Assembly (NCBI GenBank): GCA_000025185.1
Contig: CP001848.1
Coordinates: 5,970,001 to 6,002,000 of the forward strand
DNA length: 32,000 nucleotides
Direction: 5' to 3'
DNA from: Pirellula staleyi DSM 6068
GTDB lineage: Bacteria; Planctomycetota; Planctomycetia; Pirellulales; Pirellulaceae
Below, one piece after another: positions 1-32,000 of the stretch. The notes beneath the pieces were generated by a model that was not told the DNA's origin, ran no database searches, and was given only the letters and a program-made list of their open reading frames with translations. The number at the start of each line of letters is the position of its first letter. Within the stretch, counting starts at the first letter, position 1. The position numbers and the translations under genes were made by a program.

Positions 1-1
1 G

Positions 2-691
2 GTGCGTGTGAGTGTGAAATCGCTTGCGATGTTCCTTGGGCGATCAGCTGTCTCCGACGAGTCGCTCGATGGCGATGAGGCTCCACTTCAGCAGCCCGCT
101 TGGCTTGCGCTGCTGCTGGGCTTTGTCGTTCTGATGGCGTCGATGGCAGGCGTGCTCTACATGGTCGATATCGAACAAGAGGCGGGGCAAGCCACCATTC
201 GCGAAGGGGTACTCGGATCGATGTCGATGCTCACCGGCGTGGTGCTGGGAGCCCTTCCCCTGCTCATCTACGGCGGGCTACTACTCATGGCCGCGCCGCT
301 GGTGGGTGCCACGGTGAAACTTCGTACCACCTGGGAAGCAGTGCTACTGCAGGCCTACTTCACCGGCAGTGGATCGTATCTGCCGCTCGCCACCGATAGT
401 GAAATCGAAGGCCCTTCGTGGGCACGCGTTCGATTAGCGTATGTCAGCTTGGGTGGGCTTCTCGCACTACACCTCCTGTGCACCTTTGCTGGACGACAAT
501 CGGGCTCCGATGCGCTGGAGTATCTCGGCGCGATGTTCCTGATTTACTCGTTTGTTTTCTCGTTCCCGATTGCCCCTCTCGACGGCTACTACATTTGGGC
601 GCAATCCAAACTGCTGTGGGTGCTCACCTGGGCACCGCTTCTGGGCTGTTTCATTTGGAATCTACCTGAGCGACTGCATGCCATCCTCTAA
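2..691 (+). CDS. Polytopic membrane protein, probably 5'-partial (frame open to window edge); C-terminal FPIAPLDGYYIW resembles the NxxPxxxxDG motif of M50/site-2-protease-like proteins
   Basis: Frame is open from the first full codon. It has several hydrophobic helices (LALLLGFVVLMASMAGVLY, GALPLLIYGGLLLMAAPLVGA, FLIYSFVFSF). The PLDG-type motif lies near the C-terminus. No HExxH is visible inside the window. The stop overlaps the next gene start by 14 nt. Confidence 0.5.
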   Translation: MRVSVKSLAMFLGRSAVSDESLDGDEAPLQQPAWLALLLGFVVLMASMAGVLYMVDIEQEAGQATIREGVLGSMSMLTGVVLGALPLLIYGGLLLMAAPLVGATVKLRTTWEAVLLQAYFTGSGSYLPLATDSEIEGPSWARVRLAYVSLGGLLALHLLCTFAGRQSGSDALEYLGAMFLIYSFVFSFPIAPLDGYYIWAQSKLLWVLTWAPLLGCFIWNLPERLHAIL

Positions 692-1553
692 GAAAAAAAC
701 TCGCAGCGGAACAGCCGCCAAGTCCGAGAAAATCGACCTCGCCAGCAGCGCTGCGCGCAATGCATCCAGTTCGCGAGTGACGGCGATCATCGGCTTCGTC
801 CTCGCGTGGACCTTTGCCTACAACCTGCTGATCAAGCGGCAAGGGATCGCCCGCGCGTTCTTTCAAATTCTCGATACGATCAGCGACGATTTCGTGATGG
901 GGTCGCTTGTTGCCATTTTTCTGGGACTTGCGATCGTCGTCGTCTTCTCGGTGACGAAACTCTACGGACAAATCAACGCGAATATCTATTCGTTCGCGAT
1001 TCTCGAGAATCTGCTCTACGACGATTTGCGAAGTGGCAATGCTTACGCGTTCGTTTCAAAATTGCTCCATTTTCGCGATCAAGCGGCACCAAAAAACGTT
1101 TGCCCACGGCGCGTGGGAGGCATTTTGTTTGGCATGGGCTTCATCTACGCCATGAGCTGGATCTATGTGATCGTGTTCAGCGAAGCGCTCTTCTTCTTAT
1201 CGTGGAGTTCCGGCGTGAATCTGCCGATCACCAAGGAGAACATGCTGCTGATGCCTACTTTGGCTCTTTCGATTCCGTTCTCGGCCCGGGTGATGGCCTA
1301 CCTGCGCTACCCGTATGCCCAAGACTATGCCGACTTCATGCCCGCTGCGGTCTTCGGTTTACTGATGGTCACGGCGCTCGGCTACCTGTTTGAATCAGGT
1401 GATCAAAAGTTTTTTCTCAAAACGATCTACGACGACAAATTGTTCCTCGAGAGCTTCTTGAGGAACGGTCTGTTTCTAGCCTTCATTCCGGTCTTTTTCG
1501 AAGCTTGCTACTGGCTGCTCGATAGCCTGCGAGCCGAGAAAAAAGCGGCGTAG
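678..1553 (+). CDS. Hypothetical multi-pass membrane protein
   Basis: I chose the ATG at 678 (MPSSKKKTRSG...) rather than the track start at 552, because the upstream part overlaps the preceding gene in another frame. A basic N-terminus is followed by at least 6 hydrophobic segments. Codon usage is typical of the window. I recognise no family. Confidence 0.55.
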   Translation: MPSSKKKTRSGTAAKSEKIDLASSAARNASSSRVTAIIGFVLAWTFAYNLLIKRQGIARAFFQILDTISDDFVMGSLVAIFLGLAIVVVFSVTKLYGQINANIYSFAILENLLYDDLRSGNAYAFVSKLLHFRDQAAPKNVCPRRVGGILFGMGFIYAMSWIYVIVFSEALFFLSWSSGVNLPITKENMLLMPTLALSIPFSARVMAYLRYPYAQDYADFMPAAVFGLLMVTALGYLFESGDQKFFLKTIYDDKLFLESFLRNGLFLAFIPVFFEACYWLLDSLRAEKKAA

Positions 1554-1592
1554 CTCACTCTTGATGAACCGCTGGCCGCTCGCATCTTGCAT

Positions 1593-2003
1593 CTACGCTT
1601 GCGGCTGAACATGTGCGGGATCCATGTAGAACAGCTCCCAGATGTGGCCATCGAGATCTTGATAGCCATGCTGCAGCATGAAGCCGTAGTCCTTCTCGTC
1701 GGCATACTTGGTGCCACCAGCAGCCAAGGCTTTGGCCACCATTTCGCGCACTTTATCGCGACTTTCGCACGAGAGCCCAATCAGCATCTCGGTGGTCTTG
1801 GTGGCATCGGCGATTGCTTTGGGAGTGAACTCCTGAAAGCGGCCTTCGGCCAGCAGCATCACGAAATTCGATTCGCTCACAATCATGCAGGTGGCCGATT
1901 CGTCGGTGAACTGCGGATTGAACTTATAGCCGAGCTTCGTGAAAAACTCGATCGACTTCGGCAAATCCTTCACGGGGAGATTCAGGAACATCTTGGTCGA
2001 CAT
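1593..2003 (-). CDS. VOC (glyoxalase/bleomycin-resistance/dioxygenase) family protein
   Basis: 136 aa. The N-terminal MFLNLPVKDLPKSIEFFTKLGY and C-terminal QDLDGHIWELFYMD are typical of small VOC-fold proteins. It is the last gene of the same-strand sigma cluster. Confidence 0.85.
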   Translation of the reverse strand: MSTKMFLNLPVKDLPKSIEFFTKLGYKFNPQFTDESATCMIVSESNFVMLLAEGRFQEFTPKAIADATKTTEMLIGLSCESRDKVREMVAKALAAGGTKYADEKDYGFMLQHGYQDLDGHIWELFYMDPAHVQPQA

Positions 2004-2101
2004 GCATTAACTCGCGAATAGTGGAACCATGTTGTGGAAATGAAGTGGAGTCTTACAAACGTGACGATGACTGGGCGACGTACGTGCGATGAAGCACCAC
2101 G

Positions 2102-2569
2102 TTAGCTAACAATCGGGACCCAGATTTCCATGCCACCGATCATCTTTTCGCCGCAGAACTCTTCGGTGTAGCACTCGATGCAAGGTCCAGGTGCGGTGCG
2201 GAGGCCCGAGGTCGGTAGCCACTGGCGATAGATCGCATCGATGAAACCGGGCAACTCGCTGACATGGCCTGTATGAAGCAGCACCGCGAATTTCTGCGGG
2301 GGGATGGCAAACTCGGCCATTCCGTCTGGAATTTCGGCGGACGAATGAACCTCGACAGCAGCCATATAATCGAAGTCACAATCGGTGCCACTCACGAGGA
2401 CCGAAATGCCGTAGCTGCGACGCCCCACCTGACCAGGAATCTGGCCGATGTGTGGCGCAAACTGGCCCCACAACTGTGGAATTTCGCAACGACTTTCCAT
2501 CGAATAGCGCCGCATAATTCCCGCCCATCGCATGGCAGGAACATCGCGGAAAACGGGTGTCAGCTGCAT
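2102..2569 (-). CDS. GyrI-like / AraC-effector-binding (SOUL-like) small-molecule-binding domain protein
   Basis: 155 aa. The pattern IPQLWGQF...YGISV...DYMAAVEV...FAV..H.G...L...I..IY..WLP...E.Y is characteristic of GyrI-like domains. It starts 2 nt after the YciI gene stop. Confidence 0.8.
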   Translation of the reverse strand: MQLTPVFRDVPAMRWAGIMRRYSMESRCEIPQLWGQFAPHIGQIPGQVGRRSYGISVLVSGTDCDFDYMAAVEVHSSAEIPDGMAEFAIPPQKFAVLLHTGHVSELPGFIDAIYRQWLPTSGLRTAPGPCIECYTEEFCGEKMIGGMEIWVPIVS

Positions 2570-2571
2570 CG

Positions 2572-2994
2572 TTATTTCCCTTCGAGTTGCTGGCGTAAAC
2601 GGGCTTCACGCTCCATCACTTCGGGTGTCACGGCATCGCCAAAATCTTCCATTTCGAAAACGGGACGAATCTCGATTTCCGAATCTTCGAGCATTGGATT
2701 GGGACATTTTTTGACCCACTCCATAGCCTCGTCCATCGACTTCACTTGCCACATCCAAAAACCGGCAATGAGCTCTTTCGTTTCCGAAAATGGCCCGTCA
2801 TAGACGGTCCGATCTTTTCCCGAGAAGACCACACGTTTACCGAATGAACTGGCTTTGAGGCCATCGCCCGACAGCATGATGCCAGCCGCGACGAGTTGCT
2901 CGTTGTACTTCCCCATATCGTTGAGGAGTTCTTCACTCGGCATCACACTCGCTTCCGAACTTTTCGATGCTTTAACAATCACCATGACCTTCAT
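2572..2994 (-). CDS. YciI-family (DGPF-domain) protein
   Basis: 140 aa. It begins MKVMVIVKAS, and the literal DGPF motif is present (VYDGPFSETKELIAGFWMWQV). This family is the classic neighbour of ECF42-type sigma factors. Confidence 0.85.
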   Translation of the reverse strand: MKVMVIVKASKSSEASVMPSEELLNDMGKYNEQLVAAGIMLSGDGLKASSFGKRVVFSGKDRTVYDGPFSETKELIAGFWMWQVKSMDEAMEWVKKCPNPMLEDSEIEIRPVFEMEDFGDAVTPEVMEREARLRQQLEGK

Positions 2995-3157
2995 CGCTGT
3001 CTCTCCGTCGATACATGTTGGGTTATGAGCAAGGAGCGATTTTCAGGCTTGAATCGCTCGACATGCAGTAGTCGTTTGCGAGGGCTGCGAATCGACATTG
3101 CGAGTTCTAAAAGTGAAAACTGTTGCTGACTACGAACTCGCAGGATCGATGCCAGGC

Positions 3158-3766
3158 TCAACCTATGCGGCGGTAAGTCATATTCATGAACCTCAGCCAA
3201 GTGCCGTCTTCTTGCAGAATCTGTGAGTACATGGTGCGGACATCGGCAGAAGGAATCTCAATCACATCTTGATAGCGAGCCAGCGCAGTTTGCGTGAAGT
3301 TCAGCCCCTCGGTATCGAGCGTCAGGATCTTGCCACTCTCGTCGAGCGAACCGCAGTAGATCCACTGCTGAGTCATCATCGAGGCATGGAACGAGCCGAC
3401 AAATTTTCCGCTGCGAGGACTGAAACCGAGCGTCATCATCGACTTACCTTCGTCACCGCCGGGCATCGACATGGTGCCGCACGAAACCACCCAGAGACCG
3501 CCGAGGGTGTGTGTTTCCTCGGTACCCGTCGATTTTATCGGAGGCTGATCGGGCCCCATGCTGCACTCCATTTCACAGGTCCATTTGCCGACCATGCGCG
3601 CGAGCCACTCGTGCTGCGATTGGGGAGTTTCGTGCATCAGAGAGTTCCATTCTTCAAGGGGTGGGGAAAACTGGTAGTGACCGAGCCAGCGAGCCTCGGA
3701 CTTTTCGAGTGACCGCTGCCGACTACGTAGTAGTCGAACGAGAACGCCGCTCATCGACATCGGCAC
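3158..3766 (-). CDS. DUF1579-domain protein
   Basis: HEWLARMVGKWTCEMEC...GGLWVV...MTLGF....KFVGSF matches my memory of DUF1579. The start is uncertain: GTG 3766, ATG 3760/3754, or the internal ATG at 3637, which gives a more typical protein of about 159 aa. Confidence 0.75.
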   Translation of the reverse strand: MPMSMSGVLVRLLRSRQRSLEKSEARWLGHYQFSPPLEEWNSLMHETPQSQHEWLARMVGKWTCEMECSMGPDQPPIKSTGTEETHTLGGLWVVSCGTMSMPGGDEGKSMMTLGFSPRSGKFVGSFHASMMTQQWIYCGSLDESGKILTLDTEGLNFTQTALARYQDVIEIPSADVRTMYSQILQEDGTWLRFMNMTYRRIG

Positions 3767-3823
3767 TACAAAAACACTAACTTATTACACTGCAAATACT
3801 TAAGATCAACACACCAACTGCCA

Positions 3824-5086
3824 CTAACCAGCCAGTTCGTTCACACGCCGCTGTAGGAATCGGCGTTCGGGCTCTTGGCGAGCCAGTTCAAGTGCTCTTA
3901 AGTACGACGTTCGGGCCTCCTCGACTCGGGACAATCGGCGGCACAAATCGGCCCGGGCGGCATGGGCGAGATGATAGTCGGCAAGCTCGCCCCGCGCGAG
4001 AAGTTCGTCGACCAGCGCGAGGCCAGCGGCGGGACCATCGCGCATCGCAATCGCCACCGCACGATTCAAATCGACCACCGGCGAAGGCTGTGCCTGAGCA
4101 AGTAGATGATAGAGTTCGACGATCTGTCGCCAATCGGTTTCGGCAGCGGTGCGAGCGTCGGCGTGGACAGCGGCGATGGCTGCTTGCAGCGTGTAGCTTC
4201 CGACCTGCGGACTCGCAAGCGCACGACGTACGATCTCGGTCCCTTCGGTGATGAGCAAGCGGTTCCATCGCGAACGATCCTGATCCTCGAGCAAGATCAA
4301 ATCGCCATGGTCGTTGGCGCGCGCATCACGCCGCGATTCTTGCAGCAGCATAAGTGCGAGGAGCCCCAGCGTCTCACTATCGGGCAAAAGTTCAACGACA
4401 AGTCGACCTAGTCGGATCGCTTCTTCCGAAAGATCGGCGCGAGTGACCGTTGCGCCGGAGGAGGCATAGTAACCTTCGTTGAAGACCAAATAGATGACGG
4501 CAAGGACCGATTCAAGTCGCTCGGGAAGATCGGAAGCCGATGGAACTTGATACGGAATCTTGGCATCCCGAATCTTGGCTTTTCCGCGTACGATGCGCTG
4601 CTGAATCGTTACGACGTTCGACAAAAACGCACTCGCGATCGCTTCGGTCGCCAGTCCACATACTTCGCGTAAGGTGAGCGCGACCTGTGTGGGTGCAGCG
4701 AGTGACGGATGGCAGCAGGTGAAGATCAGCCGCAGTCGATCATCCTCGACATCTTCGTCGCTAGTGATCGCCGATGATGTTTGCGTTTCATCGCGCGCGA
4801 TCGACTCAAGCGAGGCATCGAATCGCGTGCGGCGCCGAATGATATCGATCGCTTTGAACCGACCAGTCGACACCAGCCAAGCGCGTGGGCTTTTGGGAAT
4901 TCCTTCGAGGGTCCACTTCTCGACAGCAGCGGCGAATGCTTCGTGCATCACTTCTTCAGCGAGATCGAAGTCGCCGATCATGCGCACCAGCGTGGCAAAA
5001 ACACGCCGCGACTCGGTGCGGTAAATCGCTTCCACGCGATCTCGAACGAGAACATCTTGAGGGATGGGCACGGGTGCTACTCGCAA
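3824..5086 (-). CDS. ECF sigma factor with long C-terminal TPR-like extension (ECF42 / COG4941 type)
   Basis: - Region 2: RRVFATLVRMIGDFDLAEEVMHEAFAAAVEKW...PRAWLVSTGRFKAIDIIRRR.
- Region 4 HTH: LALTLREVCGLATEAIASAFLSNVVTIQQRIVRGKAKI.
- A helical-repeat tail of about 200 aa ends YLRALELARQEPERRFLQRRVNEL.
- The track ORF runs to 5353, but the homologous part begins near VEAIYRTESRR, so I place the start at in-frame TTG 5086 (or GTG 5071). Confidence 0.85.
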   Translation of the reverse strand: MRVAPVPIPQDVLVRDRVEAIYRTESRRVFATLVRMIGDFDLAEEVMHEAFAAAVEKWTLEGIPKSPRAWLVSTGRFKAIDIIRRRTRFDASLESIARDETQTSSAITSDEDVEDDRLRLIFTCCHPSLAAPTQVALTLREVCGLATEAIASAFLSNVVTIQQRIVRGKAKIRDAKIPYQVPSASDLPERLESVLAVIYLVFNEGYYASSGATVTRADLSEEAIRLGRLVVELLPDSETLGLLALMLLQESRRDARANDHGDLILLEDQDRSRWNRLLITEGTEIVRRALASPQVGSYTLQAAIAAVHADARTAAETDWRQIVELYHLLAQAQPSPVVDLNRAVAIAMRDGPAAGLALVDELLARGELADYHLAHAARADLCRRLSRVEEARTSYLRALELARQEPERRFLQRRVNELAG

Positions 5087-5229
5087 GTGAGAGAAATCGT
5101 CGGGAAGATTATATCTCCACAAGTGCACCTTTGAACAGTATCTCCTGTGCGGAAAGTCGAAAAAAGATATGTGCCAGATGCATGCAACTTCGCTAACGAT
5201 CGCCAAAAATCCATGCGAGCGCCAGATGT

Positions 5230-5251
5230 ACAATCGATTAAAATCGATTGT
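5230..5251. promoter_or_regulatory. Perfect 22-bp palindrome ACAATCGATTAAAATCGATTGT in the divergent sigma / methyltransferase intergenic region; candidate operator for a dimeric regulator
   Basis: Read directly: the 10-bp arms are exact reverse complements around an AA centre. It lies in an AT-rich non-coding stretch between divergent genes. There is no functional evidence. Confidence 0.3.
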
Positions 5252-5416
5252 TATTTGTGGCTGTTTTTCGCTGGTTTGGCGTCGTTTTCGTGATTCTTTG
5301 CAAAATCTGCGACACAATCGGCAGCCATTTCCGCTATTCACCTTAGGAGCCAATCACGGGAGCCATTGGCGAAGCGTGTGAGCGATGGACTAAGCGGTAG
5401 AAAGTGCCTGACTGCC

Positions 5417-6148
5417 ATGCCAAAACTTTCCATTCTGATTTACGGCCTGCTGAGCTACCTGCTGGGGTCGCTCGTACTGGTTTACGCGATCGGATTTCTG
5501 GGTGGATTTCTCGCGCCCACGCAACTCGATGGGCCGCGCACATTTACTATTGTCGAAGCGATGGCCGTTGATGTCGCGCTGCTGCTACTGTTTGCTGTTC
5601 AGCATAGTGTGATGGCGCGACCGTGGTTCAAAGTGCAACTGACACGTCTGTTGCCAGCAGCCATGGAACGGAGTACCTACGTCCTGCTATCGAGTGTCGT
5701 GATGCTGCTTCTCTTTTGGCAATGGCGGCCGATCAACTGGATCATCTGGAATGCCGAGTCCCCGCTGCTGCGAGTTGCTTGCTACGCACTTTATGCAACG
5801 GGCTGGCTTGTGATTGTGCTCAGCACGCTGCAGATTAACCACTTCGATCTCTTTGGACTACGACAAGTTTGGCTGGCGTTCACCGGGAAGTCATACACCC
5901 ACCTGCCGCTCACTCGTCCCCTCTTCTATCGCTGGGTGCGTCATCCACTCTATGTCGGCTGGCTACTCACCTTTTGGGCTACACCCACAATGGGTCTTGG
6001 GCATTTGCTCTTCGCGAGCATCACAACGCTATACATCCTCGTCGCTATTGTTTTGGAAGAGCGTGATTTACTTGCCCATCATGGACCAGCGTACGCGGCT
6101 TATCAGAAGGAAGTGCCGATGCTTGTGCCCGGTTTACGTGGCAGATAG
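5417..6148 (+). CDS. Membrane methyltransferase of the ICMT/PEMT/NnrU superfamily, MddA-like (methanethiol S-methyltransferase-like)
   Basis: I chose ATG 5417 (MPKLSILIYGLLSYLLG) over the track's TTG 5366. The protein has several TM helices. The C-terminal signature is INHFDLFGLRQVW...PLFYRWVRHPLYVGWLL..W..P.M..GHLLFA...T.YI...I.LEERDL...HG..Y..Y. Confidence 0.75.
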   Translation: MPKLSILIYGLLSYLLGSLVLVYAIGFLGGFLAPTQLDGPRTFTIVEAMAVDVALLLLFAVQHSVMARPWFKVQLTRLLPAAMERSTYVLLSSVVMLLLFWQWRPINWIIWNAESPLLRVACYALYATGWLVIVLSTLQINHFDLFGLRQVWLAFTGKSYTHLPLTRPLFYRWVRHPLYVGWLLTFWATPTMGLGHLLFASITTLYILVAIVLEERDLLAHHGPAYAAYQKEVPMLVPGLRGR

Positions 6149-6150
6149 CG

Positions 6151-6747
6151 ATGCGCGAAAAATTAGAGCCGGAGGATGTGCTGCAAGATGCTTACCTCGC
6201 GGCGTCGAAGCGTTTTAGCGAACTCGACTATAGTACCGACGGAGCGTTTGTGCGCAGGATGTGTCGCATCATCGACAACCGCTTGCGTGACCTGGCAACT
6301 CTATCCCTTCGTGCGTGGCATGCGATCGAGCAATGGCCCACAGAAATCACGGTCGGAAGCGATCCCATCACACTGCCGCCGATTGTCCTACGCAAGCTCG
6401 CGCGGATCAGCATCAAAACACCACAGGCCAGTGCGCCAATGAACCTCACTACCGATCGCATCACCTGGCCAGCGGTCGCAGGGGCTACGCAGTACCGCAT
6501 TCATTTCAGTTCGTTCAGCGACAAACCGCACCCAACATCCAACTGGTTTGTCATGGAGAGCACTACGCGCAATGAACTCACCCTCAGTGAGAGTTCCCAG
6601 GCCACGCTTCGAGCAGCCAGTGAGCACTGGAAAAGGGGAACACGTGGTGGCATTCGCATCGAGGCGTTCAATGCCGACATGCATCGCATCGGCACTACGG
6701 TGGGCGATCACCCTTTCTTAATCGCCGACGAACTCCAGCCTCAGTAG
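6151..6747 (+). CDS. Hypothetical protein: N-terminal fragment resembling ECF sigma region 2, followed by a beta-rich, possibly FN3/Ig-like, C-terminal part
   Basis: The ATG lies 2 nt after the preceding stop. [17 protein letters not shown]...[16 protein letters not shown] resembles sigma-70 regions 2.1-2.4, but no region 4 HTH is present. [16 protein letters not shown] is a typical FN3-like strand motif. The 3' end overlaps the cydB stop by 7 nt. Confidence 0.45.
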
Positions 6748-7757
6748 CTGTGTTTATCGAGTTTCACGCGACCTCGAAATGTCCAGTAAACTATCGCGGT
6801 GTAGGCTATCACACACGGCATTCCAATCACTGCAACTACTGCCATGATTTGCAGCGTGTAGATCGACGACGATGCGTTGTAAATCGTCAAACTGTTTTCG
6901 GGATTCGGATTCGAGGTTACAAGATTAGGAAAGAGGGCCGTACCGAACAAAAAGATCAGCCCCGCGATGGTGCAGCACGAGGAGACGAACGCTTGCGAGA
7001 GATCATTGGCCATCAAAGAGCGGGGGATATTTGCGATGGCAAGCATACTGAGCACGACGACCAGAAAGGCCCATGGAAACTCCTCAAAATTGACCAGTGC
7101 TCGGGGAACCGTAGTGACGGTTGCGATCGTCGAGACGAGATAGAGCGTGAGAAAAGCAAAGTAGCCCCGCCACGTCCACAAGCCGATTCGCTTTCGTAAA
7201 TCACCTTCGGTCTTTAGCCCCAGAAAGATCGCCCCATGCATCACGAACATCGCAATCGTGAGAAGGCCCGTGAGTAGTGAATACCAGCCGACTTGCGTAA
7301 AGACACTGCTCTGAAAAATACCGCGTGACGAAAGCGGGATCCCCATCATCGCGCTCCCGACTGCCACTCCAAATACCAGAGAGGCGAGCAAACTACTGCC
7401 GCAAAAAACGTAGTCCCACACAGTTCGCCAGCGGCTCGAAGGAAACTTGCTGCGAAATTCGATCGACACCGCTCGGAAAATAAGTGCTCCCAAAACTGCC
7501 ATGAACGCTTCGTAGTACCCCGAAAAGACCGTGGCATAAGCTTCGGGAAATGCGGCGAACATCGCACCACCGAAGGTGACGAGCCACACTTCGTTGCCAT
7601 CCCAAATCGGACCGATTGAGTTGATCACAATGCGCCGCTCTTCGTCGGTGCGAGCCACCAGGTGCAGCATCCCTACACCCAAATCAAAACCATCGAGAAT
7701 GGCATAACCGGTGAGCAATACTCCCAGCAGCACAAACCACAGCAGAGGCCAATCCAT
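6741..7757 (-). CDS. cydB: Cytochrome bd ubiquinol oxidase subunit II
   Basis: 338 aa. The N-terminus [31 protein letters not shown] and the IWDGNEVWL motif are canonical for CydB. It lies immediately downstream of cydA. Confidence 0.9.
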
Positions 7758-7828
7758 CCGAGCATCCTCTCATTCTCACGGCAAAAGCATGACGACTCAT
7801 GCGTCCTCCGACCCTCAACAGCCCGCTG

Positions 7829-9301
7829 TCAAGTCGCTGGTTTTCCCGTGAGCGACTGATCGTGGCTAGCAAGCTCAGTTGCGGCATCCATCACATTTTG
7901 CGGCTGATCACTCCGCGGATGTTCGCCAGACTCTTTCGCATGATCATCGGGGCCGTGCGAGATTTTTTGATGCAGCAGCGTGATCCAAAGTACGAACAAC
8001 AGGCCATACACGATGGCAAAGAAAATGATCGACCCGAGCACTTGCTCGGCTATCACCGCTTCCGAAAGGGCGGCGCTCGTTCGTAGTCCACCCGTTGGCA
8101 ATCCATCCACCAAAGTCGGATAGACGATCCACGGCTGTCGTCCCACTTCGGCCGACACCCATCCCATCTCGTTCGCCAAAAACGCAAGCCCGAGGGCGAA
8201 GACGTGGTACCACAGGACCCATCTCGTCTCGTACAGTGTCCCTCGATAGAGCAAAAAACAGCTATAGGTGCACGACACGATGAAGATCATCCCAATGGCA
8301 ATCATGATGTGATAGGCCTGGAAGGTGATCCAAACGGGCGGTGTCCCCCAAATTGGATCGAGTTGATCGAGCCCGCGAACCTCTTGGTTGCTATCCCCCG
8401 TAACCATCAGACTGAGCATGCCGGGAATAGGAATGCCGTATTTCACCTGCTTGGTCTGCGAATCGGGCCAGCCAAATAGATAGACCGGCGCCTGCTTTTG
8501 CGTGGTGTAGAGACCTTCCATCGCGGCCAGTTTGGCAGGCTGATGATGGGCTACCCCTTCTGCCTGAAAGTGCCCACTCGCAAGCTGCAAGTACGACGAA
8601 ACGGTAGCAAAAATCAGTGCTCCTCCGAACGACTTTTTCGCGAACTCGAGATGCCGTTTTTTCAGCAAATACCAGGCAGAAATGCTCATCACAAAGAACG
8701 CGCCCAGCACAAACGCGCCGAGCCAGACATGAATGAGTCGGTTGACGGTCGAAGGATTAAACACCATCGCCCAGAAGTCGACGATTTCAGCCCGTAGAAA
8801 AACGTGGCCGTTAATCACCTGCTCACGTATCACATGCCCAGCGGGAGTTTGCTGCCACGAATTGGCCACCGTGATCCAGACCGAAGAAAAGATGCCGCCG
8901 ATCGCTACCATGCAGGTCGCAAAGAAATGCATCTTCGGTCCGACACGATCCCAACCAAACAAGAGCAGTGAGAGGAATCCTGACTCCAGAAAGAAGGCAA
9001 AAATCCCTTCGGCTGCCAGCGCCGAACCGAACACGTCCCCCACATAGCGTGAGTAGGCGGCCCAGTTCGTCCCAAACTCAAACTCCATCACAATCCCGGT
9101 GACGACTCCGAGGGCGAAGTTGAGTCCAAAGACTTTGGTCCAGAATCGGGCCGCCGTTTCGTAGATGGGAGTCTTCGTCCAGAGAAACATCCCTTCGAGA
9201 TAGACCAGCATTATCCCCAGGCCGATCGTGAGCGGCGGGAACAAATAGTGAAACATGATCGTGAAGGCGAACTGAAGTCGCGAGAGCAGCAGCACATCCA
9301 T
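7829..9301 (-). CDS. cydA: Cytochrome bd ubiquinol oxidase subunit I
   Basis: 490 aa. The N-terminus is [23 protein letters not shown], and the [15 protein letters not shown] signature is present. The acidic/polar C-terminal tail is longer than I expect for this family. Confidence 0.92.
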
Positions 9302-9528
9302 AGCGTTTCACTCCGGCAACTGATGCGCGGTACGTCCGAGATTCTCGACACAGCGCGGTGGGGCAAGATAGTGACGCTCGCCATTGTAGAGACTTGACAG
9401 TCGAATCCAACGGAACATCGCCTTGCTACTTTCAAGCTGCGTTGAGGTGCCCCATACTTTCGGTCATGTGGCGCGCGAAAATAATCCGCCATTACCTCCC
9501 AGCCGATCACCGAGCGAAAGAACCTCCT

Positions 9529-10455
9529 ATGACACAGCCTGCTCGATTCCTTCGTATGTTATTGGTCGCCATCCTTCTTGGCTGCGCTCTGCTTTCATCG
9601 CCTGAAGCAGCCGATGCAGAAGAGGCTGCGAAGAAAGTGGTGCGCGTGCTTGTTTGGGACGAACAGCAGCCGGCGCAAAAGGAGGCTTACGAGAATTTCC
9701 TAGGAAACGCGATTGCCGAGCATTTGAAGGCCAAGCCCGAGTTTCGGGTGCTTTCCACGAACCTTGATGCCGCCGATCAAGGGCTCGACAACGCCACGCT
9801 CGATGCCACCGATGTCATCATTTGGTGGGGACATGTGCGTCATGCCGATGTGAAAGCCGACCGGGTGAAGGAGATTGTTGAGCGCGTGAAACGGGGTCAG
9901 CTACAGTTCATTGCGCTTCACTCAGCGCACTTTGCTGAACCGTTCATGCAGCTGATGTGGGAGCGTGCGAAAGAAGAAGCTATTGCCGAGCAAGCGAAGC
10001 TGACACCGATCACCAAGATTGATCTCGGTTCTCCTCCCAAGCGCGCGATGCTGCAGGAAGGTGCCAAGCTAACGCCACGGATCGAAACGACCGCAGCAGG
10101 CCCGGTGCTTGTTCCGCCGGGATGCATCTTTCCAGCATGGCGCAACGATGGAGCGAAAAGCACCGTCACTACGCTGGCTGCCGATCATCCGATCGCCCAA
10201 GGTTTGCCCAAGACGTTCGAAATCCCCAAGACCGAAATGTATAGCGAGCCATTTCACGTTCCCACGCCCGAAGCGGTCGTCTTCGAAGAACGCTGGGAAA
10301 AGGGAGAGCATTTTCGGAGCGGATGCGTGTGGAAGGTCGGCCAAGGAAAAGTCTTCTACTACCGCCCCGGCCACGAAACCTATCCCATCTTCAAACAGGC
10401 CGAGAATCTGCTGATTATCGAGAACGCCATTCGCTGGATGGGTACTGGAAACTAA
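9529..10455 (+). CDS. ThuA-domain (trehalose-utilisation-like) protein with N-terminal signal peptide
   Basis: I chose ATG 9529 (MTQPARFLRMLLVAILLGCALLSSPEAADA looks like a signal peptide) over the track start at 9358. VRVLVWDEQQ...ATDVIIWWGHVRH...FIALHSAH...YYRPGHE is ThuA-like. Confidence 0.85.
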   Translation: MTQPARFLRMLLVAILLGCALLSSPEAADAEEAAKKVVRVLVWDEQQPAQKEAYENFLGNAIAEHLKAKPEFRVLSTNLDAADQGLDNATLDATDVIIWWGHVRHADVKADRVKEIVERVKRGQLQFIALHSAHFAEPFMQLMWERAKEEAIAEQAKLTPITKIDLGSPPKRAMLQEGAKLTPRIETTAAGPVLVPPGCIFPAWRNDGAKSTVTTLAADHPIAQGLPKTFEIPKTEMYSEPFHVPTPEAVVFEERWEKGEHFRSGCVWKVGQGKVFYYRPGHETYPIFKQAENLLIIENAIRWMGTGN

Positions 10456-10465
10456 CGCTTTCACG

Positions 10466-10924
10466 GTGAGGTTGAATCACCATTTTTATCTGATTGATCG
10501 ACGAGCCTGCGAGGCTGCCAAGATAAATTGGCAATACGACGATCGTGTCGTCGAATTGCACGATGATTGTCTTTCGTACCTTTGGGATTCGCTCATGTGG
10601 ATTCCAACATCCAATCCCAACATGGGTAATCAGCCTTGCATGGGACTTAATCGCTGGGGAAACACGATATTGAACTACGATGGAGCGGCCTTGGCACAAA
10701 CAGTCTTCAACAATTGGGCGAATCTTTTTGCGTGTGGCCTCGAAATGCTTCAGCTACGAGGAAACTATACCTGGAACGACAGTGAACCTCCTGAGTCTGG
10801 ACGTTACGAGCGTCTTCAGTATTCACGTGATAAAACGATCGCCGAATTGCGATTGCTAGCCGAGTTTGCCGGAAAGCTTCACGACGCTCAAGGAGAACTT
10901 TACGTCCACCATGCGGGGATCTAG
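10466..10924 (+). CDS. Hypothetical protein (orphan, lower GC than its neighbours)
   Basis: 152-aa ORF with a GTG start. Its Trp/Asn-rich composition looks globular. I recognise no family. It is followed by a strong hairpin terminator and lies next to the 3' side of tRNA-His. Confidence 0.45.
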   Translation: MRLNHHFYLIDRRACEAAKINWQYDDRVVELHDDCLSYLWDSLMWIPTSNPNMGNQPCMGLNRWGNTILNYDGAALAQTVFNNWANLFACGLEMLQLRGNYTWNDSEPPESGRYERLQYSRDKTIAELRLLAEFAGKLHDAQGELYVHHAGI

Positions 10925-10990
10925 GTCAGCTGCTTTGCTGCATTTAGCAGGCGGCTACAAGAATCGACCTACGTGCTTACCGTATCAACG

Positions 10991-11030
10991 AAAAAAGGCC
11001 CTGCAGAGTTGTTTTCTGCAGGGCCTTTTT
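10991..11030. terminator. Bidirectional intrinsic terminator between the orphan gene and tRNA-His
   Basis: AAAAAAGGCCCTGCAGAgttgttTTCTGCAGGGCCTTTTT. A perfect 12-bp GC-rich stem is flanked by an A-run and a T-run, so a U-tract follows the hairpin on either strand. Confidence 0.6.
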
Positions 11031-11046
11031 CATGGAATCGGTTGAG

Positions 11047-11121
11047 GGTGGCTGAGGGGACTTGAACCCCCGACATCCAGATCCACAATCTGGCGCTCTA
11101 ACCAACTGAGCTACAGCCACC
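11047..11121 (-). tRNA. tRNA-His (anticodon GTG)
   Basis: Manually folded reverse complement: G(-1) GTGGCTG TA GCTC AGTTGGTTA GAGC G CCAGA TTGTGGA TCTGG ATGTC GGGGG TTCAAGT CCCCT CAGCCAC C. The acceptor stem is perfect. The encoded G-1 opposite C73 is the tRNA-His hallmark. CCA is not encoded. Confidence 0.9.
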
Positions 11122-11756
11122 GCGTGATGGGGCAAACTAGCGATCGAAATCGCAGCGTGCATCACAGCCCCATAGTTTACAAACCGATCGGAAGGTGAGC
11201 AACATGTCGGCGTCGACAATCGGGCCAGCCTAGCGACAGTGCGTCACCGGCGATGATTTTCGCGGGTATTTTTCGCCTGCATCGCTGGCCAGCCACTGCT
11301 TCACAAATCATTCTATAGCAACCACTTAAAGAGACGCTCGCCGACTCGGCCTGGACGTGAACCTGCGTCACCGGGTGGCTGCTTGCTCTAGAGCGAAGGA
11401 CCCTCGTGCGACGTGGGAGGTTCGCCTTCAACTCGCTCGATTGGTCGGCTGAGGCTAGAGATTTACGGGATCGAGGTCATGGAAGGCGTTTTCACGCACC
11501 ATGCCGGTGGTGGCCAATTTAGCGCGAGCCATAGCCTGGAAGAGCCTCCGAGGGGACCCAACGTGCGGCTCCGGACACCCCTGCAGAGGGATGCGCCAAG
11601 CATTTCCTAGTCCGAATAATCCGCATAACTGCTACGCCGCTGCGATCTCGAGCGCCGATGAATCTAGTGGCTCACTCCGTATCCACGGTCATCGACTGAT
11701 CGACGGGGACGGGGTAAGCAGTCCCTTCGCTTCTGCTGGTCGTTTAGGGTTCACTC

Positions 11757-12764
11757 ATGGACGTTTCTGTCATTTTATGCACCTGGAACCGCGCGGCGAT
11801 TCTTCATCGCACGCTGCAGTCGTTGCGTAGTCTCGTTGTTCCCCCGCGAATCTCGTGGGAACTTCTGGTCGTCAACAACCATTCCAGCGACAACACCGAC
11901 GACGTGCTTGCGCGTCATCATGGTGCGCTGCCGATTCGTCGTTTGTACGAAGCGCGTGCGGGCAAGTCGAACGCCATGAACACGGGGATTGCGGCGGCAA
12001 GTGGCGATCTGCTGCTCATGACCGACGACGATGTGCTGGTCGATCCTGAGTGGCTGGTGAGCTACGTGGCCATCAGCCGATCGTTTCCAGACGCGTCGTT
12101 TTTTGGTGGCCCGATCAAACCGGTGTTTGGGAGCGTAGTTCCAAGCTGGATCACCGCAGGGTGGGAGCACGTGCGGAGTGTGTTTGGTGAACTCGATTAC
12201 GGCCCTCAGCCGATCGCGATTGGCCGCAAGACACTTCCCTATGGTGCAAACTTCGCTGTGCGATTGCCCGTGATGCGGCAGTTCCCGATCAACGTCCATT
12301 TGGGACGCTCCAAGCACTCGCGCATCGCTGGCGAAGAGAGTGAACTGTTTGCTCGGCTATTGGCAGCGGGGCATCAGGGGATTTATCAGCCGACTGCCCT
12401 TATCGGACATGGGATCGAGGCTGATCAGCTTACTGAGCGGTATGTCCGGCGTTATTTCGATGGGATTGGGCGAACGCAGGTGCTGTTGGAGGGTCTGGCG
12501 CATGCGGACCGCCCGTTCAAGAGTTCGAAATTAGCGAAGTACTGGTTTCGCGCCATGAAGCACGAGTTTGCTTATCGCAGACGCTGCATTCTGGGTAGCG
12601 CCGAAAAGCGGACAAAGCACTTGGTGCGTTCGGCTCGCGCGTGGGGAGCCTTTTCGCAGTACCGGCTGATGCTAGATGAGCAGAGGCGCGAGCCCAACGG
12701 AGCGATGCTTACGACCAGTGCAGCCGTTCCGCGGCGCATGGCTGCGACGCACCCATTGTCGTAG
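11757..12764 (+). CDS. Family 2 glycosyltransferase
   Basis: The N-terminus VSVILCTWNRAAILHRTLQSL, then LLVVNNHSSDNTDDVL, then the DxD-type LLMTDDDVLV are typical of GT2. Confidence 0.85.
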   Translation: MDVSVILCTWNRAAILHRTLQSLRSLVVPPRISWELLVVNNHSSDNTDDVLARHHGALPIRRLYEARAGKSNAMNTGIAAASGDLLLMTDDDVLVDPEWLVSYVAISRSFPDASFFGGPIKPVFGSVVPSWITAGWEHVRSVFGELDYGPQPIAIGRKTLPYGANFAVRLPVMRQFPINVHLGRSKHSRIAGEESELFARLLAAGHQGIYQPTALIGHGIEADQLTERYVRRYFDGIGRTQVLLEGLAHADRPFKSSKLAKYWFRAMKHEFAYRRRCILGSAEKRTKHLVRSARAWGAFSQYRLMLDEQRREPNGAMLTTSAAVPRRMAATHPLS

Positions 12765-12834
12765 CGGCAAGGTCGAACAGAGGCTGTTGGGCCTGCCTGG
12801 GCTGTCGTTTAAGTTGGCATGGCGCAGAAAATTA

Positions 12835-12880
12835 GGCCGCTGGAAACTTCTTGAGGAAGCTGCCAGCGGCCTTTCTCGTT
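12835..12880. terminator. Intrinsic terminator between the convergent GT2 gene and the H1-like gene
   Basis: GGCCGCTGG (12835-12843) pairs perfectly with CCAGCGGCC (12863-12871). TTTCTCGTTATTG follows on the plus strand, and AAAATTA precedes it, giving a U-rich tract on the minus strand. Confidence 0.55.
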
Positions 12881-13071
12881 ATTGTCTTGTGCGTAGCCCG
12901 GCGGGGGTTGGACTTTGCCAAAAACTGGCAAGGACATCTTCGCAGGTACGATCTTTGAGCGAAGCGGTCACTGCAAGCAGCGACGATGCTTCGCGGAGGC
13001 GTTTGGCTCAGGCCGATCAAAAAATGACCGGCCGAGTCGCATGCTGCCTCCAGGGGCATGAAGACCGTCGA

Positions 13072-13209
13072 CTACTTCTTCTTAGGAGCAGCCTTCTTCG
13101 CAGCTGGCTTCTTTGGCGACTTGGCAGCTGGTTTAGCAGCTGGCTTGGCGGCCTTAGGGGCTGGGGTTTTGGCGGCTGCTGGCTTGGTGGTCTTCTTGCT
13201 GGTTGCCAT
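13072..13209 (-). CDS. 45-aa Lys/Ala/Pro-repeat basic protein (histone-H1-like / AKP-repeat nucleoid-associated candidate)
   Basis: Translation: MATSKKTTKPAAAKTPAPKAAKPAAKPAAKSPKKPAAKKAAPKKK*. GGAGGAG lies about 9 nt upstream of the ATG at 13209. The track's 101-aa version adds an implausible N-terminus, which I discard. Confidence 0.6.
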   Translation of the reverse strand: MATSKKTTKPAAAKTPAPKAAKPAAKPAAKSPKKPAAKKAAPKKK

Positions 13210-13612
13210 TCCGGTGGCTCCTCCGTGCGAGCGTCCATCATTGGTAATGTCGTGATGCTCGGGACACCCAGCGAGCAGTCGCGACGAATAGAGTTGGCAA
13301 TGCTTCGCCAAACTCCTGTTGGGTCGGTATGGAACAGCCTCTCTGCTCTCAACTACCCAACTCCTGGATTCAACCAAGATGCCACATGTTTCGTCAAGGC
13401 GAACTAGAGAACTTGAGACGATTTAAACGACTTTAATCATTGGGCATTCACTGGCGACTAGGTGAGCGAGCCGAGCATGGCGGTCTGGTCGAAGGTAAAA
13501 GTTTGCTGAAGAGCGCGCGATCATCGACTACTATAGCGGCATCACGCGCTGCTCGATTTCCTCACCTCGCCCTGTCCCTTCGTCGGCTCTGCTTTGACTC
13601 GGAGAACCTCCC

Positions 13613-14584
13613 ATGCCCTCCCCTTCCTGCGGGCTCCATCAGCGTCGCCAATTCCTGGCAGCCACTGCGGCATCGGCGCTCGTTTTTGCCGGAAATTCCT
13701 CAGTTTTTAGCCAAGAGACCGTGCCCGATCAAAGCGACGATCCCTCGCCACTGCGGCTCGGATTTAGTCTCTACGGCATGAAGTCGCTCGACCCCGTGGC
13801 AGCTGTTAAAGAGCTTCGCGAAATCGGCTACGAGACGACCGAACTGCCGGTGATGACCGGCTGGCCAGCCGACAGCAGCACGCTGTCGAAAGAAAAACTG
13901 CGCGAGCTGAAGAGCGCGCTCGCCGATCAAAAAATGGTGATGTCGGCGATCATGGAAAATCTTTTGCTTTTGTCCGAAGGGGATGCTGTGCAAAAGAACC
14001 TCGATCGCCTGAAAGCGGCGGCTGAGATCTCGCTCGCGCTCTCGGAAACCAATCCGCCCCCCATCGAGACCGTTCTCGGCGGCTCGCCGATGCGCTGGGA
14101 AACCGATCGCCAAAAAATGGTCGAGCGACTCCGAACGTGGGCCGAACTGCTCGCCGAAATGAAGGTCCCCTTGGCGATCAAAGCGCACTACAGCAACGCC
14201 ATGCACCGCCCCATCGACGTGCTGTGGATGATCGCCAAAACCAACAGCCCGTGGATCAAAACGGTTTACGACTACAGCCACTTTCAGCTGCAAGGGTTCT
14301 CGATCGACGAGTCGCTCACCGATCTCCTCCCACACACCGCGATGGTGCATGTGAAGGATGGGAAACTCACGGAAGCAGGGCGACCCGAGTTTCTGCTCCC
14401 TGGCGATGGGATGATTGGCTATGCCGATCTGCTCGGGCACTTGGCACGCAAGCACTATCAAGGGGATATCGTGGTCGAGGTGACCGGTCAGCTGCATTCG
14501 AAACCCGACTACGACCCGCTGGCGACCGCTCGCAAATGCTTTCCGGTCCTGCAAACGGCTCGCGATGCGGTGAAAGCGTCGTAG
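13613..14584 (+). CDS. Sugar-phosphate isomerase/epimerase (xylose-isomerase-like TIM barrel) with twin-arginine signal
   Basis: The Tat motif HQRRQFLAATAASALVFAG is present. LGFSLYG...GYETTEL...HVKD...EV is the typical TIM-barrel pattern of this family. Confidence 0.85.
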   Translation: MPSPSCGLHQRRQFLAATAASALVFAGNSSVFSQETVPDQSDDPSPLRLGFSLYGMKSLDPVAAVKELREIGYETTELPVMTGWPADSSTLSKEKLRELKSALADQKMVMSAIMENLLLLSEGDAVQKNLDRLKAAAEISLALSETNPPPIETVLGGSPMRWETDRQKMVERLRTWAELLAEMKVPLAIKAHYSNAMHRPIDVLWMIAKTNSPWIKTVYDYSHFQLQGFSIDESLTDLLPHTAMVHVKDGKLTEAGRPEFLLPGDGMIGYADLLGHLARKHYQGDIVVEVTGQLHSKPDYDPLATARKCFPVLQTARDAVKAS

Positions 14585-14687
14585 TCGCGGCTGTTCCGCG
14601 TCGCCTCGTAGATCGAGGGGCACGAAGTCGTCATACTTTCGCTCGTCTCGATCCCAGCAACAACCCTCTCCAGCGGCAGGAGCCTCC

Positions 14688-15260
14688 ATGCCCACCATCC
14701 TGATGCCACTCGGCGATGCGACCGAAGCGCTCGACACCTTTTATCCGTTCTTTCGCTTGCAGGAAGAGGGGTACAAGGTGATCGTCTGCGGTCCCGAGGC
14801 ACGTCTGTATCACACCGTGCTCCACGAAATTCCGCCAGACAGCTCGATTCCTTGGGACATCACCCAAGAACGGCCGGGCTACTTCATCCGCTCGACAGCC
14901 GCCTTTCGCGATTTGAAAGGCTCGGACTGCGATGGGATGTTCATCTCGGGGGGGCGTGCTCCGGAATACATCCGTTACGACAAAGATTTACTCCGGCTAG
15001 TCAACGAAGTGAACGACGCTGGTAAACCGATCGCCAGCGTCTGCCACGGCGTCGAAATTTTGACAGCCGCCAACATCATCCAGGGGAAGAAGGTCACCAC
15101 CGTGGCCAAGTGCAAGCTCGACGTCGAGCAAGGGGGTGGCACCTACGTGAACGAAGAAGTGGTGCTCGCCGGCAACCTGGTGAGCAGCCGCACTTGGCAC
15201 GACAACGCTCCGCTGATGCGCGAGTTCCTGGCGATGATCAAAGCCAACCTCAAGAGCTAA
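14688..15260 (+). CDS. DJ-1/PfpI family protein
   Basis: 190 aa. The nucleophile elbow is KPIASVCHGVEILTAA. The overall pattern matches class-I glutamine amidotransferase-like PfpI proteins. Confidence 0.88.
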   Translation: MPTILMPLGDATEALDTFYPFFRLQEEGYKVIVCGPEARLYHTVLHEIPPDSSIPWDITQERPGYFIRSTAAFRDLKGSDCDGMFISGGRAPEYIRYDKDLLRLVNEVNDAGKPIASVCHGVEILTAANIIQGKKVTTVAKCKLDVEQGGGTYVNEEVVLAGNLVSSRTWHDNAPLMREFLAMIKANLKS

Positions 15261-15289
15261 GGCTACAAAACCTTCGCGATCCTTGGCAC

Positions 15290-16618
15290 TTAGGCCGCTC
15301 GCTTCGCCGGGCGGCTCTCTGGGCGGTATTCGAAAAACTGATCCCACTCGGCATCGAGCTGGTGAATCGCCGACTCGATCGGGACGGCTGTCCAGCGGCC
15401 TGCGGCGTTTTTGCTCGCCAGATTCATCCTCTGTAATTTTTCGAGCGCATCGTCGACCTCGAAATCGACCTGAATGGCCGCCACATCGCGGAGCCAATCT
15501 TGCACCACCTCGTCGAGCTGCTCGGTCGTCAGCCCCAGTCGCCCCTGACGTAGCAGCAGCGCGTAGGCCAGCATGATCTCGCGAAACTCTTGTTCTTCAG
15601 CCTCGTCGAGCAACCGGAACAGCACGCCAGCATTGTTGTCGAGGTTTTGGTAGTAGAGACTGCGTGTCAGACTCAACTGATAGCGGTCTTTGGTCTGCAG
15701 ATAGCCGTAGAACGAGCGAATGCCGTAGCCAATCGTTCCTCCCACGAGACTGATGGTGGCGATGGTGCCTTGCAGTCCGGCCATCGCAATGCCTGCGGCA
15801 CCTTGCAGCAATTTGAGGGCGACAATGCCGACTCCGGAGATCGTGGGGAGCCAGATTTTCCCTTGATCGAGCCATGTCATCCGGATCTGGGTGCCGGGCA
15901 AAAGCATGTCGACATCCATTTTGGGGATGTTTTTGAAAAGCTTCAGCACCACCGCATCGCGGCGGCCGATCGCGCCCGGAACTTCAGCCGCGTGCTCGGT
16001 TCCATCCTTCAGCTGAAACATCACTACCAGGCGCTGGTAGGTCGGAATCGGGATGCTCTCTTGGCGGAACAGTGTTCGCCAGGTGCGGCGGAAACGAGTG
16101 CCGGTGAAATCTCCCCGCGCGTAGATTTCGAGATGCCGAAACACCGTGAGGTCGACATTGAGATTCACTCCCCACTCGCTCGCTTTTTCGAGCGACTCGA
16201 GAAGCTCGTCGTTGCTCACTTTGCGGAAGTTCGCGCGCTCGAGGAGCCCCGCCATCGCGCGCAGAAACTCTTTCGCGCGGCTCTTGCGCTCGCTATCGGA
16301 AAGGACTTCGCGGGAAGGAGGATCGGCATCGGGGTCGTTTGAAACATAGAGCTGCTTGAGCGTTTCGAGACGCTCATGAAACTCGTGATGCAGCGTTGCA
16401 TCGACGATTGTGGCAAGCTTCAGCAGCCCTCCGCGCTCGACCACATCGAGCTCTTCATCTTTGGTGAGCAGCTCCAGCAGATCGCGTTTGCGAATCGGAA
16501 TGTAATGCTCGTTGGGCTTCGCTGGCGCTAGTTTTCGGCTAGCAAACGGGCGCTGCGGGCGCGTAGGGCGATCGCCAGTTGGCGGCTCATCTGGTCGGTA
16601 GATTTTCAGCTGAGTCAT
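15290..16618 (-). CDS. DUF3754 / TMEM143-like membrane-associated protein
   Basis: 442 aa. A helical N-terminal half is followed by two Gly/Ala-rich hydrophobic segments (ISGVGIVALKLLQGAAGIAMAGLQGTIATISLVGGTIGYGI) and then LYYQNLDNNAGVLFRLLDEAEEQEFREIMLAY. The family name is from memory. Confidence 0.65.
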   Translation of the reverse strand: MTQLKIYRPDEPPTGDRPTRPQRPFASRKLAPAKPNEHYIPIRKRDLLELLTKDEELDVVERGGLLKLATIVDATLHHEFHERLETLKQLYVSNDPDADPPSREVLSDSERKSRAKEFLRAMAGLLERANFRKVSNDELLESLEKASEWGVNLNVDLTVFRHLEIYARGDFTGTRFRRTWRTLFRQESIPIPTYQRLVVMFQLKDGTEHAAEVPGAIGRRDAVVLKLFKNIPKMDVDMLLPGTQIRMTWLDQGKIWLPTISGVGIVALKLLQGAAGIAMAGLQGTIATISLVGGTIGYGIRSFYGYLQTKDRYQLSLTRSLYYQNLDNNAGVLFRLLDEAEEQEFREIMLAYALLLRQGRLGLTTEQLDEVVQDWLRDVAAIQVDFEVDDALEKLQRMNLASKNAAGRWTAVPIESAIHQLDAEWDQFFEYRPESRPAKRAA

Positions 16619-16892
16619 GGAGTCTACCGCAAGTCGATCGTCACGAGATGGTGAGTGCTGGCACCGCTATCGCATCGCGCGGTCACAGAGCAGCGACATC
16701 TCTCTGTTTATCGGCCAGCGGTAAGCTCGATCTTGCCCAGCAGTTGAGGGTGGCGATGCATTGGCCTGTGCCCCACTACCGAAAAACCCCCACGAACGTG
16801 AAGATAGAGAAAACGAGCGAAACAGGCGGTTTTCGTTTCGCTGCGGTGTGGCGTTGGCTCGATGACGTGCGCTGTGACACAAAGGATTTGCG

Positions 16893-17543
16893 ATGACGTT
16901 TCGCGCAGTGGTGTTTGATCTCGACGGGACGATGTTCAACACCGAACAGCTGTATGTGCAAGTGCTCGAAGAGATGCTGCGACGACGTGGTTTACCCTTC
17001 GAATGGGCTTTGCTCAACGAGATGATGGGGCGCCCCGGCATGATTTCGCTGCAAATCATGATCGACTGGCACAAGCTCGAGAACACCACGCCGCATCAGC
17101 TTTACGATGAGTCGGACAGCATTTTCTACGGCATTCTCGAGCGAGAACTCGCCCCCATGCCAGGAACTCTCGAGCTACTCAGTACGATCGAAGCCAAGTC
17201 GCTCCCCAAAGCGATCGCCACCAGTAGCCGCCGGAAAGTGGTGCACCACATGCTCGACCGCTTCGAGCTCCGTCCCCGGTTTCAGTTCATCCTGACGAGC
17301 GAGGATGTGCAGCAAGGGAAACCCAACCCCGAAATTTACCTGTCGGCTGCCTCGAAACTTGGATTTGCGCCGGCTGAGATTTTGGTGTTTGAAGATAGCG
17401 CCAACGGCTGTGCCGCTGCGGTGGCGGCGGGCATGCACACGATTGCTGTTCCCGGCGATCACAGCCGACATCACGAGTTTGGTGGCGCAAAAATGATCGC
17501 CCAGTCGCTCGCCGATCCCCGGATTTACGAGCTCCTGGGGTGA
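16893..17543 (+). CDS. HAD-superfamily hydrolase (subfamily IA, beta-phosphoglucomutase-like)
   Basis: Motif I is VVFDLDGTMFNTE, motif II is ATSS, and motif III/IV is GKPNPEIY...VFEDSANG. Confidence 0.88.
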   Translation: MTFRAVVFDLDGTMFNTEQLYVQVLEEMLRRRGLPFEWALLNEMMGRPGMISLQIMIDWHKLENTTPHQLYDESDSIFYGILERELAPMPGTLELLSTIEAKSLPKAIATSSRRKVVHHMLDRFELRPRFQFILTSEDVQQGKPNPEIYLSAASKLGFAPAEILVFEDSANGCAAAVAAGMHTIAVPGDHSRHHEFGGAKMIAQSLADPRIYELLG

Positions 17544-17588
17544 TTCAGCGGCGAACCTTCGCGAGCAAGAAGGTTTGCGCAAGATCGG

Positions 17589-18197
17589 ATGAAATCTTGC
17601 CGAGGTGGCATGCCCCGAGAGCCTCTGCGTGATCACAATTCGCAAGCCAGATCGCTGCACTGCGCGGCGAGCCTGCAGAACACGTGTTCGCTCGCAAAGG
17701 ACCTTGCCGTGGCCGATCGACTCGGGGAAAAACTCGACAGCCTGGTGACGTGGAAAGATCGCAAGGACTATGAGCAGGACCGCGAAGCGAAAGAGAAAGC
17801 ACGCTCCGAAGCAGGCTGGGTGCTCCCCTCGATCCGCACGATCGTGAGTTTTGTCCTTCTGGCGGCACTTGGCGGCTTTGGCGTTTGGAAATATTCGCAA
17901 AGCACCTACGCCAAGACCTCGCCGATTCGGGTCTTGGTGCTCGACCCGACGCTCAAGCCGATTCCCGACGTCGAAATTTTCGCTGCGTTCAGCTACTGCC
18001 GTAGCAAAACCAACGCCGAGGGTCGCGCTGTTTTCGAGCTACCTGGACATCTCGACGAATCAGCGATCGAATGCGAAAAATCGGGTTATATTTCGGCCGA
18101 TAGCAACGCTGAAAAGCTGCATCAGCGATTTGCCGCCGATCGCCTCTTCATCCTACGGCTGCAAACCGATCGGGAACGGCTCGAGGCCGAGAAATAG
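17589..18197 (+). CDS. Hypothetical single-pass membrane protein with carboxypeptidase-regulatory-like beta domain
   Basis: One TM segment (IVSFVLLAALGGFGVW) is followed by IRVLVLDPTLKPIPDVEIF...TNAEGRAVFELPG. The start codon is uncertain (M1 or M8). Confidence 0.5.
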   Translation: MKSCRGGMPREPLRDHNSQARSLHCAASLQNTCSLAKDLAVADRLGEKLDSLVTWKDRKDYEQDREAKEKARSEAGWVLPSIRTIVSFVLLAALGGFGVWKYSQSTYAKTSPIRVLVLDPTLKPIPDVEIFAAFSYCRSKTNAEGRAVFELPGHLDESAIECEKSGYISADSNAEKLHQRFAADRLFILRLQTDRERLEAEK

Positions 18198-18302
18198 CCT
18201 CGCTTGGTCCTCAAAATCTCGCACTGGTGCCGCGCGTGGTTTACACTCGCCGATGATCCGCGCTCGAACGCGGGCTGCACCTCTCTTCGGGATTAACTGC
18301 CA

Positions 18303-19739
18303 ATGCTTCGACAACTTGCAATCGCTCTGTTTGGCACGGCGATCTTAGCGACCATGCTCTCTAGCGCTGCCCACGCTGCGCCGCGCAATATCGTCGTGAT
18401 TGTGGCCGACGATCTTTCGCCCGATCTCGGCTGTTATGGCAACCAAGTGATCCAGACACCGCACATCGATGCCCTGGCGCGCGAGGGGACTCGGCTGACC
18501 GATGCGATGTGCACTACCGCCAGTTGCTCGGCCAGCCGCAGTGTGATCCTGACCGGCATCCACAACCACGCCAACGCCCAGTTTGGTCACGAGCACGCTT
18601 ATCACCATTTCCGGGCCTACGACAACATCAAATCGCTCCCCGTTTTGCTCGCCGCCAAAGGCTATCGGACCGGCCGGATCGGAAAGCTACATGTCGGTCC
18701 TCCCGAAGTTTTCAAATGGGAAACCAACCTCACCGGTCCCGAGCGAAACCCGGTGCAAATGGCCGAAAATTGTCGCAAATTCATCACCGAGCAGAGCGAC
18801 AAGCCGTTCTTTTTGTACTTTGCCACCGCCGACCCCCACCGCAGCGGCGGCGTGGTGAAAGATCATCCCGAACAGCCAAACGAGTTTGGCAATCGCCCCG
18901 CAGGTTACCCCGGGGTGAAGGAAGTCACCTACAAGTCTGAAGAGGTGATTGTGCCGCCATTTTTGCCCGACAACGGAGCAGCACGTGCCGAGTTGGCGCA
19001 GTACTACCAAAGCGTATCGCGCGTCGATCAAGGGGTCGGCAAACTCGTCGCAATACTGAAAGAAGCGGGGGTGTACGACGACACGCTGATCCTCTTCACG
19101 AGCGATCATGGAATTGCGATGCCAGGTGGCAAGACCACGCTCTACGATCCTGGGATGCGAGTCCCCATGATTTTGCGAGGCCCCGGCATTCCCGCCGCGC
19201 CAGCAGGGAGTGCCGCTGGACGCTCGAGTTCGATCATGGTTTCGCATGTCGACCTCACCCCGACGCTGCTCGATTTTGCAGGGATCGATCTCGCGCAGAC
19301 CGATGTACAGGGACGTTCGTACCTCAAGGCTCTCGCCGAGGAGAAACCGGCCGCTTGGGACGAAGTGTATGCTTCGCACACGTTTCACGAGATCACGATG
19401 TACTACCCGATGCGTGTGGTGCGCGGTCGGCAGTACAAACTGATCTGGAACATCGCGGGGCCACTCCCCTTCCCGTTCGCTAGCGATTTGTGGGCGGCAC
19501 CCACTTGGCAATCAGCCTATAAGCTTGGCCCCAGCGCGCTCTATGGCAAACGAACCGTCGACAATTACATCCACCGCGACACCTTCGAGCTCTACGACAT
19601 CGAGTCTGATCCCGACGAAGTCCACAACCTCGCCGCCGATCCCAAGCACGCAGAAACTCTCGCCAAGCTCAAAGCGAAGCTCAAAACCTTCCAAGAAAAA
19701 ACCAAGGACCCTTGGATCCTGAAGTGGGAGTATGAGTAG
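18303..19739 (+). CDS. Cys-type sulfatase (N-sulfoglucosamine sulfohydrolase-like)
   Basis: The signal peptide is MLRQLAIALFGTAILATMLSSAAHA. NIVVIVADDL is present. The active-site block is CTTASCSASRSVILTG (C-x-A-x-R variant of the formylglycine motif). GKLH and TSDHG are also present. Confidence 0.9.
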   Translation: MLRQLAIALFGTAILATMLSSAAHAAPRNIVVIVADDLSPDLGCYGNQVIQTPHIDALAREGTRLTDAMCTTASCSASRSVILTGIHNHANAQFGHEHAYHHFRAYDNIKSLPVLLAAKGYRTGRIGKLHVGPPEVFKWETNLTGPERNPVQMAENCRKFITEQSDKPFFLYFATADPHRSGGVVKDHPEQPNEFGNRPAGYPGVKEVTYKSEEVIVPPFLPDNGAARAELAQYYQSVSRVDQGVGKLVAILKEAGVYDDTLILFTSDHGIAMPGGKTTLYDPGMRVPMILRGPGIPAAPAGSAAGRSSSIMVSHVDLTPTLLDFAGIDLAQTDVQGRSYLKALAEEKPAAWDEVYASHTFHEITMYYPMRVVRGRQYKLIWNIAGPLPFPFASDLWAAPTWQSAYKLGPSALYGKRTVDNYIHRDTFELYDIESDPDEVHNLAADPKHAETLAKLKAKLKTFQEKTKDPWILKWEYE

Positions 19740-19789
19740 GAAGGGGCGGGAGGCGAGGGAGGCTAGGCTATCCCATGGCGGGGCAAGAA

Positions 19790-21090
19790 TTAATTTGATT
19801 AGCTCGGCCAGCCTGTGGCGGGGTGTCGTAGGCACCAGAAGTCTACTATTCGTTGCTATAACAATAAATTCTTGTCAAATCAGTCATTGTCACGACACGG
19901 CCCGCCAAACTGTGACCATATCAACCTACAGAAACTACAAATCTATGTCATCTGACAATGAAAATAGTCGACTTGACTCTGAGTGGGTAACATTGAACGC
20001 TGTGCGAGAGCTAGTCCGAATGGCCACTAAAGGAGATAGTAGCCAAAGCACTTATGAGCGGGCCCTAGAATTTGGTGCAGTGATTTGCCCGAAGATACTT
20101 GGGCCAGATGTAAGCCTTATTAGACTACATCGCGAGAGCGACACAGCAAGAGAATTTAGGCAACGGGCAATCGCAATGACCCTAGAGTCTGGCGAGAATG
20201 TGGAGCCAGTCGAACTACTTGACCAAGCAATCAATGAACTTCGCAAGCTACAAAACACTGCCAAAGACTATAAAAACAGTACTGACGGCTTAAAGCGACG
20301 ACTTCACGAACTAGAAAAGGCCAAGAGTGAGATCGCTCCACAGGAACATTCGGAACATGAGATTATCTTTCGCGATGTTTACAATATTGAAAGAAAAGTT
20401 CCGGAAATTGGACGAGAGAAGTCTTACCGTGACTTTCGACTCCCCGACGATAACATACTTCGAATACGCGTTTTTCATCCAGACAAACCAGAGCATATAA
20501 GTGGGGCAGATATCGTCTACGAAAAACATCATCCGTCAGAAGAGAAAGCGACTATCGCGGCAATTCAGTATAAAATATGGGAAGATAAAACATTATATTT
20601 GAACGATACTCGCATGAAAGACCAGCTGGCCAAACTAAAAAGTTTCACCTGCGATAAGAACACTTGCGTTGCCAATTCTACGGACCATTCCTTTCGTTTT
20701 CCATTTTGCGCCAGCTTCCTTCGCCCCACTGACCGCCTACAACTTCCAAACCAAAAACTAATTTCGAGCGGAGAACACATTCCGATTTGCCAGATAAATG
20801 CAGTCAAATCAACTGGTCCCAAGGGCGCTGAGTGCCTAACTTACGCCAACATCAGAAAAATGTCACTTTCGCACGAAGAGTTTGAAAGCCTTTTCTCTAC
20901 AGGAAAAATTGGTTCCCGCACGCTGACATACACTGAACTGCGTGAGCTATATGAAGACATTCCTGAATTATCGAATTCCAATCGGCTCTTCATTCACGTG
21001 CAGGATTTTGAATCGGCATTCGATAGCCAGCCCACCTTTTTCGACACATGACTTCAACTAACTGATGCTCAGTGTTCTACGCAACTTTCG
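19790..21090. other. Low-GC islet (sampled lines about 35-50 % GC versus about 60-65 % in flanks) containing a single orphan gene
   Basis: The compositional break is visible by eye at about 19790 (aattaatttgattag...) and about 21090. I saw no integrase, tRNA or convincing direct repeats. Confidence 0.5.
19945..21051 (+). CDS. Hypothetical protein; helical N-terminal half plus C-terminal PD-(D/E)xK (Mrr-like D...QxK) nuclease-fold candidate
   Basis: I chose ATG 19945 (MSSDNENS...); the track extends to 19732 through GC-rich non-homologous sequence. The core is ILRIRVFHPDKPEHISGADIVYEKHHPSEEKATIAAIQYKIWE, read as strand, then a strand ending in D, then a strand with QxK. Codon usage is AT-rich. 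Confidence 0.6.
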   Translation: MSSDNENSRLDSEWVTLNAVRELVRMATKGDSSQSTYERALEFGAVICPKILGPDVSLIRLHRESDTAREFRQRAIAMTLESGENVEPVELLDQAINELRKLQNTAKDYKNSTDGLKRRLHELEKAKSEIAPQEHSEHEIIFRDVYNIERKVPEIGREKSYRDFRLPDDNILRIRVFHPDKPEHISGADIVYEKHHPSEEKATIAAIQYKIWEDKTLYLNDTRMKDQLAKLKSFTCDKNTCVANSTDHSFRFPFCASFLRPTDRLQLPNQKLISSGEHIPICQINAVKSTGPKGAECLTYANIRKMSLSHEEFESLFSTGKIGSRTLTYTELRELYEDIPELSNSNRLFIHVQDFESAFDSQPTFFDT

Positions 21091-21580
21091 CGATTGTGGA
21101 CTTCAGAAGCCTCGAGCCAGACAAGCAGCCCACGTTCTGTTCGAAGCCTTGCCCAGAACGGTAACGCTGGCAATTCATTCCTGCGACGAGAGCCTCCCAA
21201 TGCTGCGCAGCCCGACCATGTTATGACAAAATCCCTGGCCCCCGCTCCGCTCTGCCCCTTCCTCGTAGCGAACCTGCGAGTGCATTTCGGCGTCTCTAGG
21301 CGTTGCTAGCGACGACGTAATCGGAATATTGTGGCGCTCGGTGGTCGAGAAACCTGTTGCCACGAGCCGATTTACCAAGGCCGGATCGTTCTGCAGACGA
21401 TCGGCTGCTGGCAACTTGGCGAAGATAGCTCGGGCTGGGAAATCTGCGGCGAGATTCATCGCTCTGCCGTTTTCCTCGTTGCTGGCAAGCGGTATGCTCA
21501 ACCTTGGTGTGCAGTCGGGTATCGTTCGGTGTTCGCTGCACGGGGTATGTTCGGTAGCTTTCGCGCGTGATAGGCAGTTT

Positions 21581-22849
21581 ATGAGCCAGTCGTCTAATGG
21601 GGTTGATTCTGAGAACCAAGAGCCACTGAAGCCATTTCGCATTCAGCTGGCAGAGCGAGTCCAAAAGCTTCCTCAGTACGTGCTGGCGAAAGTCAACGCC
21701 CTGCTCCACTCCAAGCGTAAAGCTGGAGAAGATGTGATCGACCTGGGTATGGGTAACCCCAGCGAGCCGCCCCACCCGATGGTGATCGAAAAGCTAGCCG
21801 AAGCCGCTCACGACCCGAACAACCACGGCTACAGCAAAGCCAATGGCATTCAGAACTTGCGCCGCGAAGTCGCCGGCAAGTACTTCAAAAAATTTGGCGT
21901 TCGGCTCGATCCCGACACCGAGGTGATCACCACCATCGGCAGTAAGGAAGGCTTCAGCCACATGATCCTCGCCACCATGGGTGCTGGCGAAACGGCGATC
22001 ATTCCGGCTCCTTATTTTCCCGCGCACATGTACGCGATCGTGATGGCATCGGGCAACGTGATTGCCCTGGATGTCTCCGATAGCGAAAAGTTCCTCAAGA
22101 ACGTCGCTTACACCTGCGAACAGCTGTACCCCAAGCCCAAGCTGCTGGTGGTGAACTATCCCCATAATCCGTCGAGCCTTACGGTCGAGCCCGAGTTCTA
22201 CGTCGATGTGGTGAAGATCGCCAAAAAGTATGGCCTGATGGTGATCAGCGACTTTGCCTATGCCGACGTTGCTTTCGACGGCTATCAGCCGCCAAGCTTC
22301 CTCGCCGCTCCCGGCGCCAAAGATGTTGGCGTCGAATTCACCACGATGAGCAAGGGCTACAACATGGCCGGCTGGCGTGTTGGGTTCTGCTGCGGCAATC
22401 CCGAGATGGTGAAAGCTCTGGGGATTATCAAAGGCTACTACGATTACGGCCTGTTCCAGGCGATTCAGATCGCTTCGATCGTCGCCCTGCGTCACACCGA
22501 CGCTGCCGTCGAAGCCCAATCGAAACTCTACCAAGCTCGCCGCGATATCGTGCTCGAGGGTCTCCGCAAGCAAGGCTGGCAAGTCGAAACGCCTCGCGCT
22601 GGCATGTTTGTGTGGGCGAAGTACCCCGAACCTTGGGCCAGCCAAATGTCGAGCGTCGATTTCGCCATGAAATTGCTCGAAGAGGCCAATGTCGCTGCCA
22701 GCCCCGGTACTGGCTTCGGCCCCGCTGGTGAAGGCTTCCTGCGGATGGCCCTCGTCGAGAACGAAAACCGGCTCCGCCAAGCGATTCGCCAAATGGGACG
22801 CGTCCTTGATCGCGGAACCAAAAGCAGCCCCGAAAAGCAGCTGTCGTAG
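21581..22849 (+). CDS. Class I/II PLP-dependent aminotransferase (AlaC/YfdZ-like alanine transaminase type)
   Basis: I chose ATG 21581 (MSQSSNG...). [10 protein letters not shown]...[12 protein letters not shown]...HGYS...[20 protein letters not shown] and the PLP-lysine block [15 protein letters not shown] are present. The track start at 21329 adds about 84 implausible residues. Confidence 0.88.
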
Positions 22850-23018
22850 GCTCTCGATTCGGCTGAGCTAGCGAACATGTAATCTGTTTCGCGACAGATG
22901 TTTCTTGCACTGCTGGACCAATCCAACAGTGCTACCCAGCCGACTCTCTTCAGTCCTTTTCTGGGGCTGGTCCTAGCCGACGATTGTCGACTTTGCTATG
23001 ATTCTTGGAATTCGAAAC

Positions 23019-23054
23019 GGCCGGATACGCTCCCTTTGAAGCGTCCGGCCTTTT
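23019..23054 (+). terminator. Plus-strand intrinsic terminator about 170 nt downstream of the aminotransferase
   Basis: GGCCGGA (23019-23025) pairs with TCCGGCC (23044-23050), and an inner CGC/GCG pairing is possible. TTTTC follows. Confidence 0.45.
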
Positions 23055-23247
23055 CTACGCGCACACGACGCCTGGATGCTTCGGTCCGCACAGCTGCAGG
23101 GATGCTCGACGAGTGTCGCTTTCGCTTCTGAAACAGCAGCGAGCGACGCCCTGGATGTGGCAACTGGCGAGCGCGAGAGATCGAAGAGTTTTTTCCATCC
23201 CTTGTCCCGATGCAATCCACTGCGGCACTGGCAACGGCTGCGGTGAC

Positions 23248-23292
23248 AAGAAATAAAAGAAGGGCACCTGTTCGCCGCAACAGATGCCCTTC
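23248..23292 (-). terminator. Minus-strand-oriented intrinsic terminator with no annotated gene upstream of it
   Basis: A 14-bp stem pairs 23259-23272 with 23279-23292. The single imperfect position is a C.A mismatch in plus-strand RNA but a G.U wobble in minus-strand RNA. On the minus strand the hairpin is followed by UUUUAUUUCUU. Confidence 0.45.
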
Positions 23293-23413
23293 CGAGTATG
23301 ACTGCACAAGTGCAAGCCTTGCGGTTTGCACTCTAAGACCCACAGCCATACGAACTGTTATCGGGACAACTCTACCTGCAACTTGAAGACGGCAGCGGAG
23401 CAATCGAACGGCC

Positions 23414-24565
23414 ATGACGCAAATCGCAAAGCTTGCACTCGAAGACGGCACGGTTTTCACCGGGACAGCTTGGGGCGCAATCGGCGAACGAGATGGTGAA
23501 GTCTGCTTCAACACCTCGATGACCGGCTACCAGGAAATTCTCACCGATCCGAGCTATCGCGGCCAAATTGTCACCATGACCTACACGGAAATGGGGAACT
23601 ATGGCGTCAATCTCGAAGACCTCGAGAGCGAAAAGCCGCATCTCGCCGGTTTTGTCGTGAAGCAACTCAGCCAGCGTCCGAGCAATTTTCGCTCGCAGCA
23701 ATCACTGCACGATTACTTGGCTCGCCATGGCATCGTTGGCATTGCTGGCATCGACACGCGTGCACTGGTCCGTCGTCTGCGAACCCAAGGCGCGATGAAG
23801 GGTGTGATCTCGAGCATCGATCTCGACAACGAGAGCCTGGTGCGAAAGGCGAAGAACAGCCCGGGACTCGTCGGGCGCGATCTGGTCCGCGAAGTGATGC
23901 CCACCGCTCCCCGCAACTGGACTGAAGGGCTCAACACCTGGGCCAAATTGCCGCTCGAATCGAATCCCGCCTTTGCCGACAAGCAGCTGCATGTGGTGGC
24001 GCTCGACTACGGCATGAAGTGGAATATCGCTCGCCATCTCAGCGACGAAGGTTGCCGCGTGACGATTCTGCCCGGCACAGCGACCGCAGAAGAAGTGCTG
24101 TCGTACGAGCCCGATGGAGTGTTCCTTTCCAACGGCCCGGGCGACCCCGAGCCACTGGTTTACGCCCAGGACTGCATTCGCGGACTCCTTGGCGAAGTTC
24201 CAGTGTTTGGCATTTGCCTCGGGCATCAGCTCCTTGGACTGGCGGCTGGCGCGAAGACGTTCAAGCTCAAGTTTGGTCATCGTGGAGCTAATCAGCCGGT
24301 GCAAAATCTGCTGACCGGCAAGATCGAAATCACTTCGCAAAATCACGGTTTTGCGGTCGACGATACGACCTTGCCAGCCTGCCTGGAAGTGACACATCGC
24401 AACCTGAACGACAACACAGTCGCCGGGCTGCGTCACAAAGAATTCCCGGCTTTCAGCGTGCAGTATCACCCCGAGAGCAGCGCCGGCCCGCACGACAGCC
24501 GCTACCTGTTCCGCCAATTCCGCGAACAGATGCTGGCCCAAGAAGCAGCCACCCCCTCGAGCTAG
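23414..24565 (+). CDS. carA: Carbamoyl-phosphate synthase small (glutamine amidotransferase) subunit
   Basis: 383 aa. LALEDGTVFTG..WGA...GEVCFNTSMTGYQEILTDPSY.GQIV.MTY is present. The GATase catalytic block is VPVFGICLGHQLL, and the sequence ends with the YHPES motif. Confidence 0.93.
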   Translation: MTQIAKLALEDGTVFTGTAWGAIGERDGEVCFNTSMTGYQEILTDPSYRGQIVTMTYTEMGNYGVNLEDLESEKPHLAGFVVKQLSQRPSNFRSQQSLHDYLARHGIVGIAGIDTRALVRRLRTQGAMKGVISSIDLDNESLVRKAKNSPGLVGRDLVREVMPTAPRNWTEGLNTWAKLPLESNPAFADKQLHVVALDYGMKWNIARHLSDEGCRVTILPGTATAEEVLSYEPDGVFLSNGPGDPEPLVYAQDCIRGLLGEVPVFGICLGHQLLGLAAGAKTFKLKFGHRGANQPVQNLLTGKIEITSQNHGFAVDDTTLPACLEVTHRNLNDNTVAGLRHKEFPAFSVQYHPESSAGPHDSRYLFRQFREQMLAQEAATPSS

Positions 24566-24577
24566 TTCGATGGTTTT

Positions 24578-24602
24578 GTAGGGTCGGTTCCACCGGCCCT
24601 AC
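24578..24602. terminator. GC-rich hairpin between convergent carA and the last gene of the GTPase cluster (non-canonical, no U-tract)
   Basis: GTAGGGTCGG ttcca CCGGCCCTAC forms a 10-bp stem with one G.U pair. It sits in the 53-nt gap between two convergent stop codons. Confidence 0.3.
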
Positions 24603-24618
24603 ACGGTTGCTGAAATGC

Positions 24619-25359
24619 TTAATTCAGACTCGCCAGATCGGCGAGGTCGATGACGCAGACATCTGCGGTACGCCGCAACTGGCGGATGATCTGCTGCTCG
24701 CACGAGGGGACAACGTGCAGATGAAACGGACGTCGCTGCGAGATGCGAAGTCCTGTCGAGAAACTCACTTGCAGCCGCTCTGCCGGGGTGAGTAGTTCCA
24801 AAGCGCCGCTGAGAAGTCCCTCGACATCGTCGTCGGCAACCAGCACCACCTGCGCTCGACCGCGAAGCAGCGTGGCCAATTGCTCCATCGGCTCTTCCCC
24901 CCACAGCGCGCGGCATTTCGCGATCCGATCGGCGGAAGTTCCAGCCGCACTCCCCACCAGCCGAAAGCTCAGCAGCGTGTCGGGCAGATGAGGATCAACC
25001 ATCCAGCGCCCCGATGCGGCCACCGCTTCGAGGACCAGCAGCGGATGATTGTCAAACCGCATCATCCCCTCGCGCGGCAGGACGAGAATCTGCGAATAGA
25101 TCCGTCCACCTCCTCGTCCGCTGTACTCGCTCCCATTGCGGGTGGTTAGCGACAGGACAAAATGTTCGCTGCCGAGTGGGTGAAAGTTCACGCTGGTCGC
25201 TTCATGCACGTCGCTGATGAGCGAATCGTGCGCGGGGCCCCAGATCGAAAGCTCGCGCGCCATTTCGCTGGTGATACCACGACTGGCCCGAGCGAGTTGA
25301 TAGCCTTCGCGTTGCTGCTCGGCTACCGACGTAAAAATTGCCTGCTGAACCACCATCAT
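24619..25359 (-). CDS. Hypothetical 246-aa protein, putative GTPase partner (N-terminus reminiscent of GTPase-associated GAP1-N-type domains)
   Basis: It is the last gene of the four-gene cluster. The N-terminus VVQQAIFTSVAEQQREGYQLARASRGITSE resembles the Q-x-x-[YF]-T-S...G[YF]Q..A.S.G signature I recall for GTPase-associated proteins. No catalytic motif is evident. Confidence 0.6.
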   Translation of the reverse strand: MMVVQQAIFTSVAEQQREGYQLARASRGITSEMARELSIWGPAHDSLISDVHEATSVNFHPLGSEHFVLSLTTRNGSEYSGRGGGRIYSQILVLPREGMMRFDNHPLLVLEAVAASGRWMVDPHLPDTLLSFRLVGSAAGTSADRIAKCRALWGEEPMEQLATLLRGRAQVVLVADDDVEGLLSGALELLTPAERLQVSFSTGLRISQRRPFHLHVVPSCEQQIIRQLRRTADVCVIDLADLASLN

Positions 25360-25448
25360 GGTCGTCGACTCCTTGGCAAGAGTTTGGCAGGTCGTTGGAG
25401 GAAGCTAAAAAAGGGCCCAATCTTTGTGACCAGCGAGGGGCGACTGCA

Positions 25449-26354
25449 CTAGTTCGCAATTTCATCGAGCAGCCACACAAACGGCTCTGTGACGCCGCGG
25501 GGTTCGATGCGTAGCGGCACATGCACACGGCCACGACCTTCTAAACGATAGCCGCACGCCCCGGCCACGCCGGTCGCAAAAAACCGGTGTCGCTTCAGAC
25601 GTTCGCGACACTGCTGAAAGAGCCCAGGGGTATGCCGCTTTGCAAAAGCTTGCGGATCGTGGAAGCAATGTTCGCAAAGGTCGGCCTTCGTGAAGATCAG
25701 CGATACGGGCCGATTTTGCCAACCACTTTTGGGGTCGTTTTGCAACTCACACAGATAGCTGATGAGCTTCATCGTGTGAAAGTCTTCGTCGCTCTGGCCG
25801 GATTCCACTCGAGGCGCATCGATCAGCACCATCACGCCGCTGCAGCGCGACAAAAAGGCCTTCACTACCGGATAGGTATTGGGATGGTCGACCTCTTCGA
25901 GCAATGCTTCACCCGCAAGATCGGGCATGATCAGTTCGATCGGATTGCGGCGTCGGCGAAGTACTTGGCAGTGCGTCCAGTTCCAGCGATCAGGTTCGTT
26001 CGGGGTCTTCGAGGGAAATTCGCACCTGGCGAGTGATGCCATCACATGCTGCTGTAGTGCGATCGAAAATGCCCCTCGGGCGAGCAATTGCAGCGGTTCT
26101 ACTTGACGCGACAACATGTCGGTCAGCATGCCGAGATACACCGTTTTTCCCGCACCCGAAGGACCGATGCAGGCCACCATCCGGGGATGGATTTTCTGCG
26201 AAGTCGCTTGATAAGCGAGCGCCATCGGCGCTTGGCAATGCCGACAGAGTTCCGCGTCGAAATTGTTCCCGCCGCCACAGATGTAGCAGGGACAGGCCAC
26301 GGTGTACTGCGCCAGTCGATACGAATCCATCGCGAGTGTGCCAGTGGTTCTCAT
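25449..26354 (-). CDS. Zinc-ribbon-fused P-loop GTPase (TRAFAC-like)
   Basis: The N-terminal CPCYIC...CRHC provides four Cys as CxxC...CxxC. G1 is GPSGAGKT, G3 is MPDLAGE (DxxG) and G4 is FTKADL ([NT]KxD). The ATG at 26354 overlaps the upstream stop in ATGA. An alternative start is M9 at 26330. Confidence 0.75.
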   Translation of the reverse strand: MRTTGTLAMDSYRLAQYTVACPCYICGGGNNFDAELCRHCQAPMALAYQATSQKIHPRMVACIGPSGAGKTVYLGMLTDMLSRQVEPLQLLARGAFSIALQQHVMASLARCEFPSKTPNEPDRWNWTHCQVLRRRRNPIELIMPDLAGEALLEEVDHPNTYPVVKAFLSRCSGVMVLIDAPRVESGQSDEDFHTMKLISYLCELQNDPKSGWQNRPVSLIFTKADLCEHCFHDPQAFAKRHTPGLFQQCRERLKRHRFFATGVAGACGYRLEGRGRVHVPLRIEPRGVTEPFVWLLDEIAN

Positions 26355-27586
26355 ACGTTCTGTTCCTCAGGGCTTTCGATGGACAACTCGCTGCTTGCAC
26401 CACTGTCACTCGCTCCGGTGGTCACTACATCGACAAAGCCAAGCGCACAGCGAAAGCCGATATTATGTTTCCGCGCAAGCGGCCCTTCGCCACTCTGAAA
26501 CTGACAGTGCGACTGACTATCAAAATAGGTATCGAACGCTCCGCCACGAATGCTGCGAAGTGGCGAACCTGTTTCAATTTTCTGCCCTACCGGTTCGAAC
26601 GCACCAAATTGACTACTTGTCCATTCCCAAACATTACCGATCAGTTGCTGCACACCACCGACACTCGCCCCTTCGGGATGCGAATGAACAGGAACTGTGG
26701 CATCGGGTCCACTCCCCCAGAGATTGGCGAGTCGACGATCGAGCGCTTCGCCCCAAGGATAGCGGCGTTGCACCGGCACCTTCGCATCGGTGAGCACGGG
26801 CCAACTGCCAGCCTTCACCCATTCCGGATCACTAGGAAGCCGCTTTCCTGCCCAGCGGGCATAGGCCGAAGCCTCATACCAACTGATGCCAACCACCGGG
26901 TGATCTTGCTTGCCAAGCTCGTAGTGCCCGCCACTCCAAAAGCGAGGGCCAGGCTGATTGGTTTTGTCGACAAATCCGAGGACTGCTGGCCAGATCGACT
27001 CATCCCACAGCGACATTTGCTCGTAGCCACCGTCGCTCACAAACTGCTGATACTCGGCGTTGGTGACCGGATAGCGATCGAGAAAGAAACCGTCGACATG
27101 CACGAGTTTTTGCCCGCGATGCTGTTCGTCGTCAGCAAGTTCATCGAACCGGCGAGAGCGCATCATGACGGGGCCTTGTGGAACCACCGACATCGCCTCG
27201 TCGAGCGCCGACTGAGCGATTTCGATATGCCGCGCCGAGAGGCTGCTCGCAATCTGCGGGCGTAGTAAAATGGTGTAACGACCTTGCGTGAGCATCCCCA
27301 GGACGAGTTGCGAGGTTTCGTCGTCCCCAAGTTCAGCAGCGAGACGTTCCCACTTCTCGCGCGACGCGCGGGGATCGGCAGCCACCACTTTGTTCGGCGT
27401 ACTGCTAGTGGAACTTGGATGCCCACGAAATCGACGGAGCGGCTTTTGTAGCGCGAGCAGACAGAGCCCGGTTGCTGCACCGGCGGCTCCCAGCGCCCAC
27501 TGGTCCGACGTCAAACCATAGGCCAGACAGGCTGGCACCGTTGCACCGAGGGCAACGCTCGTCGCGCTGGGCAGCTTGAGAGGCAT
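26351..27586 (-). CDS. Membrane-tethered FGE-sulfatase (SUMF1/EgtB/PvdO-type) domain protein
   Basis: Two N-terminal hydrophobic segments are followed by the basic QKPLRRFRGH. The C-terminal domain reads FFLDRYPVTNAEYQQFV...HPVVGISWYEASAYARWAGKRLPSDPEW...RRYPWG...IGNVWEWT...IRGGAF...NIGFRCA. Confidence 0.85.
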   Translation of the reverse strand: MPLKLPSATSVALGATVPACLAYGLTSDQWALGAAGAATGLCLLALQKPLRRFRGHPSSTSSTPNKVVAADPRASREKWERLAAELGDDETSQLVLGMLTQGRYTILLRPQIASSLSARHIEIAQSALDEAMSVVPQGPVMMRSRRFDELADDEQHRGQKLVHVDGFFLDRYPVTNAEYQQFVSDGGYEQMSLWDESIWPAVLGFVDKTNQPGPRFWSGGHYELGKQDHPVVGISWYEASAYARWAGKRLPSDPEWVKAGSWPVLTDAKVPVQRRYPWGEALDRRLANLWGSGPDATVPVHSHPEGASVGGVQQLIGNVWEWTSSQFGAFEPVGQKIETGSPLRSIRGGAFDTYFDSQSHCQFQSGEGPLARKHNIGFRCALGFVDVVTTGASDSGASSELSIESPEEQNV

Positions 27587-27655
27587 AAGTGGGTCTCGCG
27601 AAAGTTCGATCGGCCTAAGTTGCTCGAGGATTTACGAAATCGAAAGCGGTGAAAA

Positions 27656-28969
27656 CTACTTCTTTTTATTGCGACGCTGAGCGACATCTTTTTGGAGCTT
27701 GGCAAACTGGGCCATCACGCTGCTAACGACCGGATCGCTCGCTGGAGTCGAATCCGAAGTCGACGCGGGACGTGGTGGTTCACTCGCGGGTAGCGGTGCA
27801 CTTTGAGGCCGATTTTCCGCGACGAAACGCTGATCGCCGGGCCTCGCCTCCTCGACTTTCGGTGCGGCAGTTCGACTCTCGAAGCGAGTGATCTCGAACC
27901 GCGATGGTGGCTCGTCGGCAACTCGTGCAGCAGCGGCTGCAGTGGCTGCTGTGCTCGTTCCAAAATGCGAAATCGTTCGGCCCAACTCGGCCCCGGTGAG
28001 GGTGGCATGCACTGAACTCGCCGGGATCGACATCGCTGGCGTACTCGACGATTCATAGCGCGACGCATCCTGCTGCTCGATCATGGTGCGTAGCTGCACC
28101 AGTTCGTCGCGCAGCTGAGCTCGATCGCTCTGCAAATCGCGCCGCTGATGTTCCACCGTCTCTTGCAGTTCGATTGCGCGGGCTCGCACCAAGGCAAGTT
28201 CAGCCTCGAGTGTTGCCCGCTCTTCATGCCAGGCGAGAGTCCCTTGCAGCTGCTGCGTAATTTCAGGAGGAAAGACTTCCGCCACTGGCATCGCTTGGCG
28301 TTCGGCCATGCCACTGGCCACCTGAGCACGCGTTTCAGCAAGCTCGCTGCGCAAGTGCGCCAGCTGTTGCTCCAAGGGACCGAGATTGATCGGCGCTGGC
28401 TCTTCTCGACCACTCGAACGAGCAATCTCTTGACGCAGCGAAAGAATCTCGGCCAGCAACGGTTCGAGCGCTTGATCGGGAATCTCCCCACCGCTGCTGG
28501 CTTGCATCGCCGCGCGGAGTTCCATTTCCTTGGCATGCTGCTCGCGCTCGGCTGTGGTAGCGGCCAGTTGTTCGGCCAACTGCATCCGCAACTGCTCTTC
28601 TCGCGAGAACGATTGTTCGCGGAATGCTGCGAATTCACTTCGCAAACTACGGAGTTCCGAGAGGGCATCGCTCAGCTGCGCCTCTTGCTGTTCAAGCTGA
28701 TGCGCCTGGCGACCACTTTCGACCCGCTGCTCCGACAGCTGTCGGCTGCGATCGGCCAAATGGCGTCGCGCTTCCTCCAGTTGCTCGCTGCGAAGCTGCA
28801 GTTCGTTCTCGAGCCGCTCGAGATCGCCATAAAGCGATTCGATCATGAGGTCGAACTGATGGCATTCGTTACCAAGTTCAGCGGCGACCTCTTCAAGACG
28901 ACTGGTGTGTAGCGCCAGTGGAGTTGAAGTGATCGACGTCGATGGCAATGCCTGGATGCTTGCTGTCAC
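27656..28969 (-). CDS. Long coiled-coil protein with Ser/Thr/Pro-rich linker and basic C-terminal tail
   Basis: 437 aa with a GTG start at 28969 (the alternative is the internal ATG at LMIESLY). About 280 aa are Q/E/L/R/A-rich heptad-like sequence (LERLENELQLRSEQLEEARRHLADRSRQLSEQ...). A low-complexity region follows, and the protein ends VMAQFAKLQKDVAQRRNKKK. Confidence 0.65.
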   Translation of the reverse strand: MTASIQALPSTSITSTPLALHTSRLEEVAAELGNECHQFDLMIESLYGDLERLENELQLRSEQLEEARRHLADRSRQLSEQRVESGRQAHQLEQQEAQLSDALSELRSLRSEFAAFREQSFSREEQLRMQLAEQLAATTAEREQHAKEMELRAAMQASSGGEIPDQALEPLLAEILSLRQEIARSSGREEPAPINLGPLEQQLAHLRSELAETRAQVASGMAERQAMPVAEVFPPEITQQLQGTLAWHEERATLEAELALVRARAIELQETVEHQRRDLQSDRAQLRDELVQLRTMIEQQDASRYESSSTPAMSIPASSVHATLTGAELGRTISHFGTSTAATAAAAARVADEPPSRFEITRFESRTAAPKVEEARPGDQRFVAENRPQSAPLPASEPPRPASTSDSTPASDPVVSSVMAQFAKLQKDVAQRRNKKK

Positions 28970-29545
28970 GGTCGGTTGTCCTGTGGGGGGAACTTCGAAC
29001 GAGCCGTGAGTGACAATGCGGGAAGCCGTTGCCTATCGATTCCCGATCGATACGCGCACTAACTGCACTGCCACTACTGCGGAGAGAAATTTGGCTAACC
29101 GTGATCACTTGCCGCACGACTGTCAGCAGACTTACGTCCGCCGTTCCACATTCCTTCTGCCAGCTTCCGAGGTGTGCCCCGAGAAGCTGTCAGACGGATC
29201 AGTCGGCTGCGAGCGTTTCCTCGGCGAGCCAGCGAGCGACAGCCTGTCACCCGCAACGCAAACGTAGGTCGAAAACCTCCGAGAGGCAAATCCCGATCTC
29301 AATTCAGTGCATTTCCCCCAAACCTCGCAGTTTGATGCGCAAGGGGGCCGATTTTCACTTTTTCTCCCAGAGAGGTAAAAACGTTCATACCCTGCAAGCT
29401 GTTTTCTGACAGTGACTTGCGCTTATCAGGCTATCTGGGAGGGTTAGCGAGGTCTTGCGGATCGGGAAAGTTGTGTCAAATTTACCGGCACCTGAAGCTA
29501 TCCGTTGTGGTTGCTCTCGCCATCTGTCCTACCCGACTGGAGTCA

Positions 29546-30013
29546 ATGATGACTGCCCACCTGACCGCTCGCACCATGAAATTCGTTCTCGCCATCACCG
29601 CTGTGGCTGCTCTGCTCGTTGCTGCTGGCAACGTCTCGGCCGCAACCGCTTCGCTCAACACAGCCAAGCTCGCCGGCTGTGGTTGCGAACCCGCACCTTG
29701 CGTTAAGTGCGTCCCCACCAAGGAATGCTGCGATCGCTGCATCACCTATCGCTCGCACACCCTGCTCCGTTGCAAGTTCAAGTGCAGCCCCACCGAAAAG
29801 ATCGTCCTCCAAGTGACCGATCCTTGCTGCTGCTGCTTCATCAACGTCCCTGTTTGTGTCCCTTGCTGCTGTGCCAAGGAAGCTCCTGAAGTTTGCACCC
29901 ACTGCGGTATCCTCGGTCGCACCGTCACCGAATACACCTGGTGCTGCGGCTACAAGGTGAAAGTGATCATCGATCGCTGTGGCGACGTCACCGTTCACAC
30001 CTACGGCCTGTAA
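29546..30013 (+). CDS. Secreted, extremely cysteine-rich small protein
   Basis: ATG 29546 is preceded by GGAG; the alternative is ATG 29576. The signal peptide is MKFVLAITAVAALLVAAGNVSA. All 22 Cys lie in the mature part, including DPCCCCF and VPCCCAK. A hairpin plus T6 lies about 70 nt downstream. Confidence 0.7.
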   Translation: MMTAHLTARTMKFVLAITAVAALLVAAGNVSAATASLNTAKLAGCGCEPAPCVKCVPTKECCDRCITYRSHTLLRCKFKCSPTEKIVLQVTDPCCCCFINVPVCVPCCCAKEAPEVCTHCGILGRTVTEYTWCCGYKVKVIIDRCGDVTVHTYGL

Positions 30014-30083
30014 TTCGACCTTCGATCTGCTCGAAACTGCCCGCCGAGCAGCGCTCGTCCGAAAACCGTACCTGAATCAATTT

Positions 30084-30137
30084 GGCCTGTAGACCACTTC
30101 CTTCCCACCGAAGCGAAGTTGCCTACAGGCCTTTTTT
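30084..30137 (+). terminator. Intrinsic terminator downstream of the Cys-rich protein gene
   Basis: GGCCTGTAG (30084-30092) pairs with CTACAGGCC (30123-30131). Inner CTTC/GAAG pairing is possible. TTTTTT (30132-30137) follows. Confidence 0.5.
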
Positions 30138-30206
30138 GTTTCCCTACTGCTAGAATAGCTCAGCCACTCCCCTGTTTTCCTCAATCTCACCCGATGGCTC
30201 AGCGCT

Positions 30207-30707
30207 GTGTCTCCCCGCAAGAAGACCGATAAACGTAAAGAATCGCGAGCAACTGCGCGCGAGATTGCCACTTCTGGCGGCCCCCCAACCGCTGGTTCGG
30301 CCAATCCCTACCAGTCCCCTGAAACGCGCACCGCGAAGCCTCGGCAACCTATGTACGAGCGGCATCGCGCCGACGCGGCACTCGGAGGCGAATCGCGCGC
30401 GTCGATCGCCGTCACGGTTGCCTGGATGACCTTCTTCCTCACCACTGTGGCCACCACACTGCTGGGCGTTGCCAACTGGGCCATCGCCGCTGGCAGCACC
30501 TTTCAGCCCAATCAGCCCACTCCCCTCCAGGTCCTTCCCGGACTATTCCTGGGGACAGCAACCCTCACGGGACTCGGCGTTTTGGGGCTCATTCCCTTGG
30601 TCTATCGCACCCGTAAAATTCCTCCCCCCAGGTCGATCACGATTGCCGCCATCGTGGCAGGCACCCTTCCCCTTGCTATCTTCACCACGTTTCTTTTGGT
30701 GAAATAG
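30207..30707 (+). CDS. Hypothetical membrane protein (basic N-terminus, 3-4 TM helices)
   Basis: GTG start at 30207 (alternative ATG 30351). Hydrophobic segments: IAVTVAWMTFFLTTVATTLLGVANWAI, LPGLFLGTATLTGLGVLGLIPLV and ITIAAIVAGTLPLAIFTTFLLV. Confidence 0.5.
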   Translation: MSPRKKTDKRKESRATAREIATSGGPPTAGSANPYQSPETRTAKPRQPMYERHRADAALGGESRASIAVTVAWMTFFLTTVATTLLGVANWAIAAGSTFQPNQPTPLQVLPGLFLGTATLTGLGVLGLIPLVYRTRKIPPPRSITIAAIVAGTLPLAIFTTFLLVK

Positions 30708-30779
30708 CGGCTGCAGAATGTCCTGCCAGCGGCAAATTGCCGTTACGCGAAACTACCTTCGCATACAGAGCCCTCCCCT

Positions 30780-32000
30780 GTGACGAAGACCGACTATCTC
30801 CGCAGCACCCACCACGAATTCCTCGAAGCTTCTCAGGAAGCTCTCGACTCGCCACAGCTGCAGCGCATCTTGGTTCAGCTCGGCGATACTCTGGGCCAGC
30901 GCAACCGCGATGCTTGGAGCGCGCTCGAGAATAGCAGCCTCATTCGCGAACATGCCCGACGCATCAAGGACGAAACCCTCGCACATCTCGACGAGCATCT
31001 CGAAACGCTCGAGAAAAGTGTGATCGCACGCGGCGGACAGGTGCATTATGCCACCGATAGCCACGAGGCCTGCGAAATCATTACTGGGCTCATTCGAGCA
31101 CGCGGGTACACGCAGGTCGTCAAAAGTAAATCGATGACGACCGAGGAGATCCATCTGAATCCGGCGCTCGAAAAAGCAGGCATCTCGGCCGTCGAAACCG
31201 ATCTTGGCGAGTACATCATTCAGCTCGCCGGTCACCGCCCTTCGCATATCGTCGGCCCGGCGCTCCATCTTTCGGCCAAACAAGTCGCCGAGATTTTGAG
31301 TGTCCCAGCGGGACGAGAATTGCCTGTCGAGCGCGAACCACTCGCAGCTTTCGCGCGCGAAGCGCTCCGCGCAAAATTCGCCGCTGCCGAGGTTGGCATT
31401 TCCGGCGTAAACTTTGCCGTCGCAGAAACCGGCACCATCGTTCTCATCTCGAACGAAGGAAATGCGCGACTCACCACCACCCTTCCGAAGATGCACATCG
31501 CCATCATGGGGATGGAAAAAGTGATCCCCCGACTCGAGCACCTACCGATCTTCCTGAAGGTTCTCGCCCGCGCTGCCACAGGACAAAAACTCTCTTGCTA
31601 CACGTCGCTCGTCACCGGCCCCAGACGTCCCGAGGAAAACGAAGGGCCGGAAGAGTTTCATCTGGTGGTGCTCGATAATGGTCGCTCGAAGATCCTCGGC
31701 TCACCGCTGCGTGAAAGTCTGTTCTGCATTCGCTGCGGCGCTTGCCTCAACGCCTGCCCGATCTATCGCAGCGTCGGTGGACATTCCTATGGGGGCGTTT
31801 ATGCCGGTCCTATCGGCGCAGTCCTAACACCGCTGTACGACGGCCTCCGAGAAAATCACCATCTCCCACAAGCCTCGAGCCTCTGCGGTGCTTGCCAGGC
31901 CGCTTGTCCCGTCAAAATTCAGATTCCGCAGATGCTGATCCAGCTGCGAGAAGAACTAAAAAAAGAACCGGAAAGAAAAAACTGGATCGAGGCGACTGCC
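30780..32000 (+). CDS. lutB: LutB/YkgF-type lactate-utilisation iron-sulfur protein (3'-partial, runs off the window)
   Basis: This ORF is absent from the track because it has no stop in the window. The frame is open from the stop at 30705-30707, and the first start is GTG 30780. Supporting sequence: GGQVHYATDSHEACEII, VVKSKSMTTEEIHLN, GISGVNFAVAETGTIVLISNEGNARL, the 4Fe-4S motif CIRCGACLNACP, and a second CGACQAACP. Confidence 0.9.
   Translation, partial: MTKTDYLRSTHHEFLEASQEALDSPQLQRILVQLGDTLGQRNRDAWSALENSSLIREHARRIKDETLAHLDEHLETLEKSVIARGGQVHYATDSHEACEIITGLIRARGYTQVVKSKSMTTEEIHLNPALEKAGISAVETDLGEYIIQLAGHRPSHIVGPALHLSAKQVAEILSVPAGRELPVEREPLAAFAREALRAKFAAAEVGISGVNFAVAETGTIVLISNEGNARLTTTLPKMHIAIMGMEKVIPRLEHLPIFLKVLARAATGQKLSCYTSLVTGPRRPEENEGPEEFHLVVLDNGRSKILGSPLRESLFCIRCGACLNACPIYRSVGGHSYGGVYAGPIGAVLTPLYDGLRENHHLPQASSLCGACQAACPVKIQIPQMLIQLREELKKEPERKNWIEATA

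Follow-up and report, generated by a model that had tools for sequence, protein, structure and literature searches.

The DO-GTPase and GAP1 (GTPase-associated protein 1) families were defined by Kaur et al. (eLife 2020; PMC7159879), whose survey includes planctomycete versions with FGE-sulfatase (FGS) domains and who read these systems as biological conflict systems. Across phyla, the GTPase and GAP1 are recognised to co-evolve as a pair, and FGS domains count among the effectors that these systems have in common with vWA-MoxR ternary systems (PMC7159879). No experimental work on any member of the DO-GTPase/GAP1 families was found in the literature.

Four co-directional genes on the minus strand of the window, the whole 32,000-nucleotide stretch of DNA analyzed here, belong to this class (Table 1). 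Pfam matches to DO-GTPase1/2, GAP1-N2, GAP1-M and FGE-sulfatase were all above the gathering thresholds. The original prediction, made from the sequence alone, described a GTPase-centred operon resembling NTPase-centred signalling/conflict modules. Co-occurrence, G-motif conservation and co-variation bear out a genuine GTPase-centred operon, and the resemblance agrees with the published DO-GTPase and GAP1 classification (PMC7159879). The same prediction had regarded the architecture as undescribed and as the best candidate for a novel system, which does not hold as the family was already catalogued computationally in 2020 (PMC7159879). The module is of a known kind that lacks experimental characterization. 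With slightly better than even confidence we read it as a four-gene DO-GTPase/GAP1-N2 operon of the planctomycete FGS form, encoding a membrane-proximal GTPase switch.

In common with the FGS form of the GAP1-N2-type systems (PMC7159879), the locus encodes a DO-GTPase carrying a zinc ribbon at its N-terminus and a glutamate in Walker B, directly downstream of it a GAP1 composed of an N2-type N-domain and an M domain, and further an FGS component and a membrane-proximal component, in a planctomycete host. In contrast to the described systems, which usually have two ribbons and in 38% of cases two GTPases (PMC7159879), it has one GTPase with one ribbon, and its clade lacks both the FNIII-repeat component and the GAP1-C domain. 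The FGS protein is a constant, obligate partner of the GTPase and not a variable effector. Furthermore, the conserved coiled-coil first gene with its invariant C-terminal peptide is unmentioned in the text of Kaur et al. (PMC7159879). While these authors argue for a conflict role from variability (PMC7159879), the present module displays order-wide synteny and slow evolution.

Table 1. Features of the four-gene module (positions refer to the window; aa, amino acids of the respective product)
Feature	Position	Strand	Basis
Gene 1, 437-aa coiled-coil protein, GTG start	27656..28969	-	ORF
Conserved coiled-coil island, aa ~248-300, HEERATLEAELALVRARAIELQ...	28070..28228	-	column conservation, 54 orthologues
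Near-invariant C-terminal peptide, aa ~412-434, DPVVSSVMAQFAKLQKDVAQRR, then basic tail	27668..27736	-	54 orthologues
Gene 2, 411-aa FGE-sulfatase (FGS)-domain protein	26351..27586	-	ORF, PF03781
N-terminal hydrophobic region of gene 2, aa ~9-46, then K/R-rich stretch	27449..27562	-	Kyte-Doolittle, K/R counts
FGE-sulfatase (C-type-lectin-like) domain of gene 2	26444..27196	-	Pfam, structure-profile match
ATGA stop/start overlap, gene 2/gene 3	26351..26354	-	sequence
Gene 3, 301-aa DO-GTPase (TRAFAC class), single N-terminal zinc ribbon	25449..26354	-	ORF, Pfam
Zinc ribbon C23-x2-C26-x3-N30-x6-C37-x2-C40, RanBP2-type pattern	26235..26288	-	alignment, profile match
G1/P-loop GPSGAGKT, aa 64-71	26142..26165	-	G64, G69, K70 invariant; T71 at least 90% conserved
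G3/Walker B DLAGE, aa 145-149	25908..25922	-	D145 invariant, G148 at least 90% conserved
G4 TKAD, aa 222-225	25680..25691	-	K223, D225 at least 90% conserved, 33 diverse homologues
Gene 4, 246-aa GAP1, N2 and M domains only	24619..25359	-	ORF, Pfam
GAP1-N2 domain	24979..25350	-	predicted order bb-a-bbb-aa (DSSP), longin topology
GAP1-M domain, predicted alpha/beta	24640..24915	-	Pfam, AF2 model
GC-rich hairpin in convergent GAP1/carA gap	24577..24603	-	folding and sequence
447-nt intergenic region 5' of gene 1, common to divergent gene	28970..29416	.	inferred

All four predicted ORFs were recovered in place, and independent gene callers called the same genes in a 98.8%-identical genome. The intergenic gaps of 69 nt and 89 nt and the ATGA shared by genes 2 and 3 were confirmed from the sequence. 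The identical 4-nt overlap was present in 60 of 71 orthologous loci and also in the distant loci L087 and L088, which implies translational coupling of the FGE-like protein and the GTPase. At the 3' end, the GC hairpin proposed to terminate the cluster is present within the 53-nt convergent gap to carA (-18.2 kcal/mol, z = -2.5). Lacking a U-tract, it does not qualify as a canonical intrinsic terminator; it may act as a bidirectional transcription stop. The operon promoter presumably resides in the 447-nt region upstream of gene 1, in which neither a sigma-70-like site nor an Rfam element was detected. A genuinely variable low-GC insertion lies just 3.5 kb from the module, which is itself fixed.

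Gene 3 is the most conserved component (median identity 62%) and scores 48 bits against PF19975 and 45 bits against PF19993 (gathering score 27). Its 1325 homologues fall into 308 clusters at 50% identity. The GPSGAGKT, DLAGE, TKAD and CxxC...CxxC motifs read in the original prediction were all found in the translation and are kept, the ribbon included, in homologues down to ~30% identity. E149 is at least 90% conserved within the Pirellulales and variable in distant members. The four ribbon cysteines (C23, C26, C37 and C40) are invariant in 33 diverse homologues and N30 within the Pirellulales; the ribbon matched the RanBP2-type zinc finger profile with E = 3e-4. The AF2 model (pLDDT 75) displayed a TRAFAC fold with Arf/Arl, MglA, Gtr/Rag and EF1A as fold neighbours. 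Judging by the G motifs and this model, gene 3 is predicted to encode an active GTPase.

The 246-aa product of gene 4, previously assigned to no family, matches GAP1-N2 (PF20013, 7e-18, aa 4-127) and GAP1-M (PF20014, 2e-9, aa 149-240). It is a short form without the C-terminal domain of more distant orthologues; GAP1 proteins occur in length classes of ~250, ~308 and ~450-530 aa and have a median identity of 38%. The loop G76-x-E78-x3-R82-x-G84 is invariant, and E78, R82 and G84 are kept even in distant partners, with R82 as candidate arginine finger. Its position in a longin-domain loop is reminiscent of the arginine fingers of longin-DENN regulators. A well-defined AF2 model (pLDDT 87, pTM 0.88) had FLCN/FNIP2, TagF (twice), DENND10 and SEAC/GATOR1 chains as Foldseek neighbours, all with marginal scores (E = 7e-4 to 1e-3, TM = 0.27-0.46; one match with E <= 1e-3). 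A profile-level sequence search gave no support for the longin, DENN or TagF resemblance. The longin topology of the model, its fold neighbours and the invariant loop residues suggest that GAP1 regulates the gene 3 GTPase. Since GAP1 is missing at three of six distant loci, it is not an obligatory regulator unless encoded elsewhere in those genomes.

The earlier analogy to MglA/MglB of Myxococcus, a Ras-like GTPase and its Roadblock-fold GAP, receives some structural support from the longin-like GAP1 N-domain and its longin-type GTPase regulator neighbours. Both systems place a small TRAFAC GTPase beside a dedicated small partner, MglB and the GAP1 N-domain share a longin/Roadblock-type alpha-beta sandwich topology, and MglA structures (6izw, 3t1o) are among the neighbours of the gene 3 model. 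However, there is no relationship at the sequence level, the gene 3 product of 301 aa contains insertions as well as a zinc ribbon, and GAP1, the putative regulator, has two domains (longin-like and alpha/beta). The module moreover adds an obligate FGE-like membrane protein and a coiled-coil protein. The longin-DENN regulators FLCN-FNIP, GATOR1/SEAC Nprl2-Nprl3, DENND10 and C9orf72-SMCR8 likewise consist of a longin-like followed by an alpha/beta domain and are associated with a small GTPase, the coupling being genomic in our case. With Foldseek E values of ~1e-3, TM scores of 0.27-0.34, no sequence-profile similarity and no d-DENN domain in GAP1, this likeness is marginal and might reflect homology or convergence. 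The best bacterial structural match of GAP1 was TagF, a type VI secretion checkpoint (9t0n, 6iz8; prob 0.99, TMq 0.46), in which an N-terminal alpha+beta domain also precedes a C-terminal alpha/beta domain. No action of TagF on a GTPase is known, it shares no sequence similarity with GAP1, and T6SS genes are absent here. A conserved, short basic peptide from a membrane partner fits into the groove of TagF, and the C-terminal peptide of gene 1 may be comparable.

The coiled-coil protein evolves fastest of the four (median identity 31% across the Pirellulales). It matched no Pfam family, and matches to SMC, Rad50 and JetC coiled coils were all below threshold. Only 41 homologues were found, every one 290-530 aa long. 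The motif DPV[VL]xSVMAQFxxLQKDxAxRR occurs in essentially all 54 orthologues, which range from 219 to 568 aa; it might serve in docking or, as an amphipathic helix, in membrane targeting. The labels 'scaffold' for this protein and 'ligand-binding-type' for the FGE domain, both from the original prediction, stay conjectural.

The genome scan used to assess the conservation of the module listed the best 80 of 450 matches. Among the loci listed, the FGE-GTPase-GAP1 trio was present in at least some 80 Pirellulales species genomes. The four genes co-occur, and as their order recurs in at least 80 loci of other species, the arrangement is far beyond chance. Among 86 loci, the GTPase was found in 86, GAP1 in 84, the FGE-like protein in 82 and the coiled-coil protein, located 5' of the FGE gene by phmmer, in 59. 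Mirror-tree correlations among the four proteins ranged from r = 0.72 to 0.82, and none of 500 permutations reached the observed value; correlation with the flanking carA was r ~ 0.4 (24 loci only). In evolutionary rate the GTPase comes close to the slow carA (p-distance 0.37 versus 0.28). Synteny with carA was observed in 31 loci and with an aminotransferase gene in 19, and extends to lutBC and the upstream divergent genes. The co-occurrence and the mirror-tree correlations show that in the Pirellulales the four genes are passed on, and vary, together as a unit.

A function against invaders, the role proposed for DO-GTPase/GAP1 systems in general, appears possible but rather doubtful. In such a system the FGS domain would sense or bind a molecule of a phage or other invader, the GTPase, coordinated by GAP1, would serve as threshold switch, and a coiled-coil or membrane complex would then assemble and arrest or kill the infected cell. 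Homology to the class interpreted in this way by Kaur et al. (PMC7159879) speaks for it, as do toxin-antitoxin genes adjoining the module at one locus (L004) and the low median identities and widely varying lengths of GAP1 and the coiled-coil protein, which could stem from an arms race. However, a toxin- or nuclease-type effector is missing, and none of the four proteins was matched by PADLOC. The FGS domain does not vary, and its C-terminus is well conserved and not hypervariable; neither a DGR reverse transcriptase with the module nor a TR/VR-type repeat in the window was found. The slow evolution of the GTPase also argues against it, and so does the chromosomal location, which is conserved in many genera amid housekeeping genes with which the module co-diverges. 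Moreover, the module does not differ from its surroundings in GC content and is absent from plasmid and phage collections. It looks like a stably inherited, putatively core module of the Pirellulales and not like a mobile defence system.

Gene 2 matches PF03781 with 1e-43 (aa 131-381), and among solved structures the EgtB C-terminal domain comes closest to it (1e-33). It shares the FGE-sulfatase fold with FGE/SUMF1, the C-terminal domain of EgtB/OvoA and DGR-diversified FGS/CLec proteins such as TvpA. Unlike these relatives, it carries a membrane tether at the N-terminus and, next to the membrane, a helical region that is conserved, and in contrast to the DGR-diversified proteins it is not accompanied by a reverse transcriptase or template repeat and has no hypervariable C-terminus. 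The transmembrane hairpin proposed earlier stands in part: aa 30-46 exceed the Kyte-Doolittle threshold, whereas the first segment is weak in this protein. Two hydrophobic segments were detected in 32 of 71 orthologues and none in some. According to the positive-inside rule, the K/R-rich stretch that follows, assessed by K/R counts in the 71 orthologues, predicts a cytoplasmic, membrane-tethered FGE domain. In 82 of 86 loci and at each of the six distant loci (33-46% identity), the next gene downstream is that of the GTPase; the four exceptions are contig-truncated. The two proteins are an invariable pair, with the FGE-like protein as obligate GTPase partner.

The tight translational coupling, as in enzyme-chaperone pairs, the strong FGE-sulfatase match with EgtB and FGEs as closest solved relatives, and a nearby sulfatase gene in L001, in L087 and in the window, where it lies a few genes away, would suit an active enzyme (formylglycine-generating or EgtB/OvoA-like C-S bond-forming) whose GTPase serves as dedicated metal-insertion or maturation chaperone, perhaps for the many planctomycete sulfatases. 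We regard this as very improbable. The catalytic, copper-binding CxxxxC pair of FGEs and the iron-binding DinB domain of EgtB/OvoA are both missing, the match being confined to the EgtB C-terminal domain. Only two cysteines occur in the domain, both at structural positions; the single one after 'RGG' aligns to a structural cysteine of CalU17. The domain is probably non-catalytic. A cytoplasmic, membrane-tethered site, as predicted, would be unsuited to maturing exported sulfatases, and GAP1 and the coiled-coil partner are left unexplained. The known metallochaperone GTPases are of the SIMIBI/G3E class and not TRAFAC DO-GTPases such as gene 3.

That the four genes form no functional unit and merely share the conserved synteny of the region is hardly credible: carA, the aminotransferase gene, lutBC and the divergent small genes are syntenic as well, so adjacency weighs less than in a mobile island, and the coiled-coil and GAP1 genes are absent at some distant loci, but the within-module correlations far exceed that with carA, the conserved ATGA overlap implies co-translation, GTPase and GAP1 co-evolve across phyla (PMC7159879), and the FGE-GTPase pair persists at the distant loci L088, L089 and L091 despite wholly different flanks.

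In the favoured membrane-proximal GTPase switch, the FGE-like protein would sit in the cytoplasmic membrane through the hydrophobic segment(s) at its N-terminus and expose its non-catalytic lectin-fold domain to the cytoplasm as binding platform or receptor. The zinc-ribbon GTPase, made in equal amounts, would bind this domain. GAP1 would dock on the GTPase and set its nucleotide state, as MglB, FLCN-FNIP and GATOR1 do on their GTPases, possibly with the invariant R82 as arginine finger. A dimeric coiled-coil protein would scaffold or localize the complex through its near-invariant amphipathic, basic C-terminal peptide. We infer these protein-protein contacts from gene order and co-variation.

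What is added to the published family is its conservation and co-variation, the invariable FGE-GTPase pair, an FGE domain without the cysteine pair, the GAP1 fold and the C-terminal peptide. As the module occurs order-wide in synteny with housekeeping genes, is native in composition, evolves slowly and lacks a toxin-type effector, we consider a conserved cellular role at the membrane, in the control of envelope, polarity or assembly, more likely than a diversifying anti-invader role. A syntenic, slowly evolving module of this kind fits the conflict-system reading poorly, and a housekeeping role is tentatively favoured over immunity.

The GTPase module belongs to a class that has already been described by computation. 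In Pfam searches, the GTPase (gene 3) scored 48.3 bits against PF19975 (DO-GTPase1) and 45.3 bits against PF19993 (DO-GTPase2), where the gathering score for the DO-GTPase families is 27, and both families were carried by all of the best 120 of its 1325 homologues. The 246-residue product of gene 4, for which the original prediction had offered no family, matched GAP1-N2 (PF20013; 7.4e-18, aa 4–127) and GAP1-M (PF20014; 2.3e-9, aa 149–240), and gene 2 matched FGE-sulfatase (PF03781; 1e-43). The profile searches suggested at that time thus resolved three of the four proteins and left the coiled-coil protein (gene 1) without a family; its matches in Pfam, NCBIfam and PADLOC were sub-threshold coiled-coil similarities to SMC, Rad50 and JetC. 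In NCBIfam, the FGE domain had only sub-threshold matches to EgtB, SenA and GldK, and the coiled-coil protein gave only SMC-type noise. The PADLOC scan of the four proteins gave coiled-coil noise and nothing significant, and none of its models fits any component.

The DO-GTPase and GAP1 families go back to Kaur, Burroughs, Iyer and Aravind (eLife 2020; PMC7159879), who saw in them the unvarying core of "GTPase-centric" conflict systems and treated the FGS (FGE-sulfatase) domain as a variable effector; the same study states that planctomycete GAP1-N2-type systems contain an FGS component. The planctomycete subtype is therefore also described in silico, and the earlier claim of an undescribed architecture has to be withdrawn. 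The text of that paper's supplement contains no planctomycete entries (PMC7159879). A full-text literature search found no experimental follow-up on DO-GTPase/GAP1 systems, and the planctomycete cell-division and comparative-genomics literature searched does not mention the four-gene cluster.

N2-type systems "usually" possess two N-terminal zinc ribbons; this GTPase has one invariant Cys4 ribbon and no second. Several features distinguish the module from the published systems. Two paralogous GTPase genes, from which the name derives, occur in 38% of the published systems (PMC7159879); here the GTPase gene is single, and no second DO-GTPase match was found within ±10 kb or in any orthologous locus. 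GAP1-C, the third globular domain of the GAP1 family, is missing from the window protein, which ends six residues past GAP1-M. Furthermore, the FNIII-repeat component of the published GAP1-N2 systems has no counterpart: the four proteins, the called genes within ±10 kb and the orthologous or distant loci L004–L006 and L087–L091 gave no FNIII match.

The four minus-strand reading frames were found at exactly the predicted positions, as were the gaps of 69 and 89 nt and the ATGA overlap that translationally couples genes 2 and 3. The motifs GPSGAGKT, DLAGE, TKAD and CxxC...CxxC are all readable in the translation of gene 3, and the GAP1 gene follows the DO-GTPase gene directly at its 3′ side after the 89-nt gap. 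An independent gene caller predicted the identical four genes in the near-identical genome GCA_002483025.1 (contig DLHC01000002.1; 98.6–98.8% nucleotide identity to the window). A terminal GC hairpin (−18.2 kcal/mol, z = −2.5) is present as foreseen, in the 53 nt that separate GAP1 from the convergent carA gene; lacking a U-tract, it does not qualify as a canonical intrinsic terminator. Terminator-like sites within the cluster were no commoner than in shuffled sequence, a promoter scan found no sigma-70-like promoter, and an Rfam scan of the window detected no riboswitch 5′ of the operon, its single match being a tRNA gene.

Coordinates of the module genes and of other features in the window
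Feature	Position	Strand	Type
Gene 1, coiled-coil protein	27656-28969	-	ORF
Gene 2, FGE protein	26351-27586	-	ORF
Gene 3, GTPase	25449-26354	-	ORF
Gene 4, GAP1	24619-25359	-	ORF
Zinc ribbon of the GTPase (aa 23-40)	26235-26288		
Hairpin	24577-24603		
tRNA gene	11047-11120	-	
Low-GC insertion	~19748-21249		
Orphan 439-aa reading frame in the insertion	19732-21051	+	ORF
First small gene divergent from the module	29549-30013	+	
Second small gene divergent from the module	30207-30707	+	

The GC content of the module equals that of its surroundings. An insertion of ~1.5 kb with low GC content (0.45 vs ~0.57) lies 3.5 kb from the module between the sulfatase and aminotransferase genes, and takes the place of ~79 nt in the 98.8%-identical GCA_002483025.1. 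Since the orphan reading frame within it is absent from that genome and matched nothing in Pfam, NCBIfam or PADLOC, it is a strain-specific accessory gene. Unlike this truly variable insertion, the GTPase module itself is fixed.

In a collection of 5.8 billion proteins, 1325 homologues of the GTPase were found, the best 120 of which are 64–96% identical and belong mainly to Pirellulaceae or further Planctomycetia. When 1.84 billion representatives were searched exhaustively, just 308 clusters at 50% identity emerged, so that the group is a compact subfamily. Scanning of species-representative genomes revealed 450 GTPase relatives; the best 80 of these 450 loci all belong to Pirellulales and include the complete genome of Anatilimnocola sp. 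NA78. Plasmid and phage collections, in which planctomycete mobile elements are poorly represented, gave no match to the GTPase.

The four genes are inherited together. A phmmer survey of 86 Pirellulales-type orthologous loci (L001–L086) detected the GTPase in all 86, GAP1 downstream of it in 84, the FGE protein upstream in 82 (the remaining four being contig-truncated) and the coiled-coil protein, with weak scores, in 59, so that the expected co-occurrence in related genomes was indeed observed. carA lies immediately downstream in 31 of the 86 loci, the aminotransferase gene was found in 19, and lutBC recurs across the module from the carA side. The 4-nt stop/start overlap of the FGE and GTPase genes is kept in 60 of 71 loci. 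Measured against the window proteins, median identity decreases from 62% (GTPase) through 47% (FGE protein) and 38% (GAP1) to 31% (coiled-coil protein). The pairwise-distance matrices of the four proteins correlate with r = 0.72–0.82, a value reached in none of 500 permutations, and the suggested co-variation is thereby confirmed. Correlation with the distances of the flanking carA was weaker yet significant (r about 0.4, n = 22–24); mean divergence was 0.37 for the GTPase versus 0.28 for carA.

Some individual loci deserve mention. Of the two small divergent genes, one encodes a Cys-rich protein whose N-terminus resembles a signal peptide and the other a small membrane protein; no Pfam family covers either. 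They were seen again upstream of the module in 22 and 28 loci, the distant locus L087 among them, and may be additional components or simply conserved neighbors. Two separate module loci (L053 and L062) occur in one MAG (DASXPQ01, SMAG_U5412) and represent paralogous copies or a mixed bin. A contig labeled 'Candidatus Nealsonbacteria' (L086) carries a typical Pirellulales-type module at 60% identity and is probably mis-binned. In L004, the place directly after GAP1 that carA occupies in other genomes is taken by an inserted PemK-type toxin gene with a small reading frame upstream of it (L004:9722-10304), and another PemK pair follows within a few kb.

Six distant GTPases with 33–46% identity (L087–L092) were examined for their gene neighborhood. 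An FGE-sulfatase gene was located directly 5′ of the GTPase gene in all six loci, and the 4-nt overlap persists in L087 and L088. A GAP1-N2 gene followed the GTPase in three (L089, L090 and L092), and no GAP1 gene was present at the locus in L087, L088 and L091. The invariable pair of the subfamily is thus the FGE protein and the GTPase. In L087 the synteny of carA, aminotransferase and sulfatase genes is kept and carA ends 28 nt past the GTPase stop codon, which implies that GAP1 was lost or relocated in this lineage. Mini-ORFs of 65–72 codons at the position of the coiled-coil gene in L087 and L088 bear no resemblance to the conserved C-terminal peptide of that protein. An apparent FGE-GTPase Rosetta-stone fusion in a single reading frame (L085:6762-8906) was dismissed: another frame preserves the native acidic tail and the ATGA stop, so that the fused frame of this long-read MAG probably stems from a 1-nt indel.

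Alignment of 33 GTPase homologues down to 27% identity showed that C23, C26, C37, C40, G64, G69, K70 and D145 are invariant and that G148, K223 and D225 are at least 90% conserved, which upholds the proposed G1, G3 and G4 motifs. The Walker-B glutamate E149 (DLAGE) is at least 90% conserved in Pirellulales; several distant members carry A, Q, R, K or H at this position. The zinc ribbon fits the RanBP2-type pattern C-x2-C-x3-N-x6-C-x2-C. When the GTPase alignment profile was searched against PDB sequences, only P-loop and RanBP2 zinc-finger fragments were retrieved, the RanBP2-type fingers with E = 3e-4. The AF2 model (pLDDT 75) has TRAFAC neighbors including Arf/Arl, MglA, Gtr/Rag and EF1A, and no family stands out as the closest. 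MglA is just one of these many fold neighbors, and whereas the MglA/MglB system combines an MglA-family GTPase with a Roadblock/LC7 partner, the window proteins gave no Roadblock or MglA-related Pfam match.

The AF2 model of GAP1 is confident (pLDDT 87, pTM 0.88) and displays an N-domain with the order bb-a-bbb-aa, corresponding to longin topology, and an alpha/beta M-domain. Its top Foldseek matches in the PDB were a 483-residue chain of the FLCN-FNIP2-Rag-Ragulator complex, TagF twice, DENND10 and SEAC/GATOR1 chains, a coherent set pointing tentatively to a longin/DENN/TagF-like fold; a search of PDB sequences with the GAP1 alignment profile returned nothing. The loop that joins strands 4 and 5 holds E78, R82 and G84, none of which varies even among the most distant partners, and R82 is a candidate arginine finger. 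GAP1 comprises ~250 residues in the window clade and ~308 or ~450–530 in other Pirellulales. At the C-terminus of the long forms (450–530 residues; L006 and L035–L086) lies a conserved helical domain ('...YLRYAL..W......LDVLCLLF') that the window clade lacks. This domain had no match in Pfam, also when the 479-residue GAP1 of L006 was scanned directly, and may be an unmodelled version of GAP1-C.

Among solved structures, the C-terminal FGE-like domain from EgtB is closest to gene 2 (1e-33), the match being confined to EgtB residues 175–369. EgtB and OvoA carry a DinB-type iron-binding domain in front of the FGE-like domain, which has no counterpart in gene 2: its N-terminal 130 residues consist of a membrane segment and a short helical region without conserved histidine. 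The score against TIGR03440 was 123, far under the cut-off of 360. The catalytic copper site of FGE is formed by a CxxxxC cysteine pair after the RGG motif. This pair, present in FGE/SUMF1, is absent from gene 2. The window sequence RGGAFDTYFDSQSHCQF...GFRCA, which after "RGG" reads AFDTYFDSQSHCQF...GFRCA, holds one cysteine there, aligned to the structural 'RC' cysteine of CalU17, and contains no CxxxxC pair; the whole FGE domain has only two cysteines. Because the pair is missing, the domain is most likely non-catalytic. The N-terminus carries a single hydrophobic segment in the window protein, and 32 of 71 orthologues have two; a stretch rich in K/R comes next, from which the positive-inside rule predicts a cytoplasmic, membrane-tethered FGE domain. 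Column conservation of the orthologues showed a strongly conserved rather than hypervariable C-terminus. A DGR-diversified FGS/CLec protein was considered and rejected on account of this C-terminus, the lack of a template/variable repeat involving the gene and the lack of an RT within ±10 kb; a template elsewhere in the genome is possible.

Orthologues of the coiled-coil protein range from 219 to 568 residues and share a coiled-coil segment at aa ~248–300 and, ahead of a basic tail, the near-invariant C-terminal peptide DPV[VL]xSVMAQFxxLQKDxAxRR, which resembles a docking motif or an amphipathic helix that targets membranes. The search yielded only 41 homologues, none of different architecture.

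On balance, we lean toward the view that the module acts as a membrane-proximal GTPase switch. In this view, the FGE-like protein would hold a non-catalytic binding domain at the membrane's inner face by a tether, and the co-translated zinc-ribbon GTPase would bind this domain. GAP1 might set the nucleotide state of the GTPase via a longin-type platform, and the coiled-coil protein might scaffold or localize the complex via its C-terminal peptide. Co-inheritance, translational coupling, the conserved motifs and the loss of catalytic residues come directly from the data, whereas all contacts between the proteins and what the switch puts out are our inference. The main rival is a conflict (immunity) system as published for the DO-GTPase/GAP1 class. 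The module contains no toxin-type effector, the FGS domain has a median identity of 47% with a conserved C-terminus, and the four-gene architecture is stable across ~80 species, in contrast to the arms-race hallmark of effectors or variable components differing between close relatives; only GAP1-C and the coiled-coil length vary among the orthologues. A conserved cellular role is more likely, since the module occurs throughout the order in syntenic position, evolves slowly, has native composition and is free of a toxin-type effector, and we regard the conflict reading as possible but rather unlikely. An FGE-like enzyme with the GTPase as its chaperone is very improbable, both the catalytic CxxxxC pair and the DinB domain of EgtB being missing. 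Mere adjacency of the four genes, which are co-inherited and co-vary, is hardly credible.

A bolder and decidedly speculative reading is also conceivable. The module could be an ancestral, vertically inherited Pirellulales cell-biology machine rather than an immune system, a homologous or convergent bacterial counterpart of the eukaryotic arrangement of small GTPase, longin-domain GAP/GEF and coiled-coil tether. Its parts would be the small GTPase, the longin/DENN-like GAP1, a membrane-tethered lectin-fold FGE-like receptor and a coiled-coil tether with an invariant docking peptide, and it might control membrane organization, polarity or FtsZ-independent budding. Planctomycetes divide without FtsZ by a mechanism that is still unexplained (PMC5147048, PMC6952346).

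New in this analysis are the clade-level picture of vertical inheritance, the obligate pair of FGE protein and GTPase, the short form of GAP1, the conserved coiled-coil peptide and the tentative longin/DENN/TagF-like fold of GAP1. DO-GTPase/GAP1 is a large predicted class for which we found no experimental characterization, and the Pirellulales clade offers a good entry point for biochemistry because it is compact and stable, keeps a fixed architecture and is represented in cultured strains such as Anatilimnocola sp. NA78. Three points are open to experiment: some members of the class may not behave like conflict systems; the obligate core in the Pirellulales clade is the FGE-like protein and the GTPase, not the GTPase and GAP1; and GAP1 may regulate GTPases as longin-type proteins do, which would tie this bacterial family to the MglB/longin/DENN regulators. 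If the conflict reading is true, an unusual immune module has become fixed throughout a bacterial order; if instead the housekeeping reading holds, the module is a candidate player in the poorly understood membrane and division biology of planctomycetes.

Follow-up and report, generated by a model that had tools for sequence, protein, structure and literature searches.

Which family does a planctomycete GTPase with a four-cysteine ribbon at its N terminus belong to, and what would such a protein do in the cell? The question is raised by one gene of Pirellula staleyi DSM 6068, which we analyzed within a stretch of 32,000 nucleotides of its genome (GCA_000025185.1, CP001848.1:5970001-6002000), referred to here as the window. 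A first-pass annotation, made from the DNA alone, had read the gene as a small GTPase outside the classical families and had proposed that the ribbon tethers a molecular switch to nucleic acid or to protein. Reading of the DNA together with the alignment of homologues confirmed the open reading frame, its CxxC pairs, and its GPSGAGKT, DLAGE, and TKAD motifs. The frame runs uninterrupted for 301 codons, and its ATG start overlaps the stop codon of the upstream FGS gene (ATGA; the DNA reads GTATGA), with GAGGA nine bases 5' of the ATG. The genes and motifs are listed in Table 1.

Table 1. Positions of the module genes and GTPase motifs in the window, and of stand-alone GAP1 C-terminal-domain genes at loci of family f11
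Feature	Position	Strand	Basis or remark
GAP1 gene, 246 aa (GAP1-N2 + GAP1-M; short form, C-terminal domain missing)	24619..25359	-	downstream of the GTPase gene
Zinc-ribbon DO-GTPase gene (P0001), 301 aa	25449..26354	-	ORF, Pfam, AF2 model, fold matches
Zinc ribbon, residues 23-40, CxxC-x10-CxxC	26235..26288	-	conservation, AF2 model
G1/Walker A GPSGAGKT, residues 64-71	26142..26165	-	conservation, DNA read
FPSKT, residues 113-117, candidate G2/switch-I T117	26004..26018	-	conservation, position
G3/Walker B DLAGE, residues 145-149	25908..25922	-	conservation
G4 TKAD, residues 222-225	25680..25691	-	conservation, DNA read
FGS gene, 411 aa, FGE-sulfatase fold domain	26351..27586	-	upstream of the GTPase gene; Pfam FGE-sulfatase 150 bits
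Coiled-coil protein gene, 437 aa, first of the cluster	27656..28969	-	conserved C-terminal tail
Stand-alone GAP1 C-terminal domain, f11	L047:10384-10740		
Stand-alone GAP1 C-terminal domain, f11	L048:10383-10742		
Stand-alone GAP1 C-terminal domain, f11	L049:8995-9351	-	
Stand-alone GAP1 C-terminal domain, f11	L050:10624-10992		

Judged from an alignment of 56 full-length GTPase homologues (27-82% identity to the query), the conservation of the motifs and the ribbon is well past chance level. The four zinc ligands C23, C26, C37, and C40 are each present in 56/56 sequences. The motifs that contain them are CPCYIC (residues 21-26) and CRHC (residues 37-40), and because C21 of the former is found in only 11/56 homologues, the ribbon reads C23-x2-C26 ... 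C37-x2-C40; its two pairs are separated by 10 residues and not by 11 as originally counted. Residues 1 to 20 contain no further Cys or His pair, so a second ribbon is absent, and a profile search of PDB sequences gave the ribbon region a weak likeness to RanBP2-type zinc fingers. In G1, G64, G69, and K70 are invariant (56/56 each) and T71 is Thr in 53 sequences and Ser in 3. G3 retains D145 in 56/56, G148 in 54/56, and E149 in 41/56, whereas G4 retains T222 in 47/56, K223 in 55/56, and D225 in 53/56. Across the alignment the DLAGE and TKAD positions are conserved rather than variable, as the GTPase reading demands. The switch-I threonine had to be reassigned. T127 of WNWTHC (residues 124-129), which had been put forward for this role, is kept in 2/56 homologues only, whereas the FPxxT motif is nearly invariant (F113 in 55/56, P114 in 56/56, T117 as 53 Thr and 2 Ser). 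Since T117 precedes the strand at residues 125-133 of the predicted model, we consider it the better candidate for G2 and switch I. Further signatures of the family are the invariant W124 and W126, and also D179.

A search with Pfam placed the protein in a family that is already described. It matches DO-GTPase1 with 48.3 bits and, over residues 58-250, DO-GTPase2 with 45.3 bits (PF19975 and PF19993; cut-off 27) and belongs, as a single-copy protein with one zinc ribbon, to the DO-GTPases, a bacterial clade of TRAFAC GTPases. As the first-pass annotation had held, it lies outside the translation, Era/Obg/Der, Ras, and MglA families: no Pfam model of these, nor of Arf or Roc, was matched at E <= 1, weak P-loop matches apart. 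The novelty that had been implied for the fusion of ribbon and GTPase did not stand, because the fusion is a defining feature of the DO-GTPases. The family was defined computationally in 2020 by Kaur, Burroughs, Iyer, and Aravind in eLife, with a conserved glutamate in Walker B as its hallmark, and about 60% of its members bear one or two N-terminal zinc ribbons, the GAP1-N2 systems "usually" two (PMC7159879). According to the same work, a GAP1 gene typically lies downstream of the DO-GTPase gene, two paralogous GTPase genes occur in 38% of the systems without being obligatory, and an FNIII-repeat component belongs to the GAP1-N2-type systems. Two planctomycete subtypes were named: an "FGS + DO-GTPase + GAP1-N2" arrangement and a second one that comprises a DO-GTPase2-like protein, GAP1, and a GYF-pair protein (PMC7159879).

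The family, the zinc-ribbon fusion, and the operon type are thus all catalogued. In the literature searched, the 2020 paper alone was returned and no experimental work on a DO-GTPase or GAP1 was found; NCBIfam holds no family for either protein, and when the GTPase was searched by profile against PDB sequences, no relative with a solved structure came up, the best matches (E 0.003) being P-loop or zinc-finger fragments. Relatives are plentiful: a word-indexed search of 5.8 billion proteins returned 1325, the best 120 of which are 64-96% identical and all carry both DO-GTPase Pfam domains, and 308 clusters were found at E <= 0.001 when 1.84 billion cluster representatives were searched exhaustively. 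Several close homologues are named by NCBI as Pirellulaceae. What is new is that the module is single-copy, syntenic, and apparently vertical in roughly one half of the order's genomes, that its GAP1 is truncated, and that the fold of GAP1 is predicted to be longin/DENN-like.

The module consists of four co-directional genes, which encode a coiled-coil protein, the FGS protein, the GTPase, and GAP1. The GAP1 gene begins 89 bp downstream of the GTPase gene, and its product matches Pfam GAP1-N2 with 65.4 bits and GAP1-M with 37.8 bits. In all 30 loci compared, which come from many families, FGS, GTPase, and GAP1 follow one another in this order on a single strand. The most conserved gene of the cluster is that of the GTPase. 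Its products share 58-78% identity with the window protein; the corresponding ranges are 47-64% (FGS) and 34-46% (GAP1). The 4-bp ATGA overlap between FGS and GTPase is retained in 9/19 further loci, and this gene pair is often translationally coupled. One or two N-terminal hydrophobic segments are present in 15/19 FGS orthologues, and the N terminus of the window's own FGS has none above the threshold. The coiled-coil protein belongs to no Pfam family and gave only weak SMC/Rad50-like coiled-coil matches. Its C-terminal 25 residues, DPVVxSVMAQFxxLQ plus basic residues, are strongly conserved, and the motif is encoded directly upstream of the FGS gene in 11/20 related loci; this tail might serve as a peptide for docking or, being amphipathic, as an anchor in the membrane. 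A scan of the cluster for promoters and terminators revealed nothing above the shuffled expectation. Overall, the genomic context is membrane- and protein-oriented and gives the proposed nucleic-acid tethering by the ribbon no support.

Divergent from the cluster, a small cysteine-rich protein of no family is encoded at 29417-30013 (+) of the window. It adjoins the module on the opposite strand in 11/20 related loci and may be linked to it or simply syntenic.

To describe how the module is distributed, we counted it among genomes of the order and of the phylum. One strong GTPase match is present in 101/198 good genomes of the order, with all sampled genomes positive in some families and none in others, and a sample of 300 further genomes from the phylum, nearly all of them outside the order, gave two weak partial matches only. 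The genes that often flank the module across families (19-kb stretches in 20 genomes) are carA, an aminotransferase gene, and a LutB-like gene, and the GC content of the module equals that of its flanks. When taxonomic families were mapped onto a maximum-likelihood tree built from 41 GTPases, 17 changes of label were required, where 15 is the lowest possible number and shuffled labels averaged 29.4; such clustering can also come from near-copies. No strongly supported branch demands more than one origin per family. Taken together, the module is apparently a vertically inherited, dispensable chromosomal module, unlike a mobile defence island. As a clock for comparing rates, carA was tried and rejected; its identity is flat across the order, at ~67-73%.

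The GTPase is a single copy within the cluster. A second DO-GTPase system is found in the same genome, 4.6 Mb away (C1:1371707-1379667; L057:8708-16668); it consists of a DO-GTPase2-like protein, GAP1, and a GYF-pair protein and contains the only other GTPase match of the genome.

We favor, with rather better than even confidence, a DO-GTPase switch that works with GAP1, FGS, and coiled-coil partners in signaling or assembly close to the membrane or envelope, over a role against phage. The published view is different, since all DO-GTPase/GAP1 systems, including the planctomycete FGS subtype, were assigned to conflict systems (PMC7159879). Under that view, GAP1 or FGS would sense an invader molecule, and the GTPase would set the threshold and release an effector. 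Consistent with this, roughly every second genome of the order lacks the module, a patchiness that defence genes also display, and the genome of P. staleyi contains the second planctomycete subtype as well. However, no toxic effector is recognizable in the cluster by Pfam, and PADLOC has no defence model for the GTPase, GAP1, or FGS and registered the coiled-coil protein as coiled-coil noise only. Moreover, the FGS proteins differ in how they vary. In other FGS proteins one segment is varied by diversity-generating retroelements; here the proteins are 47-64% identical and that segment, which contains the single Cys described below, is nearly invariant, so that no diversified surface is offered. 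The position of the module beside housekeeping genes is fixed across families, its composition is like that of its flanks, and the GTPase tree is compatible with vertical descent. A syntenic and apparently vertical module does not fit the picture of a diversifying conflict system. We therefore consider an anti-invader role unlikely, and the only alternative of real weight. The cell-biological switch is rated somewhat above it because the module occurs as a single copy in a syntenic position, has a native composition, and apparently descended vertically, because its FGS is conserved, and because the GTPase, GAP1, and FGS gave no PADLOC match and no toxic effector is recognizable. Against the switch we count that E149 differs in 15/56 homologues.

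The tight coupling of the GTPase gene to a gene of FGE fold at all loci examined, in a sulfatase-rich organism and with a sulfatase gene ~6 kb away in the window, could also be explained by a nucleotide-dependent helper of the FGE-like protein, for example a GTPase for metal delivery or maturation that serves sulfatases. Formylglycine-generating enzyme has a pair of catalytic, copper-binding cysteines in its C-terminal loop. The FGS protein of the window and the orthologues examined have a single Cys in this place, between RGG and GFRC, which speaks against FGS being a true formylglycine-generating enzyme. In addition, known metallochaperone GTPases, those of the G3E family, fall into the SIMIBI class, but the GTPase studied here matches Ras-like TRAFAC GTPases in fold, and the sulfatase gene lies outside the conserved neighborhood. 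A helper function is very improbable on these grounds.

The structural model of the GTPase reveals a compact domain that resembles small GTPases. AlphaFold2, run with the 56-sequence alignment, gave a pLDDT of 91.3 and a pTM of 0.88, with the ribbon region at about 91-93. The top matches in a Foldseek search of the PDB were Rab32, Arl2/3, Der, a Rag-like Asgard GTPase, Sar1, Ral, and MglA. Likewise, in an independent structural alignment against representatives, the best 50 VIA-align matches were all GTPases (Z 13.7-16.8), including Rab32 (Z 16.8, 171 residues, 3.0 A) and RagD (Z 16.5), while YcjX gave the longest alignment (231 residues). These searches returned GTPases only, in agreement with the TRAFAC-type assignment of the first-pass annotation and with a placement outside any ATPase clade. 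The predicted fold is that of a small GTPase with conserved G1, G3, and G4, and the motifs and the fold together predict the use of GTP rather than ATP. A P-loop ATPase of the ABC or AAA type with coincidental look-alikes of G3 and G4 is hardly credible and was rejected on fold and motif conservation, since the weak Pfam, NCBIfam, and PDB-sequence matches to ABC, AAA, and SRP P-loops cover the Walker A region only and fall far under the cut-offs, whereas the G3 and G4 positions are conserved and no AAA or ABC ATPase is among the best 50 VIA-align matches or the Foldseek top matches.

The model and the Ras superfamily (Rab32, RagD, Rab28, M-Ras, and Arl; PDB 4cym, 2q3f, 3e5h, and 9c1b) would share the core fold, at Z 16-17 over ~170 residues and ~3 A, as well as G1, G3, and G4 in canonical order. 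However, the identity is just 10-20%, and the Pfam Ras, Arf, and Roc models are not matched. G4 is TKxD (TKAD, with Thr in 47/56) in place of the NKxD of the superfamily; TKxD is also the G4 form of dynamin. The catalytic Gln that follows DxxG in the Ras superfamily is a Glu here. Finally, three elements of the AF2 model are additions to the Ras-like core: the zinc ribbon, an insert of strand and helix that spans residues 88-109 and is helical at 96-109, and a long beta-hairpin near the C terminus, at residues 262-286.

The architecture of GAP1 differs between families. In most of them it has 420-535 aa, with N2 and M followed by a linker and by a conserved helical domain at the C terminus, whereas in the genus of the window and the two nearest genera it has 246-286 aa and ends after GAP1-M. 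No detached copy of the C-terminal domain was found in the window's genome. The converse arrangement occurs in one family of the order, f11, where the ORF after the GTPase encodes 118-122 aa that correspond to the GAP1 C-terminal domain alone (hhalign probability 98.2%, E 4e-14; Table 1). In f11, GAP1-N2 was found at other genomic sites only or was not found, and never beside the GTPase. Since f11 does without GAP1-N2/M next to the GTPase, these domains cannot be an obligatory regulator; GAP1 is modular, and the invariant core of the module is FGS plus GTPase. The two truncations are complementary, the lineage of the window keeping N2 and M and f11 keeping the C-terminal domain.

The AF2 model of the 246-aa GAP1 had a pLDDT of 88.8. 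In the ESM Atlas it matched GAP1 clusters of several phyla (TM 0.7-0.84), and a profile search of PDB sequences matched no solved chain. The best solved structure matching both lobes was DENND1A from its complex with Rab35, with Z 8.0 over 209 residues and an rmsd of 4.8 A, which lies in the tool's zone for possibly a common arrangement. Next came TagF (Z 7.7), DENND10 (Z 7.6), and DENND1B (Z 7.3; Foldseek E 2.8e-4, probability 1.00). The N-lobe alone matched the longin domains of Lst4, FNIP2, GATOR1, and SMCR8/C9orf72 and one Lokiarchaeal longin. A d-DENN lobe is missing from GAP1. From these models, a likeness of GAP1 to longin/DENN regulators of GTPases is probable, although the scores lie close to the limit below which the tool sees no meaning in a match. 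DENN, longin, and roadblock are not mentioned in the 2020 paper (PMC7159879), and no link between TagF and DENN was found in the literature searched, so TagF stands as a structural match only.

We also predicted the complex between the GTPase and GAP1 in the presence of GTP and Mg. The score was 0.59, compared with 0.37 for the best control, and the verdict was weak support. The mark used was reached by 58/80 solved complexes and 2/110 mismatched pairs; among those at the mark, scores of 0.60 or less belong to only 7 of the 80 solved complexes and to both passing mismatches. The runs agree in at least 90% of the contacts, and the partner pLDDT is at least 85.

The arrangement of the two genes recalls the MglA-MglB, Rab-DENN, and Rag-FLCN pairs in that a small GTPase is encoded beside a putative regulator that is predicted to be longin-based and two-lobed. 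It differs from these pairs in that GAP1 has no detectable sequence relationship to their regulators, reaches a Z of only 8.0, and is without the d-DENN lobe, and in that GAP1-N2/M are dispensable in one family of the order.

A mechanism along the following lines would agree with the favored reading of a membrane- or envelope-proximal switch. The DO-GTPase would alternate between GTP and GDP, and GAP1 would set its nucleotide state; being two-lobed, with a predicted longin and DENN-core-like architecture as in regulators of Rab, Rag, and Arf, it would work either as a GEF or as a GAP. The zinc ribbon may provide a rigid docking surface for a protein partner rather than a reader of nucleic acid. 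The output would pass through the coiled-coil scaffold and through a non-catalytic binding domain of FGE fold that appears, in most orthologues, to be anchored in the membrane. Of the overall interpretation given by the first-pass annotation, this keeps a GTPase outside the classical families with its ribbon and drops the novelty and the switch-I threonine.

It is conceivable, and in our judgment doubtful, that DO-GTPase and GAP1 are the prokaryotic counterpart of the eukaryotic small-GTPase/DENN pairs and that the module in the Pirellulaceae-containing order is an ancestral, vertical, membrane-proximal cell-biological switch and not an immune one. If this were true, bacteria known for elaborate membranes would carry a control module like that of Rab and DENN, and eukaryotes would not be the sole inventors of DENN-type architecture. 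If GAP1 is DENN-like and the module has a housekeeping role, the label of conflict system would need revision for this branch, and the module would bear on the origin of the eukaryotic GTPase regulators.

Compared with the planctomycete system of Kaur et al., the module has in common the Pfam matches above cut-off, the TRAFAC fold, the Glu in Walker B, the N-terminal ribbon, the GAP1-N2 gene directly downstream, the FGS-domain gene, and a planctomycete host. It differs from the published systems in having one GTPase instead of two, one ribbon instead of the usual two, a GAP1 without the C-terminal part, and an FGS domain that is conserved rather than variable; Pfam gave no FNIII match for the genes of the cluster and of its flanks. 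The architecture here is minimal, with one GTPase, one ribbon, a short GAP1, and no FNIII protein. Because it also has a conserved partner of FGE fold and comes from a complete genome, it is a convenient target for the first biochemistry and structure of a DO-GTPase, and it represents, in clean, minimal, and well-conserved form, a system so far predicted by computation.

Elsewhere in the window, a 439-aa ORF without a Pfam match (19732-21051) is covered by a stretch of low GC content at 19600-21000, where the value is 0.44-0.50, compared with ~0.57-0.60 in the flanks.
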